DNA from: Synechococcus sp. UW140 | Lineage (GTDB): Bacteria; Pseudomonadota; Gammaproteobacteria; Burkholderiales; Burkholderiaceae_C | Reading direction: 5' to 3' | NCBI GenBank assembly: GCA_943371335.1 | Contig: CALRUK020000021.1 | Span: 4,909 to 68,908 of the forward strand | Length of the DNA: 64,000 bases | In this document: positions 1-64,000 of the stretch, in pieces | How the letters are laid out: the number at the start of each line of letters is the position of its first letter | Numbering within the stretch: the stretch's first letter is position 1 | Translations under genes and position numbers: made by a program | The notes under the pieces: model-generated | Databases searched by the model: none | Seen by the model: only the letters and a program-made list of their open reading frames with translations | What the model was told of the DNA's origin: nothing

Positions 1-1
1 T

Positions 2-2233
2 TTTCTCCCCGATCTCAACGGTGCGCAGACTGTTCTCTTCTTTGAGCAGGTAGAAGAAGAACGGAATCTGGGAGCTGTCTCGCTTTTGAGAGAGCAGGTC
101 GATTTCTGCGCTCAAATCCAAGTCAAGCGTCTTCGCGATGCTCGCGAGCCCTTTGAGGTGTTTCAGGTAGCGAGTCCGGATCAGGCCTGCGACTGTGAGA
201 TCGATCGGGATCAAGCGACCGGCGTGCATCAGACTGGAGACCTTGTCCTCGACGTAGACCGTGCCTTGCTCGAGGTCGAAGTCACTGGGCGCCTGAAACG
301 GTGAGTTCACGGGTCGGGCACCGCTCGTGCTCAGCAGTGCCACGACGACGTACGTCGCCATGGCGTTGTGATGCTCCAGCCACATGTTCGGCTCGTTGGC
401 CAGACTGTTGACGCCATCAAGAAGGAATTGAAGGCGGTCTTTGATCCATTCGTCTTTGACGTGGAGGGCACTGCCCACGCTGTTGAGAGCACCCGTCGCG
501 CTTGCATGCTGAGCCGTCAGCTTGGCGCCCGTGCCAAGCCGGGCGAGCCGGGACGCTGCCGATTGGTCGTAAGCCGCATAGGCGCAAGCACCGGGAAGCG
601 CGCTGCGAGAGTTGCTGCTCAACAAATGAGTCAGCACGGGGTCGTCGGAGTCCTCGAACACGAGCTGGGCAGCCCAGCCGCCGAACATGGCCGGAGTGAT
701 CCGCGGCGTGACGCTTGTCAGGGCTTCTTTCACCCTTCTCTCTACGTCCAGTGTCGTGCCGAACCAGCCTTCCAACTTCGTCGCCGCGGGGTCTGGCTGT
801 GCACGCTGGGCGAGAAAGGCGGTAACCGCCGCGCCCGTCTGAAGGACGAGACGCTCGGCCAGAGGCTGGATATGGGCAAGCGCGGCCGAACCAGGCTCGG
901 CGCTTCGATCACGACGTGGCCGAAGGCGGTGAAGAAATCTCCCTTGCGGGTCCCAGCGCCAATCGTCTGTGGATTCGCTAGAAATCTCCAGGCGCAGCAC
1001 CAGGCGCACAGACAAGCAGGTCTGCGCAGCCAGGTAGGTGAGAACAGCGAGGTCGTGATCGGGGTGCTCAGGTTTGCGCCAAAGGCTTTTCCACCAGTTC
1101 TTGAGAAGTTCGCGCTCGTGGGGGTTGGGTTTGCTCCAGGAATAGGGGAGGCGCTGCTGTTCTTCCACCGAGAGCAATTGGAGGACGGTGGTCTGCTTTG
1201 CCTGCTGCAAGGACGATTGGTTCTTGTCAACAGCGACCCATTCGAAGTCCGTGGACCGGGATTCCGTGCTTCCGTGCTCCATTTCGGCCTCCCAATCGGT
1301 CGGCAGATCGTCCAGGTCTTCCAGCCAATGGGCGCTCAGTTGCCCCGCGACCGAGGCCGGTGAGCGTGGGGGCAAGGCCGAGTAGGGGGAAGGAGCAACT
1401 GGAACGGCAACTGTTGGTTCGCTGTCGCGCGAGAGGACTTCGAGGTCCTCGTCGTCCGGCGCATCGATATGGGCCAATGCGCGCAAGAAGTCCCTGCGAC
1501 TGCTTTCACTACCTGGCTGCTTGTAGGTTCTGCGGGCATAGTCAACGAGGTGCTCGTGCAGCGCTCTGTAGTCTTCATCGGGCCCCAGCAGCTCCCGCAT
1601 CACAGGCGTCCAGCGGCCCGTTCCGGTTGTCTCCCGAATGCACATGCGGATGGCCAATCCGATGCGGGTTCTGCGTCTGCCAAGCTTGTCTCCACGGGCC
1701 TTTGCCTCCAGATATTGGAGGACCCACCACGCACGCAGGGTCTCCAGCCAGGCGTCGTTGGCGGGGGTATTCGTGGAAATCCGGCGAACCATGACAGCTG
1801 CCAAGGGGTGTTTTGACATGGCGCCGTCCTTCATCTGCTGAAGAATCGGTGTGTCCATGCGCAATGGCCGGTAGTGCTTTTGTATCAGTGGCGAGGTTGC
1901 GTAGGCGTCGCCGAGGGCGAGCAAATCGTCGACAAAATCGACCTCTGGAGCCCAGCGCTGGAGCCGCTCGCGGGGGCCTTCTTGACCCAGATAGTTCAGC
2001 GCTGTGCCGAGATACTCATCGGAACGCAGGGCATACTGGATCAACCCGAGCGGTTGTTCCAGGCCGAGTTGGCGAGCCCAAATCTCTGCTGCAGAGGGTA
2101 CTTCGGTGTACCCAATGGTCACTCCCGCGGTGGCTGGGCTTGGGCTAGCGGCTGGGTGCGTTTGGGTTTCGGCGGGGTCGGGTCTTTTCAACTGGGGTGG
2201 CTCGCGAGAAGAGGGGTCCTCTTTATCGGCCAT
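2..2233 (-). CDS. Large tyrosine-recombinase (integrase)-like protein, 5' part only; the ORF continues off the left edge (at least 744 codons)
   Basis: Hand translation: ATG at 2233 with SD-like GAGGG upstream and no in-frame stop down to base 2. The distal part reads HNAMATYVVVALLSTSGARPVNSPFQAPSDFDLEQGTVYVEDKVSSLMHAGRLIPI, resembling the first catalytic Arg box, the beta-hairpin Lys and the R-x-(V/I)-P-(L/I) motif of tyrosine recombinases. Open reading frame is high confidence; function is moderate. Confidence 0.65.
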   Translation of the reverse strand, partial: MADKEDPSSREPPQLKRPDPAETQTHPAASPSPATAGVTIGYTEVPSAAEIWARQLGLEQPLGLIQYALRSDEYLGTALNYLGQEGPRERLQRWAPEVDFVDDLLALGDAYATSPLIQKHYRPLRMDTPILQQMKDGAMSKHPLAAVMVRRISTNTPANDAWLETLRAWWVLQYLEAKARGDKLGRRRTRIGLAIRMCIRETTGTGRWTPVMRELLGPDEDYRALHEHLVDYARRTYKQPGSESSRRDFLRALAHIDAPDDEDLEVLSRDSEPTVAVPVAPSPYSALPPRSPASVAGQLSAHWLEDLDDLPTDWEAEMEHGSTESRSTDFEWVAVDKNQSSLQQAKQTTVLQLLSVEEQQRLPYSWSKPNPHERELLKNWWKSLWRKPEHPDHDLAVLTYLAAQTCLSVRLVLRLEISSESTDDWRWDPQGRFLHRLRPRRDRSAEPGSAALAHIQPLAERLVLQTGAAVTAFLAQRAQPDPAATKLEGWFGTTLDVERRVKEALTSVTPRITPAMFGGWAAQLVFEDSDDPVLTHLLSSNSRSALPGACAYAAYDQSAASRLARLGTGAKLTAQHASATGALNSVGSALHVKDEWIKDRLQFLLDGVNSLANEPNMWLEHHNAMATYVVVALLSTSGARPVNSPFQAPSDFDLEQGTVYVEDKVSSLMHAGRLIPIDLTVAGLIRTRYLKHLKGLASIAKTLDLDLSAEIDLLSQKRDSSQIPFFFYLLKEENSLRTVEIGEK

Positions 2234-2317
2234 TTTTCCCTCTGGAACAGCCCTTTTGTGCCCGACCTGAACCAAAGGCCAAAGTTACAAACCTACAAGC
2301 AAGGATCAAGCTCATAA

Positions 2318-2344
2318 CCCTCGGAAACGAGGGCTTTTTTGTTT
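2318..2344 (+). terminator. Intrinsic terminator, plus-strand orientation
   Basis: Stem CCCTCG, loop GAAA, stem CGAGGG, followed by CTTTTTTGTTT. Confidence 0.7.
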
Positions 2345-2432
2345 TGCGGCCTTCACAGATCTTGATGATGAAGATCTTCGCCCTGCGCCAGGTGTTGGGG
2401 TGCCGATAGCGGAAGCGCAGGTGCTGAACGAG

Positions 2433-2729
2433 CTACACAAGAAAGGCCTGAGTGGCCTTTCGCCGTTTTTGCCAGCGTTGCCCGAGGTATGTGATGTGCG
2501 CGGCGCCTGAGGCGGCGAGGAACCCTGCTCCCCAGGGCCACGCGGCTTCCTGGAGCGCGCAGCGCAGGGCCAACATCAGGCACAAGCCGGACAGCAGGTT
2601 CCACTGAAAGTCCTTGGGTGCGATTCCTTGGCCCGTGACCCGGTGGTAAACCGCCAGGGCCAGCCATTCTGCCAAGGTGATGGCAATGGCGACATCCACC
2701 AGCCACGCGCTGCTCCAGAGTGATGCCAC
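2433..2729 (-). CDS. Small PGC-associated membrane protein downstream of bchP (98 aa)
   Basis: Hydrophobic ORF (LVDVAIAITLAEWLAL...NLLSGLCLMLALRCAL...WPW) in the same orientation 34 bp after bchP; resembles the small hypothetical membrane protein I recall next to bchP in other PGCs. Confidence 0.65.
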   Translation of the reverse strand: MASLWSSAWLVDVAIAITLAEWLALAVYHRVTGQGIAPKDFQWNLLSGLCLMLALRCALQEAAWPWGAGFLAASGAAHITYLGQRWQKRRKATQAFLV

Positions 2730-2763
2730 GTTCAGCCCTCGATGCCTGGCTCGACTCTGAACT

Positions 2764-3981
2764 TCATACCCGCGCCAGACCGAGCAGGTGTCCCACGTCC
2801 TTGAGGAAGATGCGCACGTGCGCCATCGGCTTCTTGCGGGTCAGCCGCTTGTTCATGTAGGAGTCAAAGGTGAGCTGCTGCACGTCGCGGTCTTCGCAGA
2901 TCTTGACGAAGCGTTCGCGTCGCCGTTCGCTGCTGTACCAGAACCACTGCATCACGCCCAGCACGCGGAACACGGTGCCATGCAGCTTCATGAATTTCTT
3001 GCGTGCCAGGCGCAATGCGGCGGGGTTTCCGCTCACGAGCAGGGTCTGCGCGGCCTCGGCCGCAAGCTGACCACCGACCATGGCGTAGTAGATGCCTTCG
3101 CCAGAGGCCGGCGCCACCACGCCAGCCGCGTCACCGGCCAGCACCACGTCGCGGCCGTTGTCCCAGCGCGGGAGCGGCTTCATCGGAATCGGTGCACCTT
3201 CGCGCCGCAGCGTCTCGGCGCCAGCGAGTCCGCACACATCCCGCATGTGCTGCACAGAGCCTCGCAGTGAAAACCCCTTGTCGGCGCTACCGGTGCCGAT
3301 GCTCAGCGTGTCGCCGTGGGGGAAGACCCAGCCGTAGAAGTCGGGTGAGAAGCGGCCTTGGTAGTAGACGTCGCAACGGCTGTCGTCGTAGTCGACGGGT
3401 CGTTGTGCTGCTGCCGGGGCCTTCAGGATCTCGTGGTACGCGAACACGTAGCGTGTGCGCTCTGCACCCGGCACGCCGCCTTGGCGGGCCACTTCCGAGC
3501 GGGCGCCGTCTGCGCCGACCACACAGCGCGCGCGAACCATGCAGGGAAGGCCGTCGCTCTGCGCACGGCGTTCCCGCACCGTGTAATGAACCTCGGTGAG
3601 GCCTTCGGCATCGCGGGCCAGCGAGACAAACTTGCCGGTGCGCCGCACGGCACCCGCCGCCTGCGCACGGGCCCGCAGCCATTCGTCGAAGCGGTCGCGA
3701 TCGACCATGCCGACAAAACCGTTGTCGATGGGGATGTCCACCCGGTGGCTGGATGGCGCGATCATGCGCGCGCACCGCGCCTTGGCCACCAGGAGTTCGT
3801 CGGGAATCTCGAAGTCTTTGATCAGCCTGGGCGGGATCGCGCCGCCGCAGGGTTTGACCCGCCCGGCCCGGTCCAGCAGCAGCACTGAGCGGCCCAGGCG
3901 TGCCAGTTCGTGCGCAGCCGTGGCGCCAGCGGGGCCGCCGCCAACGACCACCACATCAAAGATTTCGTTGCTGGTGTTCAT
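2764..3981 (-). CDS. bchP: Geranylgeranyl reductase (405 aa)
   Basis: FDVVVVGGGPAG dinucleotide fold, KPCGGAIP, GADG, FYGWVFPHG, GDAAG..SGEGIYYA motifs; start moved to MNTSNEIF. Confidence 0.96.
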   Translation of the reverse strand: MNTSNEIFDVVVVGGGPAGATAAHELARLGRSVLLLDRAGRVKPCGGAIPPRLIKDFEIPDELLVAKARCARMIAPSSHRVDIPIDNGFVGMVDRDRFDEWLRARAQAAGAVRRTGKFVSLARDAEGLTEVHYTVRERRAQSDGLPCMVRARCVVGADGARSEVARQGGVPGAERTRYVFAYHEILKAPAAAQRPVDYDDSRCDVYYQGRFSPDFYGWVFPHGDTLSIGTGSADKGFSLRGSVQHMRDVCGLAGAETLRREGAPIPMKPLPRWDNGRDVVLAGDAAGVVAPASGEGIYYAMVGGQLAAEAAQTLLVSGNPAALRLARKKFMKLHGTVFRVLGVMQWFWYSSERRRERFVKICEDRDVQQLTFDSYMNKRLTRKKPMAHVRIFLKDVGHLLGLARV

Positions 3982-3985
3982 GCGT

Positions 3986-5341
3986 TCAGCCGCGTGGGGC
4001 TCCGATGGCCACACCCACGGTGCGGCTGGGTGAGGCCGCCGCCGATCGTGGCGGTGGGGCGGAGATGCGCCAGGCCAGAAGAGCCGCGGCGATAAAGGTC
4101 AGCGCTTCAAGCGCAAAGACAAATGCGTACGCGGTTCCCGGGGCCGAAATGAGAAGGTGGGCGAGGTCGCTGGCGCCCGTGCCCACGAGACCGCCGAGCC
4201 CGAATGCGATGGCCTGCGCTGCGCCCCACAGGCCCATGCGCACACCCTCGCGCGAGCCCTGTCCCTCGTTGGCCAGCCGCATCATCGAGCCGATGGCACC
4301 GATGGAGAAAGCGCCATTCGCTGCCCCCAAACCGAACACGAGCGCCTTGAGCGCGTCACCTTGACCGCTGACGCCCGCCATCACCAGACCCAACAGCGCG
4401 AAGGCCGACGCGATGCAGCCGCCAATGGTCCAGCCGCGCAGGGAACCAAGCCAGCGCAAGGCGGTAAAGCGGGCGGCCAACGCGCCCGAGAGGGCGACCA
4501 GGAGCATGCCGCAGAGCACACCTCCGTGCTGCACGCCAGAGAGCTGGGTGGATGCGCCTGGGCTGTAGCCGAACACGGTACCGGCAAATGGCTCCAGGAT
4601 CAGGTCTTGCGCGCTGTACGCGAGCATGGACACGAACACGAACACCGTGAAGCGCCGAGCGACGGGTTCGCGCCAGACCTCGGAGAGGGCTTGACGAAAG
4701 TCTGGTTTCGCCACGTGGCCAGCCTGTGCCTGCGCGGCATGGGTGACATGGCCCTCCAGGCCACGCAACGCCAGCAGCGTCACCCCGAAGGCCAGCAGGG
4801 AAACCGTTGAAGTCACCAGCAGCAAGCGCTCGGGTGAGTAGGGGTCCAGCCACTTGCCGGCCAGGCCGGCGGTGATGGCAAAGCCCGCGATCATCATCAT
4901 CCAGACCAATGTGGCGGCACCGCCCCGGCGTGCATCGGGCACGCGCTTGGCCAGCATTACCAGCAGTGACGTGCCGCTGGCGCTCACGCCCAGCCCGACT
5001 AGCGTGAAGCCGAGCACGGCCAGCGCGATGCCCGCGGGACGGTGGGTCGCCATCCAGACGGTGCCCAAAGCGGCCACGACGCCACCCACGCCGAGCACCG
5101 CCATGCCGCCCACGATCCACGGTGTGCGCCGTCCGCCGACATCCGAGCCGTGACCCATGCGGGGCCGGGCCATCTGCACGAGGTAATGCAGCGCCACCAG
5201 AAAGCCGGGCAGCAGTGCCGGCAACGCCAGCTCGACCACCATCACGCGGTTGAGGGTCGATGTCGTCAGCACCACGATGGCGCCCAGCGACGCCTGCACA
5301 AGACCCAGTCGGGCAATGCTGGCCCATCCAAAAGGTTTCAT
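3986..5341 (-). CDS. PucC/BCD-family MFS pigment transporter (bch2/orf428-type, 451 aa)
   Basis: RLGLVQASLGAIVVLTTSTLNRVMVVEL, GRRTPWI, QDLILEPFAG, EGVRMGLWGAAQA; lies between bchG and bchP with an ATGA overlap. Confidence 0.9.
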   Translation of the reverse strand: MKPFGWASIARLGLVQASLGAIVVLTTSTLNRVMVVELALPALLPGFLVALHYLVQMARPRMGHGSDVGGRRTPWIVGGMAVLGVGGVVAALGTVWMATHRPAGIALAVLGFTLVGLGVSASGTSLLVMLAKRVPDARRGGAATLVWMMMIAGFAITAGLAGKWLDPYSPERLLLVTSTVSLLAFGVTLLALRGLEGHVTHAAQAQAGHVAKPDFRQALSEVWREPVARRFTVFVFVSMLAYSAQDLILEPFAGTVFGYSPGASTQLSGVQHGGVLCGMLLVALSGALAARFTALRWLGSLRGWTIGGCIASAFALLGLVMAGVSGQGDALKALVFGLGAANGAFSIGAIGSMMRLANEGQGSREGVRMGLWGAAQAIAFGLGGLVGTGASDLAHLLISAPGTAYAFVFALEALTFIAAALLAWRISAPPPRSAAASPSRTVGVAIGAPRG

Positions 5342-6213
5342 GGCATCCCCCTCAAGGCAAAGGCGCTGACCATCATGCCGGCCACGAACAGTGGCACGCC
5401 AAACCCGCTGTACCAGAGAGCCCGGGCCGACGGGTCGGCCAGGAAGCGGCGCATCAGCACACCTTGCGCCACCAGCAGGGCTGCCACACCCGCGGCGTGG
5501 GCTGGTTGATCCCAATGCAGCAGCAGGCCGATCACCGCCACTTGCGGCAGCACCATGAACCAGCAGGCCACGCGCGCGGCCCGGTCCACGCCGAGTTGCA
5601 CCGGCAGCGAACGCACGCCCATCTGGCGGTCACCGGCCACGGCCTTGAAGTCATTGAGGGTCATGATGCCGTGGGTGCCTGCGCTGTAAAGCGCCGCCAG
5701 CGCCAGGGACTCCCCGCCGGGCATGGCGCCGCCAGCCATCACCGCTGCGCCTGTGACCCACGCGATGCCTTCGTAGCTGACACCGCAGGCCGCGTTGCCC
5801 CACCAACCGTTTTCCTTCAGACGCACCGGCGGTGCGCTGTACGCCCAGGCCAGCAACAGGCCCAGCGCGGCGGCGCCGAAACCCCAGGGGCCCAGCGCGA
5901 GCGCCACCAGCAAGGACACACCCGTCCAGGCGATCGCGAGGTACAGGCCCCACTGGCCGGGCATGCGCCCTGAGGGAATGGGGCGCTGTGGCTCGTTGAT
6001 GGCGTCGACGTGCCGGTCAAACCAGTCATTGACGGCCTGGCTGGTGGCGCAGACCAGCGGGCCGGCCAAGGCAATGCCCACAATGGCCATCCACCAGCGA
6101 TCCTGCAGCGACACCCCGGAAGCCACCACCCCGCAGGCGAAAGCCCACATGGGCGGGAACCAGGTGATGGGCTTGAACAGCTCGGTGACGGCCGACAGGG
6201 CGGGGCGTTGCAT
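5338..6213 (-). CDS. bchG: Bacteriochlorophyll synthase
   Basis: LFKPITWFPPMWAF, NDWFDRHVDAINEPQRPIPSGR, GIMTLNDFKAVAGD UbiA-family motifs. Confidence 0.97.
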   Translation of the reverse strand: MQRPALSAVTELFKPITWFPPMWAFACGVVASGVSLQDRWWMAIVGIALAGPLVCATSQAVNDWFDRHVDAINEPQRPIPSGRMPGQWGLYLAIAWTGVSLLVALALGPWGFGAAALGLLLAWAYSAPPVRLKENGWWGNAACGVSYEGIAWVTGAAVMAGGAMPGGESLALAALYSAGTHGIMTLNDFKAVAGDRQMGVRSLPVQLGVDRAARVACWFMVLPQVAVIGLLLHWDQPAHAAGVAALLVAQGVLMRRFLADPSARALWYSGFGVPLFVAGMMVSAFALRGMP

Positions 6214-6217
6214 CCGA

Positions 6218-6261
6218 TGGGTTGTACGCCTGACACTTTGCTATGTCAATAGAAATTGACA
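6218..6261 (-). promoter_or_regulatory. bchG promoter with tandem PpsR operators
   Basis: TGTCAATAGAAATTGACA (TGT-N12-ACA, 6244-6261) and imperfect TGG-N12-ACA (6218-6235), 8 bp apart; minus strand TTGACA-17 bp-TACAAC. Confidence 0.8.
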
Positions 6262-6380
6262 CTCCCCGCTGCCTTGTCCGATGGTCGCGTTCTTTCCACC
6301 CCGATGCACGTTGCTCGCCCCAAAAAAATCGAGCCCTCCAGGGGCTCGATCATTTGCTTACCAGGTGTGCCGAAACGAAC

Positions 6381-7832
6381 TCAGTGCACGTCGTCGCTGG
6401 TGCCTTCGATGATGCCGAAGCGGCGCAGTTTGATGTAGAGGCTCTGGCGCGAGAGACCGAGCATCTCGGCCGCCGACGCGCGGTTGTCGCCCGTGAGCTC
6501 CAGCGCTGCCTCGATGCACAGCTGCTCGATGAGGTCGGTGGTTTCGCGCACGATGTCCTTGAGCGGCAGGCGGCCCACCAACTCGGTCATCTGGCTCGCC
6601 GAGCGGGGCAGTTCCTTGCTGGCGCGCGGGTCGTTGTTCAGCCGTCGGCCCATGTCGCGGATGGTGAAGCCCAGGCAAGGGTGGGCGCCACCCACCACCG
6701 ACACAGCCGACACCTCCACCTCCGAGTGCGAGCCGAATTCGCCACGCAGCTGCGTGGCAAACAGCCGAACCGTGCCGTGCTGGCGCAGGTTGGACAGCAG
6801 AACCCGGAAGTCCACGCCCGTGCGTCCCAGCCAGCGGTCGAGCATCTCGCCGCGGGCCTGCTCTTCGGTGCTGAGCTGGCCCATGTCCAGGAAGGCACGG
6901 TTCACGCTGAGGATGCGCCCCTCGGTGTCTGTGACCACCAACGCGTCGGGTGCCGATTCCATCACCTGCATCAGCTGCTGGCGCGCGGCGGGCATGCTCA
7001 GCTCGGCCGCGCCTTGCCGGGTCACGCGCACCAGGAAATACAAGCGGTTGTCCTGGCGGAACTGCGTGGCCGTGATGAACATCGGTTCGTTGCTGCCCAT
7101 CAGGCGCACCGGGCAGGGGTCGGCACGGCCGGTGGCGCGCAAGCGTTCCACCATGGTTTGCACGTCGGCCTGGTTGTCGGGGTGCAGGCTGTCGGTGAGC
7201 GACCAGCCTGGCTGGCGTGCAGCCTCACCCAGCAGTTCGTAGGCGGCGGGGTTGGCTTCTTCCAGCTTGTCGATGTCGCCCTCGAAGATCAGCACCGGCT
7301 CGGAGGCGAGCTGGAACAGCAGGCGGTAGCGGGTTTCGATCTGGCGCAGGCGCCAGTAGTCGCGCTCCATGGTCTGCTGAGCGGTGACCAGGCGCTGCTG
7401 CAGCACCTCTTGCGGGCGCAGATCGCGACCAAACGCGACGCTGCGAACCCCTCCGCCATCGCTGCGGATGGGGGCCACCGAGTAGGCGATCGGCAGATCT
7501 CCGCCGTCGTTGAGCCGCTGGTTCACCTGGCGCCAGCGCACGCCGTCCGAGGTCACTGCGCCCTGGGTCTTGAGCAAGGCCTCGATCTTGGGCTGGCTGT
7601 CGGCAGAAACGGTCTGCACCCACGATTTGCCCAGCCAGTGCTGGCAGCCGCTCTCAAGCATGTCTTCACTGCCCAGGGCCATGTCGCGGATGATGCCCTC
7701 GTGGTCGAGGATCAGCACCACATCCGCAGCTGCGGTGATCAGGTCAGCGACGGCATCCCCGCTCATGTCGGCCAGGAGCGGGACGGGGTTCAGAAACTGC
7801 CCCTTCACCATCGCTTGAATGCCCTGGGTCAT
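6381..7832 (-). CDS. ppsR: PpsR/CrtJ photosynthesis gene repressor
   Basis: PAS domains, Q-linker (QQRLVTAQQTMERDYWRLRQIETRYRLLF), C-terminal Fis-type HTH CIEAALELTGDNRASAAEMLGLSRQSLY with the redox Cys. Confidence 0.96.
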   Translation of the reverse strand: MTQGIQAMVKGQFLNPVPLLADMSGDAVADLITAAADVVLILDHEGIIRDMALGSEDMLESGCQHWLGKSWVQTVSADSQPKIEALLKTQGAVTSDGVRWRQVNQRLNDGGDLPIAYSVAPIRSDGGGVRSVAFGRDLRPQEVLQQRLVTAQQTMERDYWRLRQIETRYRLLFQLASEPVLIFEGDIDKLEEANPAAYELLGEAARQPGWSLTDSLHPDNQADVQTMVERLRATGRADPCPVRLMGSNEPMFITATQFRQDNRLYFLVRVTRQGAAELSMPAARQQLMQVMESAPDALVVTDTEGRILSVNRAFLDMGQLSTEEQARGEMLDRWLGRTGVDFRVLLSNLRQHGTVRLFATQLRGEFGSHSEVEVSAVSVVGGAHPCLGFTIRDMGRRLNNDPRASKELPRSASQMTELVGRLPLKDIVRETTDLIEQLCIEAALELTGDNRASAAEMLGLSRQSLYIKLRRFGIIEGTSDDVH

Positions 7833-7882
7833 CTGTACCTTCCGGTGATTGAAAGCAATAGCGTCTCGTTATTGCCAGTGGC

Positions 7883-8824
7883 CTAGGGGCGCAAGCGGCT
7901 GGTGGCGACCAGTTTTTCGGCTTGCGTTGGAGCGTGCGCGCCGTTGGTGATGATGGCGTCGGCCTGGATTTGTTCCCCGAACTCGGGGTGCAACTGAAAA
8001 ATGGGCCCGCCGGCGATTATAGGGAGGCGGGGGTTCTGGCTGACCTGGCGGACCAGCTCCATGGCCGCACGCAGCCTGGGCACGCCGGCCTCGCTGCCCA
8101 GCGAAAACCCCACCACGTCGTACCAGTCGTTCTGCACCATCGTGGCCGCCGAATCGGTGGCGAGGAAGCAGGTGACCACGTCCCAGCCGGCCCGGTGAAA
8201 CAGCTCTGCCACGATGGACAGGCCAAAGGTGTGCTGCTCGCCGGGGCAGGGCATGAGCAGGATGCGCTGGCGCTTCTCGTTCTGGGCGCTCAAGCCGAAC
8301 TGGCTGGCCGTCGAGCTGTTTTCCCGCAGCACTTTCTGAAGGCGGCCCAGACCGACCGTGACCTCGGAAAAGCTGCACAGGTCGCGCTCCCACATCTCGC
8401 CCAAATGCCGGGCGACCGGGGACAGCAGTTCGAGAAAGATGGCCTCGGTCGGCACGCCGCGGTCGCGCAGCGTGATCACGCAGTCGCGCACCGCCCGGTC
8501 GTCTTCGTGAAGCACCAGCTCCGCGAACACGGCCACGTCTTCGGGCGTGACCCGCGGGTTGGTGGCGATGGGCGAAGAGGCGCATTCCTCGGGAACGCGG
8601 TGGGCCAGCATGAGCCGCGGAATGATCTCGTACTCGACCGCCTTGGACAGCAGCACGGCGCGCAGGCCGTCCTCACTGACCGGCATGTCGATCGAGGATC
8701 GCAGCAGTTCCTCAATGCCCGGCGGAACACCCACGGGGGTATTTTCCTCGGTCCAATCGTCGGCAAAACGGCCGGCAGGGGCATCGGTCTCGTGGGGAGA
8801 CCTTTGCCTTGAATATGAGCCCAT
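7883..8824 (-). CDS. ppaA: PpaA/AerR cobalamin-binding antirepressor (313 aa)
   Basis: EIIPRLMLAH, ARHLGEMWERDLCSFSEVTVGLGRLQ, PGEQHTFG (B12-binding E-x-H-x-x-G), AGWDV, VGFSL; directly upstream of ppsR; start chosen after AAGGAG. Confidence 0.9.
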   Translation of the reverse strand: MGSYSRQRSPHETDAPAGRFADDWTEENTPVGVPPGIEELLRSSIDMPVSEDGLRAVLLSKAVEYEIIPRLMLAHRVPEECASSPIATNPRVTPEDVAVFAELVLHEDDRAVRDCVITLRDRGVPTEAIFLELLSPVARHLGEMWERDLCSFSEVTVGLGRLQKVLRENSSTASQFGLSAQNEKRQRILLMPCPGEQHTFGLSIVAELFHRAGWDVVTCFLATDSAATMVQNDWYDVVGFSLGSEAGVPRLRAAMELVRQVSQNPRLPIIAGGPIFQLHPEFGEQIQADAIITNGAHAPTQAEKLVATSRLRP

Positions 8825-9032
8825 CCATGTCTCCTTGCGCTGGTGCGCTACTGCCGGTTCACGCAGGGGCCACGGTACTTTTGCCGGTGCTTTCTTACGC
8901 CACGCAAATGAGTTGCGTCGGGGCATTTCCGAGTCGGAAGGCATCTTTTTCAAGTCCGGGCGCTTCCGACTGTCTGCGTTTGTACTGCTGGCCGCTGCGA
9001 TCGTCAAAACATTTTTGATGAAACCTGCAGGC

Positions 9033-9111
9033 ACTTTAGCCAGCGCCGTTTTTGTGTCAAGAAAAATATACGTCAATTTAAATTGACACTTCCACCCGGA
9101 AGTTCTAAATT
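9033..9111. promoter_or_regulatory. Divergent ppaA / bchF promoters overlapped by PpsR-type operators
   Basis: Plus strand TTGACA(9083)-17 bp-TAAATT(9106); minus strand TTGACA(9060-9055)-16 bp-TAAAGT; perfect palindrome GTCAATTTAAATTGAC at 9072-9087; TGT-N12-ACG at 9055-9072. Confidence 0.75.
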
Positions 9112-9141
9112 GGGCTCCGCAGCCACCAGGAGACATGACCG

Positions 9142-17353
<8,212 letters not shown>

Positions 17354-17367
17354 TCGGAGGCACATCC

Positions 17368-18081
17368 ATGAAAACGTCCAACGCCAACTACATCGAGCGC
17401 CGCTCCGAGATCGAAAACTACTTCGATCGCACGGCCGCCAAAGCCTGGGAGCGGCTCACCTCCAACGCACCGGTGGGTCGCATCCGCGCCTCGGTGCGGG
17501 CCGGCCGCGACGAGATGCGCAACACGCTGCTGAGCTGGTTGCCGCAGGACATGCAAGGCCTGCGCCTGCTGGACGCGGGTTGTGGCACGGGCGCGCTGGC
17601 TGTGGAAGCCATGCAGCGCGGCGCCGAGGTGGTGGCCATCGACCTCTCGCCCACGCTGGTGCAGCTGGGCCGCGAACGCAACGCCACGCTGCAGCGCAAC
17701 GGTCGTGGTGGCAGCATCCAGTACCTCTCGGGCGACATGCTCGATGACGCACTGGGCCATTTCGACCACGTGGTGGCGATGGACTCGGTGATCCATTACG
17801 ACACGCCCGACATCGCCAACGCCATCCAGCGCCTCGCCGCCCGCACCCGGGGCAGCGTGCTGTTCACCATTGCCCCCAACGGCCCGCTGCTGAGCGTGGC
17901 CCACACCATGGGCCGCTTCTTCCCCCGCAGCGACCGCTCGCCCGCGCTCACACCGGTGTCGCAATCCCGCTTGCGGGCGTCGCTGGTGCAGGGCTTCAGC
18001 GGTACCAGCTGGCGCGAAGGCCGCAGCCAGCGCGTGTCTCGCGGCTTCTACACCTCGCAAGCCTGGGAGTGGACCCAGTGA
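17368..18081 (+). CDS. bchM: Mg-protoporphyrin IX methyltransferase (237 aa)
   Basis: YFDRTA..AWERLTS.APVGRIR..VRAGRD, LDAGCGTG, AMDSVIHY, FYTSQA. Confidence 0.95.
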   Translation: MKTSNANYIERRSEIENYFDRTAAKAWERLTSNAPVGRIRASVRAGRDEMRNTLLSWLPQDMQGLRLLDAGCGTGALAVEAMQRGAEVVAIDLSPTLVQLGRERNATLQRNGRGGSIQYLSGDMLDDALGHFDHVVAMDSVIHYDTPDIANAIQRLAARTRGSVLFTIAPNGPLLSVAHTMGRFFPRSDRSPALTPVSQSRLRASLVQGFSGTSWREGRSQRVSRGFYTSQAWEWTQ

Positions 18082-19511
18082 ACCTGCAGCGCCTGCTGTC
18101 CCCCGCCTGGGCGATGAAGATCACCCAGCGGTATGTGCCGTTCGCCGACGCCGCGTCGAGCGAGCTGCCGCTGGGCCGGCTGTTGCGCCTGTCGCTGTTC
18201 CAGCTGTCCATCGGCATGACGATGGCGCTGCTGGTGGGCACGCTCAACCGCGTGATGATCGTCGAGCTGGGGGTGCCGGCCTGGTGGGTGGCGCTCTCGG
18301 TGGCGCTGCCGCTGGTGTTTGCGCCGCTGCGTGCGCTGATCGGCTACCGCAGCGACACGCACCCGTCTGCACTGGGCCTCAAGCGCATGCCCTACATGTG
18401 GATCGGCACCATCCTGATGTTTGGCGGCCTGGCCATCATGCCGTTTGCGCTGCTGCTGCTGTCGCTGCCGGCGGGCCACGGCGTCGAGGTCTGGGCCGGT
18501 CGCATCGGCGCGGCGCTGGCCTTCCTGCTGGTGGGCGCGGGCATGCAGATCACGCAGACCGCCGGCCTCGCGCTGGCCAGTGACATCTCGCCCGAAGACA
18601 AGCGCCCGCGCGTGGTGGCCTTGCTCTACAGCACGCTGCTGCTGGGCATGATCGTGGGCAGTGCCTTGCTGGGCTGGGTGCTCACCGAATTCAGCCCGAC
18701 GCGGCTGGTGCAGGTGGTGCAGGGCTCGGCCGTGGTGGTGGCGCTGCTCAACATCACCTCGCTGTGGAAGCAGGAAGCGCGCGGCGCCAAGCGCGGTGCG
18801 CGGGCGCCCGACGGCTTCAGCCGCAGCTGGGCCCGCCTGATGGCGATTCCCAAGATCCGCCGCTTCCTCTGGACCGTGGGCCTGGGCACCGTGGCCTTCA
18901 GCATGCAGGACGTGGTGCTCGAGCCCTTCGGTGGCGAAGTGCTGGGCATGAACGTGGGCCTGACCAGCTCGCTCACCGCCATGAGCGCGGGCGGCGCGCT
19001 GCTGGCGTTTGCGCTGTCCTCGCGCATCCTCTCTCGCGGCATGGACACCATCCGCCTGGCCGCCGCTGGCGCGCTGCTGGGCCTGCCCGCGTTTGCCTGC
19101 GTGATCTTCTCGGCCCCGCTGGACGCGCCCTGGCTGTTCCAGACCGGCGCCGCACTGATCGGCTTTTCGGGCGGCCTGTTTTCGGTGGGCATGCTGCTCA
19201 CCGCCATGGAGCTGCCCGAGCGTGAACTCACCGGCCTGGTGCTGGGCGCCTGGGGCGCGGTGCAGGCCACCGCGGCCGGCGTGTCCATGGCCATCGGCGG
19301 CGTGCTGCGCGACCTGGTCGGTGGTCTGGCCACCGGCGGCTGGCTGGGCTCGGCGCTCAACTCGCCCGTCACCGGATACAGCTTCGTGTTCCACCTCGAG
19401 ATCTACCTGCTCTTCGTGGTGCTGATCGCCCTGGGCCCGCTGGTCCGGCGCAGCACCACCACCGCTTCCCGTTCCGCCCACCCCATTGGCCTGGCCGAGT
19501 TGCCCGGCTGA
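18078..19511 (+). CDS. lhaA: LH1 assembly protein LhaA (PucC family MFS)
   Basis: PFADAASSELPLGRLLRLSLFQLSIGM, LGLKRMPYMWIG, QDVVLEPFGG; located between bchM and puhA; GTG start overlapping the bchM stop (alternative start 18069). Confidence 0.92.
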   Translation: MNLQRLLSPAWAMKITQRYVPFADAASSELPLGRLLRLSLFQLSIGMTMALLVGTLNRVMIVELGVPAWWVALSVALPLVFAPLRALIGYRSDTHPSALGLKRMPYMWIGTILMFGGLAIMPFALLLLSLPAGHGVEVWAGRIGAALAFLLVGAGMQITQTAGLALASDISPEDKRPRVVALLYSTLLLGMIVGSALLGWVLTEFSPTRLVQVVQGSAVVVALLNITSLWKQEARGAKRGARAPDGFSRSWARLMAIPKIRRFLWTVGLGTVAFSMQDVVLEPFGGEVLGMNVGLTSSLTAMSAGGALLAFALSSRILSRGMDTIRLAAAGALLGLPAFACVIFSAPLDAPWLFQTGAALIGFSGGLFSVGMLLTAMELPERELTGLVLGAWGAVQATAAGVSMAIGGVLRDLVGGLATGGWLGSALNSPVTGYSFVFHLEIYLLFVVLIALGPLVRRSTTTASRSAHPIGLAELPG

Positions 19512-19553
19512 ACCTGCACTTTTTTTGCCCGTCCCTCACCGAAGGAGAACCCC

Positions 19554-20315
19554 ATGGAAACAGGCGCCATCACCCAATACGTCGACGTGGCACAGCTCGT
19601 GCTGTACGCCTTCTGGGCATTCTTTGCCGGCTTGATCTATTACCTGCTGCGCGAGAACCACCGCGAGGGCTACCCCATGGCCCCGGGCCGCGAAAACGGT
19701 CCCAAGACCGACGGCTGGCCGGCCGTGCCCAAACCCAAGGTCTACAAGCTCGCCAACGGCCACGAGGTGCTCTCGCCCGACCTTGAGCGCGCCGACGGCG
19801 ACTACAACGGCCAGCCCGCGCACGGCTGGATCGGCGCGCCGCTGGAGCCGGTGGGCAACCCGCTGCTGGCCGGTGTCGGCCCGGGCGCCTGGGCCAAGCG
19901 GGCCGATGTGCCCGACATGACCCACGAGGGCGAAGCCAAGATCGTGCCGCTTCGCGTGGCCGGTGACCATGGCGTGGCGGTGCAGGACACCGATCCGCGC
20001 GGCCTGCCCGTGATCGGCGCCGATGGCGAACAGGCGGGCACGGTCCGCGACCTGTGGGTGGACAAGTCGGAAATGATGTTCCGCTACCTTGAAGTGGGCC
20101 TGCCCAGCGGCGCCACGGTGCTGCTGCCCATGACCTTCTCGGTGATCAAGCGCCACGGCGTGTTTGTGGATGCGCTGCTGGCCGGGCAATTCACCCTGGT
20201 GCCCACCACCCGCCACCCCGAGCAAGTGACCATGCTCGAAGAAGAAAAGATCACCGCCTATTACGGCGCCGGCACGCTGTACGCCACGCCCCAGCGCCAG
20301 GAGCCGCTGCTGTGA
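19554..20315 (+). CDS. puhA: Reaction centre H subunit
   Basis: METGAITQYVDVAQLVLYAFW..FAGLIYYLLRENHREGYP, GNPLLAGVGPG, PRC-barrel, EEEKITAYYGAG. Confidence 0.97.
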   Translation: METGAITQYVDVAQLVLYAFWAFFAGLIYYLLRENHREGYPMAPGRENGPKTDGWPAVPKPKVYKLANGHEVLSPDLERADGDYNGQPAHGWIGAPLEPVGNPLLAGVGPGAWAKRADVPDMTHEGEAKIVPLRVAGDHGVAVQDTDPRGLPVIGADGEQAGTVRDLWVDKSEMMFRYLEVGLPSGATVLLPMTFSVIKRHGVFVDALLAGQFTLVPTTRHPEQVTMLEEEKITAYYGAGTLYATPQRQEPLL

Positions 20316-21013
20316 ACGCCCACCACGAGCACGAGTTCGAGGCCGCGCCCGGCCTGCCCGAACCGCTGCCGCGCGGCGAGCGCCTGATCTGGCAGGGCAG
20401 CCCCGACTTTGTGCAGCTCGCCATTCACGCGTTCCATGTGCGCAAGCTCGCCATCTACTTCACCGCCATGCTGGCGCTGCAATGGCTCTACCTGCTGGGC
20501 GACCCGCAGGCCGCGCTGCTCAAGCCGCTGCTCACCAGCGCGGTGATGGCGCTGCTGGCGCTCACGCTGCTGACCGCCACCGCCTGGTTCGCCGCGCGCA
20601 CCACGCTCTACACGCTCACCGACCGCCGCATCGTGATGCGCATCGGTGTGGTGCTCACGCTCACGCTGAACCTGCCGCTCAAGCAGATTGCGGGTGCGGC
20701 CCTCAAGCCACAGGCCGGCGGCCATGGCGACGTGGCCCTGAGCCTGGCCGGCAAGGACCGCATTGCCTTCCTCAACCTGTGGCCGCACGCACGCCCCTGG
20801 CAGCTGAAGAACCCGCAGCCCAGCCTGCGCTGCCTGCCCGGTGCCGCCGGCGTGGGCGAACGCATCCAGCAAGCCTGGCTCGCCGCCAACCCGCAGGCAC
20901 CGGCCCTGGTGGGCATGCCCGAGGCGGCGCCGCTGGCTTCGCCGGTGTCGGCCCCCGTGTCGACCCCCGTGGCGCGCCCGGTGCGCGAACGCGGCATGCC
21001 CAGCGCTGCCTGA
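20312..21013 (+). CDS. puhB: Photosynthetic complex assembly protein PuhB (bPH domain)
   Basis: HEFEAAPGLPEPLPRGERLIWQGSP, TLYTLTDRRIVMRIGVVL, LWPHARPW; follows puhA. Confidence 0.92.
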   Translation: MNAHHEHEFEAAPGLPEPLPRGERLIWQGSPDFVQLAIHAFHVRKLAIYFTAMLALQWLYLLGDPQAALLKPLLTSAVMALLALTLLTATAWFAARTTLYTLTDRRIVMRIGVVLTLTLNLPLKQIAGAALKPQAGGHGDVALSLAGKDRIAFLNLWPHARPWQLKNPQPSLRCLPGAAGVGERIQQAWLAANPQAPALVGMPEAAPLASPVSAPVSTPVARPVRERGMPSAA

Positions 21014-21040
21014 TTCCTCATCTCCGTTGAAGGTTTCGCC

Positions 21041-21490
21041 ATGCACACCCACAACGACTCCCCCCTCGGCCAGGGCACACCCTGGCCCATCTGGGCGCTG
21101 GGCGGCCTGCTGCTGCTCACGCTGGCCGTGGTGGCCTGGCAGAGCCAGGTCGGCGGCGGGCCCGTGAAGGACGAAGTGCCTTCGGTGCAGTGGCAGCGCA
21201 GCCTGCGTTTTGAAGACCGGCCCAACGGCGACATTGCCGTGCTCGACGCCGCCAGCCAGCGCGAAGTGGCGCGATTCCAGGGCGAGCAGGGCTTTCTGCG
21301 CGGCAGCCTGCGCGCACTGGCCCGCGAGCGCCAGCGCAGCGGCATGGGACCGCAGGCACCGTTTGAACTGACCGGCCACGTGGATGGCCGCCTGACCCTG
21401 CGCGACACGGCGACCGGGCAGCGCATCGCCCTTGAATCGTTTGGCCCCACCAACTCGGCTGTGTTCTCGCAGCTGCAGTGGGCCCAGTGA
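21041..21490 (+). CDS. puhC: Photosynthetic complex assembly protein PuhC
   Basis: One TM helix then [37 protein letters not shown]. Confidence 0.92.
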
Positions 21491-21518
21491 ACCCCCGTTT
21501 TTCTTCAGGAGCACCGCC

Positions 21519-22643
21519 ATGAGCACCACCACCGAAGACCGCACCGACGTCGAGACCGATCACGTCGCGCTGCTGATGGATGGCATGAAGAACACCGAAA
21601 CCGCCACCGAGCGCGCGGCCAAGAGCACCATGCTCACGCCGCGCTTCTACACCACCGACTTCAAGGCCATGGACGCGCTGGACGTCTCGCCCGTGCGCGC
21701 CGAGTGGGACCGCATGATGGCCGAGTACGAAGGCGACAACAACCAGGACCACTTCAAGCGCGACGCCGCATTTGGCGAAGAGCTCAAGGTGCTGATGCCC
21801 CAGCTCTCGCCCGAGTTGCGCCAGGAGTTCATGGACTTTCTCATCAGCTCCTGCACCTCGGAGTTTTCGGGCTGCATCCTCTACAACGAGATCCGCAAGA
21901 ACGTCAGCAACCCCGACATCAAGCAGCTGATGGCCTACATGGCGCGCGACGAATCGCGCCACGCCGGCTTCATCAACCAGTCGCTTAAAGACTTCAACCT
22001 CGGCATCGACCTGGGCAGCTTGAAGCGCGTGAAGGCCTACACCTACTTCAAGCCCAAGTACATCTTCTACGCCACCTACCTCAGCGAGAAGATCGGCTAC
22101 GCGCGCTACATCACCATCTTCCGCCAGCTGGAGCGCCACCCCGACAAGCGCTTCCACCCGATCTTTCGCTGGTTCGAGCGCTGGTGCAACGACGAATTTC
22201 GCCACGGCGAATCCTTCGCTCTGATGATGCGCGCCCAGCCGCACCTGCTCGCCGGTGTGAACAAGCTCTGGATCCGCTTCTTCATCCTCGCCGTGTACGC
22301 CACCATGTACGTGCGCGACCACACGCGCCCCATGCTGCACGAAGCCATGGGCTTCAAGTCCACCGAGTATGACTACGAGGTGTTCCGCATCACCAGCCAG
22401 ATCTGCCGCCAGGTGTTCCCGGTGGAGGTCGACATCGACCACCCCACCTTCCGCGCCTGCATGGACCAGCTGCTGGCGATTTCGCTGGCCAACGACCGGG
22501 CCGTGGCGCGCGGGGGCGTGGTGGGCGCGGTGCAGCGCGGCGTGTGCGCGGCCAAGGCTTTCTTCACCTTCGGCCGCTTGTTCCTGGTGCCGGTGAAGCA
22601 GCACGAGCTGCCCAAGGACATCCGTCTCGACCCCGTCTGGTGA
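21519..22643 (+). CDS. acsF: O2-dependent Mg-protoporphyrin IX monomethyl ester cyclase (374 aa)
   Basis: [46 protein letters not shown] diiron motifs. Confidence 0.97.
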
Positions 22644-22650
22644 TCGCCCT

Positions 22651-23499
22651 GTGACGACCGGCCTGTCCAGCTCCATCGCCGCGGCTGCGCTGTTTGCGCT
22701 GCTGTGCTGGTGGTTTGGCACCGGGGCCATCCTGTGGCTGGTGCGGCGTCCGCCGGCGGCCTTTCGCCGCAGCCTGGTGGTGTGCAGCGTGCTGCTGGCG
22801 CTCAGCCTCTGGACCACGCACCTGAGCATGCAGGCGCAGACGGTGGGCAACGCCTACCTCGGCTTCGCCAGCGTGATCGTCATGTGGGGCTGGCACGAGC
22901 TGGCCTTTCTCACCGGCTGGCTCACCGGCCCGCGCCGCGTGCCGCTGGCGCAGGGGGCGCGCGGCTGGCAGCGGTTCAGCCAGTCCACGCAGGTGGTGAT
23001 CTGGCACGAGCTGGCGCTGCTGCTGAATTTTTGTGTGCTGCTCTGGATGCAGCAGGGCCAGCCCAGCCATGTGGCGCTGTGCACCTTCGCCGTGCTCTGG
23101 TGCATGCGCTTCTCGGCCAAGCTCAATCTTTTCTTCGGCGTGCCCGAGGTGGGCGAGCAGTACCTGCCGCGCCACCTGGCCTACCTCGGCAGTTACTTTC
23201 GCAAAGGCCGCCTCAGCGCGTTCTTCTATCTGAGCGTGAGCGCCTCGTGCGCCGTGTGGGCCTGGATCGTCTGGGAAGTGGTGAGCGGCCGTGGGGTTGT
23301 CTCTACCGGCTGGGTGCTGCTGGCCAGCCTGCTCGGGCTGGCCATCGTCGAGCACGTGATCATGGCGTTTCCCACGCCCATGCAAAAACTCTGGGGCTGG
23401 GCCATGTCGCGCAGCCCGGCGAGTGATCGACTTCCCGTGGCCACGGCGATCAAGCCGGCACCAGGAGCGATCCAACCGGACAAGGCGCCCGCCGCCTGA
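22651..23499 (+). CDS. puhE: PuhE (DUF3623) membrane protein
   Basis: CWWFGTGAILWL, WGWHELAFLTG..TGPRR, MRFSAKLNLFFGVP, LAIVEH; follows acsF. Confidence 0.9.
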   Translation: MTTGLSSSIAAAALFALLCWWFGTGAILWLVRRPPAAFRRSLVVCSVLLALSLWTTHLSMQAQTVGNAYLGFASVIVMWGWHELAFLTGWLTGPRRVPLAQGARGWQRFSQSTQVVIWHELALLLNFCVLLWMQQGQPSHVALCTFAVLWCMRFSAKLNLFFGVPEVGEQYLPRHLAYLGSYFRKGRLSAFFYLSVSASCAVWAWIVWEVVSGRGVVSTGWVLLASLLGLAIVEHVIMAFPTPMQKLWGWAMSRSPASDRLPVATAIKPAPGAIQPDKAPAA

Positions 23500-23507
23500 A
23501 CGCCCTC

Positions 23508-25121
23508 ATGAACATCGCCACCGGTACCCTGCGCACGTCCGACGACTTCTGGCCGCCGCGCCCTTCGGACGAACCACCCCCGGGCCCTGCCTCGCGCCGC
23601 CACGCGCACGCGCCGCACGCCATCGTGATCGGCAGCGGCTTTGGCGGGCTGGCGTCGGCCGTTCGCCTCTCGGCCAGGGGCTGGCGCGTGACCGTGCTGG
23701 AAAAGCTGGACGCGCCCGGTGGCCGCGCCTATGTGCACGAGCAGAACGGCCACGTGTTCGACGCCGGCCCGACCATCATCACCGTGCCGTTTCTCTTCGA
23801 CGAGCTGTGGGCGCTGGCCGGCAAGAAGCTGAGCGACGACGTAGAGCTGCGTTCGCTCGACCCGTTCTACCAAATCCGTTTTGACGACGGCGACGTCTTT
23901 CACTACAGCGGCGACCCCGACAAGATGCGCGCCGAGGTGCGCCGCATCAGCCCGGGCGACGCGGCCGGCTACGAGCGCTTCATGGCCGAGGCCGACCATT
24001 GCTACCGGCTGGGTTTTGAAGCGCTGGGTGCCAAGGCTTTCGACACCGTGGGCGACCTGCTGAAAGCCAGCCCGGCCATCTTCCGCATGCGCGGCTGGCG
24101 CAGCCTGCACGCGATGGTGGCCAGCCACCTCAAGCACCCCAAGCTGCGCATGGCGATGAGCCTGCAGAGCCTCTTGATCGGTGGCAACCCGTTTGCCGTC
24201 ACCTGCATCTACAGCCTCATCAACGCGCTGGAACGGCAGTGGGGCGTGCACTGGGCGGTGGGCGGCACGGGCAAGCTGGTGAAAGGCCTGGCCAAGCTGC
24301 TGCAAGGGCAGGGCGGCACGCTGCGCTGCAACGCCGAGGTGCGCCGCATCGAAGTGGACCGGGGCCGCGCCACCGGCGTCACGCTGGCCAGCGGCGAGCG
24401 CATCGCCGCCGACATCGTCATCTCCAACGCCGACACCGCCTGGACCTACCGCCACCTGGTCGAGCCGCAGCACCGCCGCCACTGGACCAACCACCGCATC
24501 GACAAGGGCCGCTACTCGATGAGCCTGTTTGTCTGGTACTTCGGCACGCGCCGGCAGTACAGCGACGTGCCCCACCACATGATGCTGCTGGGCCCGCGCT
24601 ACAAGGAACTGCTGACCGACATCTTCCGCCGGCACAAGCTGGCCGACGACTTCAGCCTCTACCTGCACCGCCCCACGGCCAGCGACCCCTCGATGGCGCC
24701 CGCCGGGCACGACACCTTTTACGCGCTGGCACCGGTCACCCACCTGGACAGTGGCACCGACTGGTCCATCCAGGCCGCGACCATGCGCCGCGCCATCGCC
24801 GAGGTGCTCGACCGCACCGTGCTGCCCGGCTTCGAGCAACACATCAGCGCCTCGCTGATCACCACACCGCAGGACTTCCACGACCGCCTGCTCAGCTTCA
24901 AGGGCGCCGCCTTCGGGCTGGAGCCGCTGCTGATGCAGAGCGCCTGGTTTCGCCCGCACAACCGCAGCGAAGACGTGGACGGCCTGTACATGGTCGGCGC
25001 CAGCACCCACCCCGGTGCGGGTGTGCCGGGTGTGCTGATGTCGGCCAAGGCGCTCGACTCGGTGGTGCCCGACGCCGCCACCTTTCTCGCAAGGACCGCC
25101 CATGAACGAACTGGCCGCTGA
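23508..25121 (+). CDS. crtI: Phytoene desaturase
   Basis: VIGSGFGGLA, VFDAGPTIIT, GGNPFAVTCIYSLI, HNRSEDVDGLYMVGASTHPGAGVPGV. Confidence 0.95.
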   Translation: MNIATGTLRTSDDFWPPRPSDEPPPGPASRRHAHAPHAIVIGSGFGGLASAVRLSARGWRVTVLEKLDAPGGRAYVHEQNGHVFDAGPTIITVPFLFDELWALAGKKLSDDVELRSLDPFYQIRFDDGDVFHYSGDPDKMRAEVRRISPGDAAGYERFMAEADHCYRLGFEALGAKAFDTVGDLLKASPAIFRMRGWRSLHAMVASHLKHPKLRMAMSLQSLLIGGNPFAVTCIYSLINALERQWGVHWAVGGTGKLVKGLAKLLQGQGGTLRCNAEVRRIEVDRGRATGVTLASGERIAADIVISNADTAWTYRHLVEPQHRRHWTNHRIDKGRYSMSLFVWYFGTRRQYSDVPHHMMLLGPRYKELLTDIFRRHKLADDFSLYLHRPTASDPSMAPAGHDTFYALAPVTHLDSGTDWSIQAATMRRAIAEVLDRTVLPGFEQHISASLITTPQDFHDRLLSFKGAAFGLEPLLMQSAWFRPHNRSEDVDGLYMVGASTHPGAGVPGVLMSAKALDSVVPDAATFLARTAHERTGR

Positions 25122-26223
25122 CCCGCTTTCGCCGTACGTGCGCACCACGCCCGTGGGCCTGCCGCCAGGGGCCGCAGGCGCGTTCGACCTGGAAGCCTGC
25201 AACGCGCTCATGCGCACCGGCTCCAAGACCTTCTTTGCCGCCAGCCGGCTGTTGCCCGCCCGCGTGCGCGCCTCGTCGATCGCGCTCTATGCCTTCTGCC
25301 GTGTGGCCGACGACATGGTCGATGGCGGGCGGCACAGCCTGGCCGATGCCATGGCGCTGCTGTCGCAACGGCTGGACGCGATCTACGCCGGCCACCCGCA
25401 AGACCCGGTGGAAGACCGCGCGCTGGCCGTGGTGGTGCAACGCCACGCCCTGCCGCGCGCGCTGCTCGATGCGCTGCTCGACGGCTTCGCCTGGGACGCC
25501 GAGGGCCGCCGCTACGACACCCTTGAAGCCGTGCACGACTACGGCGCGCGGGTGGCTGGCAGCGTCGGCGCCATGATGTGCTGGATCATGGGCGTGCGCC
25601 ACGAGCAGGCCATGGCCCGTGCCTGCGAGCTCGGGGTGGCCATGCAGCTGACCAACATTGCGCGCGACGTGGGCGAAGACGCCCGCAACGGCCGCCTGTA
25701 CCTGCCACGCCAGTGGCTGGCCGAAGCCGGCATCGACGCCGACGCCTGGCTCCGGCAACCTGTGTGCACGCCCGCGCTGCAGGGCGTGATCGAGCGCCTG
25801 CTCCAGGAGGCAGACCGCCTCTACGAGCAGGCCACCGCCGGCGTGGCCCTGTTGCCGCGCGACTGCCGCTCGGCCATCCTAGCCGCGCGGCACATCTACG
25901 CGGAAATCGGACAACAGCTGCGCCGCGATGGCCTGGACCCGGTGAGCCGGCGCGCCGTGGTGCCCACCTCACGCAAGCTGGTGCTGCTGGCTTGCGCGGG
26001 TGTGCAGTCGGGTTGGCGGGCGCGGCCGGGCCCGGTCACGCCACCGCTGCCGGCCATTGCCTACCTGGTGGAACACTGCGGTTGCAGCGCCGATGGCATG
26101 GAACCCGTGAGCGCCTCGCGCCGGCGCAGCGACATCGGCCGCGTGGGCTGGATGCTGGAGTTGATGGAGCGCCTGGAGCAACAGCGCATGGACGAAGCGG
26201 CCCGCGGGCGGGTGGCGCACTGA
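25102..26223 (+). CDS. crtB: Phytoene synthase
   Basis: GSKTFFAAS, LYAFCRVADDMVD, LGVAMQLTNIARDVGEDARNGRLYLP. Confidence 0.96.
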   Translation: MNELAADPLSPYVRTTPVGLPPGAAGAFDLEACNALMRTGSKTFFAASRLLPARVRASSIALYAFCRVADDMVDGGRHSLADAMALLSQRLDAIYAGHPQDPVEDRALAVVVQRHALPRALLDALLDGFAWDAEGRRYDTLEAVHDYGARVAGSVGAMMCWIMGVRHEQAMARACELGVAMQLTNIARDVGEDARNGRLYLPRQWLAEAGIDADAWLRQPVCTPALQGVIERLLQEADRLYEQATAGVALLPRDCRSAILAARHIYAEIGQQLRRDGLDPVSRRAVVPTSRKLVLLACAGVQSGWRARPGPVTPPLPAIAYLVEHCGCSADGMEPVSASRRRSDIGRVGWMLELMERLEQQRMDEAARGRVAH

Positions 26224-26271
26224 CGCCCCGTTGCAGCGGCGCAGCGCAGGGTTTGTACAAGGATCGGCAGC

Positions 26272-26430
26272 ATGGGTATCTGGCTCGAACTCGGCATCTT
26301 CATCGTGGTCCTGCTCTGGGGCTTCTGGCAATTGCGCGACGTGAAGAAAGCGCAGGCCCGCACCCGTGAGGAAAAGGCCCGCCGGGCTGCGCTCGAAAAA
26401 GCGGCTGCGGCCGAACGCGACCCGCCCTGA
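26272..26430 (+). CDS. Small single-pass membrane protein (52 aa), not in the ORF track
   Basis: Hand translation MGIWLELGIFIVVLLWGFWQLRDVKKAQARTREEKARRAALEKAAAAERDPP; AAGGA upstream; GC-rich third codon positions; fills the gap between converging genes. Confidence 0.7.
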   Translation: MGIWLELGIFIVVLLWGFWQLRDVKKAQARTREEKARRAALEKAAAAERDPP

Positions 26431-26448
26431 ACGGCCCGCAAGGCGGGG

Positions 26449-27333
26449 TCACACCCCGTCCAGAAACGCCTGGTATTGCGCGCAGAACGCCTGCGTCACT
26501 TCAAAGTACGGCAGGGCACCGGTCTCGAACACGCTGCCGTGTGCGTTGGGCCGTGAAGTCAGCAGCGACTTCTGGCCGTAGTCGGTGAAGTCCCCGCGCA
26601 CGCCGTGGGACAACCACACAGGCTGCGTGAGGCGTTCGTACACGTTCTGGATGTCGCGGCTGAAGAGGCCGCCCGAGATGAACCGCAAGGGCGCGTGCTC
26701 GGCCCCGGGCTGCTGAGCGCTGGCCACGGCGTAGCGCCACATGCGCTCATCGATGTCTTTCGAGCCCCAGGTTTTGTTCAGGAAGAAGCGGATCACACCC
26801 GGGCGCGTCAGCCCCCTGAACAGCGCGCCACCCCAGCCCGGGCCCTTCAGGGCCGCCAGCAGCCAGGGCATGGCCAGCGTGCTGCCGGGCGGTCCACGGC
26901 GGTGGTCTTTGCGGCCCAGCCCGGTGGGGCTGACCAGGGCCAGGCTGCGAAAGTGCGTGGGCGCTTCGGTGGCGGCGCGCGCCAGAAACTCGGTGGACAA
27001 GGAGACGGCCAGCGCGTCGACGGCTTTGCTTCCCGTGCGCTCGCGGATCAGTGCCACGGCGGCGTGCAGGGCGTCGGTCATCACGCGGGGTGTGTAGTCC
27101 CGGTCGCTGCGGTCGGAGAAGCCGTAGCCGGGCAGGTCGATGGAGAACACGGTGCGCGTGCGCTGGAAGTGCTCGTGCAGGGGGCGCACTTCGGCCGCCG
27201 AGGCGGCCGCATTCACGCTGTGGATCAGCAGCAGCGCGGGGCCGCTGCCCGCCGTGTAAAGGTTCACGTCGTGTCCAGCGCTCTGGACGGTGAGGCGCTC
27301 GCCGTTGAGGGCAGCTTCAAGTGGGGTGGGCAT
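26449..27333 (-). CDS. Alpha/beta-hydrolase-fold protein with non-canonical catalytic motifs
   Basis: GSGPALLLIHS, SIDLPGYGFSDR, nucleophile elbow AVSLS, LALVSPTG; C-terminal GALPYFE where the catalytic His loop is expected. Confidence 0.8.
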   Translation of the reverse strand: MPTPLEAALNGERLTVQSAGHDVNLYTAGSGPALLLIHSVNAAASAAEVRPLHEHFQRTRTVFSIDLPGYGFSDRSDRDYTPRVMTDALHAAVALIRERTGSKAVDALAVSLSTEFLARAATEAPTHFRSLALVSPTGLGRKDHRRGPPGSTLAMPWLLAALKGPGWGGALFRGLTRPGVIRFFLNKTWGSKDIDERMWRYAVASAQQPGAEHAPLRFISGGLFSRDIQNVYERLTQPVWLSHGVRGDFTDYGQKSLLTSRPNAHGSVFETGALPYFEVTQAFCAQYQAFLDGV

Positions 27334-27388
27334 GGCGGGGCTCTGTGTGGGGTCGTGCGTGACCCTCCATCACACCACAGGCCGGGCG

Positions 27389-28597
27389 CTAGCCTCGCCG
27401 CGGCATGCGCCAGGGCAGCATGGCCTGCACGGCCGGGGACACCAGGCGCGGCACGTTCAGCGTTTCATGAAAGCTCGTGACCTCCTGGCCCAGCAACTGG
27501 CTGCGCAGCACGGCGCGCTGGTAGAAGGGCGTGTCTTCGAGCTGCTGGACGACGCTCACCGGCCCGTCGCTGCGCATGCGCCGGGGCAGTCGCCAGCCGG
27601 TGCGCGCCAGGCGCTGCAGGGGGGGCGCTTCGAACTCGGTCACGCTGCCGTCCGGGTGAAAGCGCAGGGCCAGCCGCCGGCCATGCGCCTGGCCGGGTTC
27701 GACGTCGTAGATCACGGCGGTGCTGCCGTCGGCCAGCGGGCTGCGCGACCAGTCCCATTCCTGGAAGGCGCGGTCCACCGGCTCGCTGCCTTCGTTGCTG
27801 TCCAGGTAGGCATGGCCGCTCCAGCGCAGGGCCGGGTGCTGCAGATCCACCTCGATGCGGGCGGCGGGCGCCAGCGGGCCCCAGTGGTGTCGGCCCTGGG
27901 TGTCGAGCGCGGTGCTGAAGTGGAACAGCCGTTCGGGCACCACCCGCACGGTGCCGCGGATGCGGCGTGGCAGGGGCACGCCCACTTCGTCGATGTCGAT
28001 GTTCAGCGCGTGGCCGTCCCAGTGCAGCCGGCTCGGGCCAATGGTGAAGTGGTCCTGCGCGCGGTGGCAGTGCGGCGCGCCGCGCTCGGTCATGCTCCAG
28101 CGCTTGGCGCCGGGGCTGTAGAGGGCGACGTTGAGTGCGTTGTGGTCGTCCGGGTTGCCGGGGCCCTTGCGGCGCGCCCACGCGTAGTAGGGCGAAAAAA
28201 CGCTGCCGACAAAAGCGATCAGGCTCAGGCCGTGTTGGCCGTCGCCGCTGAGGGCATCGAGGTACCACCAGAGGTAGCCACCGGGTGCAACCGCCTGGTC
28301 AAACCGGGGCTGGCCAAGAGGGCCTCGGCCGCGAACTGTCCCGACAGGGTCGCCATCGGCACCCCGGGCCCCGGGTGCACGCTGCCCCCCGCCAGAAACA
28401 GGCCCGGCACCGGCGTGCCCGCCACCGGGCGGGCGAATGCCGAGCCCCAGCCGTGGCTCGCCTGGCCGTAGAGCGCTCCACCCGTGGCCGGGTACAGGCG
28501 GTGGAAGTCCGCCGGCGTGGTGCGCAGGCTGCCCGCGCTGTGGGGAGAGAGGTGCAGGCCGCAGCGGCTCAGCAGCTGAAAGGCTTGAGTCTCGCAT
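27389..28597 (-). CDS. crtC: Hydroxyneurosporene synthase (carotenoid 1,2-hydratase); start uncertain, overlaps crtD
   Basis: PRFDQAVAPGGYLWWYLDALS.DG.HGL..IAFVGSVFSPYY, YLDSNEG.EP, WDWSR, EDTPFY.R, HETL. Confidence 0.93.
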   Translation of the reverse strand: MRDSSLSAAEPLRPAPLSPQRGQPAHHAGGLPPPVPGHGWSALRPGEPRLGLGIRPPGGGHAGAGPVSGGGQRAPGARGADGDPVGTVRGRGPLGQPRFDQAVAPGGYLWWYLDALSGDGQHGLSLIAFVGSVFSPYYAWARRKGPGNPDDHNALNVALYSPGAKRWSMTERGAPHCHRAQDHFTIGPSRLHWDGHALNIDIDEVGVPLPRRIRGTVRVVPERLFHFSTALDTQGRHHWGPLAPAARIEVDLQHPALRWSGHAYLDSNEGSEPVDRAFQEWDWSRSPLADGSTAVIYDVEPGQAHGRRLALRFHPDGSVTEFEAPPLQRLARTGWRLPRRMRSDGPVSVVQQLEDTPFYQRAVLRSQLLGQEVTSFHETLNVPRLVSPAVQAMLPWRMPRRG

Positions 28598-29799
28598 CGG
28601 TCAAGTTCCTCGGTGGTGATGGTGTGCTGGTCGCCCGTGGCGGGCGCGTTGACCAGGGCGAGCAGGCGTTCGTGGGTGCCGTCGTGTGGCGCAGACGAGG
28701 TGCCGCGGTCCTGTGCGCAGACGTAGACGGTGGGCGCAGCGGGCAGGCGATGGTGCGTGAACACGTCGCTGAATTCCTGGGCGTACGGCGCTTTGCCGGG
28801 GTGCTGAAAAAACACGTTGTGCCGGTCCAGCGCGAGCGCGCTGGTGGGCGCGTTCAGGCTCCACGTGAGCGCCGACAGCGAGCGCTGCGGCGCCCGCGCG
28901 GGCACCGCACGCTGCACCGGCTCGCCCAGCAGGCCGGTGCGCAGGGCGGCTGCGTCGCCGTTGAACACCACGCTGTCGGCGCGCAGGGTCTCGCCGTTGG
29001 CCAGGCGCACGCCGCACACCCGGCCCTGGTGCAACTCGATGCGCTCGCAGCGGTGCCCGTAATGAAACACGGCACCGCGTGCGCGGGCCAGGCGCTCCAG
29101 GCAGGCCGCCAGGGCGTGCATGCCACCGTCGATCGACCACACGCCGTCCATTTCCACCTGGGCGATCAGCATCAAGGTGGCAGGGGCCTGCCAGGGTGAC
29201 GAACCGGTGTAGGTCGCGTAGCGCGCAAACAGCTGGCGCAGACGCGGGTCGGTGAACTGGCGACCCAGGCTGCTCCAGAGGCTGGTGAGGGGGCCCAGCG
29301 CGGTGAGCGTGGCGAGCCCCTGCAGGCCGATGTCGCGGGTCAGGCGCACCGGGTGGGGCTGGGGCTGGCGCATGTAGGGGGTTTCCAGCGTCTGGTACAC
29401 GGCGCGGGCTCGCGAGCAGAAGCGGGCGAAGCGCTGCGCTTCGGCCGCGCCGGCGAAGCGGCCCACGGCGTCGAGCGACGCGGCCGGGTCGGCGTGCAGG
29501 TCGAGCTGGCTGCCGTCGTCCCACCAGTGGCGGGCCAGCACCTGCAGCGGCCGGATGCGCAGCTCGGCCTCCAGCGTGGTGCCCACGGCGGCCAGAAGCT
29601 GGTCGAACACCCAGCGCATGGTGAACACCGTGGGGCCGCTGTCGACCGGTGCGCCGTTCACCTGCAGCTGGCGCAGCTTGCCGCCGGGCGCCGCACCGGC
29701 TTCGACCACGGTCACCTGCAAGCCTTGCTGCGCCAGGCGCAGCGCGCTGGCCAGGCCGCCCATGCCGGCGCCGATCACGACCACGCGGTGGTCGCTCAT
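28225..29799 (-). CDS. crtD: 1-hydroxycarotenoid 3,4-desaturase (524 aa)
   Basis: VVVIGAGMGGLASA, VDSGPTVFTMRWVF, RYATYTGSSPWQAPATLML, GLFLAGGSVHPGPGVPMA. Confidence 0.95.
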   Translation of the reverse strand: MSDHRVVVIGAGMGGLASALRLAQQGLQVTVVEAGAAPGGKLRQLQVNGAPVDSGPTVFTMRWVFDQLLAAVGTTLEAELRIRPLQVLARHWWDDGSQLDLHADPAASLDAVGRFAGAAEAQRFARFCSRARAVYQTLETPYMRQPQPHPVRLTRDIGLQGLATLTALGPLTSLWSSLGRQFTDPRLRQLFARYATYTGSSPWQAPATLMLIAQVEMDGVWSIDGGMHALAACLERLARARGAVFHYGHRCERIELHQGRVCGVRLANGETLRADSVVFNGDAAALRTGLLGEPVQRAVPARAPQRSLSALTWSLNAPTSALALDRHNVFFQHPGKAPYAQEFSDVFTHHRLPAAPTVYVCAQDRGTSSAPHDGTHERLLALVNAPATGDQHTITTEELDRCETQAFQLLSRCGLHLSPHSAGSLRTTPADFHRLYPATGGALYGQASHGWGSAFARPVAGTPVPGLFLAGGSVHPGPGVPMATLSGQFAAEALLASPGLTRRLHPVATSGGTSMPSAATANTA

Positions 29800-30620
29800 G
29801 ACCGGTGACCCTGTCGGTGTTGCACGGGCAGCTGGTGCACGCTGCCGCCGTCGGCGGGGCCATCGCCCAGGTCGTTGGGCCGGGGCCACTGGCCTTGCTG
29901 CTCCAGCAGGCGCATGCGCACAAACAGGGACTCGGAAAAGTACTGGTCTTTGTAGGCCGCTGCCATGGCCTGCTGGTGCGCGCCCTGGTGCGCGTAGGCG
30001 AGCATGGAGGGGGTGTCTTGCCACAGGCTGAAGGTGCACTGCCGGATCAGCGGTATCTCGCCCAGACCCATGGCCAGCGTGCAACCCCGTGCCTGTTGCA
30101 TGGCCGCATGGGTGGCCGGCGCATTGCGCCAGAAGGCCACTGCCTTGCCCGGGCGGATGCTGGCGCGGGTGAGCGCGGCCAGGGGCCTGGGGTCGGTGAA
30201 CGAAGGGTCGTCGTTGGCGGCAATGCCGTGTGCGCCCAGCTGCGTGGCGGGCGTGACGCCCCAGGCCTCGCCATCCCAGGCGCCGCGGGCCGACACCACT
30301 TCCAGCATGCCGCACCAGAAGTCGGCGGCGCGTTCGCGGTAGGCCTCCACCACGGGGCTGGAGAGGAAGGCGCGGGCGTGGTCGGCGTGGTCCATCAGCG
30401 TGATCAGGCCCTGGTGGCTGGGGCTGGGCCGAAGCCCGAAGCCGCCACCCGCGCCGCTGCCCATGACCTTGCAGAACATCATGCCGGGGGTGGCCTTGAG
30501 CGGGCTGGGCCCTTGCACCAGGCGCAGCCAGGCCCAGGACTGGTGCGGCCGCCGCACATTGGCCAGCACGACCGTCACCACCCCGGAGAGCTTGATGAGG
30601 TGGTGGGCCGGGGCGCTCAC
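29796..30620 (-). CDS. crtA: Spheroidene monooxygenase
   Basis: FCKVMGSGAGGGFGLRPS, LTRASIRPGKA..FWR..P, GLGEIPLIRQCTFSLW, HQQAM...Y...FSESLFVR; located between pufC and crtD. Confidence 0.88.
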   Translation of the reverse strand: MSAPAHHLIKLSGVVTVVLANVRRPHQSWAWLRLVQGPSPLKATPGMMFCKVMGSGAGGGFGLRPSPSHQGLITLMDHADHARAFLSSPVVEAYRERAADFWCGMLEVVSARGAWDGEAWGVTPATQLGAHGIAANDDPSFTDPRPLAALTRASIRPGKAVAFWRNAPATHAAMQQARGCTLAMGLGEIPLIRQCTFSLWQDTPSMLAYAHQGAHQQAMAAAYKDQYFSESLFVRMRLLEQQGQWPRPNDLGDGPADGGSVHQLPVQHRQGHRS

Positions 30621-30633
30621 TTGCGTTACCGCA

Positions 30634-31731
30634 TCACTGGGTGGCGGGGGCCACCGCGGCGGGCGCTGCAGCAGGGCCGTCCGTGGGGGCGGTGGCCATC
30701 TTCTCGAAGGCCGTGCGCAACGAGGCCAGGCCCGGCGAGTCTTTCAGCATCGGGGCGCCAAACACGGGCTTGTACGCACCCTGGTGGCAGGTGGCGCAGT
30801 TGAGCTTGGCCACGTCGCCCAGCTCACCCTTGCGGTTGGCCGGGAAGGTGTCGGTGAGCGGCACCATGTGCTCGTTGTTGAGCGCCTGCACCATGCGGAT
30901 GCCGTGGTACGCCGTCACGCGCTGGGGCGGGCCACCTTCCCATTTGCCGAACGACTGGGTGGCGTGGCAGAAGGTGCAGTTCACCCCGAGCGAGGCCGAC
31001 ATGTGCGTCATCAGCGAATAGGTCTTTTCGGTCTGCGCGATGCTGGCGGTGTGGTCGGTGGGCAGCGCCTTGGTCGAGGCCACGCGGATCGGTTCCTTGC
31101 TCAGGAGGTACGACGAGAAGGCGTCGTAGGGCAGTGAGCTCAGGCCCGCGCTCACCCCGGGGGTGTTCTGGCGCATCTTGTTGCCGATGAAGTCCGCGCC
31201 GGCTTTCTGGGGCTCGGGCTTGAACCAGACGAACTTGGGCACCGGCTCACCGCGGTGGCAGGTGAAGCAGGTCACGCCGGTGGTCGACACGTGGTTCTTC
31301 CAGTCGGCGTTGATGGTCTGCGTCATCTTGATCATGTCGCGCGCCACCAGCTTGGTGTACAGGCTGTCGTCGGCAAAGTTGCCGGCGTTGTGGCAGTACA
31401 CGCAACCTTTGTCGGGCGCCACCCAGTTGGTCATGGACGCCATCAGGTTGGTGAAGTCGCCCACGCTCAGGTGGCCCAGCACCTTCACGTTCTGGTACAC
31501 GTCGCCGGCCTTGGGGCCTTCGGGTGATGCGGGCGGTGGCGGGGCGGGAGGCTGGTTGGCCTCGATCACGCCTTCCATGATCCGCGGGTTGTAGACCTGG
31601 ACCATGCCGGTGCCCCGGTAGCCGGTCTGCACCGTGTCCATGGGCGGGCGCTCGCAGGCGCTCAGCAGCACCAGGGAGCCCAGTGCCAGGAGCCGGAGCC
31701 AGCGGCTGGATGTGATGTGCTTGGGGTTCAT
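30634..31731 (-). CDS. pufC: Reaction-centre-bound tetraheme cytochrome c (365 aa)
   Basis: Lipobox [14 protein letters not shown], four CxxCH motifs (CVYCH, CFTCH, CTFCH, CATCH); ATG overlaps the pufM stop. Confidence 0.96.
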
Positions 31732-32708
31732 TTCGCGCCTCCCGGGGTCAGGGCTGGGTCCATCACGGCAGGGAACACGTCGGGGTACGGTGGTGCCACG
31801 CCATGCTTGATGGCCCAGAGGTACCAGTTGTCCACCACGGTGCCGCTCAACAGGATGCCGATGCCGCCCACCAGCGGGCACAGCACGGCGAACCACCAGG
31901 CCCAGCGGTGAATGGATTCCATGGTGGCGTTGAAGCCCATGGTCCAGCGCCAGAAAAGCGCAGCGCGTTCGCTGGCGGTGCCACGGTCCACGATCTGCTC
32001 GATCTCGCGTTCACCACCGAAGCGGCTCACCGCGAGGATGGTGGCACCGTGCATGGCAAACAGCAGCGTGGCGCCGTAGAGGAACGCGATCGAGAGCGCG
32101 TGGAACGGGTTGTAGAAGAGGTTGCCGTAGCGCAGCGAGAAGGCCGCTGTCCAGTCCAGGTGCGGGAAGATGCCAAAGGGCACCGCCTCGCTCCACGAAC
32201 CCATGAGCACCGGGCGGATGAAGCCCAGCACCAGGAACAGCCAGATGGCGGCCGCAAAGGCCCAGGCCACGTGCGTGCCCATGCCGAGCTGGCGTGCGCG
32301 GGTGTAGGTGCGCGCCCACCACAGCAGCACGGAGGCGGTGAGGAAGCCGCCTGTGATCAGCCACCAGCCGCCTTCGTTGAGCGGTGGCAGCGACAGGCCG
32401 TACTGCGCAGACGGTGGCTCCAGCGCGAGCCAGAACAACTGCCGCACGAACTGGATCGGGTCCCAGTTCACCGAGGCGAGCATGTTCAAGCCGATGATGT
32501 TGAACGCCAGCACGCCGAAGATCAGCGAGGCGATGCCCAGGCCACCGAGGTAGATCGGACCGATCTGGGCGTTGCCCAGGCGACCGAACAGGTGAACGAT
32601 GGCCGGCTCCTTGCCGGTGCGCGGGCTGTTGCCGTGCGGCAGCGGCACGCCGTGGTGCAGCGGGCCGGTGGCCTGCACGGTGGTGAAGAGGTTCTGGTAT
32701 TGCGCCAT
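31728..32708 (-). CDS. pufM: Reaction centre M subunit
   Basis: [60 protein letters not shown]. Confidence 0.98.
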
Positions 32709-32726
32709 GGTGGTTCTCCTCGGTTT

Positions 32727-33566
32727 TTATTTGAGGGGCCACTGGGCCCAGATCGGCATGTTCAGCCACCAGCCCCACCACTCGGGCCAGCCCCGGCTCC
32801 AGAACGGTCCGCTGATGACGATGCACAGCGCGCTGAAGAGCACGGCGGCCAGCGCCAGGAACAGGCCCAGGCGGTGAATGCCCAGGGTGCCGATGGAGTA
32901 GCCGATGGTGTCGCGGAAGAAGGTGTCTTCGTGCTCCGGTGTCTTCACCACTTCGCCCTTCTTGGGGTTGGTGGCCGAGAGGATCAGCGAGCCGTGCAGC
33001 GACAGCGCGAAGGTGGTGGCAAAGAAGAAGCTCACCGCGATCATGTGCGCCGGGTTGTAGTGGAAGTGCAGGTACTGGTAGCCCACGTTGGACACCCAGT
33101 CGAGGTGGCTGAAGATGCCGTAGGGGAAGCCGTGGCCCCAGGCCCCCAGCAGCACCGGCCGGATCACCACCAGCGTCACGTAGGCCAGGATGGCCACGCC
33201 GAAGGCCGCGGGCACGTGGTAGCCCATGCCGAGTTTTCGGCAGATCTCCACTTCACGCAGCGCCCACGACACGAAGGCGCCGATGGCACAGACGGTGATG
33301 AGCTGCCACAGGCCGCCTTCCATCAGTGGCGCGAAGCGCAGGCCGTAGGACAGGTCGGGCGGCGCAATGCTGATTTGCCACAGGTTCCAGGTGGGGCCTT
33401 GCGAGGCGCCCCAGAGGATCATGGCGGTGCCCAGAAACGCGAAGAACAGCGTGGTGACACCGAAGAAGCCGACGTAAAACGGACCCACCCAGAAGTCAAA
33501 CAGGTCGCCGCCCAACAGGGTGCCGCCGCGTACGCGGTATTTTTTTTCGAAATTGAGCATGGCCAT
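32727..33566 (-). CDS. pufL: Reaction centre L subunit
   Basis: [50 protein letters not shown]. Confidence 0.98.
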
Positions 33567-33625
33567 GGTGCGGCCCTCCTGACTCAGGTGGAGTTATGAC
33601 GTCAAAGCGAATGGGGGGAGGGGCC

Positions 33626-33665
33626 CAGATGCTGCGCCGCCCGATGGGCGCGGTCGCAGCATCTG
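33626..33665 (-). other. pufA-pufL intercistronic stem-loop (mRNA stability or partial termination)
   Basis: 11-bp inverted repeat CAGATGCTGCG ... CGCAGCATCTG with further inner pairing; this is the position of the known pufBA-protecting hairpin. Confidence 0.7.
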
Positions 33666-33682
33666 CACACCTCGTGCGACGT

Positions 33683-33883
33683 TCAGGACGTCTTCGAAGG
33701 CGTTGCTGCGGGCATCGGTGCGAGTTGCGCCGATGCTGCCGGGGCCTTTTTCGGGCCGTCGAGCCAGTTGAACTTGTTGGTGCTCAACAGGATCAGGTGA
33801 ATCATGGCTGCGAGTGCAAACAGGAACACTGCCTGCGCGACCATGGTACGGAGGGGGTCGAAAAGACGCCAGATTCTCCACAT
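33683..33883 (-). CDS. pufA: LH1 alpha polypeptide
   Basis: [28 protein letters not shown] (BChl-ligating His and Trp). Confidence 0.96.
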
Positions 33884-33895
33884 GATGTTTTCTCC

Positions 33896-34120
33896 TTAGA
33901 TCAGTTGGGACATGACCGTGTAAACCGCGGCATGCACGCCCGAGAAAATGCTGGTCTTCTGTTCTGCGCCAGGCAGCCATTCCCGCCAGTGCATGCCCAC
34001 CAGCTGGCCAAACATGGCAGCCGACAGCAGCAGCAGAAAGCACGGAACAAAGATCAGGACAAACGAAAGCTTGTCTTCCCGGTGAGTGGGCTTATGGGTC
34101 TCATAAGACACGACGTTCAT
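33896..34120 (-). CDS. 74-aa membrane protein between pufB and pufA (orf74-like; possibly a distant PufQ relative)
   Basis: GGAGA RBS, one TM helix (SFVLIFVPCFLLLLSAAMFGQLV) and HWREWLPG; fills the whole pufB-pufA gap. Confidence 0.75.
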   Translation of the reverse strand: MNVVSYETHKPTHREDKLSFVLIFVPCFLLLLSAAMFGQLVGMHWREWLPGAEQKTSIFSGVHAAVYTVMSQLI

Positions 34121-34159
34121 GGCAGTTCTCCAATCATGAAAAGTGAAGCCGGTCTTGAC

Positions 34160-34303
34160 TCAGAGCCAGGGCCGCCAGAACCACACGAGCGCATGGGCGA
34201 CCACGGCAATCGCCGTGAACCCAATGAAGCCCTGGATGTAGTACTGGTGGAACTCCTGAGCTTCCTCGTCGGTCAGGCCGGAAATCGATGTCCGCGTTGC
34301 CAT
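34160..34303 (-). CDS. pufB: LH1 beta polypeptide (47 aa), not in the ORF track
   Basis: Hand translation [47 protein letters not shown]; AAGGAG RBS. Confidence 0.97.
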
Positions 34304-34442
34304 ACGAATGCTCCTTCTCAATAAGGCCGTGAGGCCTGCGTTGCGCCCGACCCGCGCAACCTGGGCAGCCGCGGCGAGATGCCACGACGTGGGGGTGACC
34401 CGGCCTGCTCGCCGGAATCCGAATGGGGTGTGAACCGCGTGC

Positions 34443-35924
34443 TCATGCCGGCTCTCCCAGGCCGAGTTCGCGGCCTGCGGTGTTCACGTGGGTTTCGCTC
34501 ACGGCTTCGTCGCCGCTGTCGCGCGCGCGCTGCTCGGCCGAGTCGCGCAGCCGCTTGGCCACCGAGATCTGCACCAGCACCGGCTGGTTCGAGATGAGGG
34601 CGTGCAGGCGGGTCTGGGCGCTGTCTTCCCAAGGCGTGGCCAGGCCGGCGGCGGCGCCGCGCGCCAGCGTCGGGTCGACCTTGTCCATCTCGGTGCCCAG
34701 CGGCAGGATGTGGAACAGCGCGTCAAACAGCGCGTTGCACACCTCCTGGATCAGGTAGGTGGCACCGCTGTAGCCCATGAACGGGGTGCCGGTGTGGCGG
34801 CGGATGATGGCGCCGGGGAACGAGGCCGGAATGAACGCGGCGCGCATGGGTCCCGTGCTGCCGGCTTCGGCCAGATACATGCGCTCGTTGAAGCTGCCAA
34901 ACAGGATCAGCGGCGTCTGCGTCTTCACCAGCTCGCGCACCGCGGCGTTGTCGGTTTTTTCACCGGCCTTGCGCGAGACCGCAAAGCGGCAGGGCAGGCC
35001 CATCTCGGCTTCCAGGAAGTGCTGCAGGCCGCGCGCATAGGTGCCGTTGGCCACCACCGCAAAGCTCGCGGTGGCAAAGAAGTCTTGCGTGACCGAGCGC
35101 CACAGGTCCCACACCGGCTTGATGGTGGTGTGCTTCTCGCGCTCGATGAAGGGCTCCGGGTCCAGGCCCAGCAGCTCGCCGAGCGTGCGCAGGAATTTGG
35201 TGGTGCTGTGCAGGCCGATGGGCGCCTGCAGGTAGGGGCGGTCCAGCGCTTCGCAGAGCATGCGGCCGAACTCGCGGTACATGCAGATGTTCACGTCGGC
35301 TTCGACCAGGCGCGAGACTTCAGAGAGGTGGCTGCCCAGCGGAAACACCAGGTTGATCTCGGCGCCGATGCCTTGCACCAGGCGGCGAATTTCGGCCAGG
35401 TCGCTGGGGCCGTTGAACACGCCGTAGCTCGGGCCGATGATGTTGACGCGGGGCTTTTCGCCGGCGGGGCGCTCGGCCATGGGCTTGCGCGCCGGCACCT
35501 TCTTCATGCCGTATTCGCTCCAGAGCCAGAACATGGCGCGGTCGGCGCATTGCCACTGGTCTTCGTCGATGGTGCGCGGCAAGAAGCGCATGAGGTTCGT
35601 GCCTTCGGGCGTCACGCCGCCGCCGATCATCTCGGCGATGGAGCCGGTGACCACCACCGCGGGCAACTCGGGGTCGAGCACCGCGTGGGCGCGCTTCATG
35701 GAGCCTTCGGTGCCTTCGCGGCCCAGCTGTTCTTCGGCCAGGCCGGTCACCACGATCGGCAGCTCGTGCGGGGGCAGTGCGTCGGTGTAATGCAGCACGC
35801 TTGTGACCGGCAGGTTCTCGCAGCCCACCGGGCCGTCAATGACCACCTGCAGGCCCTTGATGGCCGTGAACACATACACGGCGCCCCAGTAGCCGCCGGC
35901 GCGATCGTGGTCAAGCACCAACAT
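34443..35924 (-). CDS. bchZ: Chlorophyllide reductase subunit Z (493 aa)
   Basis: [50 protein letters not shown]. Confidence 0.97.
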
Positions 35925-37461
35925 CTTGTGCCTCCCGTTTCTTCGCAGCCTTCTCGTTGAGCCGGCGCATTTCCTTGCGGAAGTTCGGGAACGGCTTGGG
36001 CACGTCTTGCCACACGCCGGCATCGTCGCCCTGGCCCACGCCACCGAAGAATTCCTTCATGGCGTTGAAGCGGTGCTGGTTGCCCATGGCGGCATTGACC
36101 ACCTGGATCAGCGAACCGGCGCCAGCCACGCCCATGAGGGGGCGCGCGGAAATGAGGTTGGTGTAGTAGAGCGCCGGCACGCAGGCTTCCTTGGCGGCCT
36201 GCACCACGGGCGTGGTGCCAATGGCCAGCTGCGGCTGGTATTCGTGCAGCGCATCGAGGTCGTTTTCGAGCGAGGCGCGGAACTGCACTTGCACGCCCTT
36301 GGCGCGCAGCCAGGCGGCGTCGTGTTCGTTCCACGGCGTGGCCGGGCAGGCCGAGCCGACGTAGCGCAGGTCGGCGCCGCATTCAACCAGCAGGCGGCCC
36401 ACCAGGAGTTCGGAACCTTCGTAGCCGCTGAGGGTGATGCGGCCGTTGATCTTCTGTTGCGACAGCACGCCGCGGATCGCGCCCAGCGTGGCGTTGCGTG
36501 CCGTGTCGATCAGGGCCTGCGACACGCCGGTGGCTTCACCGATGGCGCCCAGCCAGTCGTGCGTGCCGTCCACGCCCACCGGTGCCGAGCCCACGACAGG
36601 GCGGCCGGCCAGCTGGAATTCGCGGATGCTGGCGGTGTAGAACGGGTGGATCGCGGCGACCGCGCTGCCGTCGAGCGCGGCGTACAGCTCGCGCCATTCG
36701 CGGGTGGGCGCCGTGGTGCCCACGGCCAGGCCCATGGGCGCGATCATCTGCGCGATCAGCATGGGGTCGGCCGGGAACATTTCGCCGAGCAGGGTGATGG
36801 TGGGCTTGTCGCTGCGGGCCTGGCGCGGGGCGGGCACCGGGCCGGCAAGCACTTCCTGCCGTGCGTATTTCAGCATCGCACCGGTCAGCACGTCTTTGGC
36901 TTCTGCGTGGGTCGGCACACCGAAGCCCGGCACGTCGATGCCGATGATGCGCACCCCGTTGATGGACGGTGGCAGCAGCTGCAGCGGCACGCCGCTGGCG
37001 GTGGGCACGCAGAGGTTGATGATGACGATGGCGTCGAGCTGCGCCGGGTCGGCCTGGGCGTGCACCGCCTCGCGGATGTCTTCAAACAGCTTGCCGGTGA
37101 CCAGCGATTCGCTGTTGAACGGCACGTAGCCGACGCTGCGGCGCGCGCCGTAAAAGTGGGACGTGAACGTGAGGCCGTACACGCAGCAGGCCGAGCCGCT
37201 GAGGATGGTGGCCGTGCGGCGCATGCGCAGGCCCACGCGCAGCGAGCCGAAGGCCGGGCACATGCTCTGGGGCTGGTCGTGCGGGCCGTTGTGTTCGCCC
37301 TTGGGGTAGTCCTGTGCGTACTGCGCCAGCACCTCGCTCTTGCCTGCCGACTTCGCCGCAGCCAGCAAGGTTTCACCGCCCGCATGGCAGCCCATGCCAT
37401 CGCCTTCGATGGCGGTCTGGCCTGCCGGGACGGGGATGATCGGGATGGTGGTGGTGTTCAT
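35911..37461 (-). CDS. bchY: Chlorophyllide reductase subunit Y
   Basis: [52 protein letters not shown]. Confidence 0.97.
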
Positions 37462-37479
37462 GGTGGGTGGCCGTGAGGC

Positions 37480-38487
37480 TCAGACCTCGTCGTAAACCAC
37501 TTCGAGCGTGGGCTTGACGGTCTCGGTCTTGCCGCACATGTCGAACTCGGTGGCCGGCTCCAGCACCACGTCGCGCCCGACCGATGAGGCAGAGAAAAGG
37601 CCCAGCAGACCGTCTTGCGTCAGGGGGGACGGACGCATGGGAGATGAGGTGTCAACGTTGGCGGCGAGCTGGGCAAACATGGGGCCCCAGACCGAGTCCG
37701 GGCGGCCGATGATTTCGTAGCTGGCGCTCTTGCGGCGGATGTCGTCGTCGGCCGGAATGACCGAGAGCACCGGGATGCCGACCTGTTCGGCAAAGGCCTT
37801 GGCTTCGCCGGTGCCGTCGTCGCGGTTGATCACCATGCCGGCCACGCCGACGTTGCCGCCGAGCTTGCGGAAGTACTCGACCGCGCTGCACACGTTGTTG
37901 GCCACGTAAAGCGACTGCAGGTCGTTGGAGGCGACGACGATGACCTTCTGGCACATGTCGCGAGCGATCGGCAGGCCGAAGCCGCCGCAGACCACGTCGC
38001 CCAGGAAGTCGAGCAGCACGTAGTCGAAGCCCCATTCGTGGAAGCCGAGTTTTTCGAGCAGCTCGAAGCCGTGGATGATCCCGCGCCCGCCGCAGCCGCG
38101 GCCGACCTCCGGGCCACCGAGTTCCATGGCGTAGACACCGTCGCGCTTGAAGCAGACGTCGCCGATCTTCACGGGCTCGCCGGCCAGCTTCTTCTTCGAG
38201 GAGGTCTCGATGATGGTGGGGCAGGCGCGGCCGCCAAACAGCAGGCTGGTGGTGTCGCTCTTGGGGTCGCAGCCGATCAGCAGCACCTTCTTGCCCTGCT
38301 GCGCCATCATGTAGCTGAGGTTGGCCAGCGTGAAGCTCTTGCCGATGCCGCCCTTGCCGTAGATCGCAATGATCTGGGTTTCTTTCTTGACTTCACCGGT
38401 GTGGACCGGATCGGGTTCGATGGCGGCTTCCTGGCGCAGCATGGCCTGGAAGTGAACCGGGTTGCTCTTGATTTCAGGGGCGTTCAT
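37480..38487 (-). CDS. bchX: Chlorophyllide reductase iron protein X
   Basis: [47 protein letters not shown]. Confidence 0.97.
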   Translation of the reverse strand: MNAPEIKSNPVHFQAMLRQEAAIEPDPVHTGEVKKETQIIAIYGKGGIGKSFTLANLSYMMAQQGKKVLLIGCDPKSDTTSLLFGGRACPTIIETSSKKKLAGEPVKIGDVCFKRDGVYAMELGGPEVGRGCGGRGIIHGFELLEKLGFHEWGFDYVLLDFLGDVVCGGFGLPIARDMCQKVIVVASNDLQSLYVANNVCSAVEYFRKLGGNVGVAGMVINRDDGTGEAKAFAEQVGIPVLSVIPADDDIRRKSASYEIIGRPDSVWGPMFAQLAANVDTSSPMRPSPLTQDGLLGLFSASSVGRDVVLEPATEFDMCGKTETVKPTLEVVYDEV

Positions 38488-39446
38488 CAGTGACTCCAGT
38501 CAAGGACCATCTTCAGACAGAGGGGATCACCGAAGGCGACCTCGTAGGCATCCCGCGCCTGTGAGGGCGTGTGGGTGTGGGTGATCAGGCCGTCGAGCGA
38601 CAGGCGCCCGGTGTTGACCAGTTCGGTCACGGCCAGCAGGTCGGCGCGCTTCCATTCGGCGGCGACGCGGATGCTGGCTTCGCGCATGAAGGCCGGCGCA
38701 TAGGCGAACGAAATGTCCTGGTGGTAGAAGCCGGCCAGCACCACTTCGCCGCCCTTGTCCAGGCGGGGAATGACCTTGTGCAGGATGCGGGCGTCACCGC
38801 TCACGTCGTAGATCGCGCGGTAGTTCTTGCGGTCGTCGTCATCGGGGTGCAGCACGGTGTAGCCGTCGGCGCCGTCCTGGCGCAGCGCTTGCGTTTCCCA
38901 CACCACTGGCGCGGGCCCACCAGCGGCCACCGTCAGGCGCGCCAGCAGGCGGCCCATGACGCCGTGGCCGACGATGAGGTCGGGTGGGGTGTCCGGGTCG
39001 CGGGTGCCACCGAAGGTGACGGAGTGGTAAGCGGTGGCGGCCAGGGCCAGCAGCACGGCGTCGGCGCCCGACGCTTGCGCGCCTGGCTCGTTGACGCGCA
39101 CCACGCGGGCGGCGGGCACCACCAGCCGTTGGCCAGCGCCGCCAAACAGGTTGTGCACGCCTTCGAAGCTGTAGGAGCCGGGCACGAACACCCGGTCGCC
39201 GATGGCCAGTGGCACGTCGCCCAGCGTGTTCACCACGCGGCCCACGGTTTCGTAGCCCGGCACCAGCGGGTAGCCCATGCCGGGGAAGGGCGGCATGCTG
39301 CCGTCCCACAGCAGGCGCTCGGTGCCGGTGCTGATGCCGCTGTACTCGACCTGCACCTCGATGTCGCCCGGCACCATGGCGCGCAGCGGCAGCGGCTGCA
39401 CCGACAGCTGGCAAGGGCTCTGGAAGACGATGGCGTCGGCGTTCAT
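38487..39446 (-). CDS. bchC: 3-hydroxyethyl bacteriochlorophyllide dehydrogenase
   Basis: SGISTGTERLLWDG.MP.FPGMGYPLVPGYE, LALAATAYH, DLIVGHGVMGRLLAR, CLKMVLDW. Confidence 0.96.
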   Translation of the reverse strand: MNADAIVFQSPCQLSVQPLPLRAMVPGDIEVQVEYSGISTGTERLLWDGSMPPFPGMGYPLVPGYETVGRVVNTLGDVPLAIGDRVFVPGSYSFEGVHNLFGGAGQRLVVPAARVVRVNEPGAQASGADAVLLALAATAYHSVTFGGTRDPDTPPDLIVGHGVMGRLLARLTVAAGGPAPVVWETQALRQDGADGYTVLHPDDDDRKNYRAIYDVSGDARILHKVIPRLDKGGEVVLAGFYHQDISFAYAPAFMREASIRVAAEWKRADLLAVTELVNTGRLSLDGLITHTHTPSQARDAYEVAFGDPLCLKMVLDWSH

Positions 39447-40642
39447 GGGGTGACGTTTCCGCTGGCGTGGGACAGCGCGCCTTGCGCCCTCGACTTGCGC
39501 CCCACCAGCACCTGTGCGTGCAGTGGCATGGGGTTGGGTGCGAGTTCGATGTGGGTGAAGCCCGCCTGCGCCATCAGCTCCGACAGCGCCTGCGGTGTGC
39601 GCAGCCGGCCGCTGCCCATGGCCATCAGGTAGAAGTGGAAGTACGGGTCGATCGGGCTCTGGCCTTCGGCGTTGGCCATCGGTTCGGCCAGCACCAGCGC
39701 GCCGGCCAGCGGCAGGCTGTCGTGGATGGCGCGCAGCAGCTGGAGCACGGTGGCGTCGTCGTGGTCGTGGGCCACACGCACCAGCGTCACCAGGTCGGCG
39801 CCGCGCGGCAGCGGGTCGGTGATGAAACTGCCGCCCTGGGTGGTGATGCGCTCGCCCAGGCCCTGGCGGTCCAGCTGCTCGCGGGCCAGCTGCGCCACGG
39901 GCGGCAGGTCAAACAAGGTGCATTGCAGGTGGGGGTGGCGCTGCGCCAGCGCACCCACCCAGCCGCCCATGCCGCCGCCGATGTCCAGCACGCGCTGGTG
40001 GTCAACGAAGGGGTAGGCGGCGAGCAGCTCGTCGATCACGAAGCGCTGCGAGGTCGACATCAGTGCGGAGTAGCGGCCGAAGCTGTCGGCGCTGGCGCCT
40101 TCGCGCTGCTGGTGCGGGGTGTAGGGCCAGTAGGTGTGCATCTGCGCCTGGTTCGGGTCGCGCAGCAGGGCCAGTGGGTCGCGCAGGTCTTCGTACAGCG
40201 TGGCGTTGTGTTCGACCATTTCGCGGATGCCGGCGTGGGTGGCCACCGGCGCGCCCAGGCTTCCGAGCCCGTAGCGGCCACGGCTGCGGCGGTCCATCAG
40301 GCCCATGGCCACGGCGGAGTCGAGCAGGCGCTGCAGGCTGGCCGCCTGCAGGCCGGTGAGGTGGGCGAGTTCGTCCAGCGTGCGCGGGGCTTCGGACAGC
40401 GTTTCCAGCAAGCGAAGCCGCACACAGGCCAGCAACACCTGTGTGTGCACGAAGCCGGCCATGCAGGCAAACAGCTTGGCCGAGCGGCGGCGCACCAGCC
40501 AGCGCGTCAGGGACGAAGCCACGGCCCAGCGGTGCAGGCCCGGGCTGGTGCTCCAGCGGTCGATCTGGGCGGCGAGGCGATCGCGCCAGCCGCCTGTGGC
40601 GACCGGAAGCGACAGGGAGGAGTGGCTGTGTACGGCGTCCAT
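39443..40642 (-). CDS. crtF: Demethylspheroidene O-methyltransferase
   Basis: LFACMAGFVHTQVL, VLDIGGGMG, LVRVAHDHDD, AEPM, YFHFYLMAMGSGRLR. Confidence 0.94.
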   Translation of the reverse strand: MDAVHSHSSLSLPVATGGWRDRLAAQIDRWSTSPGLHRWAVASSLTRWLVRRRSAKLFACMAGFVHTQVLLACVRLRLLETLSEAPRTLDELAHLTGLQAASLQRLLDSAVAMGLMDRRSRGRYGLGSLGAPVATHAGIREMVEHNATLYEDLRDPLALLRDPNQAQMHTYWPYTPHQQREGASADSFGRYSALMSTSQRFVIDELLAAYPFVDHQRVLDIGGGMGGWVGALAQRHPHLQCTLFDLPPVAQLAREQLDRQGLGERITTQGGSFITDPLPRGADLVTLVRVAHDHDDATVLQLLRAIHDSLPLAGALVLAEPMANAEGQSPIDPYFHFYLMAMGSGRLRTPQALSELMAQAGFTHIELAPNPMPLHAQVLVGRKSRAQGALSHASGNVTP

Positions 40643-40651
40643 GGGGTGGCC

Positions 40652-41578
40652 TCAGGCAACGGTGCCGCGCAGCGGCGTGGCGCGGGACCCGGGCGCCTGC
40701 GGTCGCGCACTGGCGATGCGTTGGCGTGTGTCGGGGGGAATGAGCCGCGCGGATTCCTGCAGCACGAGGGCGCGCATGGCGTCGCGGTGCTCGCAGTCGG
40801 GCACGGCGTCCACGGCTTCCTGCATGCGGCGCTGGAAGTAGCCCAGGGCGCCTGCCAGACCGAGGTCGTCGGCCGCACTGGGGCGGTGGTGCTGCACGTC
40901 CTGGCCGCTGGGCTTGCCCAGTTCGTCGCTGCCGAGCATCACATCGCGAATGTCGTCGGCCACCTGATAGGCCTCGCCCAGGCATTCGCCCAGTTGGCGC
41001 CAGGCCGAGGGGTCAGCACCGGCGGCCTGCGCACCAGCGCAGGTGGAGGCCACAAAAAGGGCGCCGGTCTTGGCGCGCTGGTAGCGGCTGAGCGAGGCGC
41101 GGGGTTCGCATTCCCAGGCCTGACCAGCGACGATGCCGTCGGGCGCGCCGGCGGCCGAGCACAGCGTGCCGAGCAGGCCGCCCAGGCGGGCGGGGTGGCG
41201 GGCGCCGACGCGGGCCATGGCCTGGAACGCCATGACGATCAGCCCGTCGCCCGAGAGCAGGGCCAGCGGTTCGCCGTGCAGCTTGTGCACCGTGGGCAGG
41301 CCACGGCGCAGGTCGGCGTCGTCGAAGCAGGGCATGTCGTCGTGCACCAGCGAAGCGCAGTGCAGCAGTTCGATGGCCACCGCGGCGGCGTCGGTCAGTT
41401 CGGGGGCGTCGTCGCCGCAGGCCTGGGCCACGGCCAGGCAGAGCTGCGGACGGATGCGGGCGCCGCCAGGGAACACGGCATGGCGCATGGCGGCCATCAG
41501 CCGTGGCGGTGCGCTGGGGCTCAGCGCACAGGTGAGCTCCTGGTCGAGCGCTTGCTGTATGCGTGCCAACATGTCCAT
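40652..41578 (-). CDS. crtE: Geranylgeranyl diphosphate synthase
   Basis: GGARIRP, ELLHCASLVHDDMPCFDDADLRRG, YQRAKTG, YQVADD. Confidence 0.95.
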   Translation of the reverse strand: MDMLARIQQALDQELTCALSPSAPPRLMAAMRHAVFPGGARIRPQLCLAVAQACGDDAPELTDAAAVAIELLHCASLVHDDMPCFDDADLRRGLPTVHKLHGEPLALLSGDGLIVMAFQAMARVGARHPARLGGLLGTLCSAAGAPDGIVAGQAWECEPRASLSRYQRAKTGALFVASTCAGAQAAGADPSAWRQLGECLGEAYQVADDIRDVMLGSDELGKPSGQDVQHHRPSAADDLGLAGALGYFQRRMQEAVDAVPDCEHRDAMRALVLQESARLIPPDTRQRIASARPQAPGSRATPLRGTVA

Positions 41579-41603
41579 GGAGCCCCTCGTCGGGTGGGGT
41601 GTC

Positions 41604-41672
41604 TGTCATCCACATGCGACAGACACGGTGTCAATCTAACATGACACATTTATTTGTCAATGGAAAGTGACG
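41604..41672 (-). promoter_or_regulatory. crtE promoter with three tandem PpsR operators
   Basis: TGT-N12-ACA at 41604-41621 and 41629-41646, TGT-N12-ACG at 41655-41672 (7 and 8 bp spacing); minus strand TTGACA-16 bp-TAGATT. Confidence 0.82.
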
Positions 41673-41803
41673 GTATTTGTCCGGCGTACGGGTAATCCCC
41701 TAGTGGCGGCCGGCGAAGCGCACCCGTCGCCCCTTGGGGCAGGTGGGCGGTGGGGGAAAGAGGGTGCCGCGCGGGCCGCAGCGCCCGGGGCGCAGGCCCC
41801 GGC

Positions 41804-42745
41804 TCAGGCGCAGGCAGCGGGGGCGGGGGTGGGGGCGGGAGCGGGTTCGCCGATGGCCGCGAGGATGTGCGAGGCCACCAGCGCGGGCTGTTCTTCGTGG
41901 GCCAGATGGCCCAGCCCGGGCAGCTCGATCACCCGTGCCTGTGCCGGCGGCTGCAGGCGCGCCAGCACGTCGAGCGCCTGGGCTGGCGGCACGGTGCGGT
42001 CGTGCGTGGCCGCGAGCAGCAGCAACGGGGTGTGCAGCCGGGGCAGGTCGCGGGCGAAGGTCTGCAGGTCCCAGTTGGCCATCATCCCCAGGGCCCCGGC
42101 CGCGTGTTCCGGGCAGCCGACCAGCGCCCGGTACAGCGCGGTGGCTTCAGCGTCGAGCACCGAGCCGGTGCCCTGCAGCAGGCGCTGCAGCACCGCGGGC
42201 TCGCGGGCGCGCCAGGCAAACAGGCGTGGCACCCCGGGTGTTGCGGCCAGCAGCTTGGCCGCCGGGGCGAACAGCGGCCCGGCCAGCCCGGCCAGCGGCA
42301 GCAGCGCCGCGTTGATGCCGACCACCAGACGGGGTGCGATGAGCGCGTCCAGGCACATGCGGATGCCGATGGCCGCCCCGGCCGAATGCCCGATCACCAG
42401 GTCTGGCTGGCAGTCCAGCGTGCGCAGCAGCCCATGCACCGCGCGCGCCATGCCGGGCAGCGAGAGCTGGGGCGCACCCATGCCGCCGGGTGGGCGGCCG
42501 GTGAAGGCGTGGCCGGGCAGGTCCAGGCTGAGCACCCGGCACCGGGTGGCCAGCAGCGGCGCGAGCGCGCGCCACGAATGGGTGGAAGCGCCGGTGCCGT
42601 GCAGCAGCAGCGCGCAGGGCGCCTCGGCACCCGGGCCGTCGAACCATTGGGTGTGCCATTGCAGGCCTCCGGCCTGCACGAAGCGGCTGTGCTCGTGGTG
42701 GGGCCAGCGGGGGCCGTCGCGTCGCCAGTCGAGTCGGCGCGGCAT
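41804..42745 (-). CDS. bchO: BchO alpha/beta hydrolase
   Basis: WPHHEHSRFV, LLLHGTGASTHSWR, DLPGHAFT, GHSAG, NAALLP..GLAG.LF, LGHLAHEE; follows bchD. Confidence 0.92.
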   Translation of the reverse strand: MPRRLDWRRDGPRWPHHEHSRFVQAGGLQWHTQWFDGPGAEAPCALLLHGTGASTHSWRALAPLLATRCRVLSLDLPGHAFTGRPPGGMGAPQLSLPGMARAVHGLLRTLDCQPDLVIGHSAGAAIGIRMCLDALIAPRLVVGINAALLPLAGLAGPLFAPAAKLLAATPGVPRLFAWRAREPAVLQRLLQGTGSVLDAEATALYRALVGCPEHAAGALGMMANWDLQTFARDLPRLHTPLLLLAATHDRTVPPAQALDVLARLQPPAQARVIELPGLGHLAHEEQPALVASHILAAIGEPAPAPTPAPAACA

Positions 42746-42750
42746 GGTGT

Positions 42751-44571
42751 TCAGCGGGCTGGGCCGGCGGCGAGTTGCACCGCCCGCGCCAGGCCCTCGG
42801 CGCCGGCGTGCGGCAGCGGCAGGTAGGCCGCGTCCATGGCGTCGGCCAGGGCACGGGCCGGGTCGGAGGGCTGCGGCGAGGTGTCAATCAGCAGGGCGCT
42901 CAGCCCTTCGGCACGAAAGCGCTGCGCGGCGGCCAGCGCGTCTTGCTGGGCCTGCGCGCGTCCCGGCGAGCCGTCGCGCGCGATGTTGGCGCGGCCGTCG
43001 GTCAGCAGCACCACCGTGGCCGAGTCGCCCCCGCGGGTGAGCTGGCTGGCCAGGTCGGCCGCCGCGGCGATGCCGCTGGCCAGCGGTGTACCGCCCCCGC
43101 CGGGCAAGGCACCCAGGCTGCGCTTGGCGCGCGTGAGCGAACGCGTGGGCGGCAGCAGCAGCTCGGCACCGCTGCCGCGAAACGCCAGCACGGCGACCCG
43201 GTCGCGCCGCACATAACACTCGGCCAGCAGCAGCTCGACCGCACCCTTGGCTTCGGCCAGCCGGTGCAGGGCCGCCGAGCCGGAAGCGTCGACCACAAAC
43301 ACGGTGGTGGTGGGCCGGTGCTGGCGGTAGCGCACCACGTGAAAGTCTTCGCGGCGCACGCGCAGGCGCGCCGGCCCGCCGGCGGCTTCCTGCCGCAAGC
43401 GTTGCCAGGGCATGGCCGCGCGCAAGGTGTCGAGCACGTGCAGGCGGGCGCCGGATCGCGGCTCGGCGTGCCGGCTGCCCACGGGTCGGCCGCGGTGGGG
43501 GTGTTTCGTGGCAGCGCCCACCCGGCCGGCGGCGCTGGCGCGGGCCTGGCGGGCCTGGCCCGCCTGCAGGGCCGCCAGCAGCCCGGGCGGGATGGCCGCG
43601 CGCACGGCATCGACCAGCCGGTCTTCCAGCGCAGCCGCTTCGGGTGGCCGATCGGCTTCGGCGGTGTCGCGGTCTGCCTGGCCTTCGTCGGTCTGCGGCG
43701 GTGGGGGCTCGGGGGCCTGCGCCTGCGGGTTCGGGGCGGGTTCGGCGGGGGCCGGGGGCGGCTCGGCTTCTTCCTGGGCAGCGGGCGCCGGCATGCGGGT
43801 GGCGCGCGGCGCCAGCACCAGCGCGGCCGCCAGCTGGGCGTGTGTGTCGCCAACCTCGTCCTGGCCGTCCAGCGCGGCCGCCGCCCGTGCCGCGTGCACC
43901 GCCATCAGGGGCGCGCGCAGCGAGTCGATGCCCCAGGCCAGTGCCGCGGCGCACAGGCCCTGCAGCACCGCATCGGGCAGGGTCACGTGGGGCAGTCGGG
44001 CGCGCGCGCGCTCGATGTCGGCAGCGTCCCAATCGGGCGGGGTCTCGCCGTCGGGCGCGGGTTCTGCGAGCAGGTGCAGGGCCAGGCGGTCCAGCAGCGC
44101 GGCGGGCATGCGTTCGTCGTCGCCAGCACCTTCGTCGAGCGCCACCAGGGCCAGGCGCGCCGGGCTGCAGGTGCTGGGCAGGCTCTCGCGCGCGAGCACC
44201 ACCTGCCGGTTGTCGAGCACCGCAGCCAGGTGAGACGCCACACCCGCCGACACGCGTTCGGCCATGGGCAGCAGCAGCACGCCCTGATCGGCCCGCGCCA
44301 GCAGCCCCTGCTGCGCCACGGGGCGCCCGGCGGCCAGCGTGGCAGTGAGGTCCAGGCCACCCAGCAGGGCGGCGTCGCCGGCGTGCGAGGGCACGCGCAG
44401 CCAGGGCGAGTCCGCGGGCAGCAGCCGCCGCAGCAGTGCCAGCCACTGGTCGCGCAGCGGGCCGGCGCAGCCTCGCAGGGCCACCCCGCCCAGGCCCGAG
44501 GGGTTCACGGCCAGCAGCGCCGCTGCCAGCGCCATGCGGGCGCTGAGGCGGGCGCTGTCGAAGGGGTTCAT
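42751..44571 (-). CDS. bchD: Magnesium chelatase subunit D (606 aa)
   Basis: Degenerate AAA domain, Pro/Glu-rich linker, vWA domain VVDASGS, LPGGGGTPLA, LTDGRANI. Confidence 0.95.
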   Translation of the reverse strand: MNPFDSARLSARMALAAALLAVNPSGLGGVALRGCAGPLRDQWLALLRRLLPADSPWLRVPSHAGDAALLGGLDLTATLAAGRPVAQQGLLARADQGVLLLPMAERVSAGVASHLAAVLDNRQVVLARESLPSTCSPARLALVALDEGAGDDERMPAALLDRLALHLLAEPAPDGETPPDWDAADIERARARLPHVTLPDAVLQGLCAAALAWGIDSLRAPLMAVHAARAAAALDGQDEVGDTHAQLAAALVLAPRATRMPAPAAQEEAEPPPAPAEPAPNPQAQAPEPPPPQTDEGQADRDTAEADRPPEAAALEDRLVDAVRAAIPPGLLAALQAGQARQARASAAGRVGAATKHPHRGRPVGSRHAEPRSGARLHVLDTLRAAMPWQRLRQEAAGGPARLRVRREDFHVVRYRQHRPTTTVFVVDASGSAALHRLAEAKGAVELLLAECYVRRDRVAVLAFRGSGAELLLPPTRSLTRAKRSLGALPGGGGTPLASGIAAAADLASQLTRGGDSATVVLLTDGRANIARDGSPGRAQAQQDALAAAQRFRAEGLSALLIDTSPQPSDPARALADAMDAAYLPLPHAGAEGLARAVQLAAGPAR

Positions 44572-45593
44572 GGGCCCAGCAGTTCGGCCACGGCGCGTTC
44601 GACCCGCGCGCTCGAGCCGCTGTTGTCCAGCGGATTGCGGCGCAGGCGGTGCCGCAGCGCGGGTGCGGCCACGCGGCGCAGGTGGGCGTCGCCCACCGCG
44701 GCGTCGCCGTCCCAGGCGGCCAGGGCGCGGGCGGCGCGCATCAGGGTCAGGTCGCCGCGCAGGCCGTCGGTGCCCAGCGCCATGCACAGCGCGGCAGCGC
44801 GCTCGCGCGCGGCTTCGGGCAGCTCCACCTCGGCCAGCCGCGTGCGCGCGGCGAGCAGGCGGCGGCGGATGCGTTCGTCCTCTTTCTTCCAGCGCGCCAC
44901 GAAGGCCTCGGCATCCTGCTCGAACGCGTCGCGCCGGCGCACCACCTCGACCCGCTCGGCCAGCTGGTCGGGCGTCTTCACCTCGACCGAGAGGCCAAAG
45001 CGGTCCAGCAGCTGCGGGCGCAGCTCGCCCTCTTCGGGGTTGCCGCTGCCCACCAGCACAAAGCGCGCGGGGTGGCGCACGCTCAGGCCTTCGCGCTCGA
45101 CCACGTTTTCGCCCGAGGCGGCCACGTCAATGAGCAGGTCCACCAGGTGGTCTTCCAGCAGGTTGACCTCATCAATATAGAGAAAGCCGCGGTTGGCCTG
45201 GGCCAGCAGGCCGGGCTCGAAGGTCTTGACGCCCTGCGACAGGGCCCGCTCCAGGTCCAGCGAGCCCACCACGCGGTCTTCGGTGGCGCCCAGGGGCAGG
45301 TCGACCACCGGCACCGGGATCGCGTGCGACTTGAGCGGCTTGCCCTGGCGCAGCCGCTCGCAGTCGGGGCAGCGGCCGGCCTTGTCTTGCGGGTCGCAGC
45401 CATAGCGGCAACCCACCACCGCCTTGATGCTGGGCAGCAGCGCCGCCAGCGCCCGAACGGCGGTCGACTTGCCGGTGCCCCGGTCGCCCAGCACCAGCAC
45501 GCCTCCAATGTGGGGGTCGATGGCGGCGATCAGGATCGCCGTCTTCATCTCTTCCTGACCCACGATCGCGGAGAAGGGGAACGCATGTGCCAT
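44568..45593 (-). CDS. bchI: Magnesium chelatase subunit I (341 aa)
   Basis: FPFSAIVGQEEMK, GDRGTGKST, LYIDEVNLL, NPEEGELRPQLLDRFG. Confidence 0.97.
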   Translation of the reverse strand: MAHAFPFSAIVGQEEMKTAILIAAIDPHIGGVLVLGDRGTGKSTAVRALAALLPSIKAVVGCRYGCDPQDKAGRCPDCERLRQGKPLKSHAIPVPVVDLPLGATEDRVVGSLDLERALSQGVKTFEPGLLAQANRGFLYIDEVNLLEDHLVDLLIDVAASGENVVEREGLSVRHPARFVLVGSGNPEEGELRPQLLDRFGLSVEVKTPDQLAERVEVVRRRDAFEQDAEAFVARWKKEDERIRRRLLAARTRLAEVELPEAARERAAALCMALGTDGLRGDLTLMRAARALAAWDGDAAVGDAHLRRVAAPALRHRLRRNPLDNSGSSARVERAVAELLGP

Positions 45594-45624
45594 GGAATTC
45601 AGTATGGCACAGGCCACCTGATTT

Positions 45625-45664
45625 TTGACATATGTACATATCAATATGTCAATCGAGGTGGACA
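45625..45664. promoter_or_regulatory. PpsR operator and AT-rich inverted repeat upstream of bchI
   Basis: TGTCAATCGAGGTGGACA (TGT-N12-ACA, 45647-45664); TTGACATAT-N10-ATATGTCAA (45625-45652). Confidence 0.65.
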
Positions 45665-45822
45665 TGTCCGGTGAAGGAGGTCTTTCAGGTTTCCGGCACC
45701 GTCCAGGCATCCCCAGGATGTGTCATCCGCGGGCTGCCATGGGCCTGATGCGATCGAGCTCACGCCTATCATGCGGGCCGGCGTTGCGCCCTGTGGCCGA
45801 CGTCCGATCTGGGAGACCACGC

Positions 45823-47595
45823 ATGGCAAAGCTGATTCTGGGGCCCGTTCTTTCTTACCGTGGGGGCGGCGCCGATGGCGCGTGGCGGGTGAGCGCGCTC
45901 GTTGGCGTGGACGACAAAACAGGCGTTCCATCGCTGAACCTGGATGGTCGGGCGGTCAAGCCGCCGGTGTTGCTGCTGCAATACGGCGGGCGAAGCTACT
46001 TCCGCTATGACCTGACCTGCAAGCAGGGCCAGGAAGAGCGCCGCGTGGACTACCACCTGGAGGGGATCGACGGCCAATGGAGCTTTACCGTGCCCGGCAA
46101 GGGCCATGCGCCGCGCATGGCCTATGTGTCTTGCAACGGCTTTTCGGACCCCAGTGGCATTCGCAAACTCATCCGCGCCGAGAACGCGGTGTGGGAAGAC
46201 CTGCTGTGCAACCACGACAGGACGGTCCGCCCGCCAGGGTACGAGCTCGACAAGGAACAGCTCTGGCATGAGGCACGCACACACGACAAAGGCCGGCAGC
46301 GCTTCCATCTGCTGCTGATGGGGGGCGACCAGATCTACTTCGACTCGATCTGGGAAGACCTCAAGGAACTCAAAGGCTGGATCGGTCTGCCCAGGGATGA
46401 GCAGTTGGTTTTTCCAGTGAGCGCTGCGCTCGACAGGAAGATCGAGGCTTACTACATGCAGCTCTACAGCTCGCGCTGGCTGCCGGCTGAGCGGCACGCG
46501 TGGGGCAGCCATGACCCCACGCTGGACGCGGCGCTGGCGATGGCCAGCATGCCCACGGTGATGATGTGGGACGACCACGACATCTTTGACGGCTGGGGCT
46601 CCTACAGCGTGGAGATGCAGCGCAGTCCGCTCTTTCAGCGGCTGTTCCACCACGCGCGCAAGGCGTTCTGGGTGTTTCAGATGCAGCATGCGGTGGGGCT
46701 TCTGCCGGAGCTCACCCACCGCAGCGACATCCGCGTGCGATCCAACGATCCCCTGTTCGAACCCATCGCCTGGAAGCAAGTGCTCAAGCCCGACAAGCTC
46801 GCCTTGCCGTTGCTCGATCAGCAGCCCGGGTTTTCGTTCGTGCACGCGCTGGGGCCGCTGCAGCTGGTGGTGGCCGACCTGCGCACCGAGCGCTCACACG
46901 AGCAGGTGCTCGGCCCCGAAACCTGGCGCGCGCTGCAGGGCAGCCTGGGTGCCCTGCCTGGCAGCGAAGCGGCTGCCTCCGCGTGTCAGCACCTGTTGTT
47001 CATGTCATCGGTGCCGGTGGTGCACCCGAAGTTGTCGTTGGCCGAGGCGTTCATGGACGGCTTTGGCTCTGACCATGTGCTGGACAGCAGCGCCGACGAC
47101 CTGAAAGACCACTGGACCAACGATGACCACGAAGGCGAGCGCAAGCGCCTGATCGAAACCCTGCTGAAAACCGCCCGGGACAAACGGCTGCGCGTCTCCA
47201 TCCTGTCGGGCGACGTGCACGTGGCGGCCTGGGGCACCGCGTACCGAAGCGATGTGGGGCCGCAGGACAACTGGGCGCAGATTCAGCAGTTCACCTCGAC
47301 GGCCGTGGTGCACCCGTCGCTGGTATCGGTGACCGAGCGCCTGTTCTTTCATGTGCTCAACGCGGTGGCCAAGTCCAGGCAGGCACTGGATGTCAACCTG
47401 ACGGCAGAAATGATGCTGTTTCCCGGATCGAACCGCTACGTGCTGGCGGCCCGAAACTGGTTGGCGCTGGAGCTGGACACCCCGGGCGGCACTGCAGGCG
47501 GGGCGAAGTTGTGGACCACGTGGCGGTGCGAGACCAAAGGCGCATTCACCAACCATTTGCTGGCCACCGAGCCGGTCAGCACGCGACCGGCCTGA
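45823..47595 (+). CDS. PhoD-like metallophosphoesterase without an evident signal peptide (590 aa)
   Basis: RMAYVSCNGFS, MGGDQIYFD, MWDDHDIFDGWGS, DLRTER, LSGDVH. Confidence 0.85.
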   Translation: MAKLILGPVLSYRGGGADGAWRVSALVGVDDKTGVPSLNLDGRAVKPPVLLLQYGGRSYFRYDLTCKQGQEERRVDYHLEGIDGQWSFTVPGKGHAPRMAYVSCNGFSDPSGIRKLIRAENAVWEDLLCNHDRTVRPPGYELDKEQLWHEARTHDKGRQRFHLLLMGGDQIYFDSIWEDLKELKGWIGLPRDEQLVFPVSAALDRKIEAYYMQLYSSRWLPAERHAWGSHDPTLDAALAMASMPTVMMWDDHDIFDGWGSYSVEMQRSPLFQRLFHHARKAFWVFQMQHAVGLLPELTHRSDIRVRSNDPLFEPIAWKQVLKPDKLALPLLDQQPGFSFVHALGPLQLVVADLRTERSHEQVLGPETWRALQGSLGALPGSEAAASACQHLLFMSSVPVVHPKLSLAEAFMDGFGSDHVLDSSADDLKDHWTNDDHEGERKRLIETLLKTARDKRLRVSILSGDVHVAAWGTAYRSDVGPQDNWAQIQQFTSTAVVHPSLVSVTERLFFHVLNAVAKSRQALDVNLTAEMMLFPGSNRYVLAARNWLALELDTPGGTAGGAKLWTTWRCETKGAFTNHLLATEPVSTRPA

Positions 47596-47709
47596 GCCCG
47601 GCACAATGACGCCTTCGCGGTGTGGCGTGGATGACGGCCACCCACCCACCGCCCCGCTTGCTACCTCACTCGCTGCCTCGATACCGCGCCAACAGCCGCC
47701 CCGTTCCCA

Positions 47710-49305
47710 GTGACCCACCCCTCCAGCGACGACAGTCTCTCGCCCATCGCGCCCTTGCGCCGGCCCGTGTTCCGCATGCTGTGGACGACGTGGCTCATGG
47801 CCAACGTGTGCATGTGGATGAGCGAGGTGGCGGCTGCCTGGATGATGACGTCGCTCACGACCAAGCCCCTTTGGGTGGCGCTGGTGCAGACGGCCGCGAC
47901 GCTGCCCGTGTTTCTGCTGGGCCTGCCCAGCGGCGCGCTGGCCGACAACCTGGACCGCAAGCGCTACTTCCTGTTCACCCAGCTTTGGGTGGCGTCGGTG
48001 GCCACGCTGTTGAGCGTGGTCATCTTCCTGGACGTGATGTCACCGCCCCTGCTGCTGGTGCTGGTGTTTGCCAACGGCATTGGCATGGCGATGCGCTGGC
48101 CGGTGTTCTCGGCCATCGTGCCCGAGCTCGTGCCGCGCACCCAGTTGCCGGCGGCGCTGGCGCTCAATGGCGTGTCGATGAACGCTTCGCGCATCATCGG
48201 GCCGCTGGTGGCGGGCGCGCTCATTGCCAGCGCGGGCAGCGCGTGGGTGTTCGTGCTCAATGCCGTGCTGTCGGTGGGGGCTGCGATCATCATCAGCCGC
48301 TGGAAGCGCGAGCACATTCCGAACCCGCTGGGCCGCGAGCGGCTGGGTTCTGCCATGCGCGTGGGCTTGCAGTATGTGAAGCAGTCGTACCTGCTCAAGG
48401 GTGTGCTGCTGCGCATTTCCATCTTCTTCTTCCACTCCACGGCGCTGATGGCCTTGCTGGCCCTGGTGGCGCGCGGCATGCAGGACGGCGGCGCGGGCAC
48501 GTTCACCGTGTTGCTGGCCTCGATGGGGGCGGGTGCCATCGCCTCCACCGCGTTTCTGCCGCGCCTGCGCCGCCGTTATGCGCGCGACGGCCTGGTGTTG
48601 CGCGGCGCCGCCGTGCAGGCGCTGGCCATGGCGGTGATGGCCGTGACCCACCAGCTGTGGATCGCGGTGCCCGCCATGTTCCTCGGGGGCGCCGCCTGGA
48701 TCACGGTGGCCAACACGCTGAGCGTCTCCATCCAGATGGGCCTGCCCGACTGGGTGCGCGCACGCGGCATGTCGATTTATCAGATGTCCATCATGGGCGG
48801 CAGCGCGGCGGGTGCCGCCATCTGGGGCCAGGTGGCCACCTGGACCAGCGTGCCGGTCTGCCTGGGGATCGCGGCGGTCAGCGGCATCACCGCCATGGCC
48901 GCGGTGAACCGCTGGATGCCCGATGCCGGGCTGGAAGACGACCTCACGCCCAAGCGCATCTTCCCCGCTCCGTCGATTCCCGAGCCCCCCAAACACGGCC
49001 ACGTGATGGTGCAGATCGAGTACCGCGTCGACCCGGCGCGGGCCGAAGAATTCCGCTTCCTCATGCTCAACGAAAGCCGGCGCAGCCGCCTGCGGCACGG
49101 CGCGCTGTCATGGGAGTTGCTGCACGACATCAACGAGCCCGGCCGCTTTGTGGAGGTGATCGTCGACGAATCGTGGACGGACCACCTGCGCCGCTTCGAC
49201 CGCGTCACGGCGGCCGACGTGACGCTGCGCGACCGCAAGCTGGCGTTTCACGTCGGCAGCGAACCACCGCGCGTGAGCCGCAGCCTGATGGAAACCACCG
49301 TCTAG
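47710..49305 (+). CDS. MFS transporter (MFS_3/DUF894 type) with C-terminal soluble domain
   Basis: About 12 hydrophobic segments, GALADNLDRKR, RARGMSIY, C-terminal IEYRVDP...WTDHLRRFDR. Confidence 0.85.
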   Translation: MTHPSSDDSLSPIAPLRRPVFRMLWTTWLMANVCMWMSEVAAAWMMTSLTTKPLWVALVQTAATLPVFLLGLPSGALADNLDRKRYFLFTQLWVASVATLLSVVIFLDVMSPPLLLVLVFANGIGMAMRWPVFSAIVPELVPRTQLPAALALNGVSMNASRIIGPLVAGALIASAGSAWVFVLNAVLSVGAAIIISRWKREHIPNPLGRERLGSAMRVGLQYVKQSYLLKGVLLRISIFFFHSTALMALLALVARGMQDGGAGTFTVLLASMGAGAIASTAFLPRLRRRYARDGLVLRGAAVQALAMAVMAVTHQLWIAVPAMFLGGAAWITVANTLSVSIQMGLPDWVRARGMSIYQMSIMGGSAAGAAIWGQVATWTSVPVCLGIAAVSGITAMAAVNRWMPDAGLEDDLTPKRIFPAPSIPEPPKHGHVMVQIEYRVDPARAEEFRFLMLNESRRSRLRHGALSWELLHDINEPGRFVEVIVDESWTDHLRRFDRVTAADVTLRDRKLAFHVGSEPPRVSRSLMETTV

Positions 49306-49326
49306 CGTGCGGCGGCGGCGCCGTCG

Positions 49327-50088
49327 TCAGCCGAGCTGTGCGGGGTCAGCGCCGGCCTGCAGCGACAGCTCGCTCGCCGCCTCTTTCAGCCACTGTGCAA
49401 TGCGCTTGACCTGCGGCGCATCCACCCGCGCGCTGGGGCCGTACACCGCGAGCGACCCCATGACTTTGGACCCCGCCGAAAAGAACGGGGCCGCAATGGC
49501 CACCGCACCCTGGATCAGCTCGTCGCGGCTGATCGCATAGCCCGCTTGCCGGATCCGCGCGAGTTCGTCGAGGTAGTCCTTCTGCCGCGCTTTCGGAATC
49601 TTGCCGTGGATGTAGCGCGAGGCGTCGTCGGCAAACGCCAGGATGGCGCGCCCGCTGGCACCCAGGATCACTTTCTCGCTGTGGCCCACGCCGCGCTTGA
49701 AGCTCAGCGGCTGCGCGCTCGGCATTTCCGCGACGCACACACGCTCTTCGCCATGGTGCACGAGCAGCGCCACGGTTTCGCCGGTCTGCTCCCACAGGCG
49801 CCGCATCATGGGCTGCGACAGCGTGGCCAGGTCGAGCCCTGACGTCCACATGCGCGCCAGGTGGGCCACCGACGGCCCCAGCTGAAAACGCTGCGGCTCA
49901 CCCACCGACACGATGAAGCCGCGCTGCTCCAGGGTGCGCAGCAGGCGGTACAGCGTGGGTCGGCTCAGGTCCACCCGCTTGAGCAGTTCGCTGGCACTCA
50001 GGCGCGGATCGCCGGCGCGAAAGGCCATCAGGATGTCCAGCGCGCGGTCCACCGCCCGCACGCCGTCGTTGTTCTTGTCGGTGCTCAT
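49327..50088 (-). CDS. IclR-family regulator
   Basis: VRAVDRALDIL HTH, TGETVAL, ASGRAILA, IRQAGYA, GAVAIAAP; divergent from the Rieske oxygenase; start approximate. Confidence 0.9.
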   Translation of the reverse strand: MSTDKNNDGVRAVDRALDILMAFRAGDPRLSASELLKRVDLSRPTLYRLLRTLEQRGFIVSVGEPQRFQLGPSVAHLARMWTSGLDLATLSQPMMRRLWEQTGETVALLVHHGEERVCVAEMPSAQPLSFKRGVGHSEKVILGASGRAILAFADDASRYIHGKIPKARQKDYLDELARIRQAGYAISRDELIQGAVAIAAPFFSAGSKVMGSLAVYGPSARVDAPQVKRIAQWLKEAASELSLQAGADPAQLG

Positions 50089-50239
50089 CGTCATCTCTTC
50101 GGGTCGCGAAGCCGGCATTGTATGAAATGCGTCCGTCTGATGGACACATGGCTCATATTCTTTGACGCAGATCAAACCCAGTCTCAAAATGGACAAACGT
50201 CTCATCTGGCGTACAAGTCAAAACCACGGAGTCCCACGA

Positions 50240-51514
50240 GTGAACAAGGAAATGTCAGAAACGCTCACCCGCGTCGGTCCCGGCACGCGCATGGGCAACC
50301 TCATGCGCCGCTACTGGGTGCCCGCGTTGATGTCGAGTGAAATCCCCGAGGCCGATGGGCCGCAGGTGCGCGTGCAGCTGCTGGGCGAGAAGCTGCTCGC
50401 GTTTCGCAACACCGACGGCAAGGCCTGCCTGATCGGTGAGTTCTGTTCGCATCGGGGCGTGTCGCTGTATTTCGGCCGCAACGAGGAAAACGGCATCCGC
50501 TGCGCGTACCACGGCGTGAAATTCGACGGCAACGGCCAGTGCGTGGACGTGCCCTCAGCGCCGCAGGCGTGCGCGCGCATGCACATCAAGGGCTACCCCT
50601 GCGTGGAGCGCGGCGGCATCGTTTGGGCCTACATGGGCCCGGCCGACCAGCAGCCCGCCCCGCCCGAGCTGGAGTGGTGCACGCTGCCGTCCGAGCATGT
50701 GTTTGTCTCCAAGCGCCTGCAGTACAGCAACTGGTTGCAGGCCATGGAAGGCGGCATCGACACCGCGCACGTGTCGTATGTGCACCGCTACGAGGTGGAC
50801 ACCGACCCGATGCACCAGGGCGTGAAGGCGCTGGACTACATCAAGGCCGACGGCAACGTGAAGTTCGAGATCGAGCAGACACCGTTTGGCCTGAGCCTGT
50901 TTGGTCGTCGCAATGGCGAGCCGGACTCTTATTACTGGCGCGTCACGCAGTGGCTGTTTCCGTGGTTCACGCTGATCGCGCCGTTTGGCGACCATGCGCT
51001 GGGCGGCCACGTGTGGGTGCCGATCGACGACCACAGCTGCTGGGCCTGGAGCATCAACTGGCAGCCGGGCCAGCCGCTCACCGCCGAAGAACGCACGGCC
51101 ATGGAAGAGGGCAAGGGCATCCACGTGGAGTACGAGGCCCCGGGCAGCTTTGTGCCGAAGGCCAACCGCGACAACGACTACGGCATGGACCGCCGGGCCC
51201 AGCGCGAGCAGCGCGCGTACAGCGGCGTGTTCGGCTTCTCGGCGCAGGACTATTCGCTGCAGGAGAGCATGGGCACCATCCAGGACCACGAGGCCGAGAA
51301 GCTGCTGCCAACCGACAAGGCCATCGTCATGGCGCGGCGCATGCTGCACGAGGCGGCCGTGGCCCTGGAGCAGGGACAGACGCCACCCGCTCTGGACGCC
51401 AGCGCACAGCACGTGCGGCCCGCCGGCGTGTTGCTGCCCAAGGAACAGGACCCGGTCGCGTGGGCGCGGGAGCACCTGGCCGACGCCACCAAAAAACCGG
51501 TCTTCAGCCTTTGA
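50240..51514 (+). CDS. Rieske non-heme iron oxygenase, phthalate-4,5-dioxygenase-like (424 aa)
   Basis: LTRVGPGTRMGNLMRRYW, CSHR...CAYHG Rieske ligands, EGGIDTAHVSYVH mononuclear Fe site, AQD; GTG start after GGAG. Confidence 0.9.
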   Translation: MNKEMSETLTRVGPGTRMGNLMRRYWVPALMSSEIPEADGPQVRVQLLGEKLLAFRNTDGKACLIGEFCSHRGVSLYFGRNEENGIRCAYHGVKFDGNGQCVDVPSAPQACARMHIKGYPCVERGGIVWAYMGPADQQPAPPELEWCTLPSEHVFVSKRLQYSNWLQAMEGGIDTAHVSYVHRYEVDTDPMHQGVKALDYIKADGNVKFEIEQTPFGLSLFGRRNGEPDSYYWRVTQWLFPWFTLIAPFGDHALGGHVWVPIDDHSCWAWSINWQPGQPLTAEERTAMEEGKGIHVEYEAPGSFVPKANRDNDYGMDRRAQREQRAYSGVFGFSAQDYSLQESMGTIQDHEAEKLLPTDKAIVMARRMLHEAAVALEQGQTPPALDASAQHVRPAGVLLPKEQDPVAWAREHLADATKKPVFSL

Positions 51515-51560
51515 CGGGCTGGCTTTCTCACCCCCACAACAGACCCCACAGGAGACATCC

Positions 51561-52541
51561 ATGACAACCCCCTTCAAGTTCGCAGCGGCCGTGGCACTCG
51601 CGGCCTGCACGGCCACATCGGCCTGGGCGCAAGGCGCGTCCGACTGGCGCCCGAGCAAACCGGTGCGCATCATCGTGCCCATCGTCGGCAGCACCAACGA
51701 CGTGCTCGCCCGACTCATCGGCCCCGAGCTGCAGAAGGCCCTGGGCCAGCCCTTCGTTGTCGAGAACAAGCCGGGGGCCGGGGGCAACATCGGCGCGCTG
51801 GAAGTGGCACGTGCCGCACCCGACGGACACACCCTTCTCATTGGCTACAACGGGCCGCTGGCGATCAACGTCACGCTGTTCGACAAGATGCCCTACGACC
51901 CGATGAAAGAGCTCGCGCCGATCACGCTGGCCGTGAAGTCGCCGCAGTACCTGGTGGTCAACCCGGCGGCCGGCTTCACCGACGTGAAGGACTTCATCGC
52001 CAAGGCCAAGGCTCAGCCCACCAAGTACAGCTACGGCTCTGTGGCCATGGGCAGTGCCTCGCACCTCACCATGGAAATGATGAAGTCGGCGGCCGGCTTC
52101 CACGCCACCCACATTCCTTACCGGGGCGCGGGCCCGGCCGTCACCGACCTCATCGCGGGCAGTGTGCAGGCGGGCTTTTTCGTGCCCGGCAATGTGCAGG
52201 GCTTTGTGAAGGAGGGCCGTCTCAAGCTGCTGGCTTCCACCGGCCCCAAGCGCTTCCCCAGCACACCCGACGTGCCCACGCTGGCCGAGTCGGGTCTGAA
52301 GGACTTCGAGGCCACCTCCTGGATCGGACTGCTCGCGCCGGCCGGCACGCCGCCGGCCATCATCAACCGCTACCACGACGAGATGGTTCGCATCCTCAAC
52401 TCACCCGACATCCAGAAGCGCCTGCACGACATGGAGTTTGAAATCGTGGCCAGCTCACCGAAACAGTTCAGTGACTGGATCGGCACCGAGATCGTGCGCT
52501 GGGGCAAGGTCATCAAGGACACCGGTGCAAAAGCGGAGTGA
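51561..52541 (+). CDS. Bug/TctC tripartite tricarboxylate transporter solute-binding protein
   Basis: Signal peptide, PVRIIVP, VVENKPGAGGNIG, HIPYRGAGPA.TDL, PDVPTLAE. Confidence 0.92.
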   Translation: MTTPFKFAAAVALAACTATSAWAQGASDWRPSKPVRIIVPIVGSTNDVLARLIGPELQKALGQPFVVENKPGAGGNIGALEVARAAPDGHTLLIGYNGPLAINVTLFDKMPYDPMKELAPITLAVKSPQYLVVNPAAGFTDVKDFIAKAKAQPTKYSYGSVAMGSASHLTMEMMKSAAGFHATHIPYRGAGPAVTDLIAGSVQAGFFVPGNVQGFVKEGRLKLLASTGPKRFPSTPDVPTLAESGLKDFEATSWIGLLAPAGTPPAIINRYHDEMVRILNSPDIQKRLHDMEFEIVASSPKQFSDWIGTEIVRWGKVIKDTGAKAE

Positions 52542-52547
52542 GGTGAC

Positions 52548-53339
52548 ATGAGCGAATCCCAACCGGAACGCCGCCTGGCGGGCAAGACCGCGCTGATCAC
52601 GGGTGCCGGCGCCGGCATTGGCGCGGCCGCGGCCCGCCTCTTCTGCCGCGAAGGCGCGGCCGTGTTGCTGGTGGATGCCGACGCGCAGGCGCTGGCGCGC
52701 ACGCAGGCCGCGATCCTGCAGGCGCAGCCCGATGCGCGGCTGGCCAGCGTGAGCGCCGACGTGTCCGACGCCGCTGCGGCCGTGGCCGCGGTTCAGCAGT
52801 GCACCGCACTGTGGGGCGGGCTGGACATCCTCGTCAACAACGCCGCCATGCGCAACTACACCCCCGCTGCGAATGCCACGCCCGCCGAATGGCAGGCCAT
52901 GGTGGGCGTGAACCTGGTGGGCATGTCCAACTACTGCGGCGCAGCCCTGCCGGCGCTGCGGCAGTCGGGTGCCGGTTGCATCGTCAACGTGTCGTCGTGC
53001 TACGCGGTCACCGGCCGCAAGGGCATGGCGCTGTACGACGCCACCAAGGCGGCCCAGCTCGCGTTCACGCGCAGCCTGGCGTTTGAGGAGGCGCCGCACG
53101 GTGTGCGCGCCAACGCGGTCTGCCCGGGCTCCACGCTCACCGACTTCCACGTCGGTCGCGCGCTGGACAAGGGCAAGAGCGTGGAGCAGCTCAAGACCGA
53201 GCGCAAGGACACGTCGCTGATCGGGCGCTGGGCCTCGCCCGAAGAAATCGCCTGGCCCATCCTCTGGATGGCGTCGAGCGAAGCGTCTTTCATCACCGGG
53301 ACCACGCTCATGGTCGACGGCGGGCTGCACATCATGTGA
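52548..53339 (+). CDS. Short-chain dehydrogenase/reductase
   Basis: TGAGAGIG, LVNNAA, NVSS, YDATK, NAVCPG, GTTLMVDGG. Confidence 0.92.
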   Translation: MSESQPERRLAGKTALITGAGAGIGAAAARLFCREGAAVLLVDADAQALARTQAAILQAQPDARLASVSADVSDAAAAVAAVQQCTALWGGLDILVNNAAMRNYTPAANATPAEWQAMVGVNLVGMSNYCGAALPALRQSGAGCIVNVSSCYAVTGRKGMALYDATKAAQLAFTRSLAFEEAPHGVRANAVCPGSTLTDFHVGRALDKGKSVEQLKTERKDTSLIGRWASPEEIAWPILWMASSEASFITGTTLMVDGGLHIM

Positions 53340-53357
53340 GCCCGCAGGCCTGCGCCC

Positions 53358-53795
53358 TCAGCCGGCTTGCGGTGCAGGCTGTGCCGAGGTGGGCAGGCCG
53401 AAGATGCGGTCGAACAGCAGGTTGAACACGAAGGTGTAGACCAGGAAGAACACGATCAGGCCCAGGTCGAGTACGAAGGCCTGCCAGAGCGAGATCTCCA
53501 GCCACCAGGCAAACAGCGGCACCAGCGTCACCACCAGACCGCCTTCAAAACCGATGGCGTGCGCCGCGCGGCGCAGCAGGCTGCGCCCGCGCGTGGCCTG
53601 GCGCGCTTCCCAGCGTTCGAACAAGGTGTTGTAGACCAGGTTCCACACCACGGCGATGGCCGAGGCGGCCACGGCCGCCACGCTGGCGTGGCCCATGTTC
53701 GCGCCCGACAGCAGCGCCAGGCCGGCGGTCGACATGGTGATGGCGATGATTTCGTACAGGGTGATGTAGACGACTTTGCGTTTGATGCCTTGCAT
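53358..53795 (-). CDS. PACE (AceI-family) efflux transporter
   Basis: Two BTP repeats: YITLYEII...WNLVYNTLFE and HAIGFEGGL...YTFVFNLLFD. Confidence 0.9.
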   Translation of the reverse strand: MQGIKRKVVYITLYEIIAITMSTAGLALLSGANMGHASVAAVAASAIAVVWNLVYNTLFERWEARQATRGRSLLRRAAHAIGFEGGLVVTLVPLFAWWLEISLWQAFVLDLGLIVFFLVYTFVFNLLFDRIFGLPTSAQPAPQAG

Positions 53796-53886
53796 GGCAC
53801 GGCTCCAGGGAACGGGGCCCGGCCGGGTTGGCGGGGCGATGGGGGCATCGTATGGCGGTCTGTCTGACGATAAAAGTCAGATAGTT

Positions 53887-53899
53887 TCAGAAATTCTGA
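53887..53899. promoter_or_regulatory. LysR-type T-N11-A palindromic box
   Basis: TCAGA-AAT-TCTGA between the divergent PACE and LysR genes. Confidence 0.55.
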
Positions 53900-53912
53900 T
53901 AAGTTGCGGCCC

Positions 53913-54809
53913 ATGGCCTTTTCCAGCGACAACGTGCGGGTGTTTTTGGCGGTGCTCGACAGCGGCTCGTTTTCGGCCGCCGCGCGCCAGTTGGGCCGCG
54001 TGCCCTCGGCCGTGAGCATGACCATCGCCAACCTGGAGGCCGAGCTCGACCTGACGCTGTTTGACCGCAGCACGCGCGAGCCGCGCCCGACCGACGTGGC
54101 GCGCGCGCTGGAGCCGCAGGCGCGCCAGCTCGCCAGCCAGTTGCGCCAGCTGCAGGCGCACGCCGAAGGCCTGCACCAGGGGCTGGAGCGCCAGCTCACC
54201 ATTGCGATTGCGCCCGAGCTGCTGTCAGCACCCTGGAGCCAACCGCTGGCCGTGCTTGCGTCCGAATACCCGGCGCTCATCGTCGAGGTGCTGTCCGCGC
54301 CGCAGTCCGACGCGCTGCGCATGCTGCACGCGGGCGACGCGCACCTGGCCCTGGTGTTCGAGCGCCCGGGCACCGACGAGCGCGAAGGCTTTCAGGAGCT
54401 GGGGCAGGAAATTCTGGTGGCGGTGATCTCGCCCACGCACCCCGAGGCGCAGGCGCGCCAGGGCGAGCTGCAGCTCAACGACCTGATCGACATCCGCCAG
54501 ATCGCGGTGGTGAGCCGCGACCCGCGTGGGCGCGATCCGCGCCTGCTGGTCTCGCGCCACATCTGGCGCACCGACAGCCACCTGGCCACGCTGAGCCTGG
54601 TGCAGGCCGGGCTGGGTTGGGCTTACCTGCCGCGCAGCCTCATCAAGCCGATGGTGGCCGCCGGCACACTCACCGAAATCCGCTTCGGCAACATCAGCAA
54701 CCAGCTGCGTGTGTGGGTGGACGTGGTGTGGCACACCGACCGCCCGATGGGGTTGGGTGCCAAGCGCTTCATCGAGCTCATGCGCCAGGCCGCCAGCGCA
54801 GCGGGCTGA
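53913..54809 (+). CDS. LysR-family regulator (AceR-like position)
   Basis: VFLAVLDSGSFSAAARQLGRVPSAVSMTIANLE HTH; divergent from the PACE gene. Confidence 0.92.
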   Translation: MAFSSDNVRVFLAVLDSGSFSAAARQLGRVPSAVSMTIANLEAELDLTLFDRSTREPRPTDVARALEPQARQLASQLRQLQAHAEGLHQGLERQLTIAIAPELLSAPWSQPLAVLASEYPALIVEVLSAPQSDALRMLHAGDAHLALVFERPGTDEREGFQELGQEILVAVISPTHPEAQARQGELQLNDLIDIRQIAVVSRDPRGRDPRLLVSRHIWRTDSHLATLSLVQAGLGWAYLPRSLIKPMVAAGTLTEIRFGNISNQLRVWVDVVWHTDRPMGLGAKRFIELMRQAASAAG

Positions 54810-54832
54810 GCCGCGCGGTCAGATGGGCGCGT

Positions 54833-55036
54833 TCAAACCAGCGCGTTCACCTGCGTGCCCAGCGAGCCATCGGCGGCCAGGGGCAGGTCTGCCGGCAGGG
54901 CGTTGAGCATGGCCATGGCGCCAGCGGACTGGATGTCCTGCACCTTCTTCAGCACCTGGATCTGCACGTCGCTGAAGGTCTGATCGCGCTTCATCTCGGC
55001 GACGGCTTGAACGAGGGCGATGGGGGAGACGTCCAT
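54833..55036 (-). CDS. Small protein, YjfB / putative motility protein-like (67 aa)
   Basis: MDVSPIALVQAVAEMKRDQTFSDVQIQVLKKVQDIQSAGAMAMLNALP...GSLGTQVNALV, the 3' end of the 54833-56005 track ORF. Confidence 0.6.
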   Translation of the reverse strand: MDVSPIALVQAVAEMKRDQTFSDVQIQVLKKVQDIQSAGAMAMLNALPADLPLAADGSLGTQVNALV

Positions 55037-55213
55037 GGGGTTGCTCTTCAAAACAGGTTGTCTGGTGTATCGGCCGCTGGCGGATGAACTTGACGCGTCG
55101 CCACCCACGGGCTGCTGAGCAAGACGAGCGGGCATTTGGCGCGACAGCGAACAGACCGAATCCGGCGCGCCCGATGTAATGGCCAGCGTGCCCGGTGGCA
55201 CAAGGAGCGAACC

Positions 55214-55894
55214 TTGCTGGCCATCATCATTCCGGCGAACAACGAAGAGGCGGTCATTGGCCTGTGCGTGCAGTCGGCGCAGGCTGCGGCGTGTTGCCCG
55301 GCGCTGAACGGCGAGCCCGTGCTCACCATCGTGGTGCTCGATGCCTGCACCGATGGCACCGCCGCCATTGCCCGCCAGTGCGGCGCGCTGACCCTGGCGG
55401 TGGACGCGCACAACGTGGGCATGGCGCGCGCCGCCGGCGCCCGCATGGCACTGGCCATGGGCGCGCGTTGGCTCGCCTTCACCGACGCCGACACCACCGT
55501 GGCCCCCGAATGGCTGCACGAGCAGGTGTCGCTCGACAGCGACGCGGTGTGCGGCACGGTGAGCGTGACCGATTGGGGCGTGCACGGCGAACCCATGCGC
55601 CGGCACTTCAATGCCACTTACACCGACGCAGACGGCCACCAGCACATTCACGGCGCGAACCTGGGCGTCAGTGCGCAGGCGTATCACAGGGCCGGAGGGT
55701 TCGCGCCGCTGGCGTCCAGCGAGGACGTGGCTTTCGTTCGTGCCCTGCAGGCTGTGGGTGCGCGCATCGCGTGGTCGGCGGCGCCGCGCGTGGTCACCAG
55801 CGCCCGCCATGTGTTCCGGGCGCCCGGCGGGTTTGGTGCCACCTTGCTCGGGTTGAACCCGGGCTTGTCCACCGGCCAGGAGTTCGGCGCATGA
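55214..55894 (+). CDS. Glycosyltransferase family 2 (226 aa)
   Basis: TTG start after AAGGAG; IIIPANNEE, VVLDACTD, FTDAD (DxD), HGANLG, SEDV, TSAR. Confidence 0.85.
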   Translation: MLAIIIPANNEEAVIGLCVQSAQAAACCPALNGEPVLTIVVLDACTDGTAAIARQCGALTLAVDAHNVGMARAAGARMALAMGARWLAFTDADTTVAPEWLHEQVSLDSDAVCGTVSVTDWGVHGEPMRRHFNATYTDADGHQHIHGANLGVSAQAYHRAGGFAPLASSEDVAFVRALQAVGARIAWSAAPRVVTSARHVFRAPGGFGATLLGLNPGLSTGQEFGA

Positions 55895-56919
55895 CGGCGT
55901 TTGAACCCGCCAAGCTCGCCCGGGTGCTGGCCGAGCTGGACGCCAGAGAAGGGCCTGCCCAGGCCTTGGCACAACTGGTGCGCCAGGGCCTGGACCAGCT
56001 GCCACTGCCGGCCCACGGCGCCACCTGGCAACGGTGGCAGGCCCTGAGCGTGGTGGCCGAACACGACCTGTCGCTGGTCAAGCTGTACGAGGGCCACGTC
56101 GACGCACTCGCCGTGCAGGCGGAGGTGGCGCCCTGGGCCGACCGCGTGGGCGGCGCCACCTGGGGCATGTGGGCTGCAGAGGCGCCGGGCGAGCGCACCC
56201 GGCTCGAATCCATGGACGCCGACGAAGTGCGCCTGCACGGCCGCAAGGCCTGGTGCTCGGGCGCCGCCCACGTGAGCCATGGTCTGCTCACCGCGTGGTC
56301 ATCGGACGGGCGCGGCCCGCAGCTGGTGCGTGTGGCCATGCAACAGCCGGGGGTGACGGTGTCCAGCGCCGGGTGGCATGCCGTGGGCATGGCCGGCAGC
56401 GAGAGCCTGGACGTGCACTTCGACAACGCCGTGGCCCACCTGGTGGGTGACGAAGGGGCCTACCTGCAGCGCCCGGGTTTCTGGCAGGGCGGGGCCGGCA
56501 TCGCCGCCTGCTGGTATGGCGGTGCCCTGCAACTGGCCCATGCCCTGAGGCGCCACGTGGCAGACACTGCGCCGGCCCAGCGCCAGCCTTTCCGGTGTGC
56601 GGCGCTGGGCCAGGTGGACATGAGCTTGCAGTCCACCGCCGCCTTGCTGCGCGAGGCCGCGCAATGGATCGACGACCACCCCACGCAGGACGCCAGCGCG
56701 GTGGCCCTGCGCGTGCGGCTGGCTGCCGAGTGCAGCGCCACGCTGGTGCTGGACGAAGCCGGGCGCGCGCTGGGCGCCACACCGTTTTGCCGCGACAAGC
56801 GTTTTGCCCGGATGGCGGCAGACCTGCCGGTGTTCTTGCGGCAGAGCCACGCCCAGCGCGATTTCGCTGCGCTGGGCGAGCGCGTGGCGGCTGCCGGTGA
56901 GACGCCATGGGCGCTGTAG
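55891..56919 (+). CDS. Acyl-CoA dehydrogenase-fold flavoprotein (342 aa)
   Basis: LSLVKLYEGH, MWAAE, LHGRKAWCSGA, WHAVGMAGSES, ALGATPFC, DLPVFLRQSH; ATGA overlap with the GT2 gene. Confidence 0.8.
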   Translation: MTAFEPAKLARVLAELDAREGPAQALAQLVRQGLDQLPLPAHGATWQRWQALSVVAEHDLSLVKLYEGHVDALAVQAEVAPWADRVGGATWGMWAAEAPGERTRLESMDADEVRLHGRKAWCSGAAHVSHGLLTAWSSDGRGPQLVRVAMQQPGVTVSSAGWHAVGMAGSESLDVHFDNAVAHLVGDEGAYLQRPGFWQGGAGIAACWYGGALQLAHALRRHVADTAPAQRQPFRCAALGQVDMSLQSTAALLREAAQWIDDHPTQDASAVALRVRLAAECSATLVLDEAGRALGATPFCRDKRFARMAADLPVFLRQSHAQRDFAALGERVAAAGETPWAL

Positions 56920-57668
56920 CGGCGCGCCCGCGCATTCAAGGCGAGGGCACCAGTGGGCGGGTGTGGCAAGCCTGGCTGCCGGCACTGGCATGCGCCGACA
57001 TGGCACACGTGGCCGGCCTGCTGCCTGCGCAGCGGCTCGTGGTGGTGGCACCCCATCCGGACGACGAAGTGTTGGCCTGCGGCGCCCTCATTGCGATGCA
57101 CGCCCGGCAAGGCGGCGAGGTGCTGGTGGTGGCGGTAACGGACGGAGAGGCCAGCCACGCAGAGGTGTCCGCACTGCGCCCGGGTGAGCTTGCGGTGCGC
57201 CGGCGCGCCGAGCGCCTGCAGGGGCTCGCGCACCTGGGCGTTGGCACGCCGCAGGTGCACGCGCTGGCCCTGCCCGATGGCCGTGTGCAGGCGCACGCAG
57301 GCGCGCTGCTGCGCGGCCTGCTGGACGCACTGTGCCCGGGCGATGTCGTGGTGAGCACCTGCGCCTTCGATGGTCACCCCGATCACGACGCCACCGGCGA
57401 CGCCACGCGCCAGGCGTGTCTGCAACGCGGCTGCCGCTGGCTGGCCGCACCGGTCTGGATGTGGCACTGGGCCGCCACCGGCGATGCGCGGGTGCCCTGG
57501 CACCGCTTGCAGCGCCTGACGCTGAGCGACGACGCACGCCTGCGCAAACAGGCGGCACTGGCGGCCCACGTCAGCCAGCTCACGCCACGAAGCCCCGTGG
57601 TGGGCCCGGTGCTGGGCGCCCATGCACTGGAGCGCGCCGCGTGGCGCCATGAGTACTACTTCGTCTGA
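56907..57668 (+). CDS. PIG-L/LmbE-family deacetylase
   Basis: VVAPHPDDEVLACG, TDGEAS, RRAE, LPDG, DGHPDH Zn-binding motifs. Confidence 0.9.
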   Translation: MGAVAARPRIQGEGTSGRVWQAWLPALACADMAHVAGLLPAQRLVVVAPHPDDEVLACGALIAMHARQGGEVLVVAVTDGEASHAEVSALRPGELAVRRRAERLQGLAHLGVGTPQVHALALPDGRVQAHAGALLRGLLDALCPGDVVVSTCAFDGHPDHDATGDATRQACLQRGCRWLAAPVWMWHWAATGDARVPWHRLQRLTLSDDARLRKQAALAAHVSQLTPRSPVVGPVLGAHALERAAWRHEYYFV

Positions 57669-57672
57669 CCGC

Positions 57673-58278
57673 ATGAACGACATCACCCCGCCCGGCTTTG
57701 ACGCGCTCTTTCGCCACAACGAAGACCCCTGGGGGTTTCGCACCCGCTGGTACGAGGCGCGCAAACGCGCCATGACGCTCGCCTGCCTGCCCCAGGCGCG
57801 CTACGCCAGCGGCTTTGAGCCCGGCTGCGCCAACGGCGAGCTCACCGCGCAGCTGGCCGGGCGGTGTGAACGGCTGCTCGCGTCTGATGTGTCACCGCGC
57901 GCGGTCGAACTGGCGCGCACGCGGCTGGCGTCGTTGCCGCATGTCGAGGTGGTGCAGGCCCTGCTGCCCGACCAATGGCCACGCGGCCGGTTTGACCTGG
58001 TCGTCATCAGCGAGCTGGGCTACTTCGTGGATGGGCCCTCGCTCGATGCCATGGCCGCGCACACCCTGGCGTGCCTGCTGCCTGCGGCCACCGTGCTGGC
58101 CTGCCACTGGCGCCGGCCCATTCAGGGTTGCGCGATGGATGGCGATGCGGTGCACGCGCGCTTGGCGCAGGGCCTGCAGTTGCCCCAGCTGTGCGAGGTG
58201 CGCGAGGCGGACTTCGTGCTGAACGTGTGGAGCAGCGACCCGAAGTCCGTCGCGCAGCGCGAGGGCTTTGACTGGTAG
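57673..58278 (+). CDS. NodS-like SAM-dependent methyltransferase (201 aa)
   Basis: FDALF...DPWGFRTRWYEARK, FEPGCANG, SDVS, FDLVVISELGYF, CHWR. Confidence 0.82.
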   Translation: MNDITPPGFDALFRHNEDPWGFRTRWYEARKRAMTLACLPQARYASGFEPGCANGELTAQLAGRCERLLASDVSPRAVELARTRLASLPHVEVVQALLPDQWPRGRFDLVVISELGYFVDGPSLDAMAAHTLACLLPAATVLACHWRRPIQGCAMDGDAVHARLAQGLQLPQLCEVREADFVLNVWSSDPKSVAQREGFDW

Positions 58279-58288
58279 CCGCGCAGGC

Positions 58289-58840
58289 TCAGGGCTTGCC
58301 GCCCGGGGGCACCTGGGTGAGCAGGTCGGCGAGTTCGTCGGCGTGCTCTTCTTCCACCGCAAGGATCGATTCCAACAGCCGGCGCGTGGTCGGGTCGTCT
58401 GCGCCGACCGCTTCAATGGCGTGGCGGTAGCTGTCGATGGCGATGCGCTCGGCCACCAGGTTCTCGCGGATCATGTCGCCCAGCGTCACGCCTTCGACGT
58501 ACTCCGCGTGGCTGCGTTGGGAGAGCGAATCGGGCGAAAAGTCGGGCTCACCGCCCAGCTGCACGATGCGCTCGGCGAGCTGGTCGGCGTGGCCCTGCTC
58601 TTCGTTCGAGTGCACCAGAAACTCGGCGGCCGTGGCGTGCGAGTGGATACCGCTGGCCATGAAGTGGTGGCGGCGGTAGCGCAGCACGCACACCAGTTCG
58701 GTGGCAAGTGCGCCGTTGAGCAGGTCAATGACCTGCTGGCGGTCGGCGCTGTAGCCGGCCGTGACGGCGCCTTCCTCCATGTGCTGGCGCGCGGTCTTGC
58801 GCAGTTCGTTGATGTCGAGGGGTGTGTGTTCTGCGGTCAT
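58289..58840 (-). CDS. Ferritin-like (bacterioferritin/DpsL-type) diiron protein
   Basis: LATELVCVLRY, EEQGHAD..AERIVQLGG, LVAERIAIDSY, EEEHAD. Confidence 0.88.
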   Translation of the reverse strand: MTAEHTPLDINELRKTARQHMEEGAVTAGYSADRQQVIDLLNGALATELVCVLRYRRHHFMASGIHSHATAAEFLVHSNEEQGHADQLAERIVQLGGEPDFSPDSLSQRSHAEYVEGVTLGDMIRENLVAERIAIDSYRHAIEAVGADDPTTRRLLESILAVEEEHADELADLLTQVPPGGKP

Positions 58841-58953
58841 GGGGTTCTCCGTTGGGGCGCGGTTGCGCGCTCAAGCATGGCCGGAGAAGCCGGTGGCGTC
58901 GGTGCCTTGACGCACAGACACCATCGAGCGGCCTCATGCGTGCCGCAGGGGTG

Positions 58954-60339
58954 TCAGCGGGCCGGTGTTCCGGTGACGGGCTGGTAGTCGTCTTCGGCGC
59001 CTGGTGGAATGGGGGGGTGTTCCTTGAGCGACTGCTGGAAGGCGTGAATCATCTTGCGTATGGGGCCACGCACCCATCCCTGCACGGCATTCACATCGCT
59101 CTCTTCCTTGGGGTCCTGCACGAGGTTGAAGAGGTAGGGCGTTTCAAGATGGTTGGCGCCTGCGTTGGGTTCGACCTCCCACACGAAATGCATTTTCCAG
59201 TCGCGCCATTTGGCGGCACGCAGCTCGCTCTTGATGTAGTACACAAAGCCTTCGCGTGCGGACTTCTGCTGTTCGCCGCGCCAGAAGCTTCCTTGATCCA
59301 CGCCGTCAATGGGCCGGTCCGCCGGCAGCTCTGCGCCCGCGATGGCGGCCAGCGTCGGGAACAGATCCACCACATGCACGATCTCGTTTGTGGTTCGCCC
59401 TGCGGGGATCCGGTTGGGCCAACGCACGATGAGTGGCACGCGCAAGCCGCCTTCCATGGAGGTGTGATACGTGCCTGTCCAGGTGCCAGCGCTGCCGCGC
59501 CACGGACGCCGGTACTCCGGCCCGTTGTCGCTGGCAAAGATGAACACGGTGTCATCCTCCAGGCCGCATTCGCTCACCGCGTCCATGATCTGGCCCACGC
59601 GCGCGTCCATCTCCATCAGCGAGTCGGCGAAGTCGCCGTGTTTTGAGCGCCCTTCGTAGTCCCGGTGGGGAATCGTGGGGTAGTGAAGTTGTGTGAGTGG
59701 CACGTACAGGAAGAACGGCTGTGCCTTCGTGGCTTGTTGCTTCACGTACGCGCAGCTGCGGCGGGTGAGTTCGGCGTCGATGTTGCGCCGCATCTCCAGG
59801 TCGTAAGGCTCCCTGAGTTCGACGGGTTGACCGCGCCGGCCTTCCATGACATGTGGCACGTCCACCACCCCTGGGTCAAAGCCGACTTGTTCGGTGAACA
59901 TGCTCTCGTTCGTGGTGCGCGGGATGCCGTACCACTCATCGAATCCCCGGTCTTTCGGATACCGCCCCTCCTTGTCCCCGAGGTGCCACTTGCCGTACAT
60001 CGCGGTGGCATAGCCGCGCGAAGACAGCAGCTCTGCGATCGTGACCTCCCACGGGTGGATGCCTTGCGGCAGACCTGCGGGCACGGACTGCAGCGCACCC
60101 GTGCGGATGGGGTGACGCCCTGTCATGAGTGCAGACCGCGTCGGTACGCAATCGCTCTCCACATTGAAGTTCAGGAACTGCGTTCCTTGCTTGGCGAGGG
60201 CATCGATGCGGGGTGTGGGCGCGCCGCGCAGGGCGCCGCCGCCATAGCAGCCCAGCTCTCCCCAACCCAGGTTGTCGGCGAGCACCAGAACGATGTTGGG
60301 CGGGCGGTGCGGAGCGGTGCTTTCAAGGGTCTCTGGCAT
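58954..60339 (-). CDS. Cys-type sulfatase (arylsulfatase family, 461 aa)
   Basis: PNIVLVLADNLGWG, CVPTRSALMTGR (CxPxR), GKWHLG, SDNG, EGGLRVP; start approximate. Confidence 0.93.
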   Translation of the reverse strand: MPETLESTAPHRPPNIVLVLADNLGWGELGCYGGGALRGAPTPRIDALAKQGTQFLNFNVESDCVPTRSALMTGRHPIRTGALQSVPAGLPQGIHPWEVTIAELLSSRGYATAMYGKWHLGDKEGRYPKDRGFDEWYGIPRTTNESMFTEQVGFDPGVVDVPHVMEGRRGQPVELREPYDLEMRRNIDAELTRRSCAYVKQQATKAQPFFLYVPLTQLHYPTIPHRDYEGRSKHGDFADSLMEMDARVGQIMDAVSECGLEDDTVFIFASDNGPEYRRPWRGSAGTWTGTYHTSMEGGLRVPLIVRWPNRIPAGRTTNEIVHVVDLFPTLAAIAGAELPADRPIDGVDQGSFWRGEQQKSAREGFVYYIKSELRAAKWRDWKMHFVWEVEPNAGANHLETPYLFNLVQDPKEESDVNAVQGWVRGPIRKMIHAFQQSLKEHPPIPPGAEDDYQPVTGTPAR

Positions 60340-60386
60340 GTGACTTTGCATGGTGTTGTGTAATGAGATCTGTGACGGGGTCGCGC

Positions 60387-61379
60387 TCAATCCGTGAGCT
60401 TGATGCCCAGTGTGGGCACGAGTTGTTCCCAATGGCTCACGGTGTCCTTGAGGAACTTGTCGAAAGCTGGACCGCTCATGTTTTGCGGGGTAATACCGCC
60501 TTCGACCAGCTTTTTCTGGATGTCGGGCATCTGGACGATGCGCGCAATCTCATCGGCCAGTCGCCGTGCGATGGGCTCAGGCAAACCGGTCGGCGCTACG
60601 AGGCCAGCCCACTGTGTCAGCGCGATCTGCGGAAAACCAGCTTCTGTGAACGTGGGCACCTCGGGCAGCGCGGCGTTGCGCTTTGGGGATGTCACCGCAA
60701 GCACGCGCACTTTGCCGTTCTTGTGCTGGGCCAGCATCGGCGCGAGACCCAGTACCGCCATCGGTACCTGATTGCTCACCAGATCGGTGGATGCCTGGCC
60801 GCCGCCCTTGTAGGGAATGTGAATGAGCTGCACGTTTGCTACCTTGGCCCACCACTCGCCCACCACATGCTGAGAGGAGCCAGGGCCCGACGTGCCATAG
60901 GCCAGCTCAGCGGGTTTGGCGCGTGCCGCCTTGACCACGTCCGCCAGGGTTTTGAACGGTGAGGCAACGGGTACCGCGAGGCTGATCGGCTGATCGCCCA
61001 CCATCGCAATCCCCACAAGGTCGCGCTTGAACTTCCAGGTGGCCGTGGGGCGCAGCGCGTCCAGCAATGCGGCCGAGTCGGACGCCAGCGCCAACGTGTA
61101 GCCATCAGGCTTGGCCTGAGCCGCTTGCTGCATCCCGATGGCGCCTGCGGCGCCAGGACGGTTTTCGATCACCACACTCTGCTTGAGCGACTTGGCCAGC
61201 TCGTTGCCCACCAGACGGGCCACGATGTCGTTGGTGCCTCCCGCAGCCTGCGGAACGATGATGCGGATCGCCTGGTCATCGGGCCAGGCCGCATGCACCA
61301 GCGAGGTTGTGATTGCAGGAGCAATCAGCAGCGTGGCAAGGCGTGCAAGCCGGCGATGGAGAGGGTTGATAAACAGCAT
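60387..61379 (-). CDS. Bug/TctC solute-binding protein
   Basis: Signal peptide, IRIIVPQAAGGTNDIVAR, IENRPGAAGAIG, HIPYKGGG, PEVPTFTE. Confidence 0.92.
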   Translation of the reverse strand: MLFINPLHRRLARLATLLIAPAITTSLVHAAWPDDQAIRIIVPQAAGGTNDIVARLVGNELAKSLKQSVVIENRPGAAGAIGMQQAAQAKPDGYTLALASDSAALLDALRPTATWKFKRDLVGIAMVGDQPISLAVPVASPFKTLADVVKAARAKPAELAYGTSGPGSSQHVVGEWWAKVANVQLIHIPYKGGGQASTDLVSNQVPMAVLGLAPMLAQHKNGKVRVLAVTSPKRNAALPEVPTFTEAGFPQIALTQWAGLVAPTGLPEPIARRLADEIARIVQMPDIQKKLVEGGITPQNMSGPAFDKFLKDTVSHWEQLVPTLGIKLTD

Positions 61380-61459
61380 GGTGGAGGCCTCGATGTTGAA
61401 AACTGAAGTTCAGTGTACGAACCGGGGTGACAACCGCATAATCGTTTTTTCTGTGTTTT

Positions 61460-61478
61460 TGATATGTATTGCTTATCA
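61460..61478. promoter_or_regulatory. LysR-type box
   Basis: TGATA-N9-TATCA palindrome containing T-N11-A, at the LysR start and divergent from the Bug-sulfatase genes. Confidence 0.5.
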
Positions 61479-62500
61479 TGAAAACGCCCTCGCCCATGTC
61501 CTTGTCTCATCTGAAGTTCCGCCACTTGATGCTGGTGGAATTTCTGGTCAGACACGGCACCTTGCACAAGGCCGCACGTTTGTTGAACATCAGTCAGCCC
61601 GCTGCCACCGGCATGCTCAACGACCTTGAGCAGCTGCTCGGCATCAGCCTTTTCACCCGCAGCCGGTTGGGTGTCGCGCCCACACCCTCCGCGCAAGCGC
61701 TGCTGGCCAAAGTCCGCACGCTGCTCAACGAATTCAACGACTTCACCACGGCAGTGGGTCGTGCTGCGGAAGGTCGTGATGTGGTGTTGCGTGTGGGCGT
61801 GGTGCCTCAGGCCTTTGTGGCATACATGCCCCAGACCATCGAGATTTTTCGAGCGCGCGGAGGCGGTGCGCTGCGTGCGCAGGAAGGCACGGCACGTCAG
61901 TTGCTCGATTTGCTGTTGGATGGTCAGTTGGACTGCGTGATCGGGCGGCTGCCCAGCGATGGATTGCCTGAGGGCCGTCGGGCATCCGACCTGTCCATGG
62001 AGCCTGTCTACCGCGACGAGGTGTGCCTGGTCGCTCGGCCTGGTCACTCGATTCTCGATGCACGCAAGGTTGGTTTCGAGCGTCTGGCACAGGAGCAATG
62101 GGTGCTGCAGCGGCGCGATTCGAGCGTGCGGCGCGCGCTCGCAGAGGCTTTTCTCCGCGAAGGCTTGCTGCCGCCAGACCCAGCGGTCGAGACCACGACC
62201 TACATTCAGAACCTGGCCGTGGTGGCGCAGTCCAACCTGCTCAGCATTGCCCCTCGAAGAGCTGCAGAGCAGCAGGCCCGGCTGGGCCAGATTGCCATCA
62301 TTGACTTCAAGCTCCATGTGGACCCCATGCAGGTCAACCTTCTGGTGCGCGCGGGCAGTGGCCCCAACGCCACGCTCGACCTCTTCCGCGCGGCCTTGCA
62401 GGAGAGCGTGGAGGCACAGGCAAATGTCGAGCGTGTGGCGCCGAGGCGCAAGCGCGAACGAGGCCAGCGCAAAGCGTCGGGCGCCGCCCGCAAGACCTGA
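61478..62500 (+). CDS. LysR-family regulator
   Basis: LKFRHL...HGTLHKAARLLNISQPAATGML HTH, LDCVIGRL; start 61478 or 61496. Confidence 0.9.
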   Translation: MKTPSPMSLSHLKFRHLMLVEFLVRHGTLHKAARLLNISQPAATGMLNDLEQLLGISLFTRSRLGVAPTPSAQALLAKVRTLLNEFNDFTTAVGRAAEGRDVVLRVGVVPQAFVAYMPQTIEIFRARGGGALRAQEGTARQLLDLLLDGQLDCVIGRLPSDGLPEGRRASDLSMEPVYRDEVCLVARPGHSILDARKVGFERLAQEQWVLQRRDSSVRRALAEAFLREGLLPPDPAVETTTYIQNLAVVAQSNLLSIAPRRAAEQQARLGQIAIIDFKLHVDPMQVNLLVRAGSGPNATLDLFRAALQESVEAQANVERVAPRRKRERGQRKASGAARKT

Positions 62501-62663
62501 GTTATCCCCGAGGTGGGCTACTGCGCTTTATCGAGGTAGGGGGCGCTCGCTGAAGAGCTTTCTCCGTACCTTCTCAAGGTGTCGCATGCCATACCCCGGG
62601 AGAGTATTCTTGACAGCGCCCCGGCGTCGGCCTTCAATGGGGCTTTCAACCCCGGAGATGTTC

Positions 62664-62912
62664 ATGCGCCTCGTTGTTCTGTGCTCGTTCGCTCTTGCCG
62701 CCCTGGTGCCCATGGCCTCCTTTTCGGCGGACATGTCGTGCAACGCCGCTGCCACGGAAAAGAAGCTGGCCGGCGCGGCCAAGACGTCTTTCTTGAAGAA
62801 ATGTCAGAAGGACGCAGCGGCCACCTGCGACACCGCCGCGGCCGAGAAAAAGCTTGCCGGTGCGGCCAAGACCAGCTTCACGAAGAAGTGCAACCGCGAC
62901 GCCGTGGGCTGA
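62664..62912 (+). CDS. Small secreted PsiF-like repeat protein (82 aa)
   Basis: Signal peptide, then two copies of C-x3-A-x-EKKLAGAAKTSF-x-KKC-x2-DA; GGAG RBS. Confidence 0.75.
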   Translation: MRLVVLCSFALAALVPMASFSADMSCNAAATEKKLAGAAKTSFLKKCQKDAAATCDTAAAEKKLAGAAKTSFTKKCNRDAVG

Positions 62913-62934
62913 TCGCCACGACCGCACCACGGCT

Positions 62935-63540
62935 TCAGATGCCGGTGAGTTCCCGGTAAGCGCGCCGCGTGGCCGGGGACACTGCCGCGAGCACCTGCTC
63001 GTGGCTCGTCTGGTGGCGCCGCAACAGGCGAGCAGACGCCACCGCGCGCGAGCGGCAGAACCAGTGGCAGGTGTGCTGCATCAGGAACAGCTCGGCCGAC
63101 AGGGTGAACGCCTTGTCGCGCGACGGGCGCTGCGCTTCGTTGGCCACCGCGCTGGCAATGCCCGCCGCGTGCAGGCGGAAGGCTTCGCGCACGTCGAAGG
63201 TGGCGCCGGGCAGCAGCCGGCTGGCGCCGGGCAAGGCCAGCGCCAGTTTGCTCACGCGCGAGGCGGCCGCGTCCACCTGGGAAAACGCCTGGGCAAAACG
63301 GCCAAATTGCTCGGCCACCGAACGCTCCGCCCCGGTGAGCAGGCTCCAGATCTGTTCGCGGCGCTCGGCATCGTCTTCGCCCAGCGCACGCAGGTAGCCC
63401 TGGGTGATGGTCTCCATCAGCGCTTCAATCTGGTACTGGCCCAGGTGATGGCCGAGCAGGGCGATGCGGCGTTTCTGTTCCTGTGCGTTGACGAAGGCGA
63501 CGCCGGCGAAGGCCGCCAGCAGCAGAATCAGAATGTCCAT
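62935..63540 (-). CDS. Hypothetical protein with N-terminal membrane anchor (201 aa)
   Basis: MDILILLLAAFAGVAF then a helical domain ending QHTCHWFCRS..VASARL..RH; typical codon usage. Confidence 0.7.
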   Translation of the reverse strand: MDILILLLAAFAGVAFVNAQEQKRRIALLGHHLGQYQIEALMETITQGYLRALGEDDAERREQIWSLLTGAERSVAEQFGRFAQAFSQVDAAASRVSKLALALPGASRLLPGATFDVREAFRLHAAGIASAVANEAQRPSRDKAFTLSAELFLMQHTCHWFCRSRAVASARLLRRHQTSHEQVLAAVSPATRRAYRELTGI

Positions 63541-63639
63541 GGGGGCCACAGCCGTTGCAAAAGGACGCCAGTGTAGTCACCCGGATCGCGGATGCAGTGC
63601 GAGAATGAATTCCCCTTGTCCCCCGAGACGCCGAACGCC

Positions 63640-63864
63640 ATGCTCCGACACCTTCCCCTGATCGCCGTGGCCGCCGTGGCCTGGGCGCTCTGCCTGATGG
63701 GCATTGCCTGGCTCGGCGCGGCTGTGCTGGGGCGCGCGCTGTCCACGGGCGAGACGGTGCTGGTCGGGGTGGTGTTGACGGTGGTGGTCGTGATCGTGGT
63801 GCAGGCGCGCCTGCAGCGCGACCGCCGCAAGATCGAAGACATGCGCGACTCCGCACTCTGGTAG
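63640..63864 (+). CDS. Small two-TM membrane protein (74 aa)
   Basis: MLRHLPLIAVAAV...VVVIVVQARLQRDRRKIEDMRDSALW. Confidence 0.65.
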   Translation: MLRHLPLIAVAAVAWALCLMGIAWLGAAVLGRALSTGETVLVGVVLTVVVVIVVQARLQRDRRKIEDMRDSALW

Positions 63865-63867
63865 CCC

Positions 63868-64000
63868 TCAGTCCGGCACCACCGCCGTGACTTCAATCTC
63901 CACCTTGGCCCGCGCCTCCATCAGGCCACTCACTTCCACACAGGTCATGGCCGGGAAGTTGCGCCCCATCACTTCGCGGTAAACCTCGCCCAACTCGCGC
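63868..64000 (-). CDS. RidA/YjgF family protein, 3' end only
   Basis: Hand translation RELGEVYREVMGRNFPAMTCVEVSGLMEARAKVEIEVTAVVPD-stop. Confidence 0.85.
   Translation of the reverse strand, partial: RELGEVYREVMGRNFPAMTCVEVSGLMEARAKVEIEVTAVVPD

Follow-up and report, generated by a model that had tools for sequence, protein, structure and literature searches.

The open reading frame at the left edge of the window, the whole 64,000-nucleotide stretch of Synechococcus sp. UW140 DNA that we analysed (G000:C21:4909-68908), is with a probability of about 80% the start of the integrase gene of an island inserted in the initiator tRNA-Met gene beside the bchP end of the photosynthesis cluster. We propose that the island entered this tRNA gene, which adjoins the bchP cluster end in a relative with an empty site. 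The integrase is a single chain of ~1,970 residues with at least two recombinase domains, of which domain 2 probably cleaves and rejoins DNA and domain 1 may assist without cleaving. Anticodon-loop sequence, 119 nt before the start codon, would mark the end of the element-side attachment site, and the giant gene would read into the island, followed by a convergent partner gene of 277 aa. Tyrosine integrases that target tRNA genes are already known; what is new here is a giant double-domain integrase in a single chain.

The first-pass annotation of this DNA had described a stop-free minus-strand frame at positions 2..2233. It is contained in an open frame at window 2..2275 (-), which encodes 758 aa from a TTG and exits the left window edge. 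When the 4,908 contig bases to the left were added, the frame extended to C21:1181-7183 (2000 codons counted from the TTG, 2003 from stop to stop), and the gene is nearly three times as long as the open frame inside the window. Codon 29 (TTG, window 2189-2191) is likely the start, with a product of 1972 aa, because the N-terminus MKRPDP is found there in P0002 (99% identical) and P0003 (69%). One additional base upstream of codon 29, at L002 7125, was present in all four runs compared with the genome. Residue numbers follow the 2000-codon frame, not the 1972-aa product. Full-length relatives at 99% to 25% identity (25 matches) indicate that the gene is real and not a chance frame. Its GC content is 0.603 and its GC3 0.70, compared with a GC3 of 0.77-0.85 in bchP, the pucC-like gene and bchG and a GC content of 0.678 in the window. 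The foreign composition noticed by eye on first reading is partly borne out, the shift being modest. Feature coordinates are collected in Table 1.

Table 1. Features of the giant integrase gene and its surroundings (window positions unless a contig is named)
Feature	Position	Strand	Remarks
Giant integrase gene, 5' 730 codons	2..2191	(-)	open frame; start common to P0002 and P0003; family
Giant integrase gene, whole	G000:C21:1181-7099		1972 aa from the likely TTG; open frame continues to window 2275
Recombinase domain 1, first two thirds (residues 601-758 of ~601-834)	2..475	(-)
Conserved residues of domain 1	Arg654, 314-316; Lys678, 242-244		N773, R776, H799 and Y810 left of the window
Conserved region of no named family, residues 342-600	476..1252	(-)	invariant W380, E387, R450, R525, Y566
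Helical N-terminal domain, residues 60-285	1421..2098	(-)	predicted model: pLDDT pattern, helices
Leader, 119 nt, start codon to core	2192..2310	(-)
Core CTCATAACC	2311..2319	(+)	positions 33-41 of the initiator-type tRNA-Met gene (anticodon loop, 3' stem)
Terminator hairpin CCCTCGGAAACGAGGGCTTTTTTGTTTT	2318..2345	(+)	equals the chromosomal terminator after tRNA-Met in G018, 100% over 27 nt
Small membrane-like ORF, 98 aa	2433..2729	(-)	first conserved gene on the photosynthesis-cluster side, outside the element
bchP-like gene	2764..4014	(-)	cluster edge, outside the element; named from translation

The class of the protein had been read correctly as a tyrosine recombinase (YR). The motifs quoted for it lie at residues 652-655 (GARP), 665-668 (DFDL), 676-678 (EDK) and 687-691 (RLIPI), PF00589 matches two stretches above its cut-off (34.7 bits against 27.1, best at residues 664-805) and also matches the relatives, and the YR catalytic fold of the superfamily is present, with the catalytic set in domain 2. 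NCBIfam returned only Xer-type models for the giant protein, of the XerD/XerC type at residues 1408-1620 and of the XerA type at residues 643-804, all far under the family cut-offs. TIGR02224 and TIGR02225 gave 31.9 and 25.6 bits against equivalog cut-offs of 329.6 and 335.15, which places the protein outside XerC and XerD. PHROGs gave an integrase match at residues 1410-1690. The ~600 unrecognisable N-terminal residues of the first reading were also borne out, as Pfam is blank before residue 643 and the atlas has no family for residues 60-600; neither Pfam nor the atlas names a family for the last ~300 residues. A search of the PDB by sequence gave nothing useful, and hhalign between segments of the protein was uninformative here, with probabilities of at most 2.1% even for the two clear YR domains.

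The catalytic positions were compared across two family alignments, one of 28 and one of 57 sequences, with identities down to 15-17%. In domain 2, R1494, K1535, R1615, H1674 and Y1684 are invariant in all 28 and all 57 sequences, and H1612 (H1612-x-x-R1615) is invariant in the 28 and nearly invariant among the 57. Residues ~1303-1701 are a complete integrase module with core-binding and catalytic parts and the canonical Arg-Lys-His-Arg-His-Tyr set, and this module probably performs the DNA cutting and rejoining. The domain inside the window, first taken for the catalytic one, is therefore not the main one; the complete active site lies ~700 residues on, outside the window. In domain 1, R654, K678, R776 and H799 are invariant in 57 of 57 sequences, and the catalytic set is incomplete. 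The H-x-x-R, H/W and Y residues that had been predicted to the left of the window were located as N773-x-x-R776, H799 and Y810, but the first His is an Asn and the tyrosine is not conserved, its column holding Y, F, S, D, H, V, L or T across the family. Domain 1 may be a non-cleaving partner or a DNA-holding subunit, a role that in ordinary integrases is filled by a second protomer or an accessory protein. Its proposed inactivity is drawn only from the non-conservation of Y810 in relatives, this protein itself having Y810 at the expected place. In Flp recombinase a tyrosine is donated in trans to the YR active site, and by analogy this is a possible model for domain 1.

AlphaFold models predicted from 57-sequence alignments had a pLDDT of 84.6 and a pTM of 0.79 for residues 60-1190, and 83.3 and 0.72 for residues 1191-2000. 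The helical N-terminal domain, for which no structural match was listed, is followed in the model by a low-confidence linker (residues 285-341). Part of residues 342-600 aligns weakly with topoisomerase IB cores. Weak structural matches of the predicted models suggest a core-binding-like and telomere-resolvase-like pair at residues ~872-1149 and a topoisomerase-IB-like fold at residues ~376-562.

The insertion site was identified by comparison with G018, the congener most similar across the bchP flank (88%). There rplQ, tRNA-Met(CAT), a 30-nt spacer, the terminator, the small ORF and bchP are contiguous and the giant protein has no match, as in the empty site of a tRNA-gene genomic island. A C1/A72 mismatch and a GGG/CCC anticodon stem are textbook marks of an initiator tRNA, and with both features read from its sequence the target tRNA-Met is an initiator. 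In our genome the intact rpoA-rplQ-tRNA-Met-spacer-terminator unit is on contig C19, 91% identical to G018, and on its 3' side come TAGCC(C) repeats and 1.8 kb carrying other genes, after which the contig breaks off in an IS-type end; the repeats and the TTGTGACCNTTGGG motif both lie 3' of the intact tRNA-Met. On C21, 119 nt beyond the start of the giant gene, GCTCATAACCC (tRNA positions 32-42) runs directly into the G018-type terminator, after which come the small ORF and bchP. Compared with G018 and locus L045, ~68 nt (tRNA 42-77 and the spacer) are absent between core and terminator. The earlier proposal that an integrative element abuts the photosynthesis cluster is thus supported by the empty site in the congener G018, by the tRNA core beside the giant gene and by copies of the gene elsewhere.

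The core CTCATAACC forms the final bases of a conserved unit of 7,079 bp (L002 149-7227). It occurs once in the 64-kb window, and 6 of 100 shuffles also give one occurrence. The displaced tRNA fragment of this copy is 10-11 nt long and weak on its own (z 2.7, with shuffles of equal score), and a degenerate tRNA 3' half left of the core, hinted at by MAFFT, was not significant (63 of 1000 shuffles equal). Rfam found no match in the first 148 nt of C21 or on the far side of contig C9. Congener matches to the C21 flank begin at L002 7341-7380, and the bchP flank is matched in 41 of 60 congeners. The promoter and the element-side attachment arm would be expected within the 119-nt leader.

The intact tRNA-Met and the core are on two contigs that are not joined in the assembly. 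Comparing the gene order of G018 with that of C19 and C21, at least 9 kb would be inserted at tRNA-Met, the giant gene lying at the distal end and pointing into the insert. Since C19 ends after 1.8 kb and C21 begins 1,180 bp beyond the gene on its island side, the island is in pieces, and we infer its size, cargo and the linkage of its ends.

Cores derived from tRNA genes also accompany the relatives. A second giant integrase in the same genome, a paralog on C9 with 21% identity, has tRNA-Arg(CCG) positions 32-76 beside it, upstream and on the opposite strand (E 6e-19). In L045, tRNA-Met 32-77 is likewise upstream of the giant gene on the opposite strand (E 3.5e-17). Both of these fragments are clean and 45-46 nt long, and shorter tRNA-derived pieces are upstream in L014 and L046. 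Among the first nine loci CTCATAACC was present in five and absent from the remaining 168 kb of these loci; it is 105-118 nt from the first start codon in L045-L048, and here 35 nt, or 119 nt from the corrected start. We extended the set by 20 loci to 29, of which some are near-duplicate MAGs (L079/L080, L074/L075) and not all are independent. An anticodon-loop core was upstream on the opposite strand in 23 of the 29 (Met 12, Arg(CCG) 7, Pro(CGG) 4), and six had none of the three. Control matches in the rest of the loci (501,082 nt) numbered 0 for Met, 6 for Arg and 5 for Pro. These three specific cores replaced a scan with 9-mers of all tRNA anticodon arms, which was dropped with a background of 0.68 per 500 nt. 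In relatives, the two flanks of the C9 paralog do not adjoin each other, and neither G018 nor G023 has a tRNA at the corresponding site. No whole tRNA gene was found within ±10 kb of 11 other loci, and no direct repeats bracketing the gene within ±10 kb in ten loci (L044 gave no rows) nor in L002; only chance-level 10-16-mers appeared.

What follows the core is variable. The whole tRNA 3' half is kept in four of the 23 core-bearing loci; in nine the tRNA sequence picks up again within the T-loop or T-stem (positions 54-65), in one it does so at position 47, and eight have no recognisable tRNA sequence when compared with the tRNAs of this genome. Three copies of the unit that are 99.3% identical carry three different sequences from the same base onward, which may reflect recurrent core-anchored deletions, or the 3' edge of the core may be the exchange point with varying partner sites. 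In a less probable alternative, the island did integrate but the tRNA part of its right attachment site has been deleted and this copy can no longer excise, so that the gene is intact and an idle passenger. The ~68 nt lost after the core and the IS debris at the end of C19 would fit such a stranded copy. However, the gene has no lesion and shares 99.3% identity with copies elsewhere, and a shortened junction is the rule in the family, so it may be normal and not damage. Among the contigs compared, no excision product and no sign of recombination appeared.

The conserved unit, consisting of the partner ORF, the giant gene and the core, recurs in other backgrounds with 99.3% identity. X2 and X7 contigs match L002 149 to 7227 with 49-50 differences and then continue into unlike DNA, that of X3 also ends at 7227, and the metagenome contig L055 matches the same interval at 99.29%. 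In thirteen DNA runs (freshwater, soil, groundwater, ballast water, wastewater and one labelled organism), 0.43-0.50 of the words of window 1-4000 were present. What lies on the right side of the core varies: the terminator and bchP in this genome, TAGCC repeats in X7, and in L055 and X2 AACCA with a spacer, a further terminator and a putative P-type ATPase gene (read from the flank). To the left of position 149, this genome has a 148-nt sequence that three congeners carry behind a conserved gene, each with different DNA after it, and L055 and X7 have a truncated IS3-type transposase gene, the last 30 nt being common to both. The exact left-end 40-mer was absent from the species-representative genomes. 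A module of ~150 nt on C19 (tRNA 3' part, spacer, terminator and TAGCC repeats) is 91% identical to the DNA adjoining the core in L045, so the two halves are contiguous there, as in an attP or a tandem array.

These limits raise the doubtful possibility that the unit is a complete site-specific transposon without cargo, of the Tn554 or strand-biased circularizing element (SE) type. Its limits at 149 and 7227 are sharp in X2, X7 and L055, the junction 148|149 is exactly where two different left neighbours adjoin it, and its size is near that of the 7.2-kb SE described in PMC10214605. On the other hand, X7 and L055 share their left neighbour and differ to the right of the core, so that DNA left of 149 travels along and the mobile entity is larger than the unit. 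Further, the left limit has neither a copy of the core nor, by eye, a terminal inverted repeat, and the C19 module next to the core in L045 puts an attachment arm outside the unit. We therefore read the 7,079 bp as the conserved integration module of an island.

Two other explanations are very improbable. The first-pass annotation had raised, as its minor option, that the element belongs to the machinery by which the photosynthesis gene cluster was moved; it does lie 113 nt from the first cluster-side ORF, and the cluster edge adjoins the tRNA gene in G018, but G018 carries the cluster at this tRNA and lacks the giant gene, the window contains a single core, the unit sits beside the unrelated putative P-type ATPase gene in L055, and the giant protein occurs in only 4 of 36 congeners compared with 41 of 60 for the bchP flank. 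Nor is the protein likely to be a recombinase-fold DNA-binding regulator or a defence component, as the YR-fold phage regulators MrpR and SroF among the weaker structural matches and the lack of a conserved tyrosine in domain 1 might suggest, since domain 2 keeps its catalytic residues, tyrosine included, in 57 sequences down to 15% identity, tRNA-derived cores lie at a fixed upstream place, and PADLOC gave no match.

The preferred reading, a tRNA-gene island with a giant integrase, can be set beside known systems. Ordinary integrases are about one fifth of its length. Like classical tRNA-gene islands, the element has a tyrosine integrase at the island end, a tRNA gene as target and an empty site in a relative; if C19 and C21 are linked, it would also have an intact tRNA on one side and a tRNA 3' fragment from the anticodon loop on the other. 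Unlike classical integrases, the giant protein combines two or more YR-fold domains in a single chain with ~600 residues at the N-terminus and ~300 at the C-terminus that belong to no known family, and the tRNA fragment usually stops short directly behind the anticodon-loop core. Classical integrases of tRNA-gene islands and prophages are known as the 'Islander' paradigm (PMC4383910). By sequence and by fold, domain 2 best matches XerC/XerD and XerH-type proteins. XerC and XerD are two different YR units of which only one cleaves at a given step; the giant integrase differs in fusing two units in one polypeptide, in targeting a tRNA gene and not dif, and in scoring far under the Xer family cut-off (33.8 bits against 279).

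Oversized or multiple tyrosine recombinases occur in RIT elements and the gamma-mobile-trio, and a RIT element has three adjacent tyrosine recombinase genes. The first reading had named RIT elements, GInts and the gamma-mobile-trio as multi-integrase settings of oversized tyrosine recombinases. However, no partner integrase gene was found next to the giant gene in the first five annotated loci (L002, L013, L014, L015 and L016) or in the other flanks scanned, so the gene is solitary and the element belongs to none of the three types. According to PMC10214605, Tn554, GInt and SE are compact elements of ~7 kb with site preference that encode an ordinary YR, a large YR, a YR-like protein without RHRY and a small accessory protein, the separate genes intA, tfp/ginC and intB forming an operon together with srap/tnpC. 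By that description, our unit resembles them in its compact size of about 7 kb and differs in having one giant gene and one convergent ORF in place of an operon.

A more speculative and rather unlikely extension is that the single chain combines three or four recombinase or topoisomerase-IB-type folds, only the last of which cleaves, as a self-contained recombination machine. A chain of this kind might recognise the anticodon arm as well as the T arm, two hairpin-encoding parts of the tRNA gene. This would account for the frequent junction in which the anticodon-loop core is joined straight to the T-loop/acceptor 3' strand, and for three 99.3%-identical copies with different post-core sequences from the same base.

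The partner ORF (277-286 aa) is convergent with the 3' end of the giant gene and overlaps it (L002 356/383-1216). It is homologous to an ORF at the same place in L045 (E ~3e-14) and has two database relatives, at 98% and 43% identity. The family scan and PADLOC assigned it to no known family, and the convergent ORFs of other loci have no detectable similarity to it, that of L046 being an alpha/beta hydrolase. The RNA run X15 contained contigs of both the giant gene and the partner gene at 99% identity or more, with DNA carry-over possible.

A word-indexed protein search returned 25 relatives of 1280-1984 aa. The exhaustive search with residues 1-1000 returned 785 cluster representatives at E<=1e-3, 362 at E<=1e-10 and 229 at E<=1e-30, and among the matches listed (150) nearly all family members are 1750-1930 aa long. 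Carriers include Hydrogenophaga, Rhodoferax, Rubrivivax, Sideroxydans, Gallionellaceae, Sulfuritalea, Methylotenera, Zoogloea, Marinobacter, Vreelandella, Neptuniibacter, Neptunomonas and Oleiphilus. Of the four congeners with a match, two have weak or partial ones, and 1 of 24 genomes of other families has the protein. The three Arg-type proteins first examined are 25-31% identical to one another and 21-22% to the protein of the window. Phage and plasmid collections contained no full-length relative; the phage collection gave no match to the giant protein, and the plasmid collection matched only ~450-aa Acinetobacter integrases at residues 1259-1696 (23-25% identity). No description of the family was found in full-text literature, a coverage that mostly leaves out subscription journals.

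The insertion accounts for the difference between the photosynthesis-cluster edge of this genome and that of its nearest relative, and the evidence speaks against the element having carried the cluster. The family appears as a well-populated group of single-chain enzymes of ~1,800-2,000 residues in Beta- and Gammaproteobacteria, unlike the textbook integrases that target tRNA genes. Its members pair an intact recombinase domain with a tyrosine-less one in the same chain, and may thus be a natural test of the number of active sites that a tyrosine-recombinase synapse needs and of what the fused 'partner' domain does. The giant integrase is also a candidate for a single-protein, highly site-specific integration tool.

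The genome studied (G000) encodes a second giant integrase on another contig (C9), which is 21% identical to the giant double-domain tyrosine integrase of contig C21 and is accompanied by a convergent 337-aa ORF of its own. A 45-nt 3' fragment of tRNA-Arg(CCG) lies about 180 nt upstream of this paralog, and the intact copy of this tRNA gene is on a different contig. The flanks of the paralog are separated by more than 1 Mb in the complete genome of a congener (G068). In a compared locus from a MAG (L062, contig CAVUJN010000016.1), the tRNA-Arg(CCG) upstream of the giant gene is a near-complete gene (73 nt, 90%), not a fragment. This locus has a second copy of the anticodon-loop core, CTCCGAAG, 67 nt closer to the giant gene.

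At the C21 locus (L002), one C at position 7125 (window 2217) is absent in G000 and present in all four runs compared. This 1-nt difference falls in the leader that precedes the likely start codon, and the long TTG-started frame of the window is therefore partly accidental.

Coordinates of features in and around the compared loci
Feature	Position	Strand	Description
Photosynthesis cluster edge	window 2433-6213	all minus	98-aa membrane-like ORF, bchP-like, pucC/MFS-like, bchG-like, in order; gene names are our reading of translations
Terminator CCCTCGGAAACGAGGGCTTTTTTGTTTT	window 2318-2345		27 nt
148-nt sequence	L002 1-148 = G000:C21:1-148		left of the window
Second giant integrase gene	G000:C9:20960-26512 = L013 9961-15513	minus	1850 aa
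Intact tRNA-Arg(CCG)	C13:87553-87628		
TAGCC(C) repeats and TTGTGACCNTTGGG	L039 (G000:C19) about 1760-1810; L045 about 9610-9660; run X7		
IS3-type element end	L039 1-149 (G000:C19 end)		identical to G000:C40:1-149

The 148-nt sequence at the left end of the C21 locus is matched in three congeners with 87-97% identity, after the stop codon of a conserved gene, and the DNA beyond it is different in each of the three. A 74-nt part of it occurs in five copies in G071. The 148-nt sequence does not represent a tRNA, and Rfam gives no match for it; possibly it is a repeat or structured element that marks another variable junction. On C19, the IS3-type end disrupts a DJ-1/AraC-like regulator gene, and at least two contig breaks are due to this element end.

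Copies of the terminator with 96-100% identity are found in more than 12 genomes of the genus, at one to three separate places per congener genome. At two loci and in a sequencing run, TAGCC(C) occurs in three to four repeats after the tRNA-Met terminator, together with the TTGTGACCNTTGGG motif, and the TAACCC of the core is similar to the TAGCCC of these repeats. Hydrogenophaga pseudoflava (L054) has a related TTGTGAC motif set after its intact tRNA-Met. The repeats, TTGTGACCNTTGGG and the TTGTGAC motif set are candidate protein-binding sites.

Follow-up and report, generated by a model that had tools for sequence, protein, structure and literature searches.

The window analysed here comprises 64,000 nt of contig CALRUK020000021.1 of Synechococcus sp. 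UW140 (assembly GCA_943371335.1, positions 4,909 to 68,908, forward strand; GTDB lineage Bacteria; Pseudomonadota; Gammaproteobacteria; Burkholderiales; Burkholderiaceae_C) and harbors, at 55214-58278 of its plus strand, four adjacent genes for a GT2 glycosyltransferase, an ACAD-fold flavoprotein, a PIG-L/LmbE deacetylase and a NodS-family methyltransferase. The locus represents a conserved cassette that is found in many bacteria. In the best reading, to which we assign as a whole a probability of about one half, the four genes would form one co-translated operon, and the cassette would be horizontally mobile and belong to the general stress response (stationary-phase, desiccation and oxidative), making a de-N-acetylated, N-methylated, probably oxygenated hexosamine glycoside that is possibly based on trehalose.

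Re-reading of the sequence confirmed the coordinates, junctions and catalytic motifs (DxD, HPDD/HPDH and EPGC-x-x-G) given in the first-pass annotation; its assignment of the four genes to families is borne out by Pfam and fold matches, and the translational coupling by the overlaps. The locus consists of the following features:

55139..55213, plus strand: upstream leader and presumed promoter region, about 75 bp, conserved with genome G023
55202..55207, plus strand: AAGGAG ribosome-binding site as read from the sequence, 6 nt 5′ of the GT2 start codon (TTG)
55214..55894, plus strand: GT2 glycosyltransferase gene, TTG start, 226 aa
55891..56919, plus strand: ACAD-like flavoprotein gene, 342 aa
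56907..57668, plus strand: PIG-L/LmbE de-N-acetylase gene, 253 aa
57673..58278, plus strand: NodS-like methyltransferase gene, 201 aa
58289..58840, minus strand: ferritin/Dps-like gene, 183 aa, convergent with the methyltransferase gene

The GT2 and ACAD-like genes are joined by an ATGA overlap (55891-55894, -4 nt) and the ACAD-like and PIG-L genes by a 13-nt overlap (56907-56919), while a gap of 4 nt (57669-57672) precedes the methyltransferase gene, the stop of which lies 10 nt from that of the ferritin-like gene. A YjfB-like ORF is another neighbour of the cassette in the window. In G023 (locus L007), the sole other genome of the genus with the cassette, blastn homology of the cassette block starts at 55139 and thus includes the leader. 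Consensus scans at the cassette revealed neither a sigma-70-type promoter nor a terminator.

The glycosyltransferase is assigned to its family by Pfam (PF00535 Glycos_transf_2, 50.9 bits, cut-off 23.3). Its DAD motif (55484-55492, residues 91-93) is invariant in an alignment of 42 orthologues, in which the ED pair at 170-171 likewise never varies and an H-x-H-G-A-N motif (144-149) marks the family. The AlphaFold model (pLDDT 91.8) adopts a GT-A fold, and its best Foldseek matches are the inverting GT2 enzymes AvpGT, WrtF, TarS/TarP and K4CP. With 226 aa the protein is a minimal, soluble GT-A domain devoid of any carbohydrate-binding or membrane module. The deacetylase belongs to PF02585 (91.7 bits, cut-off 28.2), retains both of its metal and catalytic-base motifs, HPDD (57054-57065, residues 50-53) and HPDH (57375-57386, residues 157-160), and is covered to 100% by homologues of 253 aa. 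Identity with BshB1, BshB2, Mca or MshB was rejected, all NCBIfam equivalog cut-offs being missed (44.3 versus 182.5, 39.0 versus 195.25, 27.6 versus 277.15 and 26.0 versus 224.35 bits, respectively). The methyltransferase falls into PF05401 NodS (46.7 bits, cut-off 24) and carries the SAM motif EPGCANG (57817-57837, residues 49-55).

In the flavoprotein, Pfam detects only the middle ACAD domain (Acyl-CoA_dh_M, 29.8 bits, slightly below the cut-off of 33.3); nevertheless, the ACAD fold is confirmed by the AlphaFold model (pLDDT 86; Foldseek probability 1.0, TM 0.75). Foldseek ranks KijD3 first (4kcf, a complex with FMN and a dTDP-amino sugar), followed by 5gj7 (an unnamed putative acyl-CoA dehydrogenase), TdsC, DszC, Rv3094c and XiaF, and true acyl-CoA dehydrogenases score nearly as high by fold as the monooxygenases. 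A profile search against the PDB is led by TdsC/DszC, MsuC and DnmZ. Among 48 members of the ACAD-like family the NCBIfam matches are to SfnB (35), DszC (15), HpaH-C2 (5) and HsaA (5), all far below the cut-offs; weak as they are, these matches favour oxygenases over true acyl-CoA dehydrogenases. The invariant His69 aligns with the histidine of the G-Y-H motif of DszC/TdsC, and within the W-C-S-G motif (121-124) Cys122, Ser123 and Gly124 align with their F-C-S-G motif. A true acyl-CoA dehydrogenase was considered and rejected, as of the three expected domains (N-terminal, middle and C-terminal) only the middle one is detected, below its cut-off, and the C-terminal half has no PDB sequence match (Acyl-CoA_dh_N is found in none of the 48 family members, Acyl-CoA_dh_1 in 8). 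Judged by sequence and model, the protein would probably serve as the oxygenase of a two-component flavin monooxygenase system and not as a dehydrogenase; the first-pass annotation had assigned no role to it.

KijD3/DnmZ/ORF36 and DszC/TdsC/SfnB/MsuC provide the best profile and fold matches, and the reaction of KijD3-type enzymes, oxidation of an amino-sugar amine, takes place at the very group that the cassette deacetylase would expose. The similarity to these monooxygenases is, however, weak (20-35 bits); the cassette flavoprotein shares only 17-20% identity with them, is 40-70 residues shorter, and has a C-terminal domain for which no sequence relative is detectable in the PDB or among the ACAD-fold monooxygenases. 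Moreover, KijD3-type enzymes act on dTDP-sugars, whereas the proposed cassette substrate is a glycoside. No reductase partner is encoded near the cassette, and no flavin reductase gene travels consistently with it in the loci surveyed.

For comparison, 80 proteobacterial loci from other species were collected via the ACAD-like subfamily. Of these, 74 retain the ACAD>PIG-L>MT core and 63 have all four genes, in two gene orders: the window shares the GT2-first order of Comamonadaceae and actinobacteria, whereas Pseudomonas and Psychrobacter exhibit ACAD>PIG-L>MT>GT2. Overlaps across species are mostly 4 or 13 nt (about 43 loci have -13 nt between ACAD and PIG-L, with -4 nt elsewhere), and orthologue identities amount to 47-76%. 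Natural fusions are found as GT2::ACAD, PIG-L::NodS and ACAD::PIG-L::NodS, the latter located after GT2 in an actinobacterial contig. The window locus conforms to this arrangement, with the four families adjacent, co-directional and separated by short gaps or overlaps, and with the specific ACAD-like subfamily. The four-gene arrangement is far beyond chance. Its distribution is patchy within Pseudomonadota and Actinomycetota (2 of 26 genomes of the genus, about 1% in an evenly drawn class-wide sample). PIG-L is absent from three of the 80 loci, and several Pseudomonas loci contain a second PIG-L gene and an EEP-family phosphatase or nuclease; therefore the pathway may be longer or variable. 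The first-pass annotation had suggested that the arrangement is widespread and lacks an assigned product; the neighbourhood search bore out the former, and with regard to the latter a literature search returned only a neighbour of blsA and a co-regulated A. baumannii "operon".

The genes beside the cassette point to stress physiology. In 24-25 Pseudomonas loci the cassette is immediately preceded, on its own strand, by malQ-treY-DUF2934-glgX; otsB-otsA takes this place in Psychrobacter (14-nt gap) and in L111, and in L112 the cassette is embedded between treY and glgX. The two closest Comamonadaceae metagenome-assembled genomes contain a convergent otsA-otsB pair after the cassette. The window cassette is not adjacent to trehalose genes; otsAB is present elsewhere in this genome and trehalose should therefore be available. 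A KatE-type catalase gene overlaps the ACAD-like start in L110, further catalases are located nearby in L107, L016, L021, L029 and L072, 11 Pseudomonas loci have LigD (10 loci) and/or Ku (7 loci) beside the cassette, and other DNA-repair genes (Lhr, UvrC-like/ImuB-type) flank it at some loci. That genes for trehalose, catalase, Ku/LigD and stress proteins are linked to the cassette time and again supports the stress-protection role on a much wider basis than the ferritin-like gene from which it had originally been suggested. Co-location with trehalose, catalase and Ku genes could also reflect a shared sigma-factor regulon only, not shared chemistry.

The ferritin-like gene itself (Pfam Ferritin, 97.7 bits) is a stress-gene neighbour and not a core part of the cassette. 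Within the genus it adjoins the cassette only in G000 and G023, while eight other genomes possess the ferritin gene and lack the cassette, and none of the 80 proteobacterial loci displays this adjacency. In a distant actinobacterial contig (L106) a 58%-identical homologue is positioned directly upstream of the ACAD-like gene. Adjacency to the ferritin-like gene is not a general trait of the cassette.

In A. baumannii, ACICU_02432-02435 (glycosyltransferase, SAM methyltransferase, LmbE and ACAD-related protein) are labelled as a single operon, and their expression drops 31- to 62-fold along with that of otsA/otsB and catalase (PMC5660220, Table 2). This cluster, in which the four families of the cassette are annotated, is drawn next to blsA, with DUF2171 and BOF/YgiW stress proteins on its flanks (PMC6240043, PMC9020721). 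It has the ACAD>PIG-L>MT>GT2 order of the Pseudomonas and Psychrobacter loci, whereas the window has GT2 first and other neighbours (the ferritin-like gene and the YjfB-like ORF). The link to Acinetobacter is based on the published annotation and on the Psychrobacter homologue, the Psychrobacter (Moraxellaceae) member being confirmed by sequence.

Within the stress-pathway reading, all steps would take place in the cytoplasm. The soluble inverting GT2 enzyme would transfer a HexNAc, most likely GlcNAc from UDP-GlcNAc, to a hydroxyl group of a small acceptor, and the PIG-L zinc deacetylase would then strip the N-acetyl group to yield a free amine. In either order, the NodS-like enzyme would methylate this amine with SAM, and the ACAD-fold protein would act as a reduced-flavin-dependent monooxygenase, most plausibly oxygenating the nitrogen in the manner of the amino-sugar enzymes KijD3, DnmZ and ORF36, with reduced flavin supplied by a housekeeping reductase. 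Trehalose or a precursor would be the most plausible acceptor because the cassette is repeatedly fused into two unrelated types of trehalose operon; alternatively, the product may merely work alongside trehalose as a protectant. A literature search returned no biochemical or genetic study of any cassette member, nor a product, phenotype or enzyme activity of the cassette; we therefore infer all substrates, including donor and acceptor, and likewise the sites of methylation and oxygenation and the physiological role. The glycosylated, de-N-acetylated, N-methylated metabolite put forward in the first-pass annotation is likewise suggested by family chemistry. Its second option, a cell-surface decoration, is unlikely, as none of the four proteins has membrane-like segments and no transporter or flippase gene recurs beside the cassette in the surveyed loci.

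Tentatively, and with the odds clearly against it, the product can be specified as a hitherto undescribed, trehalose-derived amino-sugar protectant, for which GlcNAc would be attached to trehalose or trehalose-6-phosphate and subsequently deacetylated, N-methylated and N-oxygenated. This would explain why OtsAB, TreYZ, catalase and Dps/ferritin are each fused to the cassette in different lineages. If true, an N-methyl-hydroxylamine or N-oxide glycoside would join trehalose under desiccation and oxidative stress as a redox-active or radical-scavenging partner; HexN-trehalose, its N-methyl form and its N-methyl-N-hydroxy form would be expected at [M+H]+ values of 504.192, 518.208 and 534.203, respectively.

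Several other explanations have to be weighed against the stress-pathway reading. The cassette might tailor a macromolecule, placing an N-methyl-hexosamine branch on alpha-glucan/glycogen, on maltooligosyl-trehalose intermediates or on another polymer, as its position inside or directly after operons of the glgA-treZ-malQ-treY-glgX type, which handle alpha-glucan, and the polymer-directed action of the closest GT2 fold matches (TarS, TarP, K4CP and WrtF) would suggest. We regard this as unlikely: otsBA, the partner in Psychrobacter and L111, forms trehalose from nucleotide sugar without any glucan, the glycosyltransferase is the minimal domain described above, and characterised PIG-L enzymes act on small glycosides and conjugates. 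Lower still is the probability of a catabolic or detoxification route, in which the substrate would be an N-acetylated or acylated amino compound that undergoes deacetylation, methylation and oxidation, the glycosyltransferase would conjugate the product, and the ACAD-like protein would be a true dehydrogenase or an AidB-like protective flavoprotein. JGI labels relatives of this protein "alkylation response protein AidB-like", and some loci have LigD, Ku, Lhr and UvrC-like/ImuB-type flanks, but the tightest linkage is to trehalose synthesis and not to repair, the neighbouring genes include no recurrent uptake system or catabolic regulator, biosynthesis is where a glycosyltransferase and a SAM methyltransferase are typically at work, and the CoA-dependent ACAD features went undetected.

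A low-molecular-weight thiol or redox buffer of the mycothiol or bacillithiol type, with the GlcN glycoside scaffold finished by enzymes encoded elsewhere, is a doubtful proposition, slightly more so than catabolism. Mycothiol (MshA/MshB) and bacillithiol (BshA/BshB) have in common with the cassette the formation of a GlcNAc glycoside of a small acceptor followed by a PIG-L-family zinc deacetylase, which constitutes the first half of both pathways, as well as a role in stress or redox protection; in addition, BshB1 and BshB2 are the best NCBIfam matches of the deacetylase, and catalase and ferritin/Dps neighbours point to oxidative stress. However, the cassette glycosyltransferase is an inverting GT2 whereas MshA and BshA are retaining GT4 enzymes, the BshB and MshB cut-offs are widely missed (44 versus 182 and 26 versus 224 bits), no Cys ligase gene of the BshC/MshC type occurs in about 90 neighbourhoods, and neither pathway has an equivalent of the conserved methyltransferase or of the flavoprotein. 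Furthermore, glutathione is used by these proteobacteria. The least probable explanation is that of chance neighbours, or of a decaying, horizontally acquired island without current function in this organism. The G+C content of the cassette (71.9% versus 65.5% for the genome), its rarity in the genus and the negative promoter and terminator scans are in line with it, but this explanation is contradicted by the synteny data, with gene order, overlaps and fusions conserved across phyla; moreover, the four frames are intact and full length compared with homologues, every catalytic motif is retained, and metagenomes contain proteins 98% identical to the cassette products.

The order of reactions in the stress-pathway reading also resembles that of Nod factor synthesis (NodC, NodB, NodS), where GT2 glycosyl transfer is likewise followed by de-N-acetylation and SAM-dependent N-methylation, and the methyltransferase is placed in Pfam NodS. 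NodC, however, is a processive membrane chitin-oligomer synthase in contrast to the small soluble GT2, NodB is a CE4 and not a PIG-L deacetylase, acyltransferase and export genes are missing from the cassette, and the host is not a rhizobium. NodS proper was rejected (NCBIfam NF041650, 62.8 bits versus a cut-off of 300), and nodA/B/C-type neighbours are absent both from the window and from about 90 related loci.

At least several hundred species possess the cassette, among them Pseudomonas, Variovorax, Burkholderia relatives, Psychrobacter, actinobacteria and, by published annotation, Acinetobacter, and it is wired into trehalose, the best-known desiccation and osmotic protection system, and into oxidative-stress genes. 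Should its product be a new protectant or redox metabolite, this would add a component to bacterial stress physiology and would reveal new activities for GT2, PIG-L, a NodS-like methyltransferase and a divergent ACAD-fold oxygenase. It would also bear on environmental persistence, for instance the survival of Acinetobacter on dry surfaces and of Pseudomonas as an epiphyte.

The cassette consists of four reading frames that run in one direction through window positions 55214-58278, and is embedded between its neighbours as follows:

53358-53795, minus strand: PACE/BTP-family membrane protein gene ("chlorhexidine efflux", AceI-like), forming a divergent pair with the LysR gene
53904-54809, plus strand: LysR regulator gene, upstream of the cassette
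54833-55036, minus strand: YjfB-like ORF of 67 amino acids, upstream of the operon and divergent from it (25.5 bits against a cut-off of 27)
55214-55894, plus strand: GT2 gene, TTG start with AAGGAG 6 nt 5' of the start
55891-56919, plus strand: ACAD-like gene, its start ATG sharing ATGA with the GT2 stop
56907-57668, plus strand: PIG-L deacetylase gene, overlapping the ACAD-like gene by 13 nt
57673-58278, plus strand: NodS-like methyltransferase gene, 4 nt after the PIG-L gene
58289-58840, minus strand: ferritin/Dps-like gene, convergent, with 10 nt between its stop codon and that of the methyltransferase gene

The four family assignments of the first-pass annotation are borne out by Pfam and NCBIfam, the catalytic motifs lie where it had placed them, and none of the four proteins contains a membrane-like hydrophobic segment. 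Consensus scans of the region, which are uninformative at 70% G+C, yielded neither a sigma-70 promoter nor a convincing terminator. The YjfB-like "putative motility protein" ORF is probably a real small gene, since its conservation reaches 82% in G023, the one further genome of the genus in which the cassette is found. Downstream of the ferritin gene follow genes for a sulfatase (492 aa) and a TctC/Bug-family solute receptor (58954-61379, minus strand), and a second TctC gene is located near 51800-52541. Receptors of this type are typical of Burkholderiales, and the sulfatase/TctC region has a low G+C content of 62-63%, unlike the cassette.

In order to compare related loci, one genome per species was scanned with a motif of the ACAD-like protein as query. 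Relatives were found in at least 582 species, in agreement with the first-pass annotation, in which the arrangement was described as widespread in bacteria. The cassette genes were placed by tblastn in 80 of these loci (Comamonadaceae, Variovorax, Oxalobacteraceae, Burkholderia relatives, Pseudomonas and Salinicola), a sample skewed to near relatives of the query. The core ACAD-PIG-L-methyltransferase is adjacent and co-directional in 74 of the 80 loci, and the complete set of four genes is present in 63. Two gene orders occur, namely GT2-ACAD-PIG-L-methyltransferase as in the window (18 loci, two with inverted GT2, mainly Comamonadaceae) and ACAD-PIG-L-methyltransferase-GT2 (45 loci, three with inverted GT2, in Pseudomonas, Variovorax and Oxalobacteraceae). 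In the Paraburkholderia loci L069 and L087 and the Pseudomonas locus L060 the order is ACAD-methyltransferase-GT2 and the PIG-L gene is missing; a gene for a PAS histidine-kinase/response-regulator hybrid precedes the cassette in both Paraburkholderia loci, as does, in L069, a pyridine-nucleotide-disulfide oxidoreductase gene.

Most junctions across the loci are 4-nt overlaps. Apart from the ACAD/PIG-L junction they are of the common ATGA type, while the 13-nt overlap of the ACAD-like stop with the PIG-L start (56907-56919) recurs at the same length in about 43 related loci across genera, which points to a conserved element of translational coupling. Natural fusions came to light when 1.84 billion representative proteins were searched exhaustively (308 clusters at E<=1e-30): an ACAD::PIG-L::NodS protein of 851 amino acids, named Candidatus Nesterenkonia by one source, whose gene is preceded at a distance of 2 nt by a GT2 gene (224 aa) in the order of the window, a GT2::ACAD protein of 534 amino acids, and PIG-L::NodS proteins. 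As judged at the sequence level, synteny, junctions and fusions together show the four predicted activities to be parts of one process. The cassette is thus a conserved unit and not a local coincidence, as the core in 74 of 80 loci and the fusions attest; adjacency of the four genes by chance is less consistent with these observations.

The distribution of the cassette is broad but patchy. Among 25 genomes of the genus the ACAD-like gene is found only in G023 and in the genome of the window, and three more carriers turn up among 400 evenly sampled genomes of the class. The cassette has a G+C content of 71.9% versus 65.5% for the genome. Between the window and G023, the block of ferritin gene and cassette shares 78% DNA identity and the LysR-BTP flank 85%, and the two are parted in G023 by a 5.6-kb insertion with an Lrp/AsnC-like regulator gene and a 907-aa ORF. 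This insertion (locus L007, G023:C2, about 9970-15575) corresponds to window 55040-55139, between the YjfB-like ORF and the cassette, and only 75 bp of upstream DNA next to the GT2 gene are common to both genomes. Patchy distribution, G+C offset and flank differences fit an accessory, horizontally moving unit.

The LysR gene was considered as operon regulator and rejected, given its divergent pairing with the PACE/BTP efflux gene and the insertion in G023. The window's divergent gene pair, whose conservation in G023 is 85%, resembles the AceI/AceR pair of Acinetobacter, and LysR is probably the regulator of the efflux gene.

The convergent ferritin-like gene had been taken in the first-pass annotation as a hint to stress protection. 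It adjoins the cassette in both genomes of the genus that carry the latter, and in L106, an Acidimicrobiales-like contig, a homologue of 58% identity, unusually high across phyla, is situated directly 5' of the ACAD-like gene (5417-7020), with the PIG-L, NodS and GT2 genes 4 kb away on the opposite strand beside an Nramp metal transporter gene. However, it accompanies the cassette in none of the 80 proteobacterial loci, and eight genomes of the genus contain it without the cassette in other contexts. A general rule by which the ferritin gene belongs to the acquired unit is therefore discarded; because of L106, the gene is retained as a recurrent stress neighbour that is not part of the core.

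At the top of the PDB sequences matched by the family profile of the ACAD-like protein stand the dibenzothiophene monooxygenases TdsC and DszC; the methanesulfinate monooxygenase MsuC comes next, and weaker hits are the nitrososynthase DnmZ and two true ACADs. His69, invariant in the family, aligns with the histidine of the DszC/TdsC G-Y-H motif, and the nearly invariant C122-S123-G124 with the F-C-S-G motif, positions which we take to be active-site and flavin-contacting in DszC. The AlphaFold model (pLDDT 86.3, pTM 0.88) displays the ACAD fold with its three domains. In Foldseek it matches KijD3 with bound FMN and dTDP-amino sugar best, next come the putative acyl-CoA dehydrogenase 5gj7 and a flavin monooxygenase, and lower matches comprise TdsC, DszC, Rv3094c, XiaF, an ORF36-type nitrososynthase and DnmZ, with true ACADs scoring only slightly lower. 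Among 48 diverse members, weak NCBIfam matches are to SfnB (35), DszC (15), HpaH-C2 oxygenase (5) and HsaA (5), and a handful to ACAD models; by Pfam the middle domain is recognised in 43 of the 48, while 8 show the C-terminal ACAD domain and none the N-terminal one. On the basis of these weak similarities the protein may, with moderate confidence, be assigned to the oxygenase branch of the ACAD superfamily as a divergent member. Since the profile found no relative of the C-terminal half among PDB sequences, the monooxygenase assignment is confined to the N-terminal and middle domains and the fold ranking.

The GT2 model (pLDDT 91.8) is a minimal GT-A domain whose best fold matches are the inverting GT2 enzymes AvpGT, WrtF, the GlcNAc transferases TarS and TarP, and K4CP. 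D91-x-D93, E170-D171 and an unusual H-x-H-G-A-N motif are invariant among 42 orthologues. A GpgS-like retaining glycosyltransferase was dismissed in view of the invariant ED pair and of fold matches to GT2 enzymes rather than GpgS-type synthases. The deacetylase keeps both HPDD and HPDH and falls far below the NCBIfam equivalog cut-offs for BshB, MshB and Mca, while the methyltransferase belongs to the Pfam NodS family and stays short of NodS equivalog status in NCBIfam.

From the chemistry of these families, a HexNAc, the presumed donor moiety, would be transferred to a presumably small acceptor, the N-acetyl group would be taken off, and the freed amine would be N-methylated. A flavin-dependent oxygenation may follow, with the amine as the obvious target because KijD3, the nearest structural relative, oxidises the amines of amino sugars. 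Tailoring of a macromolecule, synthesis of a thiol cofactor, and a catabolic or AidB-like route are each less consistent with the data than this small-molecule pathway. In many fluorescens-group Pseudomonas loci a second, longer PIG-L paralogue and an endonuclease/exonuclease/phosphatase (EEP)-family gene directly follow the cassette (L026, 7317-9172; L037, 9449-11280; L045, L053, L057, L071, L073 and L076, about 10100-11700), and some of these loci are devoid of the GT2 gene. The pathway may thus have extra or alternative steps, e.g. a phosphatase.

In the literature searched on its families, on the Pseudomonas and Acinetobacter genes and on trehalose, no functional study of the cassette was found, in keeping with the first-pass annotation, in which the arrangement was without an assigned product. 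The cassette appears only in drawings of gene context (PMC6240043, PMC9020721) and in a single table of transcriptome data (PMC5660220). In the former, a cluster labelled acyl-CoA dehydrogenase, GlcNAc-PI de-N-acetylase/LmbE, methyltransferase and glycosyltransferase is drawn beside the blue-light sensor gene blsA for A. baumannii and A. nosocomialis, with DUF2171 and a BOF/YgiW stress protein as flanking genes (PMC6240043, PMC9020721). In the latter, the correspondingly annotated A. baumannii genes ACICU_02432-02435 are given as a single operon that is down 31- to 62-fold in colistin-dependent mutants, together with a catalase, otsA and otsB, and numerous hypothetical genes with high expression (PMC5660220). 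Studies of the trehalose operons of Pseudomonas go no further than glgX and leave the genes 3' of it unmentioned; the glgA-glgX operon of P. fluorescens is RpoS-dependent (PMC6372562), the cassette being absent at that site in that strain.

Trehalose genes recur beside the cassette. In 24-25 Pseudomonas loci malQ-treY-DUF2934-glgX is found immediately 5' on the same strand, and in 11 other Pseudomonas loci the flanks hold LigD (10 loci, upstream) and/or Ku (7 loci, downstream). Fluorescens-group strains with the cassette 3' of glgX include those of L076 (P. orientalis DSM 17489) and L081 (P. poae DSM 14936). Psychrobacter has the order otsB-otsA-ACAD-PIG-L-methyltransferase-GT2, otsA being separated by 14 nt from the ACAD-like gene; the unrelated gammaproteobacterial assembly L111 shares this layout. 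The bioreactor contig L112 harbors treY on one side of the cassette and a glgX-like gene on the other, and in the Comamonadaceae MAGs nearest to the window (L008, L009) a convergent otsA-otsB pair lies directly 3' of the methyltransferase gene. A KatE-type catalase gene overlaps the ACAD-like start in L110, and further catalases are located within the flanks of L107, L016, L021, L029 and L072. Other stress neighbours are Transgly_assoc (YmgE/GlsB-type) proteins, a SpoIIE/RsbU-like phosphatase and DUF2171.

The reading favoured here links the cassette, as part of the general stress response, to trehalose itself, be it the acceptor or a functional partner, because the non-homologous OtsAB and TreYZ routes are each joined to the cassette in different lineages and because the Acinetobacter operon is co-regulated with otsAB. 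In the genome of the window otsAB, glgX, ligD/ku and katE are present elsewhere, which is compatible with such a role in this organism.
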